From an uncultured Methanotrichaceae archaeon (GTDB lineage Archaea; Halobacteriota; Methanosarcinia; Methanotrichales; Methanotrichaceae), in NCBI GenBank assembly GCA_964633785.1, contig CAZWHG010000005.1, positions 4,440 to 68,439 on the forward strand: a DNA stretch of 64,000 bases. The letters run 5' to 3'. The translations under genes and the position numbers were made by a program. The notes under the pieces were generated by a model, which did no database searches, was not told the origin of the DNA, and worked only from the letters and a program-made list of their open reading frames with translations. Below are positions 1 through 64,000 of the stretch, one piece after another; the stretch's first letter is position 1; each line of letters starts with the position of its first letter.

Positions 1-2720
1 GTTACAGGACGGGAGGGAATTTCAGTTTCAAGCTGGTATACAACAATCTCAAGGTCGACCCCTTGACCTATGGACCCTACAATATTTCCCTTCAGCCCTA
101 TAATCCCTCTCTGGAAAAAGTTGCCATTTCCAAGCTGCTGGATTATACCAACTTCACTATTCAGGCTTATGTCAAGGATGCCGGCGCCAGGATAATAGGA
201 GGCACCCCGGATGGCAGCATGGCCAGCCTGATAATCAGCCACCCCAAAAAAGGTGTGATGACTTATGACTCATCTGAGCCAAAGATACAGGGCAGTATTC
301 TGGTATATGAGTGGACTAATGAAAACATCCCGCCACTCTTCAACCGCAGCGATGTGCAACTCAGCAAAGCTGCGCCCTTCCAGGCCAAATTGGTGTACAA
401 GAACGAAAACTGGAACTATCAGGCTGAGAAGTCCAATATCACCTTCAAAGTCGTGGAAGAAATACCCAAACTGGACCTGCAATATCCCTCAACCATCTAT
501 GTTAGGGAAGGCGAGAGCACCACCCAGGATATAATTGCCACAATTACCTTCTCCAAGGGTCTGGGAGATATGAATCTCCATTTGTCAGGCCCGGATCAGG
601 ACCTGAACGTGACGGAAAAGGGAATGCCAGTGGGTGGTAACAGGTATCAGTACAAGTGGCAGGTTACATTCGACGACCGCCATATCAATAACAACTACAC
701 ACTGGCATTGTCCTTTGTCCACCCTGCGCTCGAAGGCGGAAGGTATGCCTTAGAGAACAAAACCATCAAAGTAGCACCTCTTTCCGTGCAGTTTTCCCAG
801 GGACTTGTATCCCCAACCAGGGGTCTATGGAACGAAAGCTACACATATTCCCTGAAGATAGATACTACCATCGTGCCTCTTGAAGTCAGGCTGCAGACCT
901 ATGATCCTTGTAGCAGCGAATGGACGGATAAGGGGACACAGAAAGCTACGGCACAATCGTCATTGTTAAATTGGACCCTCTCGCCTTTTGGCTATGAATG
1001 CAAAGAGATGCAACAGCAGGGAGCTAAATTCCGTTTCAAGGCCAGCTTTTCCGGAATGGATTACATCTCAAAGCCCTATCAGGGCCCGGCCTTCGAAGGC
1101 GCCAGGCCGGTTCTCATCTCCCTGGACAGCGATCCCGTGGTCTACGTCTCCGAGGGCAGTGAATCTTCCAGCAGCATAGCGGCTGTGGTGGAATACGGGG
1201 CAGGCCAGGGCCAGGCCGTCCTCCGGATGGCGGAAAAGAATATCGAGGAGACGAGCCAGGGAATAGCCTTAGGCGGCAATCAATATCGTTATGACTGGAG
1301 CTTGCCCTTCGAAGAGACAGATATAGGCAAGAGTTTCAATTATACTATCAGCTACAAGCATCCGAGCATTGTAGCAGAGCTGCCTCTGGCCGAGAAATCG
1401 ATTGCCGTTAAAGCGATATCAATCAACTTTGGCGATGCAACAGTAGCACCGGCAAAAGGCAAATGGAATGAAACCTATGCCTACTCCGTGGCTGCAAGCA
1501 GCAGCGTTGATATGAAGGTGGCACTTGAGGTCTACAATCCCTGCAGCAAGGAGTGGGTGGAGCGAGCTTCCGGCACGTCTTCGGCAGGCGAGAGCCTTGT
1601 CAATCTCACTGCCCAGCCCTTCAGATACAAATGCGCCGAAGCGGAAGGGAAAAATGCCAGCTATCGCTTTGTCGCCCGCTTCGGAGGAGAGATTTTTAAA
1701 TCAGATGTTTATTCTGGACCGTTCATCAGCGGAGTCAAAGCAGAAGAAGCTGCATCGAAATCCAATGGAATTGCGACGCCAATCGTACTGGAGCCCACAC
1801 TCAATCTGAGATTTGATCCAATAGTGTTTATCCCACCGGTACCTAACGGAAAGGCGTTACAGCACTTCAACGCGACTGTCATATTCCCGGATACAAACGG
1901 TACGCTGATGCTTAATGTATCAGGGAAAAATATGCAATTCCACGAGACTCTTCAGCCGGCGAGTATCAATGGAAATAAAACCATATTCAAAAAAGATGTG
2001 CAATTTAATAGTACTCACGCAGGAAAGATGTACGAAATATCCGTCCTTTACGAAAATCCCCGTCTACCCGGTGGAAAGTACAGGTTTACAGATGATTATA
2101 TGCGGATCATGCAAGAAAATGCTTCAAGCATTAAGCCAAAATTGAATCTGGATGTAATGGGCAATGTTAGCCCGAGAAGAGGAGTGCTGCAAGGCTGGCT
2201 GGAGGCGGATAGTCTTTATGCTTTCACCTACACAGCCCATTTCGATAATCTGAGCATAGAGGAGAAGCCCTGGGTAGAGCTTTCCGTCAAGGCCCCCGGT
2301 AGAGCCTGGAAACTTGTAGGCGAAAAAATGCAGTACGATCCGGCCCAAAGCAATTTGAGTTGGACCGTCAAGCCATTCTACGATACGCAGTTCCTGGGAA
2401 CCGCACAGTTCAAGTTCCTTATCGATGGGACGGAGAGCCAAATATTTGAGGGACCCGAGATTGTGGCGATCTATAAGGATTTAAATTTCCAGGATTCGAC
2501 GAGCAAAGGTAAGTACAACTATTTCGGCAAGATCAACGGGTCCATCAACCTTACCGTAGACCTATTGGGTTCAGAAGATGCCGTAAACTGGAATAATATC
2601 GGCAGACCTCAGAAATATCGAGCAGGAAGCGGCGAGGTGCCCATCTCGTGGAAAGATCAGCCTGTTCTGAGATACTATGAGTTTGAATTTAAGACAGATA
2701 CTGGTGAGGTGATAGGCTGA
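1..2720 (+). CDS. Large secreted/surface repeat protein, 5'-truncated by the window edge. The track start TTG 63 is probably internal.
   Basis: The frame is open from nt 3 with no stop until TGA 2718-2720. It contains three tandem two-domain modules, e.g. 'GGNRYQYKWQVTF..YDPCSSEW..FGYECKE' and 'GGNQYRYDWSLPF..YNPCSKEW..FRYKCAE'. N-x-S/T sequons are numerous. No TM segment is present in the visible part. Confidence 0.8.
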   Translation, partial: YRTGGNFSFKLVYNNLKVDPLTYGPYNISLQPYNPSLEKVAISKLLDYTNFTIQAYVKDAGARIIGGTPDGSMASLIISHPKKGVMTYDSSEPKIQGSILVYEWTNENIPPLFNRSDVQLSKAAPFQAKLVYKNENWNYQAEKSNITFKVVEEIPKLDLQYPSTIYVREGESTTQDIIATITFSKGLGDMNLHLSGPDQDLNVTEKGMPVGGNRYQYKWQVTFDDRHINNNYTLALSFVHPALEGGRYALENKTIKVAPLSVQFSQGLVSPTRGLWNESYTYSLKIDTTIVPLEVRLQTYDPCSSEWTDKGTQKATAQSSLLNWTLSPFGYECKEMQQQGAKFRFKASFSGMDYISKPYQGPAFEGARPVLISLDSDPVVYVSEGSESSSSIAAVVEYGAGQGQAVLRMAEKNIEETSQGIALGGNQYRYDWSLPFEETDIGKSFNYTISYKHPSIVAELPLAEKSIAVKAISINFGDATVAPAKGKWNETYAYSVAASSSVDMKVALEVYNPCSKEWVERASGTSSAGESLVNLTAQPFRYKCAEAEGKNASYRFVARFGGEIFKSDVYSGPFISGVKAEEAASKSNGIATPIVLEPTLNLRFDPIVFIPPVPNGKALQHFNATVIFPDTNGTLMLNVSGKNMQFHETLQPASINGNKTIFKKDVQFNSTHAGKMYEISVLYENPRLPGGKYRFTDDYMRIMQENASSIKPKLNLDVMGNVSPRRGVLQGWLEADSLYAFTYTAHFDNLSIEEKPWVELSVKAPGRAWKLVGEKMQYDPAQSNLSWTVKPFYDTQFLGTAQFKFLIDGTESQIFEGPEIVAIYKDLNFQDSTSKGKYNYFGKINGSINLTVDLLGSEDAVNWNNIGRPQKYRAGSGEVPISWKDQPVLRYYEFEFKTDTGEVIG
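456..2465 (+). repeat. Three tandem protein-level modules of about 210-230 aa inside the surface protein
   Basis: Alignment by eye of aa ~132-346, ~347-556 and ~575-800 of the track ORF. Blocks recur in the same order: 'G(G)N.Y.Y.W', then a beta-rich segment, then 'Y(D/N)PCS.EW ... PF.Y.C.E ... (F/Y)RF'. Confidence 0.6.
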
Positions 2721-4162
2721 TGAGCCAAAAGGCAATTTGCTTGCTATTCATTGTAGCTTTGCTGCTAAGCATAATTCCAGTAATAGCCCCGGCAGGACCG
2801 CAGCCGGCAAGTACACCATCAGTGTCTTCAGGCGGCGGAGGTGGCGGCGGCAGCAGGCAGATAACAATTGACGACCTTATCAAGATCGTGAACAAGGCCA
2901 AGGATGATAAGAGCAATATCAAGAAGTACGAGCAATTTCGAGATCTGCTTTACAAAGAGCCAAGTTCCGGGGGCGACAATATCCAGCCTATCGTCTATAT
3001 GTATTTTGATGGGAACAGAACCAATATTACGAGAACCCAGCCCATAAAAATAATGAGCTACATTAAGGATACAAATCCCCAGGATTCCATGAGACGGGTT
3101 CTCTGGCTATACCTCCAGGAGAAGAAACCGGGAGAGAAATCCTACGAGCAGATCAGTAATTATCCCCAGATCATCGGACAGACCGATTACAATTTGCATA
3201 ACGATAAGGGAAACTACAACTATACCACAGTCGTCTGGCCGGAGATTGTGGACTTCAGGGACTTGAAAGCTGTTGGAGAAGTTAGATTCATGGTTAATGC
3301 ATCCGATGGACGGAATAAATGGACCACTAAGGAAGAAGGAATCGTGGATAGTAAGCCATTCTTCTCGGAATTGGTATTGAATATCATAAACACTCCACCC
3401 ACCCTTGAAAATGTCAGCCTGATTACTCTGAACTCTCAGCCAAGGTTCAAAGAGCCTATAAAGTATATTGCCCGTGTCATCGATAATGAGAGCGATCCCG
3501 TCACTGTGACACTTCATATTCAGGATCTGAACCACACTGAGAAGATCAATGCGACTCAAAGCGCTAAAGCCGGAGAGGATATCGTATTCGTGGCGGGAGA
3601 TTACGGATTCTTCTCGAAGGACGATTCCAGCAAGAACTTCACTTACTATTACACAGTCAGCGATGGAATCAATACTACTAATACCAGCTATTTCGATGGA
3701 CCGAATTTAAGGAAGAGCGTAACGCTAAATGTTGATGATCCCAAACTAAGCAGTGAAAAGAGCCAATACTGGTGGCAGGATTACAACTTCAGCATAGCCA
3801 TGAGTAGCCAGGAAGCTGGAACTGCAAAGGTGCGTGTATCTTTGGAGACATATACCCCGTCTCATCAATGGAAGCCTGTAGCATCCAATGACTGGGATAT
3901 TTCCAGCGAGGGAACGACTGTATGGTATAACGTCAGGCCTTTCCTGGTGGAGGATGCGAATCAGTCATTCAGATACAGATTCGTATATGATGAGGTCGAC
4001 CAGCATAGCAGCAACAGCAGAGAGGGCATTGGAGAAGGAAGAATCAATGCAAAACTTGTCCAATACAACCTGTTCTCAATTCCGGCGCTGTTGAACTGGC
4101 TGGCATTGCTTTGCATTGCTATGGTTGGCGCAATATTGATTGAAAGGAGGTTCTACAGATGA
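2720..4162 (+). CDS. Type-I membrane-anchored surface protein related to the upstream repeat protein
   Basis: It overlaps the upstream stop in a TGATG junction. It has an N-terminal hydrophobic signal 'ICLLFIVALLLSIIPVIAPAG', a Gly7 tract, many sequons and a C-terminal TM 'ALLNWLALLCIAMVGAILI' with short tail 'ERRFYR'. The segment 'VRVSLETYTPSHQW..WYNVRPF..FRYRF' resembles the module of ORF 1..2720. Confidence 0.85.
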   Translation: MSQKAICLLFIVALLLSIIPVIAPAGPQPASTPSVSSGGGGGGGSRQITIDDLIKIVNKAKDDKSNIKKYEQFRDLLYKEPSSGGDNIQPIVYMYFDGNRTNITRTQPIKIMSYIKDTNPQDSMRRVLWLYLQEKKPGEKSYEQISNYPQIIGQTDYNLHNDKGNYNYTTVVWPEIVDFRDLKAVGEVRFMVNASDGRNKWTTKEEGIVDSKPFFSELVLNIINTPPTLENVSLITLNSQPRFKEPIKYIARVIDNESDPVTVTLHIQDLNHTEKINATQSAKAGEDIVFVAGDYGFFSKDDSSKNFTYYYTVSDGINTTNTSYFDGPNLRKSVTLNVDDPKLSSEKSQYWWQDYNFSIAMSSQEAGTAKVRVSLETYTPSHQWKPVASNDWDISSEGTTVWYNVRPFLVEDANQSFRYRFVYDEVDQHSSNSREGIGEGRINAKLVQYNLFSIPALLNWLALLCIAMVGAILIERRFYR

Positions 4163-4740
4163 GCATGGGAATCTTTCCTCTCGTAGCGATTCTGGCGATT
4201 ATGGCCGGGGTATTGGTATTCCATAGTATGTACATAAATAAAATTTATGGAAAGGTAAAGGAGACCAGTGACAGCGGCTTCAAGAAGGAGGAGCTATTGA
4301 CATACCTGGAACTTCCACAAGGTTCCAACTTCAACACATTTATGATCGCCTCCTGGATGCTCTTCTTTGTGGCACTGGCCTTCCTTTTTTTCCAGACGCC
4401 CGGAACGTCTCCTTGGTACTACTTCCAGGTAATTCAGATAGCCTCCAGTGAATTCGGCCTAATCGTCTTCGGTCTTGCGGTTATGGTTATTACGGCCCTG
4501 GCTGCCTTTAGCATCCCCAGAGTTTACCGCTATTACATCATATCAAGAAGCATCAAGTCACTGATGGTCTATTTTGCACTTCCGCTTCTAATGATATCCA
4601 TAGCGGTATCGATATACCTTGGGACGATTTATCCACAGGCCGACGATTTTTTCTGGTCCCTGGGATATGTCACACTTGTAGCATCTTTGATCCTATTGAT
4701 CATGCCCATAGTTAGCAGCCTTAAAGAGGTGGCAAAATGA
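4159..4740 (+). CDS. Small polytopic membrane protein with about 5 TM segments
   Basis: ATGA overlaps at both ends (4159-4162 and 4737-4740). Five hydrophobic stretches lie at about aa 5-22, 60-80, 98-120, 133-155 and 165-187. I recognise no family motif. Confidence 0.85.
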   Translation: MSMGIFPLVAILAIMAGVLVFHSMYINKIYGKVKETSDSGFKKEELLTYLELPQGSNFNTFMIASWMLFFVALAFLFFQTPGTSPWYYFQVIQIASSEFGLIVFGLAVMVITALAAFSIPRVYRYYIISRSIKSLMVYFALPLLMISIAVSIYLGTIYPQADDFFWSLGYVTLVASLILLIMPIVSSLKEVAK

Positions 4741-6524
4741 AACCAATGGTAGTCGGAATAGGAGGAGCTGGCGGCAATATATTGAAAAAATTCCTAGAAA
4801 CTCAGGACGTGCGACTTCCGATATGCCTTGGAGAGCACCTGGCTTTTGGAAATGCAAAGGGAATATGGCTTGACTCGGCAACTCAGGATACCCAGGACCA
4901 GAAATATTTTGGAAGCCTTGAGGAAGGAAAGTATCCAGGATATCTGATATGCCACGGAATGATATCTGCTGATTCCTCCTTTAAAAAATGGATAAAGGAT
5001 ATTTATGGTCTTGACCTTAAAGCACAGGGTTACGACAGGCGCGCTGAGTATTTGAAGGCCATTTTTGAGGTCTTTGATATCGATAAAGTCAGGGAAATGG
5101 CAAGAAAGGAGTTCAATAATGAGGACAATCCGCTTCCAGGGTATATGTGGAAGAACGGCATCAGACCATTCACGGTTTTGCGTCCGAAGGCAGGAGCCGG
5201 CTCAAACATAGGGAAGGCCCCCGTATCCGTCGCAGATACGCCGGACAATAAATCTAAATTTGCAGCTCTGCAAAAATTTGGCTCTTCACTGGGATCGATC
5301 GGCGCCCTGATGAATAAAGATAATGATGCCTCTTGTAGTCCGGAAATGCAAAATAGGCTCTGCGACAGCATTCTCTTTCTGGCGTCACTTGGTGGTGGAA
5401 CGGGAACGGGCTTCATCAATCCCATAACCAGCTATGTCAGACGGGAAGAAAAAGCCTTTCCATTCTTCGCGCTGGGAATATTAACTGAGAAAGGAGACGA
5501 TGCAAGACAGGCCAAGGAAGGTCAGAGAAACCTAGGAGCAGCTATTGCCATGTACGATTTACTCACAAAACCCGCAGGCGATGGATTGGATGCTCTGATA
5601 GTAATAGATAACGCGGTCTTGGAAAGAAAATATGGGAGGAGTAACTTCGAGGCCAATGATAACGCCATTTACACCTCTATGAAACCAATGTTCGATCTTC
5701 GAAACTATCCCGGTACAAAGCTTCAAGATGACGCCCCGGCGATAAAGAGGGTGTTCTGGGATGCGGATGAGGATGATAGAGTTGAAGATGAGAACGGTAA
5801 GGTTAACCTTCTGCCGCCAATTCTTGTTCCCTGCTATTATTCGTGCGCTGAGTCTAACGGCGGCGAAAAGTCTATGGTAGAGCATGCTTTGAGCGAGGAA
5901 TGTCGGCTGTTCCCGTGCACTCCATCAAAGGCCGATAGGGCTTATGTCTTCACCAGAGGTTATGTCAACGCCGAAAAGATTAAGATCACCATAAAGGATT
6001 TGACGGGAATTACAGAAGATCATATAAATGTTTATAGGAAGCTAGGCAACGGATTTGGAGAGGATATTTTGATCCTACTGCGAAATCCCTATGGCGGCAA
6101 AGCCGGAGAGCAAAACAAAAAGGAGAACGGGAACGATCTGACATTTGAGTCGCGCGTCTACGACCTCATAGAATCTGCCGTAAATTATATAGATACAGAT
6201 GAAACAAATATCCTCAACTATCTAGGCTACTCGGATCTAACCAAGAAATATCTGAGAAACTACTTTTATGGCAGCGGCGGCCTGCGGGAGGAGCTTAATA
6301 AGGCTCTCCAGAGGATTGCAGACGGCAAAAAGCCCATATTCACCAAACAGCTCAAGATATTCTCGGAAGCTCGATCCGGCTCACAATCAATCCTCCACGA
6401 TCCTACAACGCAAGAATCCAAACCGATGGACAGGAAGGAAATTGAGGAGATGCTTCAGAAAATGCTGCAAGAAATGCTGACACGGCCTGAGTTCAGAGAG
6501 AAGATCGCAAGGGGCGAAAGTTAG
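4737..6524 (+). CDS. Divergent tubulin/FtsZ-superfamily GTPase, 595 aa
   Basis: The N-terminal strand and glycine loop 'MVVGIGGAGGNILKKFLE' resemble the FtsZ/CetZ G1 region. The tubulin signature [SAG]GGTG[SAT]G is present as 'GGGTGTG' at aa 219-225. 'VIDNAVL' at aa 289-295 sits at the spacing expected for the FtsZ 'PND'/tubulin 'DNEA' position. The protein is soluble and has a charged C-terminal tail. Confidence 0.85.
   Translation: MKPMVVGIGGAGGNILKKFLETQDVRLPICLGEHLAFGNAKGIWLDSATQDTQDQKYFGSLEEGKYPGYLICHGMISADSSFKKWIKDIYGLDLKAQGYDRRAEYLKAIFEVFDIDKVREMARKEFNNEDNPLPGYMWKNGIRPFTVLRPKAGAGSNIGKAPVSVADTPDNKSKFAALQKFGSSLGSIGALMNKDNDASCSPEMQNRLCDSILFLASLGGGTGTGFINPITSYVRREEKAFPFFALGILTEKGDDARQAKEGQRNLGAAIAMYDLLTKPAGDGLDALIVIDNAVLERKYGRSNFEANDNAIYTSMKPMFDLRNYPGTKLQDDAPAIKRVFWDADEDDRVEDENGKVNLLPPILVPCYYSCAESNGGEKSMVEHALSEECRLFPCTPSKADRAYVFTRGYVNAEKIKITIKDLTGITEDHINVYRKLGNGFGEDILILLRNPYGGKAGEQNKKENGNDLTFESRVYDLIESAVNYIDTDETNILNYLGYSDLTKKYLRNYFYGSGGLREELNKALQRIADGKKPIFTKQLKIFSEARSGSQSILHDPTTQESKPMDRKEIEEMLQKMLQEMLTRPEFREKIARGES
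4755..4778 (+). other. G1/T1-like glycine loop 'GIGGAGGN'
   Basis: Direct translation of aa 7-14 of ORF 4737..6524. Compare FtsZ 'GVGGGGxN' and CetZ 'GxGQAGG'. Confidence 0.6.
5391..5411 (+). other. Tubulin/FtsZ signature (T4 loop) 'GGGTGTG'
   Basis: ggt ggt gga acg gga acg ggc is in frame (5391-4737 = 654 = 218 codons). It is an exact match to the PROSITE-type tubulin/FtsZ signature. Confidence 0.75.
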
Positions 6525-6805
6525 GTTTCCTGCCTTAATATTTGACTTTCGGATCTATTCAACGCCATGTAACCGAGACCAATTCGCCCAAAAGCAATAA
6601 ATATTATCATACCATTTCGTCCTCTGTTAATGTTTCTATGCGGTGGATGCAATTAGACCGGAAGCCTAGCGCAATTTTTCCGTGTCTTAGCGCTCTTCGA
6701 TCAAACCGGATTCCAAGGTCCTTAATGAATTATCAGACTAGTTAAAGACAAGCTCTAAATATTTAGTCGATAAGAAGAGCAGACGATATTTCGGGGGTTT
6801 AAATC

Positions 6806-7387
6806 ATGCAAAGTGAGTTCAAGAATTTCCCATTATTGGTGTTGATGGCAGTGGCGGCCTTTTCGATTGCCGGATTCGTCACAGCAGACACTGCCCATTC
6901 TCAGGATTGGAATAGCTACAGTCCTGCGCATGCCGTAGGCTCAGGAGATGACGACTGGTGGACGACATATCCCGATCAGAATGAAAACTCCGGTTCGGCC
7001 GTAAAACATCCGGACTGGATAGAGAAAGCTCTCAAGGAAAAGCCGGTGCTCATCCTCATTCATAGCAGCAACTGCGTGCCCTGCCTGACCCAGACGCCGA
7101 GAATTAAAGCGGCGGCGGAGAGCTTTAGCGATGATCTCGATTACTACGATATTCTGGGGGAAGGAAGCAGCTTACCAGAGGCGATTGATATCCTGGACGT
7201 CTATAGTCCAACCGGTGGAGCCCAATATGTTCCAACGACCATCTTCATCACTCTGGCCAAAGGCCCGGATGGGAAGGTGGATGTGGCCTGGCACAGCGAA
7301 ATTGATGCCATGAGCGAGGAAAGGATCGACGCTTATGTGTTGGACGCCATCTACTACTACAAGCAGAATAGTGCCGCCTGGATCTGA
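6806..7387 (+). CDS. Secreted thioredoxin-fold protein with a CxxC motif
   Basis: It has the signal-like N-terminus 'FPLLVLMAVAAFSIAGFVTA'. 'LILIHSSNCVPCLTQ' has the strand-CxxC-helix layout typical of thioredoxin-like proteins. Confidence 0.8.
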   Translation: MQSEFKNFPLLVLMAVAAFSIAGFVTADTAHSQDWNSYSPAHAVGSGDDDWWTTYPDQNENSGSAVKHPDWIEKALKEKPVLILIHSSNCVPCLTQTPRIKAAAESFSDDLDYYDILGEGSSLPEAIDILDVYSPTGGAQYVPTTIFITLAKGPDGKVDVAWHSEIDAMSEERIDAYVLDAIYYYKQNSAAWI

Positions 7388-7389
7388 GA

Positions 7390-8796
7390 GTGATACTAAT
7401 AATCGCCAAAACTAGCAAAAAAAAGCTGCATTCGGCAGCTTTTATCCTACTTTTCGCCCTGGCCTGCCAGGCCCTCTTTTTCAGCCAGGCCTTGGCCGCC
7501 GATGCCATAAAGGCCCCGCAGTTCACTGCCATTGGAGTGGACGGCAAGAACTTCTCTCTCTCCGACTTTGCCGGCTCGCCCCTCATCCTGCATATCACCA
7601 ACATTGAGATTCCGCTGTGTGTGGAATGCGAAGAGTCCCTGAAAGGACAGGTAGAGGAGCTGGCAAAACTCAAGGCCGCGCATCCAGGTGTCCAGATAGC
7701 CACAATAAACATGAGGAAGAATTCCTACTCGCGTGATGGAAGGTCCCTGGCGGAAAAGTGGTGGAAGGTCAATATCACCTGGCCCTGGGCGGAAGATATT
7801 GAGCCTTACACTATCGCCAGCAAGTATCTGGACTACTGGAATGTGCGGGGCGGCTCCTCCAACCCCACACTCCTTCTCATAGACAAAGAGGGCAAGATCG
7901 CCGCAGTCTATCACGTCTACCGGGTAGGCGAGGGCGTGCAAGACGGCGTACAAAGTGCCGAGAAGCTTTACCAAAAGCTGCAAGACGTGAACGGCGGAGC
8001 GTGGAAGGGCCTGGAGGGGGAGGTCTTCCGGCAGGATGTATCCGCATTCGGCATGTTCTTGCTGGGAATACTCACGTCGCTTGCCCCCTGCTCCATAGCT
8101 CTCATGATCGCCGTATTCTCCTATGTCATGACTATCAGGAAGAAGGATGAATACCTGAGAAAGAGCGTCTCCACCTCGAGAGAGGGTTTTATGATAGGCA
8201 TTGCTTTCACCCTTGGCATGGGCGTTGTCTTCTTTGTGCTGGGGCTGTTCATCTCTCAGGTGGGCCTGTTCATAAGAGACTCCAGGGTATTCGACCTCAT
8301 GGCGGGCATAATCATGATTCTTCTGGGCATCAGCAACCTCAAGCCCCTGGATGAGATCTTAGAGCCCGTAACATCTCGAATTCGGCCCAATCGAGGTGAA
8401 GGAGAGTACTGTGAAACTAAGAAAAGCCTGCTGCAAAGGTCGGTTGAGGCAAGCGTTGCTCTATTCAAGCACTCCTCTTTCATTGGCGCCTTCACGCTCG
8501 GTATTTTCTTTGCCTTAGGCTGGGCACCCTGTGCCCTCTCCATGGTTTTGCCGGTATTGATCTGGCTGGCCTCGCAAAACGTAACCCCCCTGGCAGGGGG
8601 CGCAATGCTCTTTATCTTCGGAATCGGGCATGGCGTGCCCATCATTCCCATCGCCACCTTCTCTCGGGCGGTGGGGGGAAGGATTGGAGAGAAATATGTC
8701 TCCATCGGGGCCTGGACCACTAAATTCTTCGGGCTGCTGGTGATAGTGGTGGGTGTGGTTTATGCAGCGAGGTATGCGGGTTTCTTGCTTTGGTAG
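7390..8796 (+). CDS. Fusion of an extracytoplasmic TlpA/redoxin-like domain with a CcdA/DsbD-type thiol-disulfide transporter
   Basis: It has a GTG start and an N-terminal signal. 'LILHITNIEIPLCVECEE' supplies the CxxC. The C-terminal six-TM region carries the two CcdA-type Cys motifs 'SLAPCSIALM' and 'GWAPCALSMVLP'. Confidence 0.85.
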   Translation: MILIIAKTSKKKLHSAAFILLFALACQALFFSQALAADAIKAPQFTAIGVDGKNFSLSDFAGSPLILHITNIEIPLCVECEESLKGQVEELAKLKAAHPGVQIATINMRKNSYSRDGRSLAEKWWKVNITWPWAEDIEPYTIASKYLDYWNVRGGSSNPTLLLIDKEGKIAAVYHVYRVGEGVQDGVQSAEKLYQKLQDVNGGAWKGLEGEVFRQDVSAFGMFLLGILTSLAPCSIALMIAVFSYVMTIRKKDEYLRKSVSTSREGFMIGIAFTLGMGVVFFVLGLFISQVGLFIRDSRVFDLMAGIIMILLGISNLKPLDEILEPVTSRIRPNRGEGEYCETKKSLLQRSVEASVALFKHSSFIGAFTLGIFFALGWAPCALSMVLPVLIWLASQNVTPLAGGAMLFIFGIGHGVPIIPIATFSRAVGGRIGEKYVSIGAWTTKFFGLLVIVVGVVYAARYAGFLLW

Positions 8797-8902
8797 AAAA
8801 GATGCCGGGAAAAATAGACAGGGCGGAAAAGCGATGGAGGTGAGCCGCCCGGAGGTCCCGGTCCTCATGCGGGCGAACTAGCGAGCGCAGACGGATTGGA
8901 CA

Positions 8903-9637
8903 ATGCCGTTCGCCAGACCTAAAACTGATCTGAACAGTAAATTGCTCATTCCAGGAGTAGAAAACATGGAATCATTAGAGCCTTGGTCGAAAGATTATTT
9001 TGAAGATATGTTCGCGAAAACCGATCCCTGGAAGTACCGGACATCGCATTACGAGCGAAGGAAATACCTTAGGCAACTGGATATCATTAGGGATCGCAAT
9101 CCAGATCCAAAAAGGATACTCGAAATCGGATGCGCGGAAGGCGCCCAAACTCTTCTTCTTGCAGAGCAATTCCCGAGGGCGAAAATCACGGCAGTGGAGA
9201 TCTCCTCGAATGCCTTTAAAAGGGCGGAGGATAACATCAGGCCATTTGCAGACAGAATCGCTCTGGTCAATGCCGACATAGTAGAATGCCAGACTCTATT
9301 AAAAGAGAAACACTACGATGTTATCGTGTGGAGTGAGTCGATTTATTATTTAGGGGGACGTCTGCAATTGACTGCTACGTACAACCTATTGGGCAAGATC
9401 CTAAACAAGCTTAATGACACGGGTCTGCTGGTATTGGCCAACTCTGTGAACCTGCCGGAAGAACTGCCTGAATCAACTGTGACCGGACGAGCATTTATTG
9501 ATTGTTATCATGCGATCCTATCCAGCTTAATCCTCCCAGTCTCTAAATCAACATACGTAGAAGAAAAGGCGGGCAAGATGTACGAATACCAGATCTGGGC
9601 ATTTGCGAGATCCGGATGTGGGATCTCTTGCTTATGA
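8903..9637 (+). CDS. Class I SAM-dependent methyltransferase, NodS-like
   Basis: Motif I is 'ILEIGCAEGAQT' and the N-terminal 'DPWKY' is typical of NodS-type methyltransferases. The true start may be the internal ATG at 8966 ('MESLEPW'). Confidence 0.8.
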   Translation: MPFARPKTDLNSKLLIPGVENMESLEPWSKDYFEDMFAKTDPWKYRTSHYERRKYLRQLDIIRDRNPDPKRILEIGCAEGAQTLLLAEQFPRAKITAVEISSNAFKRAEDNIRPFADRIALVNADIVECQTLLKEKHYDVIVWSESIYYLGGRLQLTATYNLLGKILNKLNDTGLLVLANSVNLPEELPESTVTGRAFIDCYHAILSSLILPVSKSTYVEEKAGKMYEYQIWAFARSGCGISCL

Positions 9638-9675
9638 TAGACACAGGTAGAATTCTGAGGAAAGTATTATATGGT

Positions 9676-9991
9676 CTACTTCCTAGCCGACCTCTCCAGC
9701 ACCTTGCCGCCTGCGCCATGCCCCCAAAATCTCCAGGTTCTTTGATATCGTAGACTATTCTTGACGATCTTCTTTATGTCCTCGAAAGAATAAGTCTTGC
9801 TCTTTTTGGCCGTGATATTTTCCATCTCAATATCGACCGCTTTTTGCACCAAAATACCAGTTCTTCCTCCTCGATCATCCGCTCGTAGGCCAGGATGGCC
9901 TGGCGTATGACCTCAGTTGGCTTCCAGCATATCCCTTCTCAATAATGCTTTTTATGGCGGCATCATATGGCGCGCCCAGATTGATATTCAT
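9676..9991 (-). pseudogene. Frameshifted ribbon-helix-helix (ParD/CopG-like) antitoxin remnant
   Basis: My minus-strand reading gives 'MNINLGAPYDAAIKSIIEKGYAGSQ'. It continues in a second frame as '(T)EVIRQAILAYERMIEEEELV'. It continues in a third frame as 'QKAVDIEMENITAKKSKTYSFEDIKKIVKNSL'. That requires at least 2 frameshifts. No partner toxin is adjacent. Confidence 0.4.
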
Positions 9992-10160
9992 GGCCCATCG
10001 CTCAATGTACGTTTAATGAGCATTAAAGCATATGAGCATTGTTCATCGATAAATAACCGTTCACATTGGGAATACGGTTCGACCAAGATTAAAAAAAGCA
10101 TTACGAAAAATGGCGCTAATCCCACCCGCCCTGCGAGTGGGCCACCCAATTCCTCACTTC

Positions 10161-11600
10161 CTAGCCGCCGTTCTCCAGCACCCTTGCAGCCTGCGCTCCT
10201 GCCTCCAGAATATCCAGGTTCTTGGTGATGAGCTTGGGCTTCTTGGCAAAAGTCTCACGGAAGGCGTTCCCATAAGCCTCGCTGGGCAGACCCAGATTGC
10301 CGGCCTGCATCAAGGCCCCTAGCATGGCCGTATTGGCCGCCTGCGGGGTCCCTCGCTCTGTGGCGATCCGCGTGGCCGGAACGGATATGGCTTGCACGCC
10401 CTCCTGTGCCTGGAACTGGCCTGCCAAAGAGTCGTAGAGAATCACGCCGCCCTTCTTGACGGTGGGCGCAAACTTTTCCAGAGACGGACGGTTGAAGGCC
10501 ACCAGCACATCGGGATGGTCCACCACCGGTGAGCCGATTGGCCGCCCGGAAATGACCACGGTACAATTCGAGGTTCCGCCCCTCTGCTCCGGCCCGTAGT
10601 CGGGATAGTAAGACACATAGCGCCCGCTGCCAAAGCCCGCCTGGGCTAGGGTCAGGCCCATGCTCAGCACTCCCTGTCCTCCAAAGCCGGCAATCTTCAC
10701 GCCCTTGACCACAAACTCCGGATCCTCCCGGAACGAAACGCAGATCCCGCTCTCGCAGCCAAAAATCTTATCCAGTGCACCTTGGGAGAAGTCACTCTCC
10801 GGCCTGGTTATGGGCTCTGCCTCAGCAGATCGGTCCCGGAATCGCTTTAGCGGAAACTCCTTTTCCATCTGCTCATTGACGAACTTGGCTATGGCCTTCG
10901 CATCCATCCTCAGGATAGTGGGACAGGGAGAAAGCAGCTCGACAAAAGCATATCCTTTTTTGTCTCTCTGAATCTCCAGAGCCTTCTTGACTGCTCGGCG
11001 CGCTTTTCTGATATGCTCGATGTCCGAAAGCGATGCCCGCTCGATAAATACCGGCGCTTTTAGTGTATCCAGCAGTTCACAGATGTGAATGGGATAGCCC
11101 TGATCGCAGGCATTGCGTCCGCCTGGCGTGGTGGCCGTGACCTCTCCAATCAAGGTCGTGGGCGCCATCTGCCCACCAGTCATGCCATAGACGCTGTTGT
11201 TGACGAAGAATACGGCCAGCTTCTCGCCTCGGTTGGCAGCCTGAATGGTCTCGTTCAGGCCAATGGAGGCCAGATCACCGTCTCCCTGATAGGAGATGAC
11301 TATTGCATTGTCCTCAGAGCGCGATATGCCTGTAGCTATGGCCGGAGCCCGGCCATGTGCGGCCTGCACGTGACCGCAGTCCAGATAGTAGTAGGCGAAA
11401 ACGGCGCATCCCACCGGACTGATCACGACACACCTATCCTGAATGCCGAGGTCTAACATGGCCTCACCGATGAGCTTATGCAAAATGCCGTGACCACAAC
11501 CGGGACAGTAATGGGTGGCCGTCGGAGCGGCACCACCTTTTCTGGGAAACTGCTCATATATGCCGGGATGCCCCCCGATAATCTTTTCATTTGCTGCCAT
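10161..11600 (-). CDS. 2-oxoacid:ferredoxin oxidoreductase, beta subunit fused to gamma subunit
   Basis: The TPP-binding region is '[41 protein letters not shown]'. The C-terminal half carries gamma-type '[28 protein letters not shown]'. Confidence 0.9.
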
Positions 11601-12645
11601 TTTTTGCCACCTCCCTGATCTTTTCTAAGACTGAATCCAGACCAATCAAATTTCCTCCGTAGCGGCAGACCAGCTCTACCGGCATACAACCACTGGCAAG
11701 ACGGATGTCTTCACGCATCTGTCCGTTGCTCATCTCCACAGAGATGAACTTGCAGCCGCGCTCGGCGAGAGATCGCACCGCTTTTTCAGGGAAGGGGAAG
11801 AGAGTGATGGGTCGGAAGAGGCCTGCCTTGATGCCCTCCTTTCGTGCAGCATCTATTGCAGATCTGGCGATCCTGCTGCTGATGCCGTAGGAGACCAGCA
11901 CGACACCGGCATCTTCCAGCCGATAGCCCTCCCATGCCACTTCGCTCTCTTTTATGCGTTCATACTTCTCCTGCAGCTTGCAGTTGTGCCTCTCCATCTC
12001 GTCGAAGTTGAGCATAATTGAAGTTATCAGATTTCTTCTCGTCTCGGCTCGACCATTCACAGCCCAGGTGGTGTCAATGCTGGGCCGGAGCGCCTCTTTT
12101 GGAAACTCCAGAGGCTCGACCATGTGCCCTAGCACTCCGTCCGCCAAAATCACTACTGGATTTCTATACTTAAAGGCCAGATCGAAACCCTTACCAGTTA
12201 GGTCGCACATCTCCTGCACGCTTGCTGGCGCCAGAACAATGTTATGATAGCAGCCATGCCCACCGCTCTTGCAGGCCTGATTGTAGTCCGACTGCTCCGG
12301 CCCAATGTTGCCTAGACCCGGTCCTGCCCGACAGATATCGACAATTACGCAGGGAAGCTCTGCACCAGCGAGGTATGTTATACCCTCCTGCTTCAGGCTC
12401 ATGCCGGGACCGGAAGATGCCGCAAGCACGCGATGTCCAGCAGAAGCCGCCCCGTAGACCATGTTGATTGCCGCTTCTTCCGATTCCGCCTGCACGAACT
12501 TGCGGCCCAATTTGGGAAAATTGTGAGAGGCTTCATGCAATATCTCGCTGGCGGGAGTGATAGGATAGCCAAAGAAGCAGTCACAACCTGCATAAAGAGC
12601 ACCCACGATCACGGCGCTGTTTCCAGCCACTAATTGAGACGCCAT
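11587..12645 (-). CDS. 2-oxoacid:ferredoxin oxidoreductase, alpha subunit
   Basis: '[10 protein letters not shown]...[31 protein letters not shown]' is typical of POR/VOR/KOR alpha subunits. It overlaps the downstream beta-gamma gene by 14 nt. Confidence 0.9.
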
Positions 12646-12647
12646 TA

Positions 12648-14549
12648 TCAGTTCTCCTCTGCTTTTTTCTCTTTCTGGGGCACATGAACCTCAATGGCCA
12701 GCGGCTCAGGACAAGTGTAATAACATGCACCGCAACCAATGCAGCCGTCACCTGAATAGAGCACATAGTGATAGCCTCGAGAATTCAGCTCTTCACCCAT
12801 CTTTAATACATCTGCGGGACATGCCTCAATACACCGCTCGCATGCCTTGCATTCCAGGGTATTGATAATCGGATAGGGCTTGTCTTTATCCCTGATCTCC
12901 ACCCGCCGGATCTTCCCGCTTATGGTCTTGGGCAGCTCCTCTACGAACTCGATGATTCGCGGGTACTTGTAGGGCGCAGTTACCCTCTTTACGTGGTTCT
13001 GAAGCTCCTTTTTCAACTCATCGGAGCTGGAATAACCGCGGGCCAGAACTATGGTTGCCTTTACCACCTGTCCCCGAATGGTATCAGGCACACCGGTTAT
13101 GGCCACCTCCATCACAGATGGGTGAGACATTAGGGCACTTTCCACTTCAAATGGTCCCACCCGATATCCGGAACTCTTGATCATGTCATCCGTTCGGCCT
13201 ATGAACCAGAAGAATCCATCCTCATCTTGCCAGGCGGTGTCTCCAGTATGGTAGTAATCGTCATGCCAGGTGCTCTTGGTCTTATCCGGATCGGAATGAT
13301 AATCGGTGAAAAGGCCGACGGGCTTTCCCTTGTCCGTCTTGATCACAATTTCGCCCTCTTCGCCCACCTCGCATAATTTGTCGTTCTTGCCCACCAGTAC
13401 AATATCGAATCCCGGAGCAGGCTTTCCCATCGAGCCGGGCTTGGGATTCATCCAGGGATAATTGGCAATGCAGACAACCGTCTCCGTCTGGCCGAATCCT
13501 TCCATGAGCCGCAATCCCGTAGTCTCCAGGAAGCTCTCATACACAGACGGATTGAGCGGCTCTCCTGCCGTGACCGCATATTTTAGCCTGGAGAAGTCGT
13601 ATCTGGACATGTCGCTCTTGATCATGAACCTGAAGATGGTCGGGGGAGCACAGAAGGTTGTCACCCCATATTTACCCATCTCGTCCATCATCTTACCGGC
13701 ATCAAATCGATCATAATCGTAGACGAAGACCGCCGAGCCGGCCAGCCATTGACCGTAGATCTTGCCCCAGGCGCATTTGGCCCATCCCGTATCCGCTACG
13801 GTGTAATGAAGACCATCATCCTCCACATTCTGCCAGTACTTGGCAGTGAGAATATGGCCCAGGGGATAGGTCTGATCGTGTTTGACCAGTTTTGGATATC
13901 CAGTAGTTCCAGAGGTAAAGTATCCAAGGAGGATATCCTCGTTTTTCGTCGCCTGCTCTCCAGTCGGTCGTACAAAATCTGCCGATGCCTCTGCCAGCTC
14001 CTTATTGAAATTGATCCAGCCCTCGCGCACACAATCAGCGCTTCCTACCAGGGCTTTGACCAGAGGAATATTGCCCAGACCCTTGTGGGCCTCATCAAAC
14101 TCGCCCGGAACCCCATTCTCTGCTATGCAAATGATCATCTTCAGATCGCCCTTCTTGATGCGATAAACGAAGTCCTTGGCCTTGAGCATATGCGTAGAAG
14201 GAATGGAGATTGCCCCGATCTTGTTTAAGCCCACCATGCAGACCCAGAACTCCCAGCGGCTCTTGAGGGTAAGCATGACCGTATCCCCTTTTTTCAGTCC
14301 ATATTTAGAAAAGAGATTGGCAGCCTTGTCGCTTTGGATCTTCAGATCTTTGAAGGTGATGATCAACTCTTCACCGTGATCATTGCACCAGACTAAGGCA
14401 CGCTTATCAGGATTTTCTGCGGCATAGGCATCAACCACATCGTAGGCAAAATTGAAGTTCTCGGGAACCAGGATCTTCAGATTTTCTTTAAAATCCTCAT
14501 ATGACTTATAATCGACCCGAGAGACGAACTTAGGCAATAATGACGACAT
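12648..14549 (-). CDS. AMP-forming (medium/branched-chain type) acyl-CoA synthetase fused to a C-terminal 2x[4Fe-4S] ferredoxin (OFOR delta-like) domain
   Basis: The adenylation motifs are '[11 protein letters not shown]', 'GQTE', 'YHTGD' and '[11 protein letters not shown]'. The last ~75 aa read '[12 protein letters not shown]...[12 protein letters not shown]', i.e. two CxxCxxCxxxCP clusters. Confidence 0.9.
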
Positions 14550-14570
14550 TTTTCCTTTCCTCTTTCTCTC

Positions 14571-15125
14571 CTACATGACCACAGCCAGAAGCTTCACCGG
14601 CTTGTCGTTTAGGGCTTGCATGTAATGATCATAAGACGAATCGAAGAATATGGAGTCTCCAACGTTTAGCACTACATCATTGTCATGAATGGTGATCTTT
14701 AGAGACCCCTCGAGCACGTATTCAAACTCCTGGCCCGGATGACTGTAGAATGACGGGCTACCTTTCCTAGGATCGATGGTAACTATAAACGGCTCAGCTT
14801 TTTTATGAGCGAACTTTCTGGCCAGGCTCTGGTAGTGGTATTGCCTTCTGCGCTCCACTTCCACCGCTTCCCCCTTTCGAGTAATGGTGAAGATGCTCAT
14901 CTTGGACTCTTCGCCAGTGAGAAGCAGACCTGTATCAACATTGAGTTTTCGTGCAATGCCGATAAGAATGCTGGCGGGAATGTCCAGCTTTCCATCTTCA
15001 TAGCAGTTGTATGTCCCTACAGGCACATTAAGGTGCTCTGCCATCTCCTCGGACGATACCAGATTTAGCTCCCTCAGCTCACGAAGACGTGAACCTATCT
15101 CATCAAGCCTCTCCTTCATGCTCAT
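14571..15125 (-). CDS. XRE-family HTH plus cupin transcriptional regulator
   Basis: The N-terminus '[32 protein letters not shown]' is of HTH_3 type. The C-terminus '[14 protein letters not shown]...GDSIFFDS..H' is of cupin type. It lies directly upstream of the acyl-CoA synthetase on the same strand. Confidence 0.85.
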
Positions 15126-15558
15126 TCCTCAGCGCATTGTGACTGCCTCACATGCATATTTTAATCTATCTAATCATGAGCGATTTTCTTGCAGATGAAG
15201 CCTAGATTCTGATACTGACCGGTAAAGCATCCTTGACAGGTTCAGCTGCAGGAATAGAAATGTGCATAGGGATCGTGAAGCGGCATGTACGTGGCTACTA
15301 AAAAGCGCTAGTAATTAACTCAACGAATGACTAGGGCTAAATGGACCCTATGCATTCGAATTTCGTGTGATTTTCAGTAACCTTCACACACGACCCGTGA
15401 AGGTTCCCCCACCCAGAAGGACCGGGCTATCTATCGCCTTTGTGAAGAGATTTGCATCCCAATCTCAAGGGCATTATGACACCTAAGCGATTGTCCGCGA
15501 TTGATAGATCTACTGTCGAACAAGTAGAAATATTATGGTTGCAGAGACTATTTAAACA

Positions 15559-15933
15559 TCATGAGGTCCAGTCGTCCTCATCAAGCCAGTTTTGAGCCTT
15601 TTTCTTTGAGCTTGTCGGACTTTTCGTTGGGGACTGTTCGGCAAAATTGCGCGACGCTGATCGGTAGCCAGAATTTCCTCGCATCAGATTATAAGCAATT
15701 TCCGGATCAATGCCATGTTTATTTAAATATGCCTCGCGTGAGAGATGTTCCCCCATTCCGGAAATGTATATCGCATCGCCGATAATTGGGGTAATTTTTC
15801 CAGCAGGCAAAATCCATTCGAACCCCTGAGGAAGCGCACATTGCAGCCAATCGCTATTTCCTTCAAGATCCGCTTCGGATGCCACATTTACGACGCCGCA
15901 GTTTTTACAGATGAACTTCTTCATATCACTCAC
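15559..15933 (-). CDS. Hypothetical protein, 124 aa
   Basis: ORF with plausible composition and 'CKNC' near the N-terminus. No family recognised. Confidence 0.55.
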   Translation of the reverse strand: MSDMKKFICKNCGVVNVASEADLEGNSDWLQCALPQGFEWILPAGKITPIIGDAIYISGMGEHLSREAYLNKHGIDPEIAYNLMRGNSGYRSASRNFAEQSPTKSPTSSKKKAQNWLDEDDWTS

Positions 15934-16323
15934 CTTCAGTCAGCATAATAAGTCTATAACAGTATATATAATTTACTTGACAAATATTTTAATTACGGCG
16001 CCATCATTTTTTATATAGGAATAATGAATATGATATTATTTGGACAAAATGATCGAGAAAGATTGAAGGTTTCGGTTGCTTACCACACATGTGCGGGACG
16101 GCAATAGTTCATCAACAAATCCAGCCAGGATTTGATACCAATGCGTTTTGCCATTCAGTGCTGAGAGTCTATGCAGGTCGCGAGGCATTTGTCCTTCCGG
16201 GCGAAATTGTTGCCTGGCAGGCCGCTGGAATGACTGCCGTCACTTAGATTGAATAAGATTATAACTCAATAAATTTTTTATCGATCGTAAAAGTTATAAA
16301 CTTTAAAAAATATCTGTTTATGT

Positions 16324-17478
16324 ATGAAGGACTTTGCGGGGTCGAGCATCACCTACTATGGTCTGGCTCGCGAAATATTGATGAATAAATATCCCAGGCT
16401 GATAAACGTTTTTGTGATATTGGCTTTGATCTGCATGACTGGTCTAGCCATATTTCTCATATCCGATCTCGTCTCTTTCGCCTTGAATCCAGATTATAAG
16501 GGTGCCAGCACCAGCCTTGATCTCAAGGGTCCGGAAAACGGCATCATACCCACGACAAACGATAAGGAGAAGAGCGAAAATACCAGTACGAATACTTCCC
16601 AGTCCTTGGAAAACACGAGCCGCCAATCCAAGGAACAGAGTCCTTCCAACTTATCGAAGATGAATGCTTCGCTGCTATCCAGTCAGACCGCAAAAGGAGT
16701 CGATGCTGCAAGCGAGTCATCGAGCGGCAGCACAAAGAGTTCTGTTGATAAAAAGGTGGGCAACTCACTTATTACAAGACATCATAGTTCATCATCATCT
16801 TCGTCTTCCACCTCGTCTTCTGCAAAGTCAGCAAAGAAAATTAACGACCCGAACAACTTGACAAATGAGACGGTAACGATCTTAGTGCCGACAGAACAAT
16901 CGATGAACAATTCTCAAGAAAGAGAATCAACATTCTTGATTCTTCCGCCGATAGAAGCTGCGAATATCACGATCACAAACAGCAGCAATCTTTCCAGCGA
17001 AGGACAAGGTGGCATTCTGTCCAATGAAGAAAGTGCAAATTCTCAAGAATCCAACTACTCAGAGGTCGCGCCCAGTGCAGTTCCTACATCCTTGCCTTTA
17101 GCGGCCATAGGCAGTTCGACTATTCCAGCAAAGGACAAACCAGCAAGAGAGCCTGTATCAATAATTGAGTTCAAGACACAAGCGCCCCTTAGTCAGAAAT
17201 CCGAACCGGCTCTAAGTCAGGATAACAGTGTGACCGATGGTGCGGCCGTCTCAGATAATACAAATAAGGCGCAAAGCCCAAAAGAAGCGACAAAAAAATC
17301 CAAATTGCAGGCCGCTAAAACGAAGAGTGCATCTTCGAAAAAGAGCAAATTGGCTGCCGCCAACCAAGCCGCAAAGGTGAAAGAAACCAAAGATAAGATG
17401 AAAGCCAATAAAGATCGGATTGAGCAGAAAATGAAGAAGAAAGCGGCTCAATTGCGTACCAAAATTGCATCAAATTAG
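16324..17478 (+). CDS. Membrane-anchored Ser/Thr/Asn-rich low-complexity protein with a Lys-rich C-terminus
   Basis: It has the TM segment 'LINVFVILALICMTGLAIFLISDLV', a poly-Ser tract 'HHSSSSSSSSTSSS' and the tail 'KKSKLQAAKTKSASSKKSKL..'. The start may be ATG 16381 ('MNKYPRL'). Confidence 0.6.
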   Translation: MKDFAGSSITYYGLAREILMNKYPRLINVFVILALICMTGLAIFLISDLVSFALNPDYKGASTSLDLKGPENGIIPTTNDKEKSENTSTNTSQSLENTSRQSKEQSPSNLSKMNASLLSSQTAKGVDAASESSSGSTKSSVDKKVGNSLITRHHSSSSSSSSTSSSAKSAKKINDPNNLTNETVTILVPTEQSMNNSQERESTFLILPPIEAANITITNSSNLSSEGQGGILSNEESANSQESNYSEVAPSAVPTSLPLAAIGSSTIPAKDKPAREPVSIIEFKTQAPLSQKSEPALSQDNSVTDGAAVSDNTNKAQSPKEATKKSKLQAAKTKSASSKKSKLAAANQAAKVKETKDKMKANKDRIEQKMKKKAAQLRTKIASN

Positions 17479-17577
17479 TCTTGATAAAAGGCCGGTAAGT
17501 CCAGGATCCGCCTTGCAAAGAATGCACAACATGGCGGATCTGCATTAAGGGTATGCATCTGTCTATTCTTTAAAAAT

Positions 17578-18108
17578 TTATTGATTAGAGATTCTCATGA
17601 TGCATCCGTCTTCAGTATGCTCTACTTCGAGCTTTATCTTCAGATCAGAGAAGACCCTCTGCCAGTGGCTTTCCACGCAGGTCTTGCAGTGTTCCTTAGC
17701 AATCAGGCTGGCACCCAGCCGAGCAAAGGATTTGGCCCCTTGCATCAAGCCGCAGCGATGACGTTTGATCTCCACAACACTGTCCTTCTCCGTGACTTCA
17801 ACCACGCTACCGAAGAGGTTCTTGTCGTTGGTTGCCATGGCCAGGGCCACATCTTCCGGCTTCTCCAGTCCCAACTGCTTGAATGTAGCCGCTACCTGGT
17901 GAGCACCGATACCCTGAAATTCGCGCAGACCTTTCTTGCCGAGCTTGCGAGCCACATAGCCGCTGCTGCCATAGAAGCTGCCCATCCACATGGCCACTAC
18001 ACGCTGCTGGACCTGTTCCAGGGGGATATCAGGGATGTCTGTCATGCCGTTTTTACTACGCAAGAGAGCATTATAATACTTTGCGTCTCTCATCATCTCA
18101 ATTCTCAC
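17578..18108 (-). CDS. Hypothetical soluble protein, 176 aa
   Basis: Its composition is balanced. It has a 4-nt ATGA-type overlap with the upstream gene 18105..18482. The overlapping plus-strand ORF looks like an antisense artefact. Confidence 0.7.
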   Translation of the reverse strand: MRIEMMRDAKYYNALLRSKNGMTDIPDIPLEQVQQRVVAMWMGSFYGSSGYVARKLGKKGLREFQGIGAHQVAATFKQLGLEKPEDVALAMATNDKNLFGSVVEVTEKDSVVEIKRHRCGLMQGAKSFARLGASLIAKEHCKTCVESHWQRVFSDLKIKLEVEHTEDGCIMRISNQ

Positions 18109-18482
18109 ATCACTTCCACCAGGACGCTTCCCTGGGCGGTGTTGCCAGACCCATCAGTAACTTTTAAAATGATCACATGACCGCCTTTGCTCAGCCGAGA
18201 GGGATTTTGCATAAATTTGCGGCTGGTAGAGAGTTCTCCGTCGATGCTTGAACTCCAGCGATAGCTTATGGGGGCCTGTCCCGCACTTACCACGGCATCA
18301 AAGACGATGTCTTTGTTTCCCTGCAGAATCTCTCCCGCTTTAGGTGAAGTTATGGTCACAGTTGGCTCCTTTGCACTCTTATCTGCAACATTGCCGCCAG
18401 CATTAGTGGTGCTATCTTTTTGCTCCAGGCACCCTGCGCCGAATAGCAAAAGACACAATGCAATTAATAAGATCCATTTCAT
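18105..18482 (-). CDS. Small lipoprotein-like secreted protein with an Ig/PKD-like domain
   Basis: It has a signal plus lipobox-like 'LLLFGAGC'. 'ISYRWSSSIDGEL...HVIILKVTDGSGN' is beta-sandwich-like. Confidence 0.75.
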   Translation of the reverse strand: MKWILLIALCLLLFGAGCLEQKDSTTNAGGNVADKSAKEPTVTITSPKAGEILQGNKDIVFDAVVSAGQAPISYRWSSSIDGELSTSRKFMQNPSRLSKGGHVIILKVTDGSGNTAQGSVLVEVM

Positions 18483-18622
18483 AGCAGAGTTAGAGATTCT
18501 GCATGGATATAATACTTTTTAAAAAAGCACCGCTATATGCTATCAAAAATCTCTAACCGCGCCCTTCAAGCTTCGCGGCAAGAGGGGCGCTGGAGATCGC
18601 CATTAAATGTGGCGTATGAGAC

Positions 18623-19258
18623 TTAAGATTGGGCGGTAGTAGCTTCCGGTGCTGGAGTAGGCGCTGCTGTTGCCATGACCGGCTCGGACTTGATTTCAGT
18701 CTTGCGTACTTCCACGCGCCTGAGGGGATAGATAGCCTTGGCCTCTTTGTAGATATCCAAAGATATCTTGCCACCCACAGCTTCCTGGATCAACTGGTTT
18801 AAGTCCAGAGTCTTTGACCTCTCTAAGACGACCCTCTTGGAAAGCTCTCTGATGCTCTTGACCTGATTGGCCCGCGCCCTCTTTACAGTGAAGCAGCTGG
18901 GCTTGACCCGGACATGGTAGCCATCCGTGGTGATTACGTCTACAATGGAATCAATTCTTGATGTCCTTCTCTTGACCAGGGAACGCACATAATCCGTGGT
19001 CATCTCATGGCCCAGGAACTTTGTGTATGCCGAATCTCCGGCCACGCGATCTACTTTAAACTTGAGTTTGGTGTTCTGTTTGGAGAAGTTGTTGGTGAGA
19101 TCGCCCAAGGTGGTCTCAACGATCCTTCCCACAACCCTCTCCGGATCGTTGGCTACCGTTTCACCAAAGGGAACTCTGCCGAACATCTCCGGACTTACAA
19201 CCTTATACCATTGCTTGGCCTTTCTGCTCTCAGCCTTTCTTTGTGATCTTCTTGCCAA
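18623..19258 (-). CDS. rps3ae: 30S ribosomal protein S3Ae (eS1)
   Basis: 'KAKQWYKVVSPEMFG...VGRIVETTLGDLTNNFSKQNTKLKFKV' is characteristic of archaeal S3Ae. Confidence 0.95.
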   Translation of the reverse strand: MARRSQRKAESRKAKQWYKVVSPEMFGRVPFGETVANDPERVVGRIVETTLGDLTNNFSKQNTKLKFKVDRVAGDSAYTKFLGHEMTTDYVRSLVKRRTSRIDSIVDVITTDGYHVRVKPSCFTVKRARANQVKSIRELSKRVVLERSKTLDLNQLIQEAVGGKISLDIYKEAKAIYPLRRVEVRKTEIKSEPVMATAAPTPAPEATTAQS

Positions 19259-19307
19259 TAAACATCCTCCGAGGTAATATCAATCCGAAGATGGTTCAAG
19301 CTCACGG

Positions 19308-19315
19308 TATTTAAA
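19308..19315 (-). promoter_or_regulatory. Candidate TATA box 'TTTAAATA' for rps3ae
   Basis: The minus strand reads cgatcggTTTAAATAccg about 50 nt upstream of the ATG at 19258. A GGAGG sequence sits about 8 nt before the start. Confidence 0.35.
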
Positions 19316-19325
19316 CCGATCGCCC

Positions 19326-19361
19326 AAAAAAGATTTGATGCAAAAAAGGTCGGACCAAAAA
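19326..19361 (-). terminator. Oligo-T tracts after the 524-aa gene
   Basis: The minus strand shows T5, T6 and T6 runs (plus-strand A-runs at 19357-61, 19342-47 and 19326-31). They begin immediately after the stop at 19363-65. Archaeal termination typically uses oligo-T. Confidence 0.45.
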
Positions 19362-19362
19362 C

Positions 19363-20937
19363 CTAGTCTGCCGGCCAGACATAGATGTAAATGTAGTTGG
19401 ACCAATCATTGCAGTGGTAGCTTAGTATATGCCAGCCGGGATTATTTGCCTTAAACCAGGTCTGGTACCATCCGGTGCTCTTGTAGCCGAAGTTCTTGAC
19501 CTCAGGGGGGCAATAGTAGCCAGGTCCGCTGCTACAAGCCGTCCACTCAAAAGACCAGTAGGCGCCCGGTCGGCTTACTTTGGACCAGAGAGGCAGCCAT
19601 GCCCCGCAAAATACGCCAGCCACTGTTGCCAGCCTTCCCGGGCAGCTCTGTACGTAATACTCATTGCATTTGCAGATGGATGGCACAGGATAGACAGCTT
19701 GATAGCTTTGCGCAGCGTAGCCGTAAGGCGCACTCTGGCTTGCGGGAGTGACGCAGGTGGGACAACCCCTCTCATAAGGATAGCTGCTGGAAACACCGCC
19801 CGTAATTACAGTAGAGCTTGTACAGGTAGTGCAGGTTTTGCGAGAAGAGCTAGCCTGGCCGGGAAGGATTGCTGCACCGGCGTAAGCCGCTTGATTAGGA
19901 TAGTTGATCAATGCAGGATTCGCTATCGCTGGATTTTCGAGCTGTCCTGTCCCGCTTGATGAAAAGGGAACATTACTAGGATAACTGTAGCCACTCTGAG
20001 AGGACTGATCTGTGATCGGCCTGTAAAGGTTGAAATCAGGCAAGACAATCCTTTCGGCTGCTGGATCAGGTGGAATGGGCGCATCCAGGGGCAGAGACGC
20101 TGCGCTCATGCTTGGCGCTGCACTTGAGAAGTCCGATGGCGCTGATAGGACGGCGCCCCTAGGATGCACATAAATGTAGATGTAGTTGGACCATATGCCG
20201 CTGTTGTAGCAGAGGATATGCCAACCGGGGACATCTCCGCAAAACCAGCCCTTCTTCCAGCCATTTCCCGTCCAGCCCCACCATCGCACCGAGGGGGTGG
20301 ACTGTCCTGGGTACCATTCATAGACAAAGAAGTTGCCGCTTGATTTGATATCCGCCCAAAGGGGAAGATAGCCTCTGTTGCTGCATCCTCCCACCGTTCT
20401 AAAGCCGGAGGCAGTCTGTACATAGAATCTGTTTGCAGAAACTACAGAACTGGGATAATACCAGATGCTGGAGCCGGGCTGTGCGGCCTGAACGAAAGAC
20501 TGAGTAGAAGACTGCACAGGCGCGGATACTATCTGAGTTGTGTCGATCGGCTGAGACGCAGACACGAAGCCCAGATTCCCGTCAGGAGCGAAGCTCTCCA
20601 TTTGCGGCTGCGAGAGTCCCAGCTTCTCTGCCGTCATTTGCTCTTGCATTGGCCCAATGATCTGAGGAGCCGGGTAAGCGGATTGCTGGCTCAAGGGATT
20701 ATCCTGGCCCTGCACAGGATAGCCGTCATAAGACGACAATGATGGTCGGCTTATCGATGCCTGATCGGATAGTGTTGGCATGTAAGAATCTGTATCCATG
20801 CCGGCCGGAGATCTTTGCTCCTGCGGGATAATAGCGGATGTATCCGATATACCCACATCGCCTACTGCACCTAAGGCGGTGTTAATCATGACCAAAAACA
20901 TGATTGACGACTTAATATAAAACTTCATACACCCCAC
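19363..20937 (-). CDS. Secreted protein with P/Q/S-rich linkers and two copies of a Trp/Tyr-rich domain
   Basis: It has the signal 'IMFLVMINTALGA'. The two paralogous domains end 'PGWHILCYNSGIWSNYIYIYVHP' and 'PGWHILSYHCNDWSNYIYIYVWP'. Confidence 0.8.
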   Translation of the reverse strand: MGCMKFYIKSSIMFLVMINTALGAVGDVGISDTSAIIPQEQRSPAGMDTDSYMPTLSDQASISRPSLSSYDGYPVQGQDNPLSQQSAYPAPQIIGPMQEQMTAEKLGLSQPQMESFAPDGNLGFVSASQPIDTTQIVSAPVQSSTQSFVQAAQPGSSIWYYPSSVVSANRFYVQTASGFRTVGGCSNRGYLPLWADIKSSGNFFVYEWYPGQSTPSVRWWGWTGNGWKKGWFCGDVPGWHILCYNSGIWSNYIYIYVHPRGAVLSAPSDFSSAAPSMSAASLPLDAPIPPDPAAERIVLPDFNLYRPITDQSSQSGYSYPSNVPFSSSGTGQLENPAIANPALINYPNQAAYAGAAILPGQASSSRKTCTTCTSSTVITGGVSSSYPYERGCPTCVTPASQSAPYGYAAQSYQAVYPVPSICKCNEYYVQSCPGRLATVAGVFCGAWLPLWSKVSRPGAYWSFEWTACSSGPGYYCPPEVKNFGYKSTGWYQTWFKANNPGWHILSYHCNDWSNYIYIYVWPAD

Positions 20938-21066
20938 TCCATGGGTTTGCTTTCTCCAAACTGTTTTAGAGCGCTCTATCTATTTAATACTTGGCTTGTG
21001 GTTCCGAGAGCAGGAAGCCAATTAGCATATAATAATATTAACAAAAAATGTGCTTGCTCTGGCAAG

Positions 21067-21831
21067 CTATTGACCACTGCCCCGGCACCAGTTGATTCTC
21101 ACCATCTCTGCCAGACGGGGATTGGTAAACTGATTATAGATATCCAGATCGGTAGTATAACCTATAAATGGATCTATGGTGCCTTTCTCCAGGTTCATTA
21201 TCCAAATCTTAAGACCTTTATCCTCTGCAGCCTGCCCATTCTCTTGGAAGAACTGCACAAATGGTTCCAATGTCTCGCTGCTTGGCACCAGGATGATATA
21301 GTCAATTCCCGGCTCGGGATTGTAATTATTGATATCCAGAGACTTTACGCTTGCGACTACAAACACCTTTGCCGTGCGTTTTGCAGCAGAAAATGTCAAA
21401 TCTTGCCTGCTCCCTGCGGTGAGGATGTACCCAGCTTCATTCATAAAATTCGTCAGTCGATCTATTAGGCACTGGATCAGGATGACCTTCAGCTCGGGAA
21501 GAGAGCGAAGAAGCATGTCTGCCGCATTTGTAAAATCCTGTTTGCCGTATCTCTTGGAATGCGAAAAATGGAAGATGCGGCCATCAATTTGGGTGTAGGT
21601 ATCAAGCGCGGGCAGGTCGGGGAATATTGGCTCTTTGCTCATGATGCTGGCAAAGATGCCGGAGGCAATATTCTCTCCCACGGTTTCGACCAGCTCCCTT
21701 CGCTCCTGGTCGCTTAATTTTGCAGATCGAACTATATCGTAGGTGCGAAGGAGAAGCTCACACCTGGCAATGATTTTCCTCTCTTGGAGCAGCTCTCTGA
21801 GAGGACCGGCTATTTTTTCAATTTCTGTCAT
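21067..21831 (-). CDS. Hypothetical protein translationally coupled to mptA
   Basis: Its start ATG overlaps the mptA stop (TAATG) at 21831. It is a 254-aa soluble protein with no motif I recognise. Confidence 0.8.
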   Translation of the reverse strand: MTEIEKIAGPLRELLQERKIIARCELLLRTYDIVRSAKLSDQERRELVETVGENIASGIFASIMSKEPIFPDLPALDTYTQIDGRIFHFSHSKRYGKQDFTNAADMLLRSLPELKVILIQCLIDRLTNFMNEAGYILTAGSRQDLTFSAAKRTAKVFVVASVKSLDINNYNPEPGIDYIILVPSSETLEPFVQFFQENGQAAEDKGLKIWIMNLEKGTIDPFIGYTTDLDIYNQFTNPRLAEMVRINWCRGSGQ

Positions 21832-22805
21832 TATCTGTCCCTTATTTCATCAATCCCTTTAACGCGGGCTAATTCTGCTCGCAGCTCGCCCATCTTTGCC
21901 GTTCTCTCCGCAAAGGCATTATGCTGGTGAATGCTCTCCTCATTGATCTGCTTTAAGGTCACCGCGGCGTCATCAGGAAGATCGGAAAAAGTCTCTACCA
22001 GCTTCTGGGCCATGGTACGAACGCAATCCTCCACAAACTTAGGGTTGCTGTGAGCCCTCTTCACTACTACAGCCTCGTCCGGACGTTTGAGCAGTCCAAA
22101 CACTTTGGAACTCATGGACTCTTCAATGATCTTGATGATCCTGTCGATGGAAACGCAACGCCTGTCATGAATCTCTACAGAAATGCTGCCCCGGCCACGC
22201 TGATTGTGCGTGGCCACGGGCAGCCGCTCGGCCAGTTCAGCTGCCGCCTGTATAGAGAGCCCTGCTTTAGCCAGCTCTTGGCGTACCTGCTCTTTCATTA
22301 TCTCCTGAGCGCAGGGACAGGCAGTCATGCCTAAAACCTCAGCTCCTACCGTCTTTCGCACGTATCCTGTGGGTCCGGCCCTGGCTACCGCCTCGGCAAA
22401 GATGTCCACTACTTCCTGGCAGTTGACTCTTGTCACAGGTGTCTGTCTGCGCACAATGTACTCGCTTTTCATCTTCACTTCCGCCCGGGAGGCATACTCA
22501 TGCCTGGAAAGAAGTCTCTTGGCAATCTCCCCACAAAGCTCCTCAATCTCATAGACAGGGCAGTTTATGGCCTCCTCTAAAACTTCATCGATCACCTCAA
22601 AGTTGCGAGAGAGATTGGCCCCTTTGCGGTCAGAGGGAAGATCGACAAAGACCTCAAAATTGGATATGAGAACTACGGGCCTCTCATCGTTCCCACGCTC
22701 AACTTTCACCAGCTTTTTGACGCCGGTCACACCCACTCTGGTTAAATTGAAGGGATAATCTGGCTCGCAAGCTTGAATATCAGGTAGGTTGTCCACTAAA
22801 TTCAC
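21831..22805 (-). CDS. mptA: GTP cyclohydrolase MptA (FolE2/type IV family)
   Basis: FolE2-type blocks are present: 'LPDIQ', '[10 protein letters not shown]', '[10 protein letters not shown]' and 'THNQRGRG'. Confidence 0.9.
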
Positions 22806-22816
22806 CTTGTGCTCGA

Positions 22817-23032
22817 TTACTTATCCTCGTCTTCGAGCGACTCGTCCTCTATTTCGTCTATGCGAGAGATGAGTCGGCCTACTTCCAGCATTAACTCATC
22901 GAGGGTATCGCTGATCCGCTGGTGGCGCTCATCCGAGAGTTGGAAAGACCTTTCCATTTCCGCCAATAACTCCTCATCGCCCATATCGAGCATCTTGCAT
23001 ATCTTTTTCTCGACATCATTGGAACCGGGCAT
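22817..23032 (-). CDS. Small acidic coiled-coil-like protein, 71 aa
   Basis: It lies 11 nt upstream of mptA on the same strand. The overlapping plus-strand ORF 22809..23108 is Ser-rich and looks like antisense. Confidence 0.45.
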
Positions 23033-23126
23033 GAAGGTTTATCCGGCGCAAACATATTTGAGACTTTGCTCGGCGGTCAGATATATCTATGCGAAGGGTC
23101 TACCTTAATAGAAAGGAGTTCTACTG

Positions 23127-23774
23127 ATGATCAAGCGTTGCCCTCAACACGGTTTTTTCAGGGGAGAGCATTGTGAGTGCGGCTCTGCCGGTCAGCTTCT
23201 TTTGGATGAGACCAAAACGGAGCAGCTGGGTCGGCTGGTAGCGGGCTGTCTGCGACATTTCCCTGGTGATCTGGGCCTGGTTATGGACTCCCGTGGTTGG
23301 GTCGATCTCACCAAGCTCGGCCTTGTGGTAACGAGCAGGCACCGCTGGGCCGGCAAAGAATTGGTGATTGCGCTCGTAGAGTCTGATTCCAAGCAGAGAT
23401 ACGAGATTGCAGACGACAAAGTCAGAGCCAGATATGGCCATTCCGTGGATGTAGAACTTGATCACCCGAAAAATAAGCTACCTAAACTCTACTATGGAGC
23501 AAGTGAAGAGGAAGCTGACAGGATCCTGGAGATCGGCATCAAGTCTGCATCTCAACGGTACGTTCATTTATCCACCACTCCGGAAAAGGCCTGGCATGTG
23601 GCGACATTTCGCACCGGCAACCCCAGAGTGATTCAGGCCGATGCCGCGGCAGCGCAAGAGGCAGGGGTGAAGATGATGACAGTGAACGATGATATCATCA
23701 TCTCGGAGACAATTCCGCCCCGGTTCCTTTCCATACTTGCCGCCAAGGACATTGCCAAACAAGGAATAAAATAG
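23127..23774 (+). CDS. kptA: RNA 2'-phosphotransferase (Tpt1/KptA) with an N-terminal Cys/His cluster
   Basis: 'LGRLVAGCLRHFPGDLGLVMDSRGWVDL' and 'YVHLSTTPEKA' match Tpt1 blocks. The N-terminus is 'CPQHGFFRGEHCECG'. Confidence 0.9.
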   Translation: MIKRCPQHGFFRGEHCECGSAGQLLLDETKTEQLGRLVAGCLRHFPGDLGLVMDSRGWVDLTKLGLVVTSRHRWAGKELVIALVESDSKQRYEIADDKVRARYGHSVDVELDHPKNKLPKLYYGASEEEADRILEIGIKSASQRYVHLSTTPEKAWHVATFRTGNPRVIQADAAAAQEAGVKMMTVNDDIIISETIPPRFLSILAAKDIAKQGIK

Positions 23775-23787
23775 GAATATCTGAATA

Positions 23788-24432
23788 CTAGCGGCCGAAG
23801 CGTCTCTCCCTTCGCTGGCAATCCCGGATGGCCCGCAGAAAATCGATCTTTCTCAGCTCTTGCCAGTTGACATCGGTAAAATAAAGCTCTGAATAAGCCG
23901 CCTGCCAGATCATGAAGTCGCTCAGTCTCTTTCCGCCCGCCCTAATCACCAGATCGGGCTTCTGGGAAAATCGCAGATGCGATTCAATGGTTTTCTCGTC
24001 GATCTCCTCGGGACGTAGATGCCCCGTTTCCACGTCCTTGAGAAGACCCCGGAATGCCTCTGCCACCTCGCGTTTGCCTCCATAGCCCAGAGATATTACT
24101 ACCTTGAGCGGACCGCCGGTGCCCGTTTGCTCTACGCCCTCTCTGGTATGCAAGCTGATTTGGGCGGGCGCGGCCGCAAGTTGGGCGGCAATCTTGCGCA
24201 GGAGCAGGGGCGCATCATCGTTCACATAGAGCACCAGGGAGGTAAGACCAATGGATCGGCACCATTCCAGCAGCTGGCCGAGGCGCAATAGACCATCACC
24301 GAATAGATCGCCACTGCAAAGAACAATTGCCACACATCCGGGCAGATTGCTTCTTGCGATCCGGGATTGCTGGAGATGCTCGTAGATGCGGTAAATCATA
24401 GTTGGTCTTTGATGCACTTCTCCCATAGGCAA
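23788..24432 (-). CDS. UppS-family (cis-prenyltransferase-fold) protein lacking the canonical N-terminal catalytic motifs
   Basis: The C-terminus 'DLVIRAGGKRLSDFMIWQAAYSELYFTDVNW...RRERRFGR' is UppS-like, including a terminal RxG. The N-terminus 'VAIVLCSGD' replaces 'IIMDGNGRWA', and there is no 'FSTENW'. Confidence 0.8.
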   Translation of the reverse strand: MPMGEVHQRPTMIYRIYEHLQQSRIARSNLPGCVAIVLCSGDLFGDGLLRLGQLLEWCRSIGLTSLVLYVNDDAPLLLRKIAAQLAAAPAQISLHTREGVEQTGTGGPLKVVISLGYGGKREVAEAFRGLLKDVETGHLRPEEIDEKTIESHLRFSQKPDLVIRAGGKRLSDFMIWQAAYSELYFTDVNWQELRKIDFLRAIRDCQRRERRFGR

Positions 24433-24451
24433 AGTATTTTTGCAATGAAAA

Positions 24452-25672
24452 TTGTCATGTAGCCCTATGAAGCGGGAAGATATAGCCCGGATAGCTATTG
24501 GACTGATGGTCCTGTTGCTGCCTTATGCCGGAGCTTTCACTGTCGTTCCCCTGGCGGCCGTATTCTTCCTGGACCGTGGCTCTCGCCTGCTTTGTGCATC
24601 CCTGGCCATGCTGCTCATCATGAGGCCGGCCCTTTTCCTCACGGATACCAATCTGCCGCAATACGTCATCGCCATCTCTTTTGTGGCCTCAACGTTTGCC
24701 CCTCTCGCCTTCCGTAAGTTCGATTCTCTGGCAGGCAGCATCGTGTATCTGCTCATCAATGTGGGCCTTGGATATCCCGTCGCGAGCCTGATCTCCGCAG
24801 GCAGCCTCTCCTCGGAGAGGATACTGTTCCTGGTCATCCTGGGAGGACTGTCCGGCGCTTTTCTGCACCACGTCTCCAAAGAGCGGGACTTCACAGTGCC
24901 CTTTGGCACTGCCATGGTTATGTGGCTTTTTTCTTTCGATTACCCGCTGCCGGAGCTGCAGCGCATTCTGCTCATCTGCATCTTCGCCCTGGTACTGGGC
25001 ATTGGCGCCTACTGGGCCAAAGCCGCGGACTCGGATGCCGTGCTCAGCGAGACCATCGTCTGCCTGCTGGTGATACTCTTTGCCGGCATCTCCTGGTTTA
25101 TCCTGCTCTTAGCCTTCTATTTGCTGGGAGGGGGTTTTACTCGTTATGGATATTCCCATAAGCATAAGCTGGGCATAGCTCAGTCCCACGGAGGCAGACG
25201 GGGATACAAGAACGTCTACAGTAACAGCCTGGTGCCTCTTGTTCTGGCCATCTGCTACGGAGTTTACGGCAATGATGTCTTTATCTTTGCCTTCATCGCC
25301 TCTGTGGCTACCGCCAACGGGGATACTCTGGCCAGCGAGATTGGTGAGACCAGTAGATCCAAACCCCGCATGATAACCACGCTCAAAGAGACTCAGCCGG
25401 GCGTGGACGGAGGAGTAACGCCCCTGGGAGAAGCCGCCTCGCTTGCCGGAGCCATCATCATCGGCCTTCTAGCAACGGGCATGGGGATGGTGGGCGTCAT
25501 TGGTATCGTCGTCGCTGCTATCGGCGGATTCCTGGGCACGAACTTCGACAGCCTTCTCGGTGCAACGCTGCAGAGCCGGGGCCTCTTGAGCAACAACGGT
25601 GTGAATCTGGTGGCTACAGCCTTCGGCGCTCTAGTGGGGGGCGTCCTCTGGTATATCCTGCAAATTATTTAG
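24452..25672 (+). CDS. Polytopic membrane protein with a C-terminal DUF92/COG1836-type domain
   Basis: 'GYKNVYSNSLVPL...ATANGDTLASEIGE...GVDGGVTPLGEAASLAG' resembles DUF92 (TMEM19/VTE6 family). The track start is TTG 24452; ATG 24467 ('MKREDI') is the more likely start. Confidence 0.75.
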   Translation: MSCSPMKREDIARIAIGLMVLLLPYAGAFTVVPLAAVFFLDRGSRLLCASLAMLLIMRPALFLTDTNLPQYVIAISFVASTFAPLAFRKFDSLAGSIVYLLINVGLGYPVASLISAGSLSSERILFLVILGGLSGAFLHHVSKERDFTVPFGTAMVMWLFSFDYPLPELQRILLICIFALVLGIGAYWAKAADSDAVLSETIVCLLVILFAGISWFILLLAFYLLGGGFTRYGYSHKHKLGIAQSHGGRRGYKNVYSNSLVPLVLAICYGVYGNDVFIFAFIASVATANGDTLASEIGETSRSKPRMITTLKETQPGVDGGVTPLGEAASLAGAIIIGLLATGMGMVGVIGIVVAAIGGFLGTNFDSLLGATLQSRGLLSNNGVNLVATAFGALVGGVLWYILQII

Positions 25673-25680
25673 GAATAATT

Positions 25681-26508
25681 ATGAAGATATTCGGAATCTT
25701 TGGGGACCCAATAGAGCACAGTCTATCTCCCGCCATGCAGAACGCTGCCCTGAGGGCGCTGGGTGAAGATGCCTGCTATCATGCCTTTCGCGTCGCCCAG
25801 GCGGATCTGGAGGCTGCCCTTCTTGGGGCTGCGGCCATGGGCTTTTCCGGACTGAATCTGACCATTCCGCTCAAGGAAAAGGCGCTGGAATTGGATTTCT
25901 TGCAGCCTGATACTCTCGCGAAGGCCATCGGTGCGGTGAACACGGTGAGCTTCGGCCCAAAGGGCCTAGCGGGCTACAACACAGACGGATGGGGGGCGCT
26001 CATGGCATTGCAGGATGCCGGGGTAAAAATCAGGGGCAAGAAGGTGCTGATAGTCGGCGCAGGTGGCGCGGCGCGGGCTATTGCCTACACTCTGGAGCAG
26101 GAAGGGGCGGATATCGCAATCGCGAACCGCAGCCTGAAGAGGGCAGAGGAGCTGGCGGCTCAGGTGAGCGCCAAAGGCTTTTGCCTGTGCGACCTCGCAA
26201 GGCTCGTCCCTCAGGCGGACATAATAATAAACTGCACATCGGTGGGAATGCGAGCGGGCGATCCCAGGCTGCTGGAGAGAAGTTTTTTGCAGAGCCATCA
26301 GGCGGTCTTTGATATCGTCTACAACCGGGAGACAGAGCTGCTCAAGGATGCCCGCGCTGCCGGGGCGGTGGCCGTGGACGGAGTGATGATGCTAGTCTAC
26401 CAGGGAGCCAAGGCTCTGGAGATCTGGATCGGCAAAAAGGCTCCTGTGGATGTGATGGAGAGGGCGGTTCGAGAGGCTCTGGCTGCCAGGCGGGCTGGAA
26501 AGGGTTGA
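25681..26508 (+). CDS. aroE: Shikimate dehydrogenase
   Basis: The motifs are 'SLSPAMQNAALR', 'YNTDGWG' and the NADP loop 'GAGGAARA'. Confidence 0.92.
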   Translation: MKIFGIFGDPIEHSLSPAMQNAALRALGEDACYHAFRVAQADLEAALLGAAAMGFSGLNLTIPLKEKALELDFLQPDTLAKAIGAVNTVSFGPKGLAGYNTDGWGALMALQDAGVKIRGKKVLIVGAGGAARAIAYTLEQEGADIAIANRSLKRAEELAAQVSAKGFCLCDLARLVPQADIIINCTSVGMRAGDPRLLERSFLQSHQAVFDIVYNRETELLKDARAAGAVAVDGVMMLVYQGAKALEIWIGKKAPVDVMERAVREALAARRAGKG

Positions 26509-26731
26509 AAAGAGAGTGAATGCAGCTATTCGAAATATGCTTTATGGAATGGATTTTCGACAATTGCGCGTTATCGAAAAAAACGCAATCCATAGCGCCA
26601 AAAGATGAAATAGAATCCGGAGCGCACCATCAGACCTTACAGGATCGAAAGCATATTGCCTAGATGGTTGTATAAAATAGTGCGTGTAACACTCAGACCG
26701 AAAAATCTATTAATTAGTTTTAACTAATAAA

Positions 26732-27085
26732 ATGGATATGGGCGCGGATGTAGGCACAGTTGAGGGCAGCGTAGGTAAAGTAGTTGGTGCCAAGCTTACC
26801 CGAAATGAGATTGTCCAGATCAATAGGCTCATAGAGGCTGGTTTCTACCTCAATCCCTCTGACTTCATCCGTGATGCTGTCAGGGAAAAACTGGCGGCAA
26901 TAAAAGTCATTGAATACCGTGATGTAGACTATGATACCGCCAAAAAAGAAGTGGCTGGGTATTTCCGAATGAAAGGTGAAGCATACGCCTCCGATGCCAG
27001 CACCGACCTACAGCTAGATTACGAGCTAGTATGCAAGATTATGGATGATCTGGAGATGGAAGGCAATATGGAGACCATTGAATGA
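26732..27085 (+). CDS. Ribbon-helix-helix (ParD/CopG-like) domain protein with a C-terminal extension
   Basis: 'KLTRNEIVQINRLIEAGFYLNPSDFIRDAVREKL' fits the RHH strand-helix-helix pattern of COG3609-type antitoxins. Confidence 0.6.
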   Translation: MDMGADVGTVEGSVGKVVGAKLTRNEIVQINRLIEAGFYLNPSDFIRDAVREKLAAIKVIEYRDVDYDTAKKEVAGYFRMKGEAYASDASTDLQLDYELVCKIMDDLEMEGNMETIE

Positions 27086-27264
27086 AAGGCTATGGAGTTG
27101 GCGACTCTATCCACGGTCACAGGATTATAGCCGAGGCCAGAAAGGTAAGCGATCCGGTAGTCATAGTCAAGAGTGCCAGGCACAAAGCACAAAGGATGGT
27201 ATTAACAGAAAATGCTTTTGCAATAATTGACAGAAAGGGCCGATGGTGCGGCCAAGGCCCGTGA
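27082..27264 (+). CDS. Hypothetical 60-aa ORF, ATGA-coupled to the RHH gene
   Basis: Only the positional overlap supports it. No motif recognised. Confidence 0.3.
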   Translation: MKGYGVGDSIHGHRIIAEARKVSDPVVIVKSARHKAQRMVLTENAFAIIDRKGRWCGQGP

Positions 27265-27293
27265 TTATCCTGTGACCAGACTGGCTCCCAAGT

Positions 27294-27458
27294 ATGCCTG
27301 GAGCAACAGAGAAAGCCGTTATACAAGATGCCAACGAGGCGGCCCTCAATGAATTCAAAGAGGGGGTAAAAAGAAGCATCAGGCAAGCGGACGCTGGTTT
27401 AGTTAAGACTTTTAAAACTAATGAAGAGTTCCTCGACCACCTGAAGAATCTTGAGTAA
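27294..27458 (+). CDS. Small 54-aa ORF, antitoxin-like by position. It falls below the 60-aa track cut-off.
   Basis: My translation is 'MPGATEKAVIQDANEAALNEFKEGVKRSIRQADAGLVKTFKTNEEFLDHLKNLE'. It ends 5 nt before a RelE/ParE-like remnant. Confidence 0.3.
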   Translation: MPGATEKAVIQDANEAALNEFKEGVKRSIRQADAGLVKTFKTNEEFLDHLKNLE

Positions 27459-27463
27459 GACCC

Positions 27464-27565
27464 ATGGTTTACGAATCCACGCCTGATTTTGATGCCAATT
27501 TATGAAAACTCAAGCGCCATAAGCTCAAACATGCCCGTGGTTCTCACGTATTAAAAAATATATAA
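27464..27565 (+). pseudogene. Possible truncated RelE/ParE-like toxin remnant
   Basis: It reads 'MVYESTPDFDANL*KLKRHKLKHARGSHVLKNI*'. The N-terminus resembles the RelE/ParE start ('..Y.I.FT..F.KDLKKL'), but there is an in-frame TGA and the ORF ends after 34 codons. Confidence 0.2.
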
Positions 27566-27574
27566 CTGATCAAT

Positions 27575-28183
27575 TTATAACTCTGCTTCTATCGTCTCCA
27601 AATTTTGAGCAAATTTGCCCCCAGATCGATAGACTGCTGCACAACCACTGCCACCGTCTTCGGGGCAATCTCCAATCCTCACGGTAAATTGCGCATAGTA
27701 ATTACCCGGATACGGTATACGTTTTGGTGGGATTACCACTTTCCCATATCCAGTTTCGTCTGTGATAAGAGGAAGCTCAAAGTCATAAGCTTCTACACAT
27801 GCCGAGTTCCCTTCGCGTGTGATACAATTATCACCCTTTTTACGTTGTCCTGGAAATTCGGCAAATGCTGCACGAGTTTTGTCATTTAATTCGCTGGGAT
27901 TCTTAGTTAGATCGTCCCTATTAAAGAGATGCACCCCGACCGTATATTTATGGTTCGGTTCAGCTCCGGCAAGTTCGAATTCAAAAATTATTTCGTTCTG
28001 ATCATCAAAATACCATTTTACTGTTCCAACATCGAGCGGTCGATCAAATATATCCCATCCTTTGGTCAGCTCAACCATGTGAGCTTCACCAGATCCAGCC
28101 GTCAATGCAGTCAGCACCATCAATACTGCTACAAGCAATATACCAAATACGTTTGCTTTCATACTCTCCCCCTTAATCTTCAT
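27575..28183 (-). CDS. Secreted hypothetical protein
   Basis: It has the signal 'ANVFGILLVAVLMVLTALTAGSGEA'. No family recognised. Confidence 0.7.
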   Translation of the reverse strand: MKIKGESMKANVFGILLVAVLMVLTALTAGSGEAHMVELTKGWDIFDRPLDVGTVKWYFDDQNEIIFEFELAGAEPNHKYTVGVHLFNRDDLTKNPSELNDKTRAAFAEFPGQRKKGDNCITREGNSACVEAYDFELPLITDETGYGKVVIPPKRIPYPGNYYAQFTVRIGDCPEDGGSGCAAVYRSGGKFAQNLETIEAEL

Positions 28184-28479
28184 GCCGATCTCGACGTTCT
28201 CAGCTTTCGGGTGACTGTGTTCGAAATAAATAAAGATGACGGATTAAGCTATATAGTGATGAAGATTGATTTACGATTTTGGGCCAATTCCACACCAAGC
28301 AATATGTAATAACCTGTTATCTATCTCCTCTTTTTTCGATATGCCATAAACCACAGATATTATTATAGGGAACTCTCAGACTCAAACTCCCTAACGGTGA
28401 GCGAAGGATTACAAATGCAAAGCTTTACGAAGCTTAGAAGCATCTCCTATAATCAAACGAGGAGGAGGGCGAGGGCATA

Positions 28480-29361
28480 ATGGCGAGCATACTGATTTTG
28501 GGCGGCACGGGCGAAACCGGTACCTGGTTTGCCCGCTACTTTAAGGGGAAAGGCTTTGATGTAGCGGTCTGGGGGCCGAGCGGCAAGGTGGAGGTGGCCG
28601 AGCGACTGGGGGTGCGCTTTGCTTTGGACATGATAGCAGAAGTGGAAAGGAGCGACATCGTTCTGATCAGCGTAACAATCGAGAAGACCGTGGAAATAAT
28701 CCGTCAGGTTACGCCCCACATGCATCCCGGCAGCCTGATCATGGATGTCACCTCCATCAAGTCCGGGCCGGTAAAGGCTATGAAGACCTATGCGCCCAAA
28801 GGCGTTGAGGTTTTGGGCACACATCCCATGTTTGGGCCCACCATGACAAATCTGCGCGGCCAGACCATTATCTTCACGCCCGTGGAAGGCAAGACGGGAA
28901 AGTGGCTTTCCATTATGAAGTCGCTCTTCCAGTCGGACGGAGCGCGCGTCGAGATTTTGGATGCAGAAGAGCACGACGAGATCATGGCCGTGGTGCAGGC
29001 GCTCACTCACTTCGCCTACATCGGCATAGGAGCGGCGCTTCGTACCCTGGACTTTGATGTGCAAAGGTCGAGGAAGTTCATGTCCCCGGTCTATGAGATC
29101 ATGATCGACTTCGTGGGGCGAATTTTGGACCAGAAGCCTGAACTCTACGCATCCATCCAGAAGAACCCCAAGGCAGCGGCAGTCCGCCAGACTTTTGTGG
29201 CGGAATGCATGCGGCTTTGTGAAAAAGTAGACGCGGGAGATCTGGAGGGCTTCAAGCAGATCATGGAGGAGGCAGCCGAGCACTATGGTGGAACGCACGC
29301 TGCGTTGGAGAGGTCGGACCGGGTGATCAATGCACGAATCCGGGAGAGGGAAGAAAGCTAA
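28480..29361 (+). CDS. tyrA: Prephenate dehydrogenase
   Basis: The Rossmann motif is 'ILILGGTGETG' and 'GTHPMFGP' is characteristic of TyrA. Confidence 0.9.
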   Translation: MASILILGGTGETGTWFARYFKGKGFDVAVWGPSGKVEVAERLGVRFALDMIAEVERSDIVLISVTIEKTVEIIRQVTPHMHPGSLIMDVTSIKSGPVKAMKTYAPKGVEVLGTHPMFGPTMTNLRGQTIIFTPVEGKTGKWLSIMKSLFQSDGARVEILDAEEHDEIMAVVQALTHFAYIGIGAALRTLDFDVQRSRKFMSPVYEIMIDFVGRILDQKPELYASIQKNPKAAAVRQTFVAECMRLCEKVDAGDLEGFKQIMEEAAEHYGGTHAALERSDRVINARIREREES

Positions 29362-29366
29362 TCGCT

Positions 29367-30935
29367 TTATTTCTTCCAGAACTCCGGCACCAACAAGACA
29401 AGTGCCGTCACAACCTCCAGCCGACCGATCCACATGCAAAAAAAGAGTAGCATCTTTCCCGCCGGATGGACCTGTGCAAAACTGAATGCCGGCCCTACCA
29501 TGCCGAAGCCCGGGCCCACATTTCCCAACGTGGTGGCAACCGCTGAGAGGATGGTCTCGATGGTCATCCGCGGATCGTCATAAGAGATGATGGCCAAAAG
29601 CAGCGATGCCATGGCAAATATCATGACATAAGTGGCCACAAATATGTTGCTAGGCCGGAGAATCTCATCCCTTACCGGGACACCGCCCAATTTTAGAGGA
29701 ATGACTGCTTTGGGGTGAAGGACATGGAGCAGCTCCCGATATCCGCTCTTTAATACTAATAATATTCTTACAACCTTTATAGCTCCCCCGGTAGATCCGG
29801 CACAGGCACCGATGATCATTAGCAAGAGGAGCGTGTATTTGGCCGCGGGAGTCCACAGATCGAAATTGTCTGTGGCAAAACCGGTGGTGGTCATGATAGT
29901 GACCACCTGAAAACCTGCCAACTGGATCGTTCTAAAGATATCTCCCTGCAATCCACCCCAGAGGACGATGATTGTCGTCGTCGCCAGCACGATCAAGGTA
30001 TAGAATCTGAACTCGGCATCCTTGAAGAGGGCCTTTCGATCGGAGTTGAGCACTTTATAGTGCAGGGCGAAGTTGGCCCCGGCTAAGAAACAGAAAAGAG
30101 TGATGATGGCATCGATGATCCAGCTCTTGTAGGCCATTATGCTTAATGACTGAGGTGAGAAGCCGCCCGTGGCCATGGAGGCAAATGTATTGCAGAAAGA
30201 GTCGAAGAGGGGCATTTTTGCCAGGTAGAGAAGCACGATCTCAGCTACGGTCATAAGGATGTAGACCACCCAGAGCACCCGCGCGGTCTGCTTAATGCGT
30301 GGCGTCAGGGCATCCTTATCGGGACCGGGCACTTCTGCCCGGTAGAGCTGTCGTCCCGCCACACCCAGGCGCGGCAGTATGGCCACGAATAATAGTATTA
30401 TCCCCATTCCGCCCAGCCACTGGGCAAAAGACCTCCAGAAGAGCAGTCCCATATAGGTCTCGTCCGGGCTGCTGCTGATCTGCAGCCGTGTGCTGTTGGC
30501 CGTCAGGCTCCTTACGCCAAGCTCCAGTTGATGGGCCAGGCTGCTGTTGGCCAGAGTTCTGTTGATGATCCAGTAGCCTTGGGCGTTCGATTCTGTGAGT
30601 ATGGAGGAGCCGGTAGTAGTAAAGGCCGACATGGATTCGAATAGACCGTCGATGAGGCCGGTGCCGAGGAAGACATAAGGCAGAGCCCCGAAAAAGGCCG
30701 CTCCTAGCCAGCCCAAAGAGACAAGGGCAAAGCCCTCTTTGAGGCCCGGCTCCTCGCTCGAAGAGAGCCGTCCCAGGGCAATTCCAGAGGCCAGGGTGAG
30801 AAGAGATGTTATGGCGAAGGCGATCACGCCCCCCGTTTCTCCATAATAGGCGGCAACAGCCCCCGGTATCAGCAGCAAGACCGCTAAAATCTTAAGAAGC
30901 GAAGCAAATAGCCGAAGAAATACCCTGATCCTCAT
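29367..30935 (-). CDS. trkH: Trk/Ktr-type K+ transporter membrane subunit TrkH
   Basis: It is polytopic with repeated pore-loop-like 'TTTG/ATGG(F)S' segments: 'AFTTTGSSI', 'SMATGGFS', 'TTTGFAT' and 'GNVGPGFG'. Confidence 0.9.
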   Translation of the reverse strand: MRIRVFLRLFASLLKILAVLLLIPGAVAAYYGETGGVIAFAITSLLTLASGIALGRLSSSEEPGLKEGFALVSLGWLGAAFFGALPYVFLGTGLIDGLFESMSAFTTTGSSILTESNAQGYWIINRTLANSSLAHQLELGVRSLTANSTRLQISSSPDETYMGLLFWRSFAQWLGGMGIILLFVAILPRLGVAGRQLYRAEVPGPDKDALTPRIKQTARVLWVVYILMTVAEIVLLYLAKMPLFDSFCNTFASMATGGFSPQSLSIMAYKSWIIDAIITLFCFLAGANFALHYKVLNSDRKALFKDAEFRFYTLIVLATTTIIVLWGGLQGDIFRTIQLAGFQVVTIMTTTGFATDNFDLWTPAAKYTLLLLMIIGACAGSTGGAIKVVRILLVLKSGYRELLHVLHPKAVIPLKLGGVPVRDEILRPSNIFVATYVMIFAMASLLLAIISYDDPRMTIETILSAVATTLGNVGPGFGMVGPAFSFAQVHPAGKMLLFFCMWIGRLEVVTALVLLVPEFWKK

Positions 30936-31029
30936 CGAATAATATCACCCTTTGGGGGCCGGGGTGCATCCTCCTTTTTTCGGCAACTTCCGTTCTCCCT
31001 GCTATAAAAATTTATGTGCTTGGATTGGA

Positions 31030-32349
31030 TCAGGATATGAAGAGCTTCTTTACCTTGGAGACTACTTCCGGCATGGACATCACAAAGACGCGGTCTCCTT
31101 CTTTAACCCTGAAGCCGTCATCGGGCATCATCGGTCTTCCATCTCTCAAGATCATGCCCACCATGGAGTCCTTGGGCAGCTCTTTGGAGACGCTCTTTCC
31201 TATGATCTTGGCTCCCGCCTTGGCTATGAAATCCACCAGCTCCATTCTCTCGTCGCTCAGGGTTATCACCTCTTCTCCTCCGCTCACCCTCTGCAGCACG
31301 GCATCCGCAGTTACCTGCCCCGGGCTGACTGCTCTATCCACTCCCACCAGCTCGAAGAGCTTTATATAATCATACCTGTTTACCCGGGAAAGGATTTTTT
31401 TTGCACCCAGTTGCTTGGCAAGCAGTGAGCAGAGCAGGTTCTTTTCATCCAGGCCGGTGACAGCGAAGATCACATCCATGAATTCAGTACCCTCTTCCCT
31501 CAAGAGCGAAATATCGGTTCCGTCTCCATTGAGGATCATTGTACCAGAGAGTTTGTCTGCGATCTCCATGCACCGCTGCGTATTCACTTCTATCAATTTC
31601 ACGTCCAGTCCCATCTTCTCCAGCCGGGTCGCCAGATAGAATCCAACCATTCCACCTCCGACGATCAGTGCCTTATGGGGCAAGGTATCTTCGTGCAACA
31701 TTCTTCTCAGTTCGGGAAGCGATTTGGGGTCGCAAAGGAGGAAGAGGTGATCATTGGACATGATCAGATCTTCCTTCAAAGGTATGCTGATATCTCCTTT
31801 TCTGTTTATGGCCATGATTTTGCAGCCGTCCGGAAGGTTGACTTTAACTTCTCCTACCGGCCCTTGCAAAGGCATTTCTTCTGTGACCTTGAACTCGATC
31901 AGCTCGACCTTGCCCCCTGCCAGCTCCCTATCAAGGAGCATGGACGGAAAATACAGAGATCTGGCCATATCCTCGGCCATGGCCAGCTCCGGACAGATCA
32001 TGAAGCTTATGCCGATCTCTTTTCGGTCCTGGACCGGCTGATCAATATACTCCGGATTGCTGACCCTGGCAATGGTCTGGCGCACGCCGAGGTGGCTGGC
32101 AATGATGCAGGTGATCACATTCACCTCATCATTGCCAGTCACAGCCGCTACGATGTCCGCTTTATTGATCTCGGCTGCAATGAGCAGACGGGCATTGGCG
32201 GAATTGCCCTGCAAGACCTTCACATCCATGTCCTGCAGTCTGGCACAGGCAGCCGGGTCCTTGTCTATGACGGTTACATCATGATCCGCGTAAAGCTCGC
32301 TGGCTATGAGAAAACCTACCTCGCCAGCTCCGGTAATCAAGATACGCAT
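31030..32349 (-). CDS. trkA: Trk system NAD-binding subunit TrkA with two RCK modules
   Basis: The two Rossmann motifs are 'MRILITGAGEVGFLIA' and 'ALIVGGGMVGFYLA'. Confidence 0.92.
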   Translation of the reverse strand: MRILITGAGEVGFLIASELYADHDVTVIDKDPAACARLQDMDVKVLQGNSANARLLIAAEINKADIVAAVTGNDEVNVITCIIASHLGVRQTIARVSNPEYIDQPVQDRKEIGISFMICPELAMAEDMARSLYFPSMLLDRELAGGKVELIEFKVTEEMPLQGPVGEVKVNLPDGCKIMAINRKGDISIPLKEDLIMSNDHLFLLCDPKSLPELRRMLHEDTLPHKALIVGGGMVGFYLATRLEKMGLDVKLIEVNTQRCMEIADKLSGTMILNGDGTDISLLREEGTEFMDVIFAVTGLDEKNLLCSLLAKQLGAKKILSRVNRYDYIKLFELVGVDRAVSPGQVTADAVLQRVSGGEEVITLSDERMELVDFIAKAGAKIIGKSVSKELPKDSMVGMILRDGRPMMPDDGFRVKEGDRVFVMSMPEVVSKVKKLFIS

Positions 32350-32350
32350 G

Positions 32351-33934
32351 TTATTTCCTCCACAGTTCCGGAATAAATAATAAGAATATGGGCATCAGCT
32401 CCAGTCGTCCGATGTACATGGCAAAAAAGCCGATCATCTTGCCGGCAGCGCTCATTTGCGACCAATCAAAAGTGATAATGCCAAAGCCCGGACCCACGCC
32501 GCCCATGCAGGAAGCTATGCCTGCGGCCACGACTTGCAGATCTACCCGTGGGTCGCCGGACGAGACCATGGCCAGCATCAGAGATAAAGCCAGCCAGATT
32601 GCGAGATAGAAAAAGGAGTAGAAGAGCATGGGGCGGAGAACCTCTTCCTGAACTCGAGCCTCTCCCAGGCGCACTGACATCACTGCATGGGGATGAATCA
32701 TATGGCGAAGTTCGTTGTAAGCATACTTGCAGCCCACCAGAAGCCGTCCCACCTTTACGCCTCCGGCAGTCGAGCCGATGCAGCCTCCGATGAGCATGAC
32801 CATGATCAAAGCCAGCTTTGCCGCTGTGGACCACTTATCGTAATCCAGCGAATTGACAAAGCCGCACGTTCCCATGAAAGAAATTACCTGGAAGGATGCA
32901 AACCTAAAGCGCTCCGTCAGCCCTCCATCTATCCCGCCAAAGAAGAGCAGGATTGCGGTGGCGATGGACAGGATAATGATCATGAACCTGAATTCCTCAT
33001 CTTTGAACCAGGCCAGCCGATCCGAGGTTAGGGCTTTGTAGTGCAGCGTGAAGCTGGACATGCCAAGGACGATAAAGACTGCAACAATTGCTTCGATGAT
33101 AGGGCTGTTGTAGGCTACGAGGCTGGATGCCTGTGGAGAGAAGCCTCCTGTAGCCAGCGTCGAAAAAGCTGTGCATACGGCATCGTAAAAAGGCATACCG
33201 GCTGCGTAAAGTAGTATTATCTGCAATCCGTTGAAGAGCAGATACACCTTCCAAAGAATTCTGGCCGTGGCCGTAGCACGCGGCGTAATGGTATCCTTAC
33301 TGGGCCCCACAGTTTCCGCCCGGTAGAGCTGGCGCCCGGCGACGCGAAGCTGGGGAAAGATGGCTACCACCATCAAGATTATGCCCAGACCTCCGATGAG
33401 CTGCTGGAAGGAGCGCCAGAAGAGCAGGCCGTAAAATGTCTGGCTATTTATTGCCTGGAAGGCGATATTGATGCCCGCCATGTCGCCCGTCATCCCGTTA
33501 ATAAGCGCGGTGCAGATACTATTATTGACCAGAGTGGAATTGACAATGTAGTACCCCTGGGAGTTTGACTCTACAAGAATCGTAGCTCCGGTTGCCGAGA
33601 AGCCTGATACTGATTCAAAGAGGGCATCGACTGGCCCCAGGCCAAGAAATGCAAAGGGCAAGGCCCCGAAGAACGTGGCAACAAGCCATCCCAGGGAGAC
33701 GGCGGCGAAGGCTTCTTTGTTGCCTATATCTCCTTTTGTCCCCAGCCGACTGAGGATTATGCCCGTACCTATGGATAGCAGCGAGGTCAAGGCAAAGGCG
33801 GCAATCCCACTGGTTTCATGGTAATAAGCCGAGACTAATCCCGGCACCAAGAGCAACAACCCCATGATCTTCAGTACGGTGCCGATAACATCAAAGACAA
33901 TTGCGAGCTTCATGTCTCCCATCCCCCAATTCAA
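32351..33934 (-). CDS. trkH: Second TrkH paralog
   Basis: It shares the architecture of 29367..30935, with 'GFSATGATI', 'TLATGGFS' and 'GGVGPGFG'. The start may be the internal ATG at 33913 ('MKLAIVF'). Confidence 0.9.
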   Translation of the reverse strand: MNWGMGDMKLAIVFDVIGTVLKIMGLLLLVPGLVSAYYHETSGIAAFALTSLLSIGTGIILSRLGTKGDIGNKEAFAAVSLGWLVATFFGALPFAFLGLGPVDALFESVSGFSATGATILVESNSQGYYIVNSTLVNNSICTALINGMTGDMAGINIAFQAINSQTFYGLLFWRSFQQLIGGLGIILMVVAIFPQLRVAGRQLYRAETVGPSKDTITPRATATARILWKVYLLFNGLQIILLYAAGMPFYDAVCTAFSTLATGGFSPQASSLVAYNSPIIEAIVAVFIVLGMSSFTLHYKALTSDRLAWFKDEEFRFMIIILSIATAILLFFGGIDGGLTERFRFASFQVISFMGTCGFVNSLDYDKWSTAAKLALIMVMLIGGCIGSTAGGVKVGRLLVGCKYAYNELRHMIHPHAVMSVRLGEARVQEEVLRPMLFYSFFYLAIWLALSLMLAMVSSGDPRVDLQVVAAGIASCMGGVGPGFGIITFDWSQMSAAGKMIGFFAMYIGRLELMPIFLLFIPELWRK

Positions 33935-34155
33935 GCCCAGAGTTCAGGCTTCAGGAGCGGAGAACTAAGTCCGAGCATCTCGGATTTGATTCGAAAAGGT
34001 CCCTCTTCTGCCAAGCTAAAATGGTCGCTATTTTTTTTCAAGGTTTCAAACCTCTGTCAACTGGCCTACTTCATTGGAGACGTGCCTTGCTGGATAGATT
34101 GGCATGCAGCGTTAGCTGAAATAGACATCCCTCCAAAGTGCCGTTGATTCTATCT

Positions 34156-34180
34156 GAAGCTCGCCGTAGTGGCGAGCTTC
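34156..34180 (-). terminator. Perfect 10-bp hairpin just downstream of kdpD
   Basis: gaagctcgcc-gtagt-ggcgagcttc lies 19 nt after the kdpD stop. No oligo-T tail follows, so a terminator role is uncertain. Confidence 0.35.
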
Positions 34181-34198
34181 GCATATAAAAGTTTCCGT

Positions 34199-36175
34199 TT
34201 AATTTGATATTTTATCCCTGTGACTCACGAATTCATGGCTCCGATCTAAAGCCAGGGCCAGGATGTTCGTGAATGCTTCCAGTAACCTCTTCTGCTCAGG
34301 GAGCAAGAGCTGTTCCGCCTTGCCCAGTCCTACACCCAGCACTCCAATAGTGACCTCTTTGGTCTTGAGTGGGAGGTAAAAGAGCGTCGCTGAGGAAAGA
34401 GTCTCCGTGCCATGTCCTGCTTCCTGGCCGTGTCTGAGGACCCAGGTGGCCACGCCCAGCTTGCGCTCATCAAATATCAGGTGTTCTCCCATCTTGGCCC
34501 GTTCCTTGAGCCGTCCGGTTTCATCGGGCAGAAGGATCATCACTTCACATTCGAAGGCCTGTGCAATCTCTCGAGCGGCGCAGCTTAAAAGCTCCTCCCC
34601 GTTTCCGGCAGCCATGAGGTTGCGACTAAAAGAATAGAGGGCGGAGACAAAACGCTCCCTTTGCCGGGCGCTCTCGCCCTGCCATCTCACCAAATCTGCC
34701 AGAAAGCTGGTTATTATTCCTACTATTATGAAAACTATGAACACGGGCAGATAGCGCAGGTCTTCCACTGCCAGTGTCATACTGGGAGGCACGAAGAAGA
34801 AATCTAGGGAGGCTACGGCAAGGAGCGACGTGATCAGACCGGAGCGCTTGCCCCAGGTCATGCCGCTGTAGATCACAGGCAAAAGCAGGATCATGGCGAT
34901 GTTAATGAGGCCCAGCTGGCTTTGCAGCGGCCAGCAAAAAGCAACCGTTGCCGCTACGATTAAGAGACTGCCGGAGAGCTGCCGCCAGTTCATGTCGCCT
35001 GCAAGCGACGCTGCCTCATGTTTAGCCGGATCGGCTTGTGCGCCGCCTATGACGAGCACATGGATCTGTCCGCTCCGTTTTATGATCTCGTTTACCACGG
35101 ATCCTCTCCACCATCGGTTCCACAAACGGCGACGAGGCAGTCCAACGACGATTACCGTAATATTACGCTCTCTGGAGAAGGCGATGACCTCCTCAGCAAT
35201 ATTCTGTGCGCTCAGAACCTGGACCTTTGCACCCAGCTCTCTTGCCAGCGTCAAGTTGCGCGCCAGTTGATCCCTGGAGGCGGGTGTCTCATCTGGAGAT
35301 TCTACATAAACCGCGAACCATTCGGCATCCTGGTCTGCAGCCATGCGCTGCCCTATGCGTATAAGGCGCTCGGAGAAGGTATTGGCATTTATGCAGACCA
35401 ACAATCTCGATCCGGCCGGCCAGGGGCCCAGAATGCCATGCCCCTCCATGTAGGTGCGCATGTCCTCATCTACCATGCGGGCTGCATATCTCAGAGCGAT
35501 CTCCCGCAGCCCCAGTAGGTTGCCTTTGCGGAAAAAGCGCTGCACAGCTTGCTCTGCCTGGGAGGGCACGTATACTTTGCCATCCTTAAACCGTTGCAGC
35601 AGATCCTCCGGAGTCAGATCTACAACCTCGATCTCATCTGCCAACTCTAATATCCTGTCCGGCAGTGTCTCTCGAACCCTCACGCCCGTAATCTGAAATA
35701 TGATATCGTTAAGGCTCTCAATGTGCTGGACGTTCAGGGTGGTGTAGACGCTGATGCCCGCATCCAGCAGCTCTTCTACATCCTGGTAGCGCTTGGCATG
35801 ACGAAGGTCCGGTGCGTTGGTATGAGCCAGTTCATCCACCAGGGCGATGGCCGGATGGCGTGCCAAGACACCGTCTAGATCCATCTCATCCATCTCCAGG
35901 CCGCCTCGATCGAGTCGGCTGCGAGCAGTGACCTCCAGTCCCTCCAGCAGGACTGCGGTCTCAGGCCGTCCATGTGTCTCCACCAGTGCGACCACGACAT
36001 CCACACAGCTCTTTTTTAGTTGCTGTGCCTCTTCCAGCATTTGATAGGTCTTGCCGACGCCTGCCGCCGCGCCAAGGATGATCTTGAGATGTCCACGGCT
36101 GCTGCTGGCCACGCGCTCGTCATCTGAAAGTCGCTGCAATAATTGATCCGGGTCCGGACGGCAATCCTTCTCCAT
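34199..36175 (-). CDS. kdpD: KdpD-type sensor (KdpD-N, USP, 4 TM, GAF-like) without a histidine-kinase catalytic core
   Basis: It has the Walker-A-like 'GAAAGVGKTYQML', a USP-like middle region and four TM segments. The ORF ends 'ALALDRSHEFVSHRDKISN*', at the point where an H-box would start. No N/G1/F/G2 boxes are present. Confidence 0.85.
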   Translation of the reverse strand: MEKDCRPDPDQLLQRLSDDERVASSSRGHLKIILGAAAGVGKTYQMLEEAQQLKKSCVDVVVALVETHGRPETAVLLEGLEVTARSRLDRGGLEMDEMDLDGVLARHPAIALVDELAHTNAPDLRHAKRYQDVEELLDAGISVYTTLNVQHIESLNDIIFQITGVRVRETLPDRILELADEIEVVDLTPEDLLQRFKDGKVYVPSQAEQAVQRFFRKGNLLGLREIALRYAARMVDEDMRTYMEGHGILGPWPAGSRLLVCINANTFSERLIRIGQRMAADQDAEWFAVYVESPDETPASRDQLARNLTLARELGAKVQVLSAQNIAEEVIAFSRERNITVIVVGLPRRRLWNRWWRGSVVNEIIKRSGQIHVLVIGGAQADPAKHEAASLAGDMNWRQLSGSLLIVAATVAFCWPLQSQLGLINIAMILLLPVIYSGMTWGKRSGLITSLLAVASLDFFFVPPSMTLAVEDLRYLPVFIVFIIVGIITSFLADLVRWQGESARQRERFVSALYSFSRNLMAAGNGEELLSCAAREIAQAFECEVMILLPDETGRLKERAKMGEHLIFDERKLGVATWVLRHGQEAGHGTETLSSATLFYLPLKTKEVTIGVLGVGLGKAEQLLLPEQKRLLEAFTNILALALDRSHEFVSHRDKISN

Positions 36176-36178
36176 TGT

Positions 36179-36772
36179 CTAATTCACCTTTTTAACGTCA
36201 TCCAGGGCCAGGTTAAGCCTGAGCACATTCACCCTATCCTGCCCCAGTATGCCAAACATGGCAGGCTCAACATTCTCATCGATCAGCGCCTGCACCACGG
36301 AATGCTCAAGGCCTCTCGCTCCGGCCACGCGCGCCACCTGTTCCCTGGCACCTTGCCGGCTTATGTGCGGGTCCAGGCCGCTGCCTGAGGCCAGGACCAG
36401 ATCAGCGGGTATGCTCTGATCAGTCGACAGGCTATTCTCGCGGCGGACTTGATCTATCCTTCGGCTCACCTCTTCCATGAGCCTGGCACTGGTTGGCCCG
36501 AGGTTGCCGGCACCTGAGCCGTTGGCGGCGTAGTTCACTGCCGAAGGCCGTCCATGGAAATATCCGGGGTTCTGAAAATATTGGCCGATGAGCTCTGAGC
36601 CCACGATTTTGCCGTCAACTACAATCAGGCTTCCCTCAGCTCTGGCAGGCAGGGCGGTCTGGACTATGCCTGTTATGAATAGAGGATAAGCAAGACCGGT
36701 GAGCAGAGTGAAGGCTATAAACAGAATCACTGCAGGCCTTATTTCTTTTGCAAATTCGAACATCTTCCTCAC
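36179..36772 (-). CDS. kdpC: K+-transporting ATPase subunit C
   Basis: It has an N-terminal TM and the KdpC motif '[11 protein letters not shown]'. Confidence 0.9.
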
Positions 36773-38820
36773 TCCAAATGCAGGAAAATAACAAGCATGT
36801 CGATTAGCTTGATGCCGACGAAAGGCACTGCCAGTCCACCCAGGCCGTAGATCAGCAAATTGCGTCGCAAAAGCTCGGAGGCGGTCTTGGGCGTGTAGCG
36901 CACCCCCCGCAATGATAGCGGTATCAAGAGAGGTATGATAATGGCATTGAAGATAATCGCGGAAAGAACGGCGCTGCTAGGAGTTGCCAGCTGCATGACG
37001 TTGAGCACACTCAGCATGGGATACTCGGCTGCAAATACGGCGGGGATGATGGCAAAGTACTTGGAGACATCGTTAGCCACGCTAAACGTGGTCAGCGCCC
37101 CTCTGGTGATCAATATCTGTTTGCCTATCTCCACTATATCCAACAACTTGGCAGGATTGGAATCCAGGTCCACCATGTTGGCTGCCTCCCTGGCGGCCTG
37201 AGTTCCTGCATTCATAGCCACGGCCACATCGGCCTGGGCCAGAGCCGGGGCATCGTTGGTGCCGTCTCCAATCATCGCCACCAGATGCCCTTCCCTCTGA
37301 TATTTTCGGATGGCCTCCAGCTTGACCTCGGGACGGGCCTGACCGATGAAGTCGTCGATTCCAGCCTCTGCGGCGATGGCTGCTGCCGTTATGGGATTAT
37401 CTCCCGTGATCATGACGGAGCGAATGCCGACTTTTCGCAAATTTGACAATCGATCTTTGATACCGGTTTTCAGCACGTCCTTCAGCCGAATGGCCCCCAG
37501 AATCCTGGAGCCTTCTGCCACGACCAATGGAGTTCCGCCTTCCCGGGCGATGCTCTCCACCGCAGCTCTCATGCCTTCTGGCATACTGCCGCCCTGATGC
37601 TCTACATATTCCCCTATGGCATCATGTGCACCTTTTCTGATCTCCCGTTTGTCCCAGTCTATGCCGCTCATGCGGGTCTCGGCGCTGAAGGGGATGAATG
37701 AGGAGCCCTCCGGCGCCCGGATATCCCTGCCTCGAATGCCCAGAGTCTCCTTGCATAAATCCACTATGCTACGGCCTTCCGGCGTCACGTCCGCCAGCGA
37801 GGAGTACATGGCAGCCGTAGCCAGCTCCTCTTTCGTCACTCCAACTGCAGGCAGAAACTGTGTGGCCATCCGGTTTCCCAGGGTGATGGTGCCAGTCTTG
37901 TCCATGAGAACCACATCCACGTCGCCAGAGGCCTCCACTGCCCTGCCGCTCATGGCAATGACGTTATGAGAAAGCAGCCTGTCCATGCCGGCAATGCCGA
38001 TGGCGGGCAGCAGGCCGCCGATAGTGGTGGGCATCAGGCAAACCAACAGAGCCACCAGCACAGGTACGGGAACAACGATACCCATGTACCCGGCAAAGAC
38101 ATTCAAGGTGATTACCACCACCATGAACAGCCCGGTAAGACCTATGAGCAGTATCTCCAGGGCCTTCTCATTGGGAGTCTTCTGGCGCTTGGCGCTCTCC
38201 ACCATGCCGATCATCTGGTCCAGGAAGGTCTTGCCCGGCTGTGCAGTTATGAGGATCTTGATATTCCCGGAGAGGACTCTTGTGCCGCCCGTGACGCCAC
38301 ATAAGTCGCCTCCTGCCTCGCGAACTACAGGTGCCGATTCGCCTGTGATGGCTGATTCATCCACCAGTGCGACCCCCTCTACGATCTCGCCGTCGCTGGG
38401 GATGATCTCTGCATCCTTTGCCAGGACAAGATCGCCTTTGACAAGCAGCAGGGCCGCTACCTGCTCGATGCTGCCATTGGCCAACAATCTTCTGGCTATG
38501 GCCTCGCTCTTAGCCTGGCGAAGGGTCTCGGCCTGCGCCCGGCCCCGTCCTTCCGCCAGAGCCTCAGCAAAGTTGGCGAAGAGTATGGTAAACCACAGCC
38601 AGATGCTGATCTGGCCGTCAAATGCCACGTTTGCGCCCGTGATCAAATCACGCGCGGTAATCAGAGTGGTCAGGATGGCGCCAATCTCCACGGCGAGCAT
38701 TACCGGGCTATGCCAAAGGCGGCGCGGGTCCAACTTGGGGATGGAATCCAAAATGGCCTGTCTTATCTGGGAAGTCTGCCATAGATCGGACTTACTGATG
38801 TGCATATTATCCCTCCTCAA
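36769..38820 (-). CDS. kdpB: K+-transporting P-type ATPase subunit B
   Basis: The P-type motifs are 'DKTGTIT', 'MITGDN' and '[10 protein letters not shown]'. Confidence 0.95.
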
Positions 38821-40520
38821 AAGGTCCTGCCCGCCTGCATCATCAGGTGCTCGAGTATGGGGCCAAGCACAAAGATGGGAAAGAAGGTCAAAGCACCGAC
38901 TATGATGACTGTGCCGACCATCATGATCACGAAGAGCGGACTGGCGGCAGGAAAAGTGGCCGTGCTGGCAGGGACGATTCTCTTTGCCGCCAGGGAGCCG
39001 GCTATGGCCAGAGCCGGCAATATCGTGGCAAATCTGCCCACCAACATAGCCAGAGCCATTGTCAGGTTGTAGAAGGTGGTGTTGGCATTAAGACCGGCAA
39101 AAGCGGACCCGTTATTGCCGCAGGCCGAGGCGAAGGCATATAGTATCTCTGTCAGTCCATGCGGCCCGCCGTTGTTCAGACTAGAGAGGCCCGATGGCAG
39201 GACTATGGCCAGGCCGGCCAGCATCAGCAGAGCGATGGAAGGAGCCAGCAAACCGATGACTGCCATTCTCATCTCGAACGGCTCCAGTTTTTTACCGAAT
39301 AGCTCAGGAGTGCGGCCGATCATGAGTCCGGCTAAGAACATGGTCATGATGGCATAGAAGAAGATGCCGATCAGTCCTACACCGACTCCGCCGAAGATCA
39401 CCTCGCCGATGACCATGTTGAAGAGCAGAACCAGGCAGGCTAGGGGCATCATGCTGTCGTGCATGCTATTCACGGCCCCATCGGAGGTTACTGTGGTGGA
39501 ATGGGCAAAGAGCACCGATGCCGCTACGCCGAAGCGCACCTCTTTTCCTTCCATATTAACTCCTCCGGTCACGCCCAGCTTCTCCAGCAGGGGGCTCCCC
39601 TGTCCTTCTGCCCAGAGGGCGAATCCCAAACCCATGAGGTAGAGAATGAGCATAACCGCAAATATGGCCCGGCCCTGTTTGGGATTATTGACCAGTGCGC
39701 CAAAGGCGAAGGGAAGCGATGCCGCGATGAGCAGCATGGCCAGCACCTGCAGGAAATCCGAGAGTGGCGTGGGATTCTCAAAAGGATGGGCGGAGTTGGC
39801 ATTGAAGAAGCCGCCGCCGTTGGTTCCCAGGAGCTTAATGGCCTCCTGAGAAGCCACGGGTCCCAGAGAGATGTCCTGCTCTCCTCCCTCAAGAGTGCGG
39901 GCAATGACATTGGGGCTCAGGGTCTGAATTACACCCTGGGAGGCAAATAGGAGAGCCCAGATGAGTGCCAGGGGCAGCAGCAGATAAAGCACCGACCTGG
40001 TGAGGTCGACCCAGAAATTCCCCAGGGTGGCGGCATTCTTGCGGGTGAAGCCTCGGATGACGGCCATGGCAGCCGATAGCCCCACAGCGGCTGAGAGGAA
40101 GTTTTGCACAGTCAAGCCCAGCATTTGGGTGAGGTAGCTCATTGTCTGTTCCCCGCTATAGGCCTGCCAGTTGGTGTTAGTGGTGAAGGAGACGGCAGTA
40201 TTGAGGGCCGTATCCCAGCGAACTGCGCCCAGATTCTGAGGATTGAAAGGAAGAAAGCCCTGCAATTCCTGCAGCAAGAAGACGGCAGCCAGACCCAGGG
40301 CATTGAAGATCAAGAGAGCGGCAACATAGCTCTTCCAGGACATCTCTCTTGTCTCGTCCAAACCCGCCATTCTGTAAAATGCCCGTTCCACAGGCCGGAT
40401 GAGAGGTGTAACTCGAGTAGGCTCGCCATTGAAAACTTTCGCAATATATCTTCCCGTAGGCAACGCCAGAACTATCAGGATGCCTAACAACAGGGCTATG
40501 TATGCATATTCCATTGACAT
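38817..40520 (-). CDS. kdpA: K+-transporting ATPase subunit A
   Basis: It is a 567-aa polytopic protein with KdpA-like '[10 protein letters not shown]' and '[19 protein letters not shown]'. Confidence 0.95.
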
Positions 40521-40862
40521 TTATGTCGCCTTCGAAATGAATTATCTAAAGGAGATTATCTTAATCAAACTTAATAGTTTCTAAATTTATCTGGCACGTT
40601 GGCCGGATACAAAATTGCTTGACAAAGAAGAATGTCTGCAAATCTCATCATCAAGCCAGCCGGAGATCCTCAGATCTCCCTGTGCCATGCTAGGAATCGG
40701 TTGCATTATTGATCCTTCTTAATGGAGAAGAAACAGAGAGCTTCTCTCACTAGGCGTTCTTCATTCTCCATGAGAGGAATGCACATTCCGGTATTGATAT
40801 ATAAAGATATCCTGACATTCAGGAATCTAATATTTAATGTAGGAGATGCACAGCTATGCCTG

Positions 40863-42059
40863 ATGACCGAGATCCGAGACCCCGTGCATGGTTATGTGTT
40901 GCTGGAAGGCCTTGCCCTGGAAATCGCGGACACACCCCAGATGCAGCGGCTGCGCTGGATCAAGCAGCTCGGCCTGGCGAGCCTGGTCTATCCCGGTGCC
41001 AATCATACCCGCTTCGAGCACAGCCTGGGCGCCTATCACCTGGCTGATCTGCTTGCGAACCATCTCGGCCTGCCAAAAGAGGATAAGATGCTGGTAGGCG
41101 CTGCGGCACTCTTGCATGACGTGGGCCATGGTCCCCTCTCCCATGCCACGGAGGCGGCCCTTGCACCCTACCTGCGAAAGGATCACGAGAGCATCATTGA
41201 TATCCTGAAGAAAGGCGAACTAAGGACGGTTTTAGATAAATATGGCCTGAAAGGCTCTGAGATCCAGGCAGCCATAAATGGAGTCGGCCTGGGGCAGATC
41301 GTGAGCGGCGAGATAGATGTGGATAGGATGGATTACCTGATCAGGGATGCTCACTATACGGGCGTGGCCTACGGAGTGATCGACCGATTGCGTCTATTGC
41401 AAAAGATGACCCTTCACGATGGAGAGCTGGTGGTGGAGGCGGGAGGCGTGCAGGCGGCGACTTCCCTGCTCATTTCCCGGCTGCTCATGCATCCATCCGT
41501 TTATTATCATCATGTCTGCCGCATCTCGGAGTGTATGGTCTCCGCCGCCATCCGGCGTATGATTGATGAGGGGGCCAGTGCGTCCAATGTAAAAGATATG
41601 GACGACATCCAACTCTTCAATTCCCTGGATCGGTCTGGCGGCTACGCGGCGGAGATGGCGTCCCGCATCAGATCGAGGAGAATATTTAAGCGGGCCGTTT
41701 ATGTCGGCCTGGAATGCCTGGACCCTTCGGTTCTCAAGGTAAGCGAAAAGATGCTGGCCCAAGAGATTGCCCACGAGGCTGGAGTAGATGCAGACTACAT
41801 TCTGGTGGACAATCCTGCGCTCACAGACACGCCGGAGGGCAACTTTCCCGCTTTGGTCGAGGGAGAGGTGAGACCCCTACGAGATGTGTCTCCTCTAGTC
41901 AGCATCCTGGAAAGAGCGCACAGGGCTGCCTGGCGCTTCGGCATCTATTGTCGGGATGAAGATCGAGAGAATGCAATCCTGGCGGCAAGAAGGTGCCTGA
42001 ACCTGAAAAAAAATACTGTGCAGCACACCTTTTCCGACATCGATAACGTCTGCCTTTAG
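40863..42059 (+). CDS. HD-domain phosphohydrolase (COG1078, dNTPase-like)
   Basis: The motifs are 'IRDPVHGYV', 'RLRWIKQLG', 'HTRFEHSLGAYHLA' and 'AALLHDVGHGPLSH'. ATG 40863 is preferred over the track start 40722 because homologs begin at the 'DPVHG' block. Confidence 0.85.
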   Translation: MTEIRDPVHGYVLLEGLALEIADTPQMQRLRWIKQLGLASLVYPGANHTRFEHSLGAYHLADLLANHLGLPKEDKMLVGAAALLHDVGHGPLSHATEAALAPYLRKDHESIIDILKKGELRTVLDKYGLKGSEIQAAINGVGLGQIVSGEIDVDRMDYLIRDAHYTGVAYGVIDRLRLLQKMTLHDGELVVEAGGVQAATSLLISRLLMHPSVYYHHVCRISECMVSAAIRRMIDEGASASNVKDMDDIQLFNSLDRSGGYAAEMASRIRSRRIFKRAVYVGLECLDPSVLKVSEKMLAQEIAHEAGVDADYILVDNPALTDTPEGNFPALVEGEVRPLRDVSPLVSILERAHRAAWRFGIYCRDEDRENAILAARRCLNLKKNTVQHTFSDIDNVCL

Positions 42060-42085
42060 GCAGCCCGCCAGGGTTTAATTGAACC

Positions 42086-42105
42086 AAAAAAAGGGGGCAT
42101 CCCTT
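42086..42105 (-). terminator. Short hairpin plus T-run after the Cys-rich protein gene
   Basis: The minus strand reads aaggg-atgcc-ccctt followed by TTTTT, about 50 nt after the stop at 42155. Confidence 0.4.
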
Positions 42106-42154
42106 GAGCCCTGTATTTTGCATTTCAGTCTCGTTGGGATCTCCACCTTGTTAT

Positions 42155-43441
42155 TTAGAATACATAGAGAGTTACATTGTTGCTTCTTTGGACTCCATTT
42201 TCGAAAGAGCTCACGTAGGCGCCTGGATTTTCTGCATAGACCCAAATATATTTGTATCCAGATAAGACCTGGTCAAATTTCTCGCTGCTGATCTTTCCAT
42301 CAGGTGCGATTTTATTTGAGATCAGATTTCCGTTTGATGGAACGAAGACGAACTCGCGCACCCATGTGCCTTTTGGAGTTCTTGCGACCACATCCCAGCC
42401 ACCCTCCGTTTCGACCCATGCGTAGATCTCTCTTCCAGAGAAGCTTTGTTGGAAAGCGGTCCACGGAGTGTATGCACCCAAATAATAAACTGATGTCGGC
42501 GGCTGTGCCACTACATTATAAGACCTCAGGGAGTTCTGTTCCGCCGCTAACGGGGCCTTTGTAGATGACTTAGCCATCGGCGGAGCGTTTGAACTCAGAG
42601 GGACGGCAGCTTGAGCACCTGCGCAGTATGGACCGCAAGTGGCGGAACATGTCGGCAGGCAAGTGGCCAGGCAGGTAGCTGAACAAGTCGCAGAGCATGT
42701 CGCCATGCAGGTCTGGGCGCAGGTTCTCTGACATGTGGCAAAGCAAGTGTTATAGCAGGTATTGCCGCAGGTTTGCGCACATGTATTGGCACAGGTGTTG
42801 CTGCATGTGCGAGCGCAAGTGCTGCGGCACGTTTGCCCGCATGTATTGGCGCATGTTCTGCCGCAAGTGCCTTCGCATGTGTTCCCACAAGTGCTCCTGC
42901 ATGTGTAACTCAGCGTTTGGCCGCAACCACCACAGGTATCCTGGCAGGTGCTGCCACAGGTGTCGGCACCACATGAGAGAACGCAAGTCCGGCAGCTGAG
43001 CATACAAGTGCCACTGCAAGTGTCTCCGCATGTTCCGCTGCAAGTACTACCACAAGTATCCGAACAGGTGCTGCCGCAGCTATCAAAGCATGTCTGCTCA
43101 GTCTCCCACTGACAAACTCCCATCGTATCTATATCAGCTTGTTTGATCGTGAGCAAACAGCCTTTTTCTTGAGTTGTATCTAAAGGGGTTAAGCTTGCAG
43201 TCTCAATGCTTCCATATTCAAGTTTGCTTTCTGAAGTGCCATTCTCCAAGAGTCCCAACTCTTCTGCAACCTGATTGTATCTGTAATCGAATAGAGGTGT
43301 GTTGCCTGACGAAATTAAATTCGCATTTGACCCTGCATCCGACGAAGCAGCGGCGCTGCATGTTAATAATATAGAAACAACTATGAACAACTGCAATTGT
43401 TCCCGTATCATTCCTAACCCTCCCATTGATCCACCTCCCAC
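42155..43441 (-). CDS. Secreted protein with an extreme (C-x-x-T)n cysteine-repeat core
   Basis: It has the signal-like 'LQLFIVVSILLTCSAAAS'. The core spans aa 110-273 and holds about 40 Cys, e.g. 'CGSTCSDTCGSTCSGTCGDTCSGTC...CANTCAQTCGNTCYNTC...CSATCSATCLATC'. The C-terminal ~150 aa form a globular domain. Confidence 0.8.
   Translation of the reverse strand: MGGGSMGGLGMIREQLQLFIVVSILLTCSAAASSDAGSNANLISSGNTPLFDYRYNQVAEELGLLENGTSESKLEYGSIETASLTPLDTTQEKGCLLTIKQADIDTMGVCQWETEQTCFDSCGSTCSDTCGSTCSGTCGDTCSGTCMLSCRTCVLSCGADTCGSTCQDTCGGCGQTLSYTCRSTCGNTCEGTCGRTCANTCGQTCRSTCARTCSNTCANTCAQTCGNTCYNTCFATCQRTCAQTCMATCSATCSATCLATCLPTCSATCGPYCAGAQAAVPLSSNAPPMAKSSTKAPLAAEQNSLRSYNVVAQPPTSVYYLGAYTPWTAFQQSFSGREIYAWVETEGGWDVVARTPKGTWVREFVFVPSNGNLISNKIAPDGKISSEKFDQVLSGYKYIWVYAENPGAYVSSFENGVQRSNNVTLYVF
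42623..43114 (-). repeat. 12-nt-periodic coding repeat encoding (C-x-x-T/S)n
   Basis: From aa 181 to 269, Cys occurs exactly every 4th residue, for 23 consecutive units. All six frames are open here, which generates the spurious track ORFs at 42595-43043. Confidence 0.85.
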
Positions 43442-43756
43442 TCAAGGCTAGCTAGCCAATTGAAACTCACTATAAGTCTTTCTATTCAGTCTCATGGTTG
43501 CATATAAGTACCTTTCGAAATTAATTTAAAATAATATCATTTTATATATTATTTTTGAAATGATTAAAAAGGTGCCAGCATAACCCAGCTGCGGTGAATC
43601 CAGGGCATAGCCGCATGAAAGTGAAATGCTGTTTAAGCGGATCAAGGCCTATGTTGGATACACCGCGAGAGAGGTTCTGGCAAACAGGCGCATTTCTCAA
43701 AAAGGTTTAAGGTCGAGATTAGACCAGGAACAAAAAAAATATTTAAAGCATACTGT

Positions 43757-44296
43757 TTAGCTCATCCTAACCTGGATCGAATTGAGCAAGCTTTCACTCA
43801 GATTCGTGGGTACTCTGGCTAGAATTTCCACACTGGTCATTCCAACTGTGATATTATAGTTCTCAATTACTTTGCTGTCCAGCCAATATTTTGCGATAGT
43901 CGAATTAACGACATTACCATCCTTCTCAAATAATTCGATAGCTACAAGGCCAGGTTTGCCATCAATTGTACTCTCGAATAATGCGCCATTTAGTATACCA
44001 CCCAGGGCTTTTTCATAATTCAAGGCCAGGTTTAGGTATCTGAGATCGGGAGTTAGATCTGCGCATTTCCAAACAGTATCGTTAATTACGGCAATAACTG
44101 CCTGGGTATCGTTGGTAAATTTTATATTTATGGTTGAAGTAGTGTTCGCTTCATCCCAATTAGACGATACAGAATATTTCATTGTTGTATTCAGGTCAAA
44201 TGAGACATTGTAAGGCCCAGCGGATATTTCATCGGTCTTTGCAGATGCGCCTGCCGCCAGCAAAACCATTATAATCAAAACATACATCGACTTCAT
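43757..44296 (-). CDS. Secreted, sequon-rich hypothetical protein
   Basis: It has the signal 'MYVLIIMVLLAAGASA' and many N-x-S/T sites. Confidence 0.7.
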   Translation of the reverse strand: MKSMYVLIIMVLLAAGASAKTDEISAGPYNVSFDLNTTMKYSVSSNWDEANTTSTINIKFTNDTQAVIAVINDTVWKCADLTPDLRYLNLALNYEKALGGILNGALFESTIDGKPGLVAIELFEKDGNVVNSTIAKYWLDSKVIENYNITVGMTSVEILARVPTNLSESLLNSIQVRMS

Positions 44297-44557
44297 ATTA
44301 ATCCTTCCGATTTACCTGTAATAAATTCCAGTACCTGAAGTATCAACTTCAAGTTCTAATATATATAGTTTAGGATTGATATTTAAGAGAAAATAGTGCA
44401 GTCAATGCTTATAGACATCTCCACCAAATTCTGGCTCCACAAATTGACCGATAAGAACCGGAAGATTTATATTCACAAAAACGATAACAACCAAAATATA
44501 ATACATTACGAAGACAAGAATTGACAATAGATCGCCACGAGGAGTGCTTAACGATTC

Positions 44558-47107
44558 ATGATCGGATCATTAACAGAGACAATTATTGTGATCAAGAGAT
44601 TTGTCTCAATTATATTAATTATGCTTTCTCTTAATATTTTTTCTCTCAACATGGGTTACGCTTCGCCAATATTTCTGCGTTTCTGTGGACTTATGTGCCT
44701 GGTCATACTATTGATAATATACATTAGTTCATATAAAAAAATAATTATTAGAGCTGTTTCTGTTGCCGGCGTATCTCTGATATTATTATCCTTTATAGCT
44801 CTGATAAGTACAGACAAACCGGAATTCTGGATATTAAGCTTAATTATATTCATCATCGGATTTGATATTCTCTTAAGGTCGGCCGGAGAACATGAGGTAC
44901 AGTTATCTAGTCTAGCATTGGGCAGTTTATTTTATTCCATATTATATATATTTTATATTAATAATCCATCTTTTTGGATATTTATCACATCATTGTCACA
45001 GGCAGTCTCTGCTATCTTGGGCAGACTCGAGGGAATCCCCCTGGCGCTCGGACCTACAATCAGCGGTACATTGATTCTTCTAACATTTGTCTGCTGTGCA
45101 GTTTCTTTTTTTATATTATCCAAAAATAGATCATCTTCCTCAATCGAGGCATTAACGGCAGTCCTGATCGGCTTCGCAGTGCTCTATGCTGCCTATTTCC
45201 TGATCGTTATTCAGATCTGGGTCACGGCGGATAAATACATGGACCTCGTATTTCTGATATTTTTTTTACTCATGGCACCCTTCTTGATATTTATATCGAA
45301 GATCCAAATCAAATCTCTTGACCTGGGGACCTTAATTCCTTCTCCAGGGCAAGGAGCCATTTTGGCAATGCTCTTCGTAGCCGTATTACTAATATCTATA
45401 ATTCCTTATTTTAATTCTGGCGAAATAGGCAAAGCAGTAATTTATGAAAAAGACAGTGAAATGGGATTTGTTATTCCTCACTTTCCCGAAGCAAACCAAT
45501 CCTTTGCATCAGACGATGGTTTTTCCGTGGGCGCCATAAAGCTATATTTAGAAAGCATGGGCGGCTTGGTAGAGAGCCTGAACCAGACAAATTCCCGCGA
45601 TATGAAAGACGCCCTTAAAGATGCTAACATCCTTGTGCTGCTGAACCTAAAGAAGGGATTTTCATCCTCTGATCTGCAGAGCATTAGAGATTTTGTTAAA
45701 AATGGTGGAGGCCTCTTGGTCTTTGCTGAGCATACTTCTATGTTTGTCCCGGATCAAGATTTCGCCTCCGGAAGAGATTATCTAAGTGAAGTGCTTAATC
45801 CAACGGGAATTAGAATAAATCCTGACACTGCCGACTATATCCCGGATCACTGGCAGTATGCCGCTTCAGCCTTGCCTCATCCAGTCACCAGAGATCTGGA
45901 TTTTGATCTGACCACATCATCCGTAGGCGCATCTCTCAATCTGAGCGGCACGGCCAGGCCTCTGATCATCGGACGGTTTGCGTTCTCGGACAAATCCAAT
46001 CTGACCATGCCAGGACACCTTGGAGATAGGCTTTATGAACGAGGCGAAGGTCTGGGCGATCTGGTCATTGCAGCATGCGATACCTATGGCAAGGGAAAAG
46101 TGCTGGTATTTGGAGATACATCCTATATATTCAATAATGAATTACCGTTTAGATATAGTCTAGTCTATAATTCCGCTTCCTGGCTGGTGAGCCGCGAATC
46201 GGATTATGCCGCATATCAATGCTTTGCATCCATTTTCCTTCTTTTTGCCATTGCAGGTTATATTTTTGCTGTCCGTACTATTACCGGGTATCGACCCATG
46301 GTTTCCCTGCTATTCTTGATATGCCTTGCTTTTTCTGTAGCCTTCTCGCTGGGGCTATCCTCAAGCATAAATGATTCGTTGGTCAAAGCCCCTCAAGAAC
46401 CTCTAGCGGATGTGGCCTGGATTGATTACACTCATCTAAACCAGTTCAATTTAGAGAACTACCGAGATGATGGCGTGGCCGGATTGACCTTGAATCTCTT
46501 CCGAAATGGCTTCTTGCCGCAAATTATGCAGAAAGATAATGACATTTCTGATATTCGCAAAAGTTCGGTCGCGATCATAATAGCACCCAATGAGCACTAT
46601 ACTGCCAAAGAAGCCTCTGAGATCAAAGAATTTGTCGAGGCTGGTGGATTGCTGATCCTGTGCGCGGGCCATAAGAGCGCAGATACAATGGAATTGATAT
46701 TGAATTCTTTTGGTCTTCGTATTCGAGACCTTCCTTTGGGCTCTTTTCCCTGGATTGAAGAAACCCACGCTACCGGGGGCCAGGCAGTTGTATCCCCCGA
46801 AAATCTGAGACGATACTGGCATAAGCCCAAGTTCATGGAGGCTTATCCGGTCCAGGCAGATGGCGAGTACGAGCCGATAACCTGGATGCGCTACAACGGT
46901 GTTACCTATAATCTTATTATCCAGAAAAAAGTGGGCAGAGGGAATGTGATCCTTATCGGCGATTCGAGGTTCTTGCTTAATGAAAATCTTGAACATCTAT
47001 CGCAGGGAGTTGGAAAAGAAACCAGAGAGCAGTATCAGCTCCAGTGGTTGGGCAATATCGAGCTCCTACGGAAGATTTTAGCTCTGCAAAAAGTTGGGAT
47101 GGCATGA
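44558..47107 (+). CDS. Large polytopic membrane protein with two soluble GGGL..H-type (class-I glutamine-amidotransferase-like/ThuA/DUF4350/GldG-like) domains, paralog A
   Basis: About 9 N-terminal TM segments are followed by a soluble region with 'ANILVLLNLKKGFSSSDLQSIRDFVKNGGGLLVFAEHT'. Two more TM segments follow. A second soluble region has 'VAIIIAPNEHYTAKEASEIKEFVEAGGLLILCAGH' and 'GRGNVILIGDSRF'. Confidence 0.85.
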   Translation: MIGSLTETIIVIKRFVSIILIMLSLNIFSLNMGYASPIFLRFCGLMCLVILLIIYISSYKKIIIRAVSVAGVSLILLSFIALISTDKPEFWILSLIIFIIGFDILLRSAGEHEVQLSSLALGSLFYSILYIFYINNPSFWIFITSLSQAVSAILGRLEGIPLALGPTISGTLILLTFVCCAVSFFILSKNRSSSSIEALTAVLIGFAVLYAAYFLIVIQIWVTADKYMDLVFLIFFLLMAPFLIFISKIQIKSLDLGTLIPSPGQGAILAMLFVAVLLISIIPYFNSGEIGKAVIYEKDSEMGFVIPHFPEANQSFASDDGFSVGAIKLYLESMGGLVESLNQTNSRDMKDALKDANILVLLNLKKGFSSSDLQSIRDFVKNGGGLLVFAEHTSMFVPDQDFASGRDYLSEVLNPTGIRINPDTADYIPDHWQYAASALPHPVTRDLDFDLTTSSVGASLNLSGTARPLIIGRFAFSDKSNLTMPGHLGDRLYERGEGLGDLVIAACDTYGKGKVLVFGDTSYIFNNELPFRYSLVYNSASWLVSRESDYAAYQCFASIFLLFAIAGYIFAVRTITGYRPMVSLLFLICLAFSVAFSLGLSSSINDSLVKAPQEPLADVAWIDYTHLNQFNLENYRDDGVAGLTLNLFRNGFLPQIMQKDNDISDIRKSSVAIIIAPNEHYTAKEASEIKEFVEAGGLLILCAGHKSADTMELILNSFGLRIRDLPLGSFPWIEETHATGGQAVVSPENLRRYWHKPKFMEAYPVQADGEYEPITWMRYNGVTYNLIIQKKVGRGNVILIGDSRFLLNENLEHLSQGVGKETREQYQLQWLGNIELLRKILALQKVGMA

Positions 47108-49704
47108 AGCAATTCTTATGGTTAGCACTGATACCATTAGCAGCATTCTGGTTGTTCTCAGTCGATATTTACGGCCAGAGAGCCAGTCCTGTCCTGGGCA
47201 TAGCATCCCTTCTGCTGGGAATCGCAATTTCCCTTATATCTTTTTGGAGAACCGATGCTTCCATTGATCGGAAATACGGTGCCCTTCTGCTACCTCTACT
47301 CCTCTCCTGCTGGGCGATTCCTTACCCATATAATGCAGGGCTGATCGTCTGTACTATTGGTCTTGCAGTTGCCCTGCTCGCTCCCAGATTGCATTTGTTT
47401 TGGCTCGCAGCCATATTTTCGGGGATCGTCCTCATCCTGCATTCTCTCACCCTTTCGATATACTATCTTCTGGCCCCAAATTATCACTTTGCGCTCTCTC
47501 TGGCCTCAGGCATAGCGTACATCCTGGACCTTACGGGCATTGAAGCCGCAGCCAACGCGGGAGTGGTTTTTATCCTTGCACAGGAGAAGGTATTCCCCTT
47601 TACCGTAACCCTCGAAAAGCTTGGTTTCTATCCCTGGATCTTGATATATGTCGGTTCGTTATTAATATTATTCATAACCGCCCAAAATACTACTTCATTC
47701 CTGAAGCACGCATTTGCGGCTCTCATCGCCGGCATCTTCTATCTTATGCTAAGGTATATTATTCTTGTGCATATATTTTTCTTTAGAGACTTGCCGGAAA
47801 TTGCCAATGTGAGGAATGAGATCTTCACAGATCCCTGGTGGCTGATATTGAGTTTTGTGCCACTGGTGTTGCTGTTCCTCCGTTTAAAAATTCCCGGAGA
47901 CCTCAGGGTCGATTTCCAGATGCGTCTGGACAGAAAGCAAGCGGTCGCTCTGGCGGCATTAATGCTAAGCGTCTTTTGTTTGACCTCATCGGCACACTTT
48001 CTGAATACGGGGACAGAAAAGGACGGCCGGGTTTTGGTGGACGAGATTCACTCCGTCTGGGAGTTCTCTACGCTCCAGCTTGACCGGAATTGGTATGGGG
48101 AAAATTCCACTTACAATTCCTACAGCATGATCGAATGGCTCAATGATTCCTATCATGTGGACCGTATCGTAAGCCCGTCTTTTAAGGAATGGAATGTAAC
48201 GGGTGCCCGGAAAGTCGTCCCCGATGTTATATCTGATAGTATCACCTATGAGATTCTAAAGAATTATGATATATTTATAATAAAAACTCCATCTACATTC
48301 CAATCGTCTGAAATTGAGGCGATAGTTCGCTTTGTGGAGAACGGAGGCGGATTGTTCCTGATCGGAGACCATACCAACTTCGCCGGCATCGGCACGAATC
48401 TGAATCAATTGTCCAAAAAATTCGGGATAGAATTTGGATTTGATGCGGTCAATACCATTAAGGGAAGATTATTTTACTTCCAGCGAGGGGAATTTTTGCA
48501 TCCGGTCATTAAGTATATGCCCTATATGGACTTCATGACCGGCTGCAGCCTCAAGACGCCTCTCTGGGGCGAGCCTGTGATCATGGGCTCCGGCCTTCGT
48601 GCCGATCCAGGTGAGTTTGCCTCCGTCGGCTTCTTCCGAGAGACGAGGGATAACGATCCCACGCAGGTCACGGACACGGTCTGGGGTCTGATAAATCAGG
48701 CAGTGGCAGTGAAATACGGAAGGGGAAGAATTGTGGCATTTGCCGATTCCACCATAATATCCAATTTCAGGATCTTCTTCGGGGGCTCCAACAATTTTGT
48801 TATCGGAGCCATGGAGTACCTCAATCGCAAGAACTCTTACGAAAATGAAAAGCAGATCCTGCTCATCTTCGGATTGATCTTCGCGCTCCTGGCTGCCTTC
48901 CTTTTGGGAAGAAAGAGCTGGGGAGACCGGAAAATGGCGGCACTGCTGGTCGTTCTGGCCATCGGGGCTCTCGCTGCCGGCGGGGCGCTGCTGATTTTTT
49001 CCACAAAAGGAGAGAATAGCGTTCCGAGCCGGTTCTATGAGTACAACCATACGGTCGGATTTGACGGCGAGCATTCTGATAATATAACCAGCCGGGGTGA
49101 TCTGCGAGGAGAGTATGAGACCTTTTACATATGGACACAGAGAGTCAATCTGACGCCGGCGATAGAAGACAGGATGAACGATGCCATGGCCAAGGGCAGA
49201 GCTATGGTCGTGATCGATCCAGTAGCGGCAATATCTTCGGATGAATTAGCCTCTCTGCAAGAATACATCAACCGAGGAAATAATGTTCTGCTCATGGTTT
49301 CAACAGAAGGACCCTGGTCGGAAATAATTGAAAATTTTGGTATGCAGACATATTATCTGCAAGAGCCTGATAATAGCAGCACAAACGTTTCCCAGATGGA
49401 TACGGCTTGGGCGTGGAAAGATGGATTGCCCATGAAGCCCTGGGGATTGGCCATCAAAGGAGGCAGGCCTCTCCTTGCCATTGATGGACGGGTGGTACTG
49501 GCGCAGGCAAATTACGGCAAAGGCAAGTTCCTGTTATTTGCGGACTCACAGGTCTTTAAGGACGGCCTCTTTGCCAGGCCCGGTTTTATGGGATATCCCA
49601 AGGTCGATCCCAGCATGGTGGACAAAAGAAGCTACGATCTGGCGGCCCTGTATAACCTGGAGTACCGCATATTTGAGGAGTATTTGGGGTTTGGAGGAAG
49701 ATAG
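47104..49704 (+). CDS. Paralog B with the same architecture
   Basis: Its ATG at 47104 overlaps the stop of paralog A in an ATGA junction. It carries 'YDIFIIKTPSTFQSSEIEAIVRFVENGGGLFLIGDHTNFAG', 'GRGRIVAFADSTIISNF' and a second domain 'AMVVIDPVAAISSDELASLQEYINRGNNVLLMV', 'GKGKFLLFADSQVF'. Confidence 0.85.
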   Translation: MKQFLWLALIPLAAFWLFSVDIYGQRASPVLGIASLLLGIAISLISFWRTDASIDRKYGALLLPLLLSCWAIPYPYNAGLIVCTIGLAVALLAPRLHLFWLAAIFSGIVLILHSLTLSIYYLLAPNYHFALSLASGIAYILDLTGIEAAANAGVVFILAQEKVFPFTVTLEKLGFYPWILIYVGSLLILFITAQNTTSFLKHAFAALIAGIFYLMLRYIILVHIFFFRDLPEIANVRNEIFTDPWWLILSFVPLVLLFLRLKIPGDLRVDFQMRLDRKQAVALAALMLSVFCLTSSAHFLNTGTEKDGRVLVDEIHSVWEFSTLQLDRNWYGENSTYNSYSMIEWLNDSYHVDRIVSPSFKEWNVTGARKVVPDVISDSITYEILKNYDIFIIKTPSTFQSSEIEAIVRFVENGGGLFLIGDHTNFAGIGTNLNQLSKKFGIEFGFDAVNTIKGRLFYFQRGEFLHPVIKYMPYMDFMTGCSLKTPLWGEPVIMGSGLRADPGEFASVGFFRETRDNDPTQVTDTVWGLINQAVAVKYGRGRIVAFADSTIISNFRIFFGGSNNFVIGAMEYLNRKNSYENEKQILLIFGLIFALLAAFLLGRKSWGDRKMAALLVVLAIGALAAGGALLIFSTKGENSVPSRFYEYNHTVGFDGEHSDNITSRGDLRGEYETFYIWTQRVNLTPAIEDRMNDAMAKGRAMVVIDPVAAISSDELASLQEYINRGNNVLLMVSTEGPWSEIIENFGMQTYYLQEPDNSSTNVSQMDTAWAWKDGLPMKPWGLAIKGGRPLLAIDGRVVLAQANYGKGKFLLFADSQVFKDGLFARPGFMGYPKVDPSMVDKRSYDLAALYNLEYRIFEEYLGFGGR

Positions 49705-49754
49705 CACGGGCGAAATTCCATTGCATCGGTTACCTTTAATATGCAAAAGCGCAA

Positions 49755-50213
49755 ATGATACCAGAGATGGCGTTCTCCGATGATAGGCAGGGGATAAACA
49801 AGAACATCCTGGTCAAGACCATTCAGACCATGAACCAGCACCTGCCCATTAAGCGACTTAATTTGGCCGAACTCATGGCCATGGAAAAGCCCGGCATCAA
49901 GGGAAAGGATAATACTTTTTTCATCGTAGAAAAGGTAGAGCTTGATCTGATCTCAGAGAGCCTGCCCCGTTTTCTCTGGAGCCGCCTGCGTCTGCCCATG
50001 CTTATTGAGATGTCTCCCGACTACGGCAATGGCGCCGCCCGGGTGCAGGGCGAGCCGGAAGTGGAACTGGTGGCCAAGATACTGGGCAAGGAGAGGCCGC
50101 ATGAAAGGCAGATCATAATCTATCTTCCAGAGGTAAGGGAGCTACGGCGAAAGCTTCCCACCACGACGCAGTATGCCTTTGTAACCAATCTGCGGGAAAA
50201 AATTGGGGACTGA
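49755..50213 (+). CDS. Conserved archaeal hypothetical protein, DUF61/UPF0216-like
   Basis: 'MNQHLPIKRLNLAELMAMEKP...' and 'LPEVRELRRKLPTTT' resemble UPF0216 proteins as I recall them. The start could be 49755 or 49767. Confidence 0.65.
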   Translation: MIPEMAFSDDRQGINKNILVKTIQTMNQHLPIKRLNLAELMAMEKPGIKGKDNTFFIVEKVELDLISESLPRFLWSRLRLPMLIEMSPDYGNGAARVQGEPEVELVAKILGKERPHERQIIIYLPEVRELRRKLPTTTQYAFVTNLREKIGD

Positions 50214-50253
50214 TAGATTCTTATTCCAGGGACAATAATAGTAATATAATGGA

Positions 50254-50379
50254 GTCTCTGTGAGTCCTCCGTGCGCTCTGTGTCTCTGTGGTGAAAGGTT
50301 CGTAACCATTGGTTATAACCAGCGGCTAACGACGTTTAACCACAGAGACACAGAGTTCACATAGGACGCACAGAGCGAC
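50254..50379. repeat. Imperfect inverted repeat with arms of about 39-41 nt and a 46-nt spacer. It is either a MITE-like element or a structured RNA element.
   Basis: The perfect 17-nt core ctctgtgtctctgtggt (50276-50292) pairs with accacagagacacagag (50339-50355). The arms extend imperfectly and are built from CTCTGTG/CACAGAG heptamers. The spacer contains the near-palindrome taaccattggtta. Confidence 0.7.
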
Positions 50380-50400
50380 TAACTGTTATGGAGGATTTCT

Positions 50401-50952
50401 ATGGCTGACAGTAACCTGGCCGAAGGCGCAAAGCTTTTCGCCATAAAGATGAACCTGGGTGCTTACCAGGAGGCGGCCAAGATCAAGTCCGACTTCGGCC
50501 TGCCTAATGATATGCTGATAGAGGCCGTGCGCATGGCCTACGACGCCAATATGAAGAAAGGGGACTACTCCCTGGCCGCCGATCTGGCCAAGAAGTACGA
50601 CCTTCCCGAAGATCTCCGCCAGGAGGCGGCTGAGCGCTCTTTTAATCGAAAGATCGACAGCGAGTTTTATCGAGCAGCTGCCGATTATGCCAAGGAGTAC
50701 GGCCTTTCCCAGGATCTGGTCCGGCAGGCTGCCGTTCAGGCTTTCAACAAGAGCATGAGCTTTGGTCTGGTCAAGAACGCGGCTGAGATTGCCGAGGAGT
50801 TTCAACTGCCCGAGGAGATGATGCTGCTGGCGGCCACAGAGTCCTTTGATCAGCATATGAAGGCTGGTCTCTACCGCAAGGCATTGAAGATCGCTCAAAA
50901 GTACAGGCTGCCCGAAGAGATGATGCGGGCAGCCGAGAAGAAGATCTCCTAA
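50401..50952 (+). CDS. Helical-repeat protein made of four to five units of about 36 aa
   Basis: The recurring unit is 'Y(D/G/R)LP(E/Q)(D/E)(L/M)...A...AF......G.Y..A..IA..'. A GGAGG sequence lies 7 nt upstream of the ATG. Confidence 0.75.
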
Positions 50953-50980
50953 AATTCGCTGGACAAAAAAAGGAAACAAA

Positions 50981-51766
50981 ATGCCACAAGTAGTGCTTAC
51001 CATAGGCGGCTCCGACTCGGGTGGCGGGGCCGGCATCCAGGCGGACCTTAAGACCTTCTCTGTGCTGGGACTGCACGGCACCTGCGCCATCACCGCCATT
51101 ACTGCTCAAAACACCCAGGGAGTGCAACGGGTCTACGGACTGGGACCAGAAGTGGTAACGGCGCAGCTCAAGTCGATCACCGATGATTTTGCCATTTCCT
51201 TTGCCAAGACGGGCATGCTCCACTCCGCCGAGATTGTCATGGCTGTGGCCGATCACATGCGTTTGAAAGATATCCCCTTCGTCCTGGATCCGGTGATTGA
51301 AGCAGAAGCAGGCGGCAGGCTCCTTCGACCGGATGCCGTAGAGGCACTAAAGACATATCTTATCCCACTGGCCCGAGTTGTCACACCCAATATCTTCGAG
51401 GCCCAGGCTCTGACGGGAATTGTTGTTCGCGATAGGGAGAGTGCCCATCAGGCCGCCCGGAAGATCTTGCAGCTTGGAGCGAAGGCGGTAATCGTTAAGG
51501 GCGGACACTTGGACTGCACCGATCTCCTGATGGAAGGCAAAGAGGTCATCCTTTTGCCGGGGGAGAGGGTGGCGGGCGAAAACCACGGCGTGGGATGCAC
51601 CTACTCGGCCGCATTAACAGCATTTCTTGCTCTGGGCAGCTCCCTGGAAGAGGCGGCCTGCCAGGCCAAGAGGTTCGCAGAAAGGGCACTTCTGGGCAGC
51701 ATGCGCGTGGGAAAGGGCGTGGGACCGGTCAACCAGGCGGCAGCCGCAAATCGCTATTGCCTATGA
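50981..51766 (+). CDS. thiD: Hydroxymethylpyrimidine/phosphomethylpyrimidine kinase
   Basis: The motifs are '[22 protein letters not shown]' and 'AVIVKGGHL'. Confidence 0.9.
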
Positions 51767-51866
51767 ACTCCGCTTCGGCAAGCGGTAGAACAAACCCAGA
51801 GGGACGGGAAGATATAAATTGTGGGGCAAGGATGCACAAAGAATTGCTCTAGCTGGAGTGTTGATT

Positions 51867-52088
51867 ATGGGAAGTGTAAAACCTAGTTATATCAAGAATT
51901 TCGCGATGGATCTGTTGAGAACCTACGAAAGCTCATTTAGCCCGGACTTTGAACAAAATAAACTGGTAGTATCAGAGTATACCGACATTAAAAATAAGAC
52001 CATACGAAATCGTGTGGCAGGGTATATTTCCAATGTGATGCGGCAGAGACGAACTCGCCGGGGCGAGGTCGAGATCGATGCTGCTTAA
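51867..52088 (+). CDS. rps17e: 30S ribosomal protein S17e
   Basis: 'VKPSYIKNFAMDLLRTYESSFSPDFEQNKLVVSEYTDIKNKTIRNRVAGYI' matches the S17e pattern. The internal ATG at 51867 of the track ORF is chosen as the start. Confidence 0.9.
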   Translation: MGSVKPSYIKNFAMDLLRTYESSFSPDFEQNKLVVSEYTDIKNKTIRNRVAGYISNVMRQRRTRRGEVEIDAA

Positions 52089-52956
52089 AGGCGTGTTTCC
52101 CGCTTTGATTACGCCGTTTTTAGAGGATGAGAGCCTGGATGAGGAGGGACTGAAGAAGAACATTGAGTACCTGAATAAAACAGGCATAGCAGGCATTGTT
52201 CCCTGCGGCACAACCGGTGAGTCGGCCACATTAACCTTTGAAGAGCATAAAAGGGTAGTGGAGATCGCCGTGGAATCTTCCAAGGTGCCGGTTATTGCGG
52301 GTACGGGATCAAACAATACCCGTGAGGCTTTGGATCTGACGCGCCATGCGGCCAAAGCAGGTGCATCTGCCGCTTTGTTGATTACGCCTTACTACAACAA
52401 GCCCAATGACCGGGGTATGTTCGAGCATTTCAAGACCATCGCCGCTAAGTGCGACATCCCAATTGTGCTCTACAATGTTCCCAAGAGAACTGGAATCGAT
52501 CTCAAGCCGGAATTGGTCGCGAAACTGTCCAAGGTAAAGAACATTGTGGCTATAAAAGAGGCCAGCGGAAGCCTCTCACAGCAATCTCAGGTCATCGAGC
52601 AGACTCGTGGAAGCGATTTTGTTGTTCTCTCGGGTGATGATGATCTGACCCTGCCTACCATGGCGCTGGGCGCCCAGGGTGTGGTTTCTGTGGTGGCCAA
52701 TGTAGCACCCAGAAAAACGGTAGCCATGGTGGACGCTATTTTGAAGGGTGATTTTGAGAAAGCCAGGTCGCTCCACTATGAGCTTGCCCCACTGGTACGA
52801 GCCATGTTCCTGGAGACCAATCCCATTCCCGTCAAGACGGCTCAAAAATATCTGGGACACGCCGGCGGACCGATGCGTCTTCCTCTGGCACCAATGGCTC
52901 CTGAGAAAGAACTCATCTTAAAAGAGATACTGAATAGGCTAGGCGAGAGAGCATGA
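52078..52956 (+). CDS. dapA: 4-hydroxy-tetrahydrodipicolinate synthase
   Basis: The motifs are 'GIVPCGTTGESATLT', 'LYNVPKRTG' and the catalytic-Lys block 'VAIKEASG'. Confidence 0.93.
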   Translation: MLLKGVFPALITPFLEDESLDEEGLKKNIEYLNKTGIAGIVPCGTTGESATLTFEEHKRVVEIAVESSKVPVIAGTGSNNTREALDLTRHAAKAGASAALLITPYYNKPNDRGMFEHFKTIAAKCDIPIVLYNVPKRTGIDLKPELVAKLSKVKNIVAIKEASGSLSQQSQVIEQTRGSDFVVLSGDDDLTLPTMALGAQGVVSVVANVAPRKTVAMVDAILKGDFEKARSLHYELAPLVRAMFLETNPIPVKTAQKYLGHAGGPMRLPLAPMAPEKELILKEILNRLGERA

Positions 52957-53723
52957 CGCAGATCGCCATTGCCGGCGCTCTGGGGCGCATGGGCACTCTG
53001 ATCATCCAGGAAGCGGCCAAGGTTAAAGACATGCAGCTAGTGGCTGGATTGGATGCCATCGGAGCAGGGGCGATTCTACCTGGCGGCATTATCGTCAAAG
53101 ATGCCTCGCAGCTGGAGTCGGTCTTAAGGGAGAGCAAACCGGATGTGCTCATCGATTTTACCATTGCAAAAGCTGCGGTAAATAACGCATGCACGGCGGC
53201 CGATCTTGGTATTGATCTCGTGGTGGGAACTACGGGCATTTCTTCAGAGCAGCATTCCCAGATGAAAGAAGCCATAGTTGGCCGTGTGGCTGCAGTCATA
53301 ACGCCCAACTTCTCCTTAGGCGTAAATGTATTCTGGAAGCTGGTAGCCGATGCGGCAGCGGCCCTCAAGGACTACGACATCGAGATCATTGAAGCTCATC
53401 ATAATCAGAAGAAAGATGCCCCCAGCGGCACTGCTCTGGCTACAGTGCAGGCGATAAAGATGGCTCTGGGCGAGAAAGAAGTTGTTTATGGCCGTCAAGG
53501 GGTCATGCCGCGAGGAAAAGAGATTGGAGTGCATGCCGTACGCGGTGGAGACATTGTGGGAGATCACACTGTGCTCCTGGCGGGTGCCGGCGAGCGACTG
53601 GAGATAAAGCACCAGGCGCATAGCAGAACCGCATTTGCCAGCGGCGCCGTGCGGGCGGCAGATTGGGTAGTCGGCAAAGAGCCGGGAATTTATACCATGG
53701 CGGACGTCTTAAAGTCGAGATGA
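52953..53723 (+). CDS. dapB: 4-hydroxy-tetrahydrodipicolinate reductase
   Basis: The motifs are 'IAIAGALGRMG', 'VVGTTG' and the signature 'EAHHNQKKDAPSGTA'. Confidence 0.93.
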   Translation: MTQIAIAGALGRMGTLIIQEAAKVKDMQLVAGLDAIGAGAILPGGIIVKDASQLESVLRESKPDVLIDFTIAKAAVNNACTAADLGIDLVVGTTGISSEQHSQMKEAIVGRVAAVITPNFSLGVNVFWKLVADAAAALKDYDIEIIEAHHNQKKDAPSGTALATVQAIKMALGEKEVVYGRQGVMPRGKEIGVHAVRGGDIVGDHTVLLAGAGERLEIKHQAHSRTAFASGAVRAADWVVGKEPGIYTMADVLKSR

Positions 53724-54145
53724 ACCAACTTGATCTGTTGAGTCATAATCTCATTTTTGAAGGAAGAAGGCTGCAACCCACCTCATTAGAGAATAATATG
53801 GTCGGATTTTGCAGCAAATGCGACCGGGATCTAGAGAGCCTGGCATATCATTCTACAGAATCGAAATGGCTGGTCTCAGCGCATTGCGATAATGAGCACC
53901 TTATCTTGATGTGCTATGACAGGCAGTGGAACTGGCAGGGTGACTATGATCTGGAGATCTGCAGGGAAAAAATAAGTGTATCCACAATTGCCAAAGAGAA
54001 GCTGGAAGCGGTCTTCACTCAGGCCGAGATCAGGGACATGCTGGCCTGTCAACAAGGCTTGCCCTATACCCGGCAAAACCTCTATCGAGCGCGGGCCAAG
54101 TATGAGAAATTCGATCAGCTCTTTGGCATAAAGATAGATGTCTAG
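53720..54145 (+). CDS. Hypothetical Cys/His-containing protein, 141 aa, ATGA-coupled to dapB
   Basis: Its ATG at 53720 overlaps the dapB TGA. It contains 'CSKCDRD...HCDNEH'. Confidence 0.6.
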   Translation: MNQLDLLSHNLIFEGRRLQPTSLENNMVGFCSKCDRDLESLAYHSTESKWLVSAHCDNEHLILMCYDRQWNWQGDYDLEICREKISVSTIAKEKLEAVFTQAEIRDMLACQQGLPYTRQNLYRARAKYEKFDQLFGIKIDV

Positions 54146-54157
54146 CAATTGAATTTT

Positions 54158-54198
54158 AAAAAAAAAATTCTTCCCGGATAGTAGCGTCAATTTCCGGG
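54158..54198 (-). terminator. Hairpin plus T10 terminator between convergent genes
   Basis: The minus strand reads cccgga-(14 nt)-tccggg-aagaa-TTTTTTTTTT. It begins 5 nt after the stop of 54203..55048. Confidence 0.5.
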
Positions 54199-54202
54199 AT
54201 AA

Positions 54203-55048
54203 CTAGGCATTCTTGCTGCTTTCTACCAGTTCTTTGCTGGTGACAAAGCTGGCACCTTTGCTTGTCGCATATTCTACGAACTTCTTGTAAGCATCCAGGT
54301 ATTCATCCCATCCGGAGACCGTATTGGTGAAGACCACGACCATTGGCTCTCCCTTGCTGACGGACTCATCAAATTTGCTGACAAGAAGATTATACCAGTC
54401 CGTGCCGTTCAAGCCGGCATCTTTTGCCGATATGTCAGTCATGCGAAATGCATTGCTCTCGCTTACAGGGACCACATAGAAGGCAGATCCGTTCATGAGA
54501 TAAGGCAATGTTTTGCCCTGGCTCTCCGGCAAACCTGCGTCATCTACCAGGTATAATATCGCCAGATCATCCAGAATCTTATAACTGCTTTGATTAAAGG
54601 AATTGGGCACTGGCAAGTAGCCAGCCACCTTGGACTGCTTTCCGCCGCATATATAGTCATCCTCAACGTACCTCTTGGTCTTGCGAAGCCTTGCATCCTG
54701 ATCCTCAAAGGAGACCAATTCATCGTTTCTGCTCATACCTCCCATCATCAGTTCATGATTGCTTTTGGAACCGAGCATAGTGACATAGAGCGGATACACA
54801 TTATTGGCAATATCTCCCGTAACAGATATTGAGACCGCAAGTTCTCGGGAGTCAGCCTCATTGAGCAGATTTGTGGTGGAGTTCATCTCCAAGTTCTCTT
54901 TTTCCGCCGGACTCTTTCCATCGGACTGATCCATTTTTATAATCAAATTCAAAACGCCTGATCCATTCTGCGCCGACACACCTGCAAAAATAAGCTCTGC
55001 TATTAGTAAGGCGAGTCCTGCAAATAACAGCATTTTCTTTAGATACAT
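54203..55048 (-). CDS. Secreted hypothetical protein
   Basis: It has the signal 'MLLFAGLALLIAELIFAGVSA'. No secure family call. Confidence 0.75.
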   Translation of the reverse strand: MYLKKMLLFAGLALLIAELIFAGVSAQNGSGVLNLIIKMDQSDGKSPAEKENLEMNSTTNLLNEADSRELAVSISVTGDIANNVYPLYVTMLGSKSNHELMMGGMSRNDELVSFEDQDARLRKTKRYVEDDYICGGKQSKVAGYLPVPNSFNQSSYKILDDLAILYLVDDAGLPESQGKTLPYLMNGSAFYVVPVSESNAFRMTDISAKDAGLNGTDWYNLLVSKFDESVSKGEPMVVVFTNTVSGWDEYLDAYKKFVEYATSKGASFVTSKELVESSKNA

Positions 55049-55642
55049 TTTCCTTCTACCTCAGTGTTTTATTTTATACATATTATGTTTTCAATTACGA
55101 TATACAACAAATCTTCTAAATTATTTGTGAGTTTCCTGCTATTAATACTTGTGGTTGTTAAAATCTCAATCATCGCGCACAAAATTTAATGAGAAATCAA
55201 TATCATTACAATATCATTTTCTTAGAATCTGTATAAAATAAATATAAAACTTTTGTTTTGCGAATTGTATACTGAATTAACATACTAATTGAAATTTAGA
55301 AGTTTGAATAATCATTCAGATAATATCGATTATAAATTGGATACAATATATAAAATTTTCAATTTCGAAAAGAAAGAGATTAGGTTAAAATAGGTAAGGC
55401 AAGGACCACCAATATGGTTATCCAGATTTGGTCTTTGACAAGATGTATCGAATGCTATAGCCTGCATCAATGAATAAAAACAAAAAACCAAGAAAAAGAT
55501 TTCCCATATAATATCCACAAATCTAAACAGTTATGATAATTATGGGATCTGTTCAAAAATAGTGATATAGCAATAGAATAGATGCATCTGATTAGGATAA
55601 CCGCATGCAATTGAGAGAATAGGATATAGGAGGGAAAGAATC

Positions 55643-58600
55643 GTGTTATATCGCAACAAAGCGATAACTTCGGTAATACTATTAGCGCTGGTTTACCTGC
55701 TGCTATTACTATCGCTGGGCGTGGCCGGCGGGCAGGCGGGCCTCACAATAAACCAACTTGTAACCTCTGGACAGACTGTGACCCTTCAAGCTCCTTCTGG
55801 AGATTACTACTACCAATGGGCCGCTGAGACCGGCGGAGCTACCATTGGCCAGGGGACGGCGCGGAGTTTTTCATTTAGAGCCCCCCTGGTAACTCAGGAT
55901 GAGGGCTCGAAGGCAGTCACAATCTCGCTGTACATAAGAACCAAAGCGGGAGGTTGTGTCAACCAAACGAGTACAACGATTAATGTCTATTCCCTGCCGG
56001 TTTGCGGCATAAGCGGACCTGCACAGGTCGGTCCCTATGAAACCGCCACATACAGTTATACGGGCGGAACAAGCGGCAAACTGACGTTTGTATGGAATGT
56101 AGACGGCAAGAAGATAGATGGAACCACCGGGCCAAATGTCGCCATAGATTGGATCCAATACAATCCTGTCAATCACACCATCGACATGACCATGACCCGA
56201 GATTACTCTGATGTGGCCCCCGGTTCGACCAGCCCATTCCGCAGCATAAGCTGTACCTTCCGGACAAACGTCACCTACACCACAGGGATGCAGGTAACTA
56301 AGACTCCGTCGGCAGCTTCTGCAGCAGTAGGCCAGGCAGTTACCTATAGCTACACCGTCCGAAACACAGGAACAATAGGCATCAACTCTCTGGCCCTGAA
56401 GGATGACAAACTGGGAGAGATTAAGCTTGATGCCAATACGATCATGCCGGGAATGCAGGCTACGGGAACCAGCACTTATACCATTAAAGAGAGCGATCTG
56501 CCCGGGCCCCTCAACAATACTGCGGTAGCTTCCGGCGTTGAGGATAGAACGAAAAAACCAGTAAGTGCATCGTCCAGTGCCACCGTGGCCCTGACCTATA
56601 ATGCAGCCCTGAATCTGACGAAGGTGCCCTCCTCTACAACTGCAAAGGTGGGAGATACGGTAACCTACAGGTTCACTGTGAAAAACACCGGAAACGTCAC
56701 AATAAAGGGCTTAAGCCTGACGGATGACAAACTGGGTGCCATAAAGACCGACAAGAATGAACTTGCCCCAGGAGCCGTTACATCAGCTTCTGCAACCCAT
56801 GTGATATTGGAGGGCGAACTGCCTGGACCGCTAATCAACTTGGCCACCATCCTGGGTACAGACAGTCAGAACAAGCCAGTTACGGCGACAGCTACTGCAA
56901 CTATTGCTCTAACCTATACCTCCAGTCTCACCGTAACTAAGACACCGTCATCTAAGACGGCCAAAGTGGGAGATACTGTAACTTACAAATTCAGCGTGAG
57001 CAATAGCGGCCAGGTCACCATAAATGCTCTGACCCTGACCGATGACAAGCTCGGTCCCATTACCCTGGACAAGACAACTCTGGCCCCAGGCGATACGGCC
57101 ACAGGATCGGCGACGCACACCGTTACTGAGACAGATCTGCCCGGACCTCTGACCAACACGGCCACAGTCTCTGGAACAGATAGCCAGGGCATAGCGGTTG
57201 CTGGTCAGGCAACGGCTACGGTAGATCTGACTTACACCTCTGCCTTAGAAGTAACCAAGACACCTTCCGCCAAAACGGCCAGAGTAGGCGAGACGGTTAC
57301 CTACCAATTCCTGGTGAAGAACACGGGATCGACTACGATCAATGCACTGGCCCTCGCAGACGATAAGCTTGGTCCCATTACCCTGGACAGAAATTCTCTG
57401 CCTGCAGGCGAGACGGCCACGGGAGTGGCTACATACACAATCCTCCAGACGGACCTGCCCGGACCTCTGATCAATATCGCATCGGCCACAGGTACCGACC
57501 GCCTGGGAGCGACAGTTTCGGCTAAAGCCACTGCCTCAGTAACGCTTACCTACACCGCTGCTCTGCAGGTGACAAAGACTCCATCGGTGAGCACGGCTGC
57601 CTTGGGTGAAACTGTAACCTATCAGTTCTCCGTGATGAACACGGGAGACGTAACCATCGATTCTCTGTCCCTGACCGATGACAAGCTCGGTGACATCTCC
57701 CTCAATAACGTCCTGCTTGCCCCAGGTGCAACTGCCACAGGATCGGCGACGCACACAGTCATCGAGACGGATCTACCCGGACCTCTGACCAATACCGCCA
57801 CAGCCAAAGGTACGGATACCCAGGGCAAGGCAGTCACATCTCAAACCAAGGCCTCGGTAGAGCTTACCTACACGGCCACGATGGAAGTCACCAAGTCTCC
57901 ATCCGCAACTTCGGCCAGAGTAGGAGAGAGCGTAACCTACACCTACACGGTGAGAAATACGGGAACTGTTTCCATTAAAGGACTGAAATTGGATGACAAC
58001 AAGCTCAAAGGCATAAAAGTGGACAAAGATGCGCTGGTACCCGGCGATACGGCCACTGGAACGGCTACTTACACCGTCGTCGAGACCGATCTGCCTGGAC
58101 CTCTGACCAATGTCGTCACAGTAACGGCAACAGACAGTACCGGAAAAGCAATGACTGCCGAAGCTCGGGCCTCAGTGGAATTGACCTATTCGGCAAGCAT
58201 GGAAATCGTAAAGACACCATCCACTGCCACCGCCAAAGTGGGAGATACTGTAACCTACTCCTACACCGTGAGGAACACGGGAACTGTAACCCTTAGCGAT
58301 CTGGCGCTAACCGACGACAAGCTTGGCGCGATCAAGATCAATACGAATAAACTGGCTGCAGGTGATACCGCAACCGGAACATCGTCTCACCTTGTGGTTG
58401 AGGGCGATCTGCCTGGACCTCTGACCAACGTTGTCACAGGCACGGCCACAGACAGCCAGAAACAGCCGATTACTGCCACAGCCACGGCCACGGTAACATT
58501 GACCTACACAGCCACGCTGAGCGTTACCAAGGATCCGTCCGTAAAATCTGCTGCCATCGGTGAAACGGTAACCTACAAGTTTACAGTAAAGAACACGGGA

Positions 58601-59725
58601 GACGTTACGGTTAATGGTCTGACCCTGACAGATAACAAGCTCGGCGCCATCAAGCCGGAAAGGGACACCCTGGCACCGGGCGAATCCACGGCCGCCTCGA
58701 TGGATCACGTCGTCGCTGAATCGGATCTTCCAAGCCCCCTAACGAACGTGGTTACCGCTGCGGCCAACGACATCCTGAGGCAGCCAGTCACATCTACCGC
58801 CACTGCTACGGTACAGCTGACCTACACCGCAACTCTAGAGATGACTAAGGTAGCAACGCCTGCTTCTGCAAAAGTGGGTGAGACGGTAACTTACGCCTAC
58901 TCCGTAAAGAACAGCGGAAAAGTCACAGTCCGCGATTTAGTCCTGACGGACGATAAGCTGGGCAGCGTTACTTTGGATCAAAAGTCTGTAGCACCGGAAG
59001 GAACCGTTACTGGAAAAGCAACTTACACCATTGATGCAAAAGATGTACCAGGACCCATAATCAATAACGCACTCATCGAGGGCAAGGATCCGGTAGGCGG
59101 CAGTATCAGCGTCAAGGCCACGGCAACTGTCACCATAACCAGGGATGCCATCACTCCAGCGGTGACATGCGTTGCAGCCAACAGTGACGGCACATTCACC
59201 GCATTCTTTGGCTACAGCAACCCGAACAGCTATCCTGTAACCATCGAAGTAGGAAAGGATAACCAGTTCACGCCATCCCCAGACAGCCAGGGACAGACCA
59301 CAACCTTTGAACCAGGAAGCCAGACAGCAGTCTTTACAGTCGCATCCAAGGGCGATTCCTTAGTCTGGCATCTGGACGGCAAGATAGCTGAAGCCAACAA
59401 GAACTCCGGCGGATGCTCCCAGGCACCCTGCGCAATGGATGGGCCTTCTGCCCTCTGCAAGAATAAGGAGGAGACCTACAGCTACACTGCAAAAGAGGAG
59501 CCCCAGTTCAAGCAGAGTTATGACTGGTCCATGGATGACAAACCTCTGGGATCCGGCAAGAGCATTACCATCTCGGGAAGCAAATTCGAGATGGGAGATC
59601 ACAAGCTCAAGGTGAAGGTATCCAGAAGCTACAAAGAAAATGCCTGGTCCAGTGCAGAGTGCAGCATGGCTGTAAAGGTCATACCCGAACCATCTGCGGA
59701 CATATCAATGACGGAGGAGAGCTAA
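55643..59725 (+). CDS. Giant surface protein with nine tandem DUF11-type (TIGR01451-like) Ig-fold repeats
   Basis: It has a GTG start with AGGAGGG upstream and the signal 'ITSVILLALVYLLLLLSLGVAGG'. The repeats read 'VTKTPS..TAKVGDTVTY.FTV.NTG.VTI..L.LTDDKLG......L.PGDTATG.ATH.V.E.DLPGPLTN'. Confidence 0.9.
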   Translation: MLYRNKAITSVILLALVYLLLLLSLGVAGGQAGLTINQLVTSGQTVTLQAPSGDYYYQWAAETGGATIGQGTARSFSFRAPLVTQDEGSKAVTISLYIRTKAGGCVNQTSTTINVYSLPVCGISGPAQVGPYETATYSYTGGTSGKLTFVWNVDGKKIDGTTGPNVAIDWIQYNPVNHTIDMTMTRDYSDVAPGSTSPFRSISCTFRTNVTYTTGMQVTKTPSAASAAVGQAVTYSYTVRNTGTIGINSLALKDDKLGEIKLDANTIMPGMQATGTSTYTIKESDLPGPLNNTAVASGVEDRTKKPVSASSSATVALTYNAALNLTKVPSSTTAKVGDTVTYRFTVKNTGNVTIKGLSLTDDKLGAIKTDKNELAPGAVTSASATHVILEGELPGPLINLATILGTDSQNKPVTATATATIALTYTSSLTVTKTPSSKTAKVGDTVTYKFSVSNSGQVTINALTLTDDKLGPITLDKTTLAPGDTATGSATHTVTETDLPGPLTNTATVSGTDSQGIAVAGQATATVDLTYTSALEVTKTPSAKTARVGETVTYQFLVKNTGSTTINALALADDKLGPITLDRNSLPAGETATGVATYTILQTDLPGPLINIASATGTDRLGATVSAKATASVTLTYTAALQVTKTPSVSTAALGETVTYQFSVMNTGDVTIDSLSLTDDKLGDISLNNVLLAPGATATGSATHTVIETDLPGPLTNTATAKGTDTQGKAVTSQTKASVELTYTATMEVTKSPSATSARVGESVTYTYTVRNTGTVSIKGLKLDDNKLKGIKVDKDALVPGDTATGTATYTVVETDLPGPLTNVVTVTATDSTGKAMTAEARASVELTYSASMEIVKTPSTATAKVGDTVTYSYTVRNTGTVTLSDLALTDDKLGAIKINTNKLAAGDTATGTSSHLVVEGDLPGPLTNVVTGTATDSQKQPITATATATVTLTYTATLSVTKDPSVKSAAIGETVTYKFTVKNTGDVTVNGLTLTDNKLGAIKPERDTLAPGESTAASMDHVVAESDLPSPLTNVVTAAANDILRQPVTSTATATVQLTYTATLEMTKVATPASAKVGETVTYAYSVKNSGKVTVRDLVLTDDKLGSVTLDQKSVAPEGTVTGKATYTIDAKDVPGPIINNALIEGKDPVGGSISVKATATVTITRDAITPAVTCVAANSDGTFTAFFGYSNPNSYPVTIEVGKDNQFTPSPDSQGQTTTFEPGSQTAVFTVASKGDSLVWHLDGKIAEANKNSGGCSQAPCAMDGPSALCKNKEETYSYTAKEEPQFKQSYDWSMDDKPLGSGKSITISGSKFEMGDHKLKVKVSRSYKENAWSSAECSMAVKVIPEPSADISMTEES
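56288..59140 (+). repeat. Nine tandem repeats of about 315-321 nt (105-107 aa)
   Basis: The first three unit starts read from the sequence are at 56288, 56609 and 56927. The repeats generate the antisense track ORFs at 56665-58708. Confidence 0.85.
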
Positions 59726-59784
59726 AAACTGGATGATGAAGTGCCTTACTCACCTGGTGCCGCTCTTGGCATCAGGCGCAAAAA

Positions 59785-59806
59785 TTTTCATTGTTTTTAT
59801 TTTTTA
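59785..59806 (+). terminator. Oligo-T tracts after the giant surface protein gene
   Basis: ttttcattgtttttatttttt, containing T4, T5 and T6 runs, lies about 60 nt after the stop. Confidence 0.45.
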
Positions 59807-59926
59807 TAATATATATTTCAAATAATTTTGTGTTTAAAAAATTAACTGCTTATGAGCTTTAAACTGCATAGAAATATATACGAACATATGCTAATCTCAA
59901 GAAAAAAAGGAGAATGACTCATCATC

Positions 59927-60994
59927 TTGTACAGGCGGATTGTGACTATGACTTGGACCAGCGTATTTGGTCTCATCCTTCTTACTCTTATCACGCAGCT
60001 CTCCCACTGCGAGGACTGGCCGGACTGCAAATTCCAGTGCCAGGCCAATGATGTAATTGTATCACGGCTATGGCTGGGCGATGATAGGGGAGATGATCTA
60101 CCGTCCGCGGTAGTGGGTGAAAAACAATCCTGTTATCTCTGGGCTACGCTTCGCAATAACGCTAATGCGCCCCGCTATGCATGCATCCTGCTGGCAGATC
60201 TGTATCTGGGTGGCAAATTAAGCAGATCTTTTTATAACGATGGCCTTTGCGTCCTGGAGAAGATAGAAGCAAAGTCCACTATGGACTATCCCATCTACAA
60301 TATTATATGGACAGGAGGAGAAGGGGTTGTGCTCAAGAAGCTTGTGCTGAGTTGGGAGACGGCCAAAGGTACAACCTGCGACCAGGCAAATCGCAAATGC
60401 AGCAATCGCAATACAAAGTGCTATGATGGACAGGAAGCAGAATTCTTGGCAGAGACACCTATTTCAGCTTTTTTTACAGAAAATCTACAGGCCTGCTCTG
60501 GCGTCGTCAAATTCGTTGACCGGACGACCGGCGGAATTGGACCGTATAGCTACGATTGGGATTTTGGTGACTCATTTCACAGTGCTGAGAAGAACCCGGA
60601 TCATAACTATGATCTTCCTGGAAATTATCCCGTGAGACTGCAGGCGAGAGATCGATCCGGTAAGGTGGCATATTTCAGCCGACAGCTCGTCATTAATGTC
60701 TGTCCATGCACTATTATCGGACAGGATCACGCCTGTCTGGGCAAGACTGAGACCTACAAAGTCAGTGCGACCGGCTCGATTCATGGCTCAATTCGATGGT
60801 ATTTGGACGGAAGAGAGATCGACGAAGGTGAGAGCATAGACATTGAATGGCTGAATTATGGGGTGGGCCAGCATGATCTGATGGTTTATGTGAATGATGA
60901 AAATTCCGTGAATTGCCCGAAGCTGCGGGCTATGTGCAATATGACCATAACCGTTACGCCTGAGCCTGTAGCAGTAATTGGCTGGGTAGCGTGA
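59927..60994 (+). CDS. Secreted Cys-rich protein with a PKD domain and a C-terminal Ig-like module
   Basis: It has the signal 'WTSVFGLILLTLITQLSHC' and the PKD signature 'YSYDWDFGD...HNYDLPGNYPVRLQARD'. The start could be TTG 59927 or ATG 59948. Confidence 0.8.
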   Translation: MYRRIVTMTWTSVFGLILLTLITQLSHCEDWPDCKFQCQANDVIVSRLWLGDDRGDDLPSAVVGEKQSCYLWATLRNNANAPRYACILLADLYLGGKLSRSFYNDGLCVLEKIEAKSTMDYPIYNIIWTGGEGVVLKKLVLSWETAKGTTCDQANRKCSNRNTKCYDGQEAEFLAETPISAFFTENLQACSGVVKFVDRTTGGIGPYSYDWDFGDSFHSAEKNPDHNYDLPGNYPVRLQARDRSGKVAYFSRQLVINVCPCTIIGQDHACLGKTETYKVSATGSIHGSIRWYLDGREIDEGESIDIEWLNYGVGQHDLMVYVNDENSVNCPKLRAMCNMTITVTPEPVAVIGWVA

Positions 60995-61069
60995 GACTGA
61001 TTGGATAAGCGCTCTTATTCGTTTAGGCATTATGAGCGATTTTGCCACCGTTGGGGTATATCCGTAATC

Positions 61070-64000
61070 TTGGCGTATGCTCTGATTCTGGCATTCTTGA
61101 GCACTGCTACTGTCCTGGCCGCCATGGAAAAAGAGGTGCAGTCCGGGACCATCTGCAACTTTGTTGCCCAGAACATATCTCAAGAAGGTGCGACAATCGA
61201 ATGGAATGCATCTGATGGAAGCCCAATGATGTCCACAGGAAGATCCATGCGATGGACGGCTCCGTTAGTCGACTCTCCCAAGAACGTGCTCATATCGGTT
61301 AATATAACCAATTCCTATGGTTGCTGCAAAAATTATAATAATGTATATAGTATTCATGTAGTCCCTAAACCAGCTGCCAAGATCGTTTTGAAAAAAGATT
61401 GCCTATTTACGGCGCCCGTCAGAATAGGAGACCGTGTATTATACACATATAATGTAACAAACCGGGGAACTATGTCACTCATGGACCTGAATCTCACCGA
61501 CCTGCAGAGCTGGGGCCCGGACTGCCTGCCGATTTATAAATCAGGGGATGATGGAAATGATTTGCTTGATCCGGGAGAAACATGGAGATATGAATGCGAT
61601 TATCAAGTTTTGGATCCTTCCGATTATCCAATCCTGCGCATCATGCAAAGTAATAAAGGTTCCACACAATTGTCGGAGACCGTACAAAGACTGATGGAAA
61701 AAAAGGAACGCCTGCAGATTGTAATGGATAACTTGCGTCGATCTGCAAGCCAATTCGACATGCTGGCCGCCACGCTGGTCACAACAAAGCGGATCCTGGG
61801 AGGATTAAACTATACGTATTACAACTACAGCAATGAAGTGACCGGTGAATCCTTTAGCAAGATAGTTGATCTCAAGGGTAATTTGAATAGAACCGTCTAC
61901 CTGGAACCCACATCTGGTGCAGTGCTAACTGTACATTATACGACATTTGGCAAGATACTCGCCGAAGAACTCTACTATCCACCACCAGGAACTCTAGAGT
62001 ACTTCAAAATAGAGCACGATTTGCCATCCCGGGGATATAATACTATTACGATAATTGATTACAAATCAGGAGATACCATTATACTAATTGTGGACGGCCA
62101 AGGAAATATTTTGAGCAAGGAGTATAAAAGAACTCCGGGATATCAGCTTTACGTAGAGAGATTTTTACTCAAGAATAAGGCCACAGTCATGGCTAGAACC
62201 AGAGATGGAAATGACGTATCCGACTGGGATTCGTTCACATTGGAGGTCTTCCGGCCCATGCCCAATATGAGGGTGACGAAGACCGCCGAGCCACAATCGG
62301 CAATTCCAGGCGGTCTATTAAACTATTCCATTCTTTACGAAAACACTGCTGGTTCAGATGCCCATGATGTTGTGATCAAGGAGACTTACGACAAGAACCT
62401 CACTATTCTTACCTCGGATCCTGCACCTGATACGAGGACCGTGAATCAATGGAGTCTGGGAGTCCTCAAGATAGGAGAGTCGGGCAGGATACAAATCCAG
62501 GCCAAGGTCAGCGCCTTTGCGCTGCCCGGATCAGAAATTATCAATCAGGTAGCGATGACTGCCCGGGAAAACTCTTCAGCAATCAGTATCATCAATACCA
62601 CTGTGGGAAGCAATGATTTGAATATTAGCAAGATCGCTTCCGCAAATTTCGTGCCGCCCGGCAAGAACCTGACCTATACCATAATATATCGAAATAATGG
62701 TTCCACAAAGCAGACCAATGTGACGATTCATGATTGGCTGGACCCATACGTTGATCTGGTCAATGGCAGCACTCAAAGAGATCTCACCTGGCGCCTGGAA
62801 GATTTGAACCCAGGCGAGGGAGGCATAATAACCATAAATGTAAAGGTAAAGAATGCAATTCCGGCGAATACATCTAAAATCACCAATAAATATAGAATAA
62901 ATTCCCTTCAGTTTGCCGGAAAGACAAGGAAATTGGTGACTCACGTGATGAACGGCGGGTTGAATATCACCAAGATCGCGTCCTCAGATTTCGTGCCGCC
63001 CGGCAGAGAACTGACCTATACCATAACGTACCGAAATGAGGGCTCTGTAAACCAGACCGATGTGACGATTCAGGATTGGCTGGATCAATACGTTGATTTG
63101 GTTGGTGTAACCGCCAATCCGCCTCTTGATCCGCCTCTTGTCCCTTTGGACATCGGCAAACCCGGAATTTATATCCGCTTGCACCGGGGAAATTTGAACC
63201 CAGGCGAAGGGGGTACAATAACCATAAAGGTGAAGGCAAATAGTACAATCCCAAAGGATGTCTCTCAAATTATCAATACTTATAAAATAAATTCCACTCT
63301 GCTCATAGGAAAAAATGCGACGCTAAAGACGGATGTGGTTCATTCCCTCTGGATTCGAAAGAAGGCAGATAAGAGCATCTACATCAGGGGAGACAACATA
63401 ACTTACACCATTGATTATGGAAATGCCGGAAATACGCCAGTCTATTTCGTGAATGTCACAGACCTTCTTCCTGAGGTGACTCTAATCAGTGTGTATCCAA
63501 TTCCCAGTACCATAATCGGCAATAATCTGACCTGGAGAATTGGAACTTTAGGTAAAAATGAATCGAGAACCATTCAAATCGTCGTCCAGATACCAAAGAA
63601 AGCAAAGGCGAATTATTATGAGACGTCCCTAGTGCAAGGAAATGGCTATACTTATGTTCGGAAAGGATTTTCCACAGAGGAAAAGAAGGAAGCTCTCATA
63701 AACAGAGCAAAAATATCAGGATACTATGGAAAATACCTGTATAAAGCCAGCATCAATTCAACGGCAACTATTCTCGGCTCCCCCGGCACCAGTATTTCCA
63801 GTCTGGAGCATGGAAGCGGTTACTACAAAGAAGAGGCAAAGAGCAGCCTGCATCAAGAAAATAAGAGCATTCGCCTGGAAAAGAATCTGTTTGCCAAATA
63901 TGAGGTGACCGCATTTCTCCTGCCCGGGAATCGAAGCCTCAATTACAATTCATTGTGGTCGGATAGGACTCGCGTTGAAAACAAAATACTGGGAGATTCC
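61070..64000 (+). CDS. Large DUF11-repeat surface protein, 3'-truncated by the window end. It is absent from the ORF track because it has no stop.
   Basis: By my codon-by-codon reading the frame is open from 61001 to 64000. TTG 61070 gives the signal-like 'AYALILAFLSTATVLAA'; the first ATG is at 61124. Its DUF11-type units include 'LNISKIASANFVPPGKNLTYTIIYRNNGSTKQTNVTIHDWLD' and 'LNITKIASSDFVPPGRELTYTITYRNEGSVNQTDVTIQDWLD'. Confidence 0.8.
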   Translation, partial: MAYALILAFLSTATVLAAMEKEVQSGTICNFVAQNISQEGATIEWNASDGSPMMSTGRSMRWTAPLVDSPKNVLISVNITNSYGCCKNYNNVYSIHVVPKPAAKIVLKKDCLFTAPVRIGDRVLYTYNVTNRGTMSLMDLNLTDLQSWGPDCLPIYKSGDDGNDLLDPGETWRYECDYQVLDPSDYPILRIMQSNKGSTQLSETVQRLMEKKERLQIVMDNLRRSASQFDMLAATLVTTKRILGGLNYTYYNYSNEVTGESFSKIVDLKGNLNRTVYLEPTSGAVLTVHYTTFGKILAEELYYPPPGTLEYFKIEHDLPSRGYNTITIIDYKSGDTIILIVDGQGNILSKEYKRTPGYQLYVERFLLKNKATVMARTRDGNDVSDWDSFTLEVFRPMPNMRVTKTAEPQSAIPGGLLNYSILYENTAGSDAHDVVIKETYDKNLTILTSDPAPDTRTVNQWSLGVLKIGESGRIQIQAKVSAFALPGSEIINQVAMTARENSSAISIINTTVGSNDLNISKIASANFVPPGKNLTYTIIYRNNGSTKQTNVTIHDWLDPYVDLVNGSTQRDLTWRLEDLNPGEGGIITINVKVKNAIPANTSKITNKYRINSLQFAGKTRKLVTHVMNGGLNITKIASSDFVPPGRELTYTITYRNEGSVNQTDVTIQDWLDQYVDLVGVTANPPLDPPLVPLDIGKPGIYIRLHRGNLNPGEGGTITIKVKANSTIPKDVSQIINTYKINSTLLIGKNATLKTDVVHSLWIRKKADKSIYIRGDNITYTIDYGNAGNTPVYFVNVTDLLPEVTLISVYPIPSTIIGNNLTWRIGTLGKNESRTIQIVVQIPKKAKANYYETSLVQGNGYTYVRKGFSTEEKKEALINRAKISGYYGKYLYKASINSTATILGSPGTSISSLEHGSGYYKEEAKSSLHQENKSIRLEKNLFAKYEVTAFLLPGNRSLNYNSLWSDRTRVENKILGDS

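Follow-up and report, generated by a model that had tools for sequence, protein, structure and literature searches.

An acyl-CoA synthetase fused to a VorC-type ferredoxin subunit in Methanotrichaceae as a candidate salvage module for branched short-chain acids

Results and Discussion

Gene layout of the operon

The window, a 64,000-nucleotide stretch of DNA from an uncultured Methanotrichaceae archaeon, carries on its minus strand an operon of four genes. An XRE-cupin regulator gene (14571..15125; 184 aa; N-terminal Pfam HTH_19/HTH_3 and C-terminal Cupin_2, PF12844/PF01381 and PF07883) is followed by a 633-aa fusion (12648-14549), by VorB, the alpha subunit of a 2-oxoisovalerate-type ferredoxin oxidoreductase (11587..12645; 352 aa; POR_N and PFOR_II), and by VorA, a beta-gamma fusion (10161..11600; 479 aa; TPP_enzyme_C at residues 71-221 and POR gamma domain at 307-470). 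The 633-aa protein combines a Macs-type AMP-forming branched/medium-chain acyl-CoA synthetase domain (12882..14549; residues 1-556) with a VorC (delta) 2x[4Fe-4S] ferredoxin domain (12648..12881; residues 557-633 plus stop; Fer4_7 and related Pfam matches). The synthetase is composed of AMP-binding (PF00501, residues 41-405, E 1e-58) and AMP-binding_C (PF13193, residues 468-546, E 1e-22), while the 77-aa tail holds a dicluster domain at about 559-615 with two CxxCxxCxxxCP motifs.

An earlier note on this DNA had made five gene-level statements, namely a synthetase continued by a ferredoxin tail, its end 2 nt before the alpha gene, an overlap of the alpha with the beta-gamma gene, the lack of a separate delta gene, and an XRE-cupin regulator upstream on the same strand. 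All five hold on re-check. Between the last stop-codon base of the fusion gene (12648) and the first base of the alpha gene (12645) lie 2 nt; alpha and beta-gamma genes share 14 nt; and 21 nt separate the end of the regulator gene from the synthetase gene downstream of it. The operon contains no ORF for a separate delta subunit, and the 99.7%-complete genome has no second VorC-like gene: in a whole-genome search with the ferredoxin tail, the best other matches are segments, 31-40% identical, within larger Fe-S proteins. Two POR-type operons elsewhere in the genome each encode their own delta subunit, to which the fused tail is only ~28% identical.

Regulator and promoter region

Genes for orthologs of the XRE-cupin protein (53-68% identity) immediately precede macs in Methanotrichaceae, Methanosarcinaceae, and Methanobacteria. 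As the ortholog alignments begin at residue 3, the ATG at 15119 is probably the true start of the regulator. With the PuuR equivalog model it scores 19.6 bits, far below the cut-off of 211, and is not a member of that family.

Upstream of the regulator gene lies a TATA-like box, TTAAAATAT (15156..15164, minus strand), read from the sequence as a putative promoter of the operon. In Methanothrix loci, this box is conserved 5' of the regulator gene and always stands 12 nt ahead of a palindrome, TGTGA-N5-TCACA (15138..15152). The palindrome pattern has a single match in the window, with 0.07 expected by chance, and recurs within the genus Methanothrix with no more than 2 mismatches, at a constant distance from the TATA box. 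It is a candidate operator of the XRE-cupin regulator, which, as the earlier note had suggested, may sense the acid used by the synthetase. Other genera of Methanotrichaceae carry other sequences at this position.

The ferredoxin tail

At residues 557-633, the tail has the size (~70-90 residues) and the paired cluster motifs of a delta subunit, and its eight cysteines are invariant in 13 fused homologs. It shares 64-74% identity with the stand-alone VorC of Methanosarcinaceae and Methanobacteria; in other methanogens, vorC is a gene located between macs and vorB, mostly of 79-86 aa. Judged by this identity and the conserved gene position, the fused tail is the ortholog of VorC, and its earlier reading as the oxidoreductase's own delta subunit stands. 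The fused domain would thus assemble into VorAB and relay electrons.

Modelled alone with AF2, the domain adopts a ferredoxin fold (pLDDT 90.9). A Foldseek search with this model recovers two-cluster ferredoxin modules such as PsaC and polyferredoxins (TM ~0.75) without singling out delta subunits, and the best small solved sequence relative, a 2-oxoglutarate oxidoreductase chain, is found at only E 5.6e-7. Such a generic 2x[4Fe-4S] fold would also suit a redox-sensing or electron-input domain that serves the synthetase and is no VOR subunit at all. This reading is hardly credible, however, given the orthology to a stand-alone gene that always lies between macs and vorB, and given that VorAB would otherwise be devoid of the delta subunit of its methanogen orthologs, with no other copy in the genome. 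Moreover, relatives of this ferredoxin are otherwise small stand-alone proteins or, in other lineages, fused with the alpha subunit. In these delta-alpha fusions (e.g. P0252 and P0260), as in single-chain PFORs, the delta ferredoxin module is likewise linked covalently to a second component of the system. There, however, the partner is an OFOR subunit, whereas in Methanotrichaceae the module is attached to the enzyme one metabolic step earlier. The full-length AF2 model is of low confidence in its ferredoxin part and at the junction (residues 557-567), and no fixed geometry can be read from it.

The synthetase domain

The two Pfam domains and an invariant A10 lysine motif place the N-terminal part in the ANL superfamily. 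[quoted passage not shown] All six residues of this presumed pocket are retained in the Methanotrichaceae synthetase; across fused and unfused orthologs, five are invariant and W239 is a tryptophan in 57 of 58 proteins. Further, the domain matches the MacsMa structure (PDB 3ETC) over residues 1-557 (E 1.4e-285), and each Methanosarcina genome has one macs gene, always within a regulator-macs-vorC-vorB-vorA operon. By these measures, the synthetase domain is the ortholog of MacsMa (Shah 2009; Meng 2010), with which it has in common the six pocket residues, the A10 motif, and the operon place between the XRE-cupin gene and vorC. MacsMa is, however, a separate protein that ends a few residues past ...EIRDKDQ. 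In the fusion this short tail is lost, and the chain continues directly into the VorC domain. Membership in the staphylococcal MbcS equivalog (NCBIfam NF047394) was rejected at 472 bits against a cut-off of 850, although it is the best-scoring model.

According to PMC10455477, which cites Meng 2010, 2-methylbutyrate is the preferred substrate of MacsMa. This acid is therefore our best guess for the fused synthetase, a 70-75%-identical ortholog. The earlier note had also named propionate, which could be the main substrate in place of a branched acid and lead via propionyl-CoA and 2-oxobutyrate to isoleucine. Its assimilation by methanogens is recorded (Eikmanns et al. 1983, cited in PMC3087415), and according to PMC10455477 Macs forms propionyl-adenylate. 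Yet, as described there, MacsMa mostly fails at the thioester step with substrates other than 2-methylbutyrate, and the fused synthetase keeps six out of six pocket residues of the presumed list. Propionate as the main substrate thus appears improbable.

VorB and VorA

VorB scores 548.5 bits against the NCBIfam VorB model NF005507 (cut-off 399) and is 64-73% identical to orthologs in 102 of 121 Methanobacteria genomes. VorA unites PF02775 and PF01558 in one protein, in which C32, C35, C65, and C226 as well as G106-D107-G108-D109 are invariant among 26 orthologs; the four cysteines are the likely ligands of the proximal cluster, and GDGD 106-109 would form the TPP motif. We identify the oxidoreductase as orthologous to the anabolic VorABC of Methanothermobacter (MTH703-705; Tersteegen 1997; Kaster et al. 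2011), which equally comprises an alpha VorB, a beta-gamma VorA, and a small two-cluster ferredoxin VorC, encoded in the gene order of the Methanobacteria loci. While VorC is free in that enzyme, it forms the C-terminal domain of an acyl-CoA synthetase in Methanothrix. In the list of Kaster et al. 2011 (PMC3087415), the Methanothermobacter enzyme is an anabolic 2-oxoisovalerate synthase with isobutyryl-CoA and CO2 as substrates.

This listing argues against a catabolic module, in which VOR would oxidize branched 2-oxoacids derived from amino acids to acyl-CoA and the reversed synthetase would make ATP from AMP and PPi. OFORs are reversible and VORs of the Pyrococcus type are catabolic; no result obtained here favours such a direction. 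VorB falls into the Methanothermobacter VorB family and reaches only 66 bits with the Pyrococcus-type VOR alpha model (cut-off 646). Additionally, the hosts are methanogens, with Methanothrix restricted to acetate, and archaeal catabolic systems have ADP-forming rather than AMP-forming synthetases. A catabolic role is therefore very unlikely, and the anabolic direction is preferred.

Distribution and origin of the fusion

Orthologous genes in other methanogens are arranged in the same order as separate units. In Methanosarcinaceae, regulator, macs (~557-562 aa), ferredoxin (79-86 aa in most), VorB, and VorA follow each other in nine of nine genome-derived loci and about 30 more, and the order regulator-macs-vorC-vorB-vorA is found in 12/12 and 5/5 Methanobacteria loci. 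Four Methanosarcinaceae genomes without Macs (G067, G075, G099, and G116) also lack VorB, a sign that the two are inherited together. These unfused operons consist of five coding units in identical order, with 53-75% identity per protein to those described here, but macs and vorC are two genes, which in Methanosarcinaceae lie at a distance of 28-498 nt from each other. The module is hence not peculiar to this genome, and what sets Methanotrichaceae apart, on present comparisons, is the covalent link alone.

Of 74 Methanotrichaceae genomes, 71 (15 genera) carry the fusion as one uninterrupted frame, and no macs-vorC fusion was found in any other group searched. Moreover, protein clusters of 348-1108 aa with this ferredoxin domain number 63, and every one is an AMP-binding plus ferredoxin fusion of the Methanotrichaceae lineage. 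The recurrence of the same frame in the 71 genomes and the 63 clusters shows that the fusion is no assembly or frameshift artefact. In the tree, Methanotrichaceae form one clade with a support of 100, which fits a single origin of the fusion at the base of this family. It would have arisen once from adjacent, tightly coupled macs and vorC genes such as other methanogens still have. The fusion is thus a lineage-specific variation on an operon common in methanogens; our literature search found no published description of a synthetase-VorC fusion.

The junction of the fused proteins is gapless and nearly invariant (...EIR[DE]KD[KR]PYP...). Compared with the split proteins, the fused ones have lost the tail of the synthetase as well as the 8-13-residue leader of VorC, and almost no linker remains, which suggests a constrained geometry rather than loose read-through. 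The step to such a protein could nevertheless be very small: in two Methanobacteria loci (L119 and L123), the vorC ATG directly follows the macs stop codon in frame. The fusion may thus be neutral, a harmless loss of the stop codon between coupled genes that leaves function unchanged and brings neither channelling nor a kinetic gain. Separate genes suffice in all other methanogen lineages searched, and acyl-CoAs are stable, diffusible intermediates. On the other hand, the fused state has been retained over 15 genera, down to 72% identity, with its near-invariant junction, and both tail and leader were removed; neither point proves a benefit. We regard neutrality as a possible, if doubtful, explanation.

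A probable route from branched acids to amino acids

With the tail as VorC, the synthetase as a Macs ortholog, and the oxidoreductase as an ortholog of the anabolic VorABC, a route from acid via acyl-CoA to 2-oxoacid, as the earlier note had proposed, is the best reading of the operon. Among the acids named there, 2-methylbutyrate, leading to isoleucine, is the foremost candidate and propionate is less favoured. We consider it probable that the four genes serve the salvage of branched short-chain fatty acids into precursors of branched-chain amino acids, with the tail assembling into VorAB; reaction direction, substrate, and kinetic benefit are inferred. In the first step, the synthetase would convert a branched acid, ATP, and CoA to acyl-CoA, isobutyrate and isovalerate being possible besides 2-methylbutyrate. 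VorAB would then reductively carboxylate the acyl-CoA to the 2-oxoacid, with electrons that reduced ferredoxin delivers via both clusters of the delta domain, and a class-IV aminotransferase would yield isoleucine, or valine or leucine. An IlvE-family aminotransferase is encoded in the genome. In a rumen methanogen, isoleucine is made by reductive carboxylation of 2-methylbutyrate (PMC2812497), and in Methanothrix reduced ferredoxin is a direct product of acetyl-CoA cleavage (PMC3426162). Genes of the de novo pathway are present as well, with ilvD, ilvB, and three LeuA/CimA homologs. Consequently, the module would be a salvage route and dispensable in principle.

That the synthetase is part of the complex and channels its product, as the earlier note had held, is suggested by the fusion itself. 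In the salvage reading, one synthetase would be tethered per VOR protomer. With almost no linker between the mobile C-terminal domain of the synthetase and the VorAB-docked delta domain, acyl-CoA could further be released beside the VOR active site. Such a two-enzyme machine, which would work as one "acid carboxylase" driven by ATP and ferredoxin and would channel branched acids into 2-oxoacids at acid levels as low as those met by Methanothrix, is a tentative and rather unlikely extension of the salvage reading.

Gene fusions of this type are strong natural evidence that two proteins cooperate. Here, the fusion couples two steps by which fermentation acids are known to be turned into branched-chain amino acids, and it connects the anabolic VOR of methanogens with Macs, an orphan enzyme for which no physiological role had been settled. 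That branched fermentation acids are taken up into isoleucine, valine, and leucine has long been known, and the fusion lends support to a model of this uptake at the level of genes. Methanothrix ranks among the dominant methane producers of digesters, wetlands, and rice paddies, habitats in which branched acids occur, and a hard-wired salvage module could make its biosynthesis cheaper. The fused protein also offers a naturally occurring system for testing whether channelling results when an acyl-CoA synthetase is tethered to an OFOR.

The orthologs of the two enzymes differ in the substrates associated with them: the VOR ortholog is named for isobutyryl-CoA/2-oxoisovalerate, Macs prefers 2-methylbutyrate. 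An acid-CoA ligase is also encoded together with a 2-oxoacid:ferredoxin oxidoreductase in clusters of iorAB with a phenylacetate-CoA-ligase-like gene, one of which is located in this genome (contig C87). In contrast to the Macs-VorC protein, the ligase in these clusters belongs to another subfamily (AMP-binding_C_2, 431 aa), the oxidoreductase is IOR, and the two are unfused.

Architecture of the operon

Four tightly packed minus-strand genes encode, in order of transcription, an XRE-HTH and cupin protein of 184 aa (14571-15125), the 633-aa AMP-binding and ferredoxin fusion (12648-14549), a 352-aa OFOR alpha subunit with POR_N and PFOR_II domains (11587-12645; Pfam), and a 479-aa beta-gamma fusion with TPP_enzyme_C and POR domains (10161-11600; Pfam). 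The source genome comprises 2.67 Mb, is 99.7% complete, and has a GC content of 50%. In the 633-aa protein, Pfam recognizes AMP-binding, AMP-binding_C, and a 4Fe-4S dicluster at residues ~559-615, which bears out the reading of this ORF as an AMP-forming synthetase with a C-terminal 2x[4Fe-4S] domain. The coordinates agree with what the earlier note had described around it: the regulator gene lies directly upstream of the synthetase gene on the same strand (gap of 21 nt), the synthetase-ferredoxin gene ends 2 nt before the alpha gene, and the alpha gene overlaps the beta-gamma gene by 14 nt.

The alpha subunit belongs to the VorB family (548.5 bits against an NCBIfam cut-off of 399). The beta-gamma fusion, VorA, retains four invariant cysteines and a GDGD motif, which by analogy with the family would be the ligands of the proximal cluster and the TPP site, respectively. 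Together with the two clusters of the ferredoxin tail, the VorA cluster would thus complete the usual three-cluster wire.

The ferredoxin tail corresponds to VorC

In Methanococcoides orientis, the locus is arranged as XRE-cupin, Macs (557 aa), an 80-aa two-cluster ferredoxin, VorB, and VorA. This five-unit order recurs in each of the nine loci retrieved from Methanosarcinaceae genomes, in about 30 further named Methanosarcina/Methanosarcinaceae loci, and in 12/12 and 5/5 Methanobacteria loci. The fused tail shares 64-74% identity with the stand-alone VorC of Methanosarcinaceae and Methanobacteria; against the deltas encoded by this genome's two POR-type operons, identity is only ~28%. The claim that no separate delta gene is present holds in the operon and beyond it, as a tblastn search of the whole genome with the tail found no second VorC-like gene, leaving the VOR without any other delta.

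In an exhaustive search, almost every relative of the tail was a protein of 72-126 aa. The checked exceptions, P0252 and P0260 in the representative library, are delta-alpha fusions in which an N-terminal VorC-like ferredoxin domain is joined to POR_N and PFOR_II. Both the small size of the relatives and the nature of these exceptions confirm the kind of ferredoxin. The library consists of representatives at 50% identity and does not hold the fused form as such, which was probably clustered with unfused Macs; it is therefore unsuited to counting fusions.

Folded alone, the tail is predicted with confidence to form a two-cluster ferredoxin (pLDDT 90.9), and in the full-length AF2 model the synthetase N-domain is confident while the tail and residues 557-567 are poor. 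Foldseek with the ferredoxin domain retrieved generic ferredoxin modules only (PsaC, FwdF), so that structure neither supports nor weakens the delta assignment. A sequence search against solved structures returned, among many generic matches, chain 8ys5_D of a 2-oxoglutarate oxidoreductase (E 5.6e-7). Judged by its sequence, the fused tail is VorC, the delta subunit of the neighboring VOR.

Spread and origin of the fusion

A survey of synthetase-delta fusions, as the earlier note had suggested, found the fusion throughout Methanotrichaceae, with a fused frame that runs unbroken over query residues 1 to ~630 in 71 of 74 genomes from 15 genera. Methanosarcinaceae carry an ortholog in 62/67 genomes, and there the uninterrupted-frame match stops near residue 557. 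A Macs ortholog is present in 115 of the 121 Methanobacteria genomes, with no uninterrupted fused frame among the matches listed. When proteins of 348-1108 aa were searched with the tail only, 63 clusters were obtained, all of which combine AMP-binding with ferredoxin; nearly all those with a source name are Methanothrix-like. Pfam, coordinates, genome search, and survey together confirm the observation of a synthetase-OFOR delta fusion as a whole.

When a maximum-likelihood tree was built from the synthetase domains, with the tail columns excluded, all Methanotrichaceae sequences fell into one clade (support 100). Four unfused Methanotrichaceae Macs copies (L010:5009-6691, L021:2260-4239, L022:5331-7064, and L020:5477-7153) are located away from any VOR; their hosts belong to the harundinacea/Methanocrinis group and to one further genus. 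Of the four, three are solitary in the genome, and one is accompanied by its own XRE-cupin regulator. That these copies represent the ancestral state was rejected: they nest within the fused clade, beside fused copies from the same genera, as later duplicates. The simplest history would be one fusion, followed by two later tail-less duplications.

The fusion junction is gapless and almost invariant ([DE]KD[KR]PYPxIN.LECKAC). Compared to the split genes, the fusion lacks the last 2-10 Macs residues, a spacer of 28-498 nt, and a VorC leader of 8-13 residues. In two Methanobacteria loci (L119, L123), the vorC ATG directly follows the macs stop in frame (RDMKRAGEQ*MEPYPVIN), and in several other Methanobacteria macs and vorC share one frame with a single stop. 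From such an in-frame stop-ATG arrangement, the fused state is only a very short way off.

Methanothrix-type operon loci and proteins also appear in MAGs labeled Syntrophorhabdus and Sedimentisphaerales (L077, P0061), probably through binning errors. Two further ORFs of ~640 aa in the source genome, considered as synthetase fusions for their C-terminal Fe-S motifs, turned out to be NuoF-like and PAPS-reductase-like and were rejected.

The synthetase domain and its predicted route

Residues 1-557 of the fused protein match Methanosarcina acetivorans Macs (MacsMa, PDB 3ETC) with an E of 1.4e-285; 3ETC ends two residues past the aligned region, and MacsMa consequently has no ferredoxin domain. 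The MacsMa acyl pocket is reportedly formed by W237, W254, K256, W259, C298, and G351 (Meng 2010). With an alignment offset of +2, these positions correspond to W239, W256, K258, W261, C300, and G353 in the fused protein, and the fit of all six residue types at the predicted positions serves as a check on this list. Among fused and unfused orthologs, five of the six residues are invariant, while W239 is tryptophan in 57/58. PMC10455477, with reference to Meng et al. 2010, gives 2-methylbutyrate as the preferred substrate of MacsMa, and adds that with most other acids the reaction stops at the adenylate, no CoA ester being formed. Public databases name the fused proteins "AMP-binding protein", "acetyl-CoA synthetase", and the like.

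Close VorB orthologs in the phylum sample are confined to the two families with Macs. The Macs-less Methanosarcinaceae genomes G067, G075, G099, and G116 are also devoid of VorB, which, as these genomes are related, is to be read as a pattern rather than a statistic. With its Methanobacteria counterparts, found in 102/121 genomes, VorB shares 64-73% identity. Kaster et al. 2011 (PMC3087415), with reference to Tersteegen et al. 1997, count Methanothermobacter MTH703-705 among the anabolic ferredoxin-dependent reactions, namely as 2-oxoisovalerate synthase acting on isobutyryl-CoA and CO2. The 2-methylbutyrate requirement of Methanobrevibacter ruminantium is ascribed in the genome paper of that organism (PMC2812497, citing Robinson and Allison 1969) to reductive carboxylation to isoleucine. 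The anabolic role of MTH703-705, the VorB identity, and the M. ruminantium route together make acid to acyl-CoA to 2-oxoacid to amino acid the best reading.

Along this route, the Macs domain would convert the acid to acyl-CoA, VorAB with the fused delta would form the 2-oxoacid from acyl-CoA, CO2, and reduced ferredoxin, and the 2-oxoacid would then yield the amino acid, an IlvE-family aminotransferase gene being present in the genome. In these acetate-using methanogens, acetyl-CoA cleavage yields reduced ferredoxin directly (PMC3426162). Since the genome also holds de novo genes (ilvD, ilvB, and three LeuA/CimA-family genes), the module would serve for salvage alongside de novo synthesis and not replace it. 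The acid to acyl-CoA to 2-oxoacid module proposed in the earlier note is thereby supported in part: the route stands as the best reading from orthologs, whereas docking of the tail on VorAB, channeling as a gain of the fusion, the particular acid used, and sensing of that acid by the cupin protein are proposed elements.

What is new is that a CoA ligase and an OFOR delta subunit are covalently joined; the operon logic, the pathway, and the two enzyme families are of known kinds. In literature searches, no paper describing the fusion or the Macs-VOR operon was found, though the two primary Macs papers may carry a remark on it. In the Methanosaeta ACS paper (PMC3426162), the tally of AMP-forming ACS genes is four, and the fused synthetase goes unmentioned. 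As a lineage-wide trait, the fusion is evidence that Macs and VOR are functionally linked.

Regulator and candidate operator

The stretch upstream of the regulator gene (15138-15164) holds a TATA-like TTAAAATAT and, 12 nt from the start of this box, the palindrome TGTGA-N5-TCACA. The palindrome is the sole match in the window (0.07 expected), and across the genus Methanothrix its distance from the TATA-like box is conserved, which makes the site a candidate operator through which the regulator may control its own gene. In the start region of the regulator (15117-15125), the ORF opens with the ATG at 15125, but ortholog alignments all begin at residue 3 and a GAGG is located directly upstream; the ATG at 15119 is probably the true start.

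Other OFORs and ligases in the genome

The OFOR inventory of the source genome (contigs C26, C65, C1, and C29) comprises a PorCDAB system that encodes its own delta and exceeds the PorA_Arch cut-off, a second POR-like set (gamma-delta-alpha-beta) that scores below the PorA cut-off, a two-subunit 2-oxoacid:acceptor oxidoreductase, and two IOR enzymes. One IOR operon, on the minus strand of contig C87 (L105:1211-4859) and thus outside the window, consists of iorA (583 aa) and iorB (227 aa) and runs on into the gene of a PaaK-like ligase (431 aa; AMP-binding and AMP-binding_C_2), a unit that presumably serves aryl acids. It shares the ligase and OFOR logic of the fusion operon, as a second example in the genome, but its ligase is unfused. 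On contig C17 (24873-31141), three acetyl-CoA-synthetase-like genes stand in tandem, with ~30% identity to the Macs domain; they are reminiscent of the ACS trio, likewise tandem, of Methanosaeta thermophila (PMC3426162).
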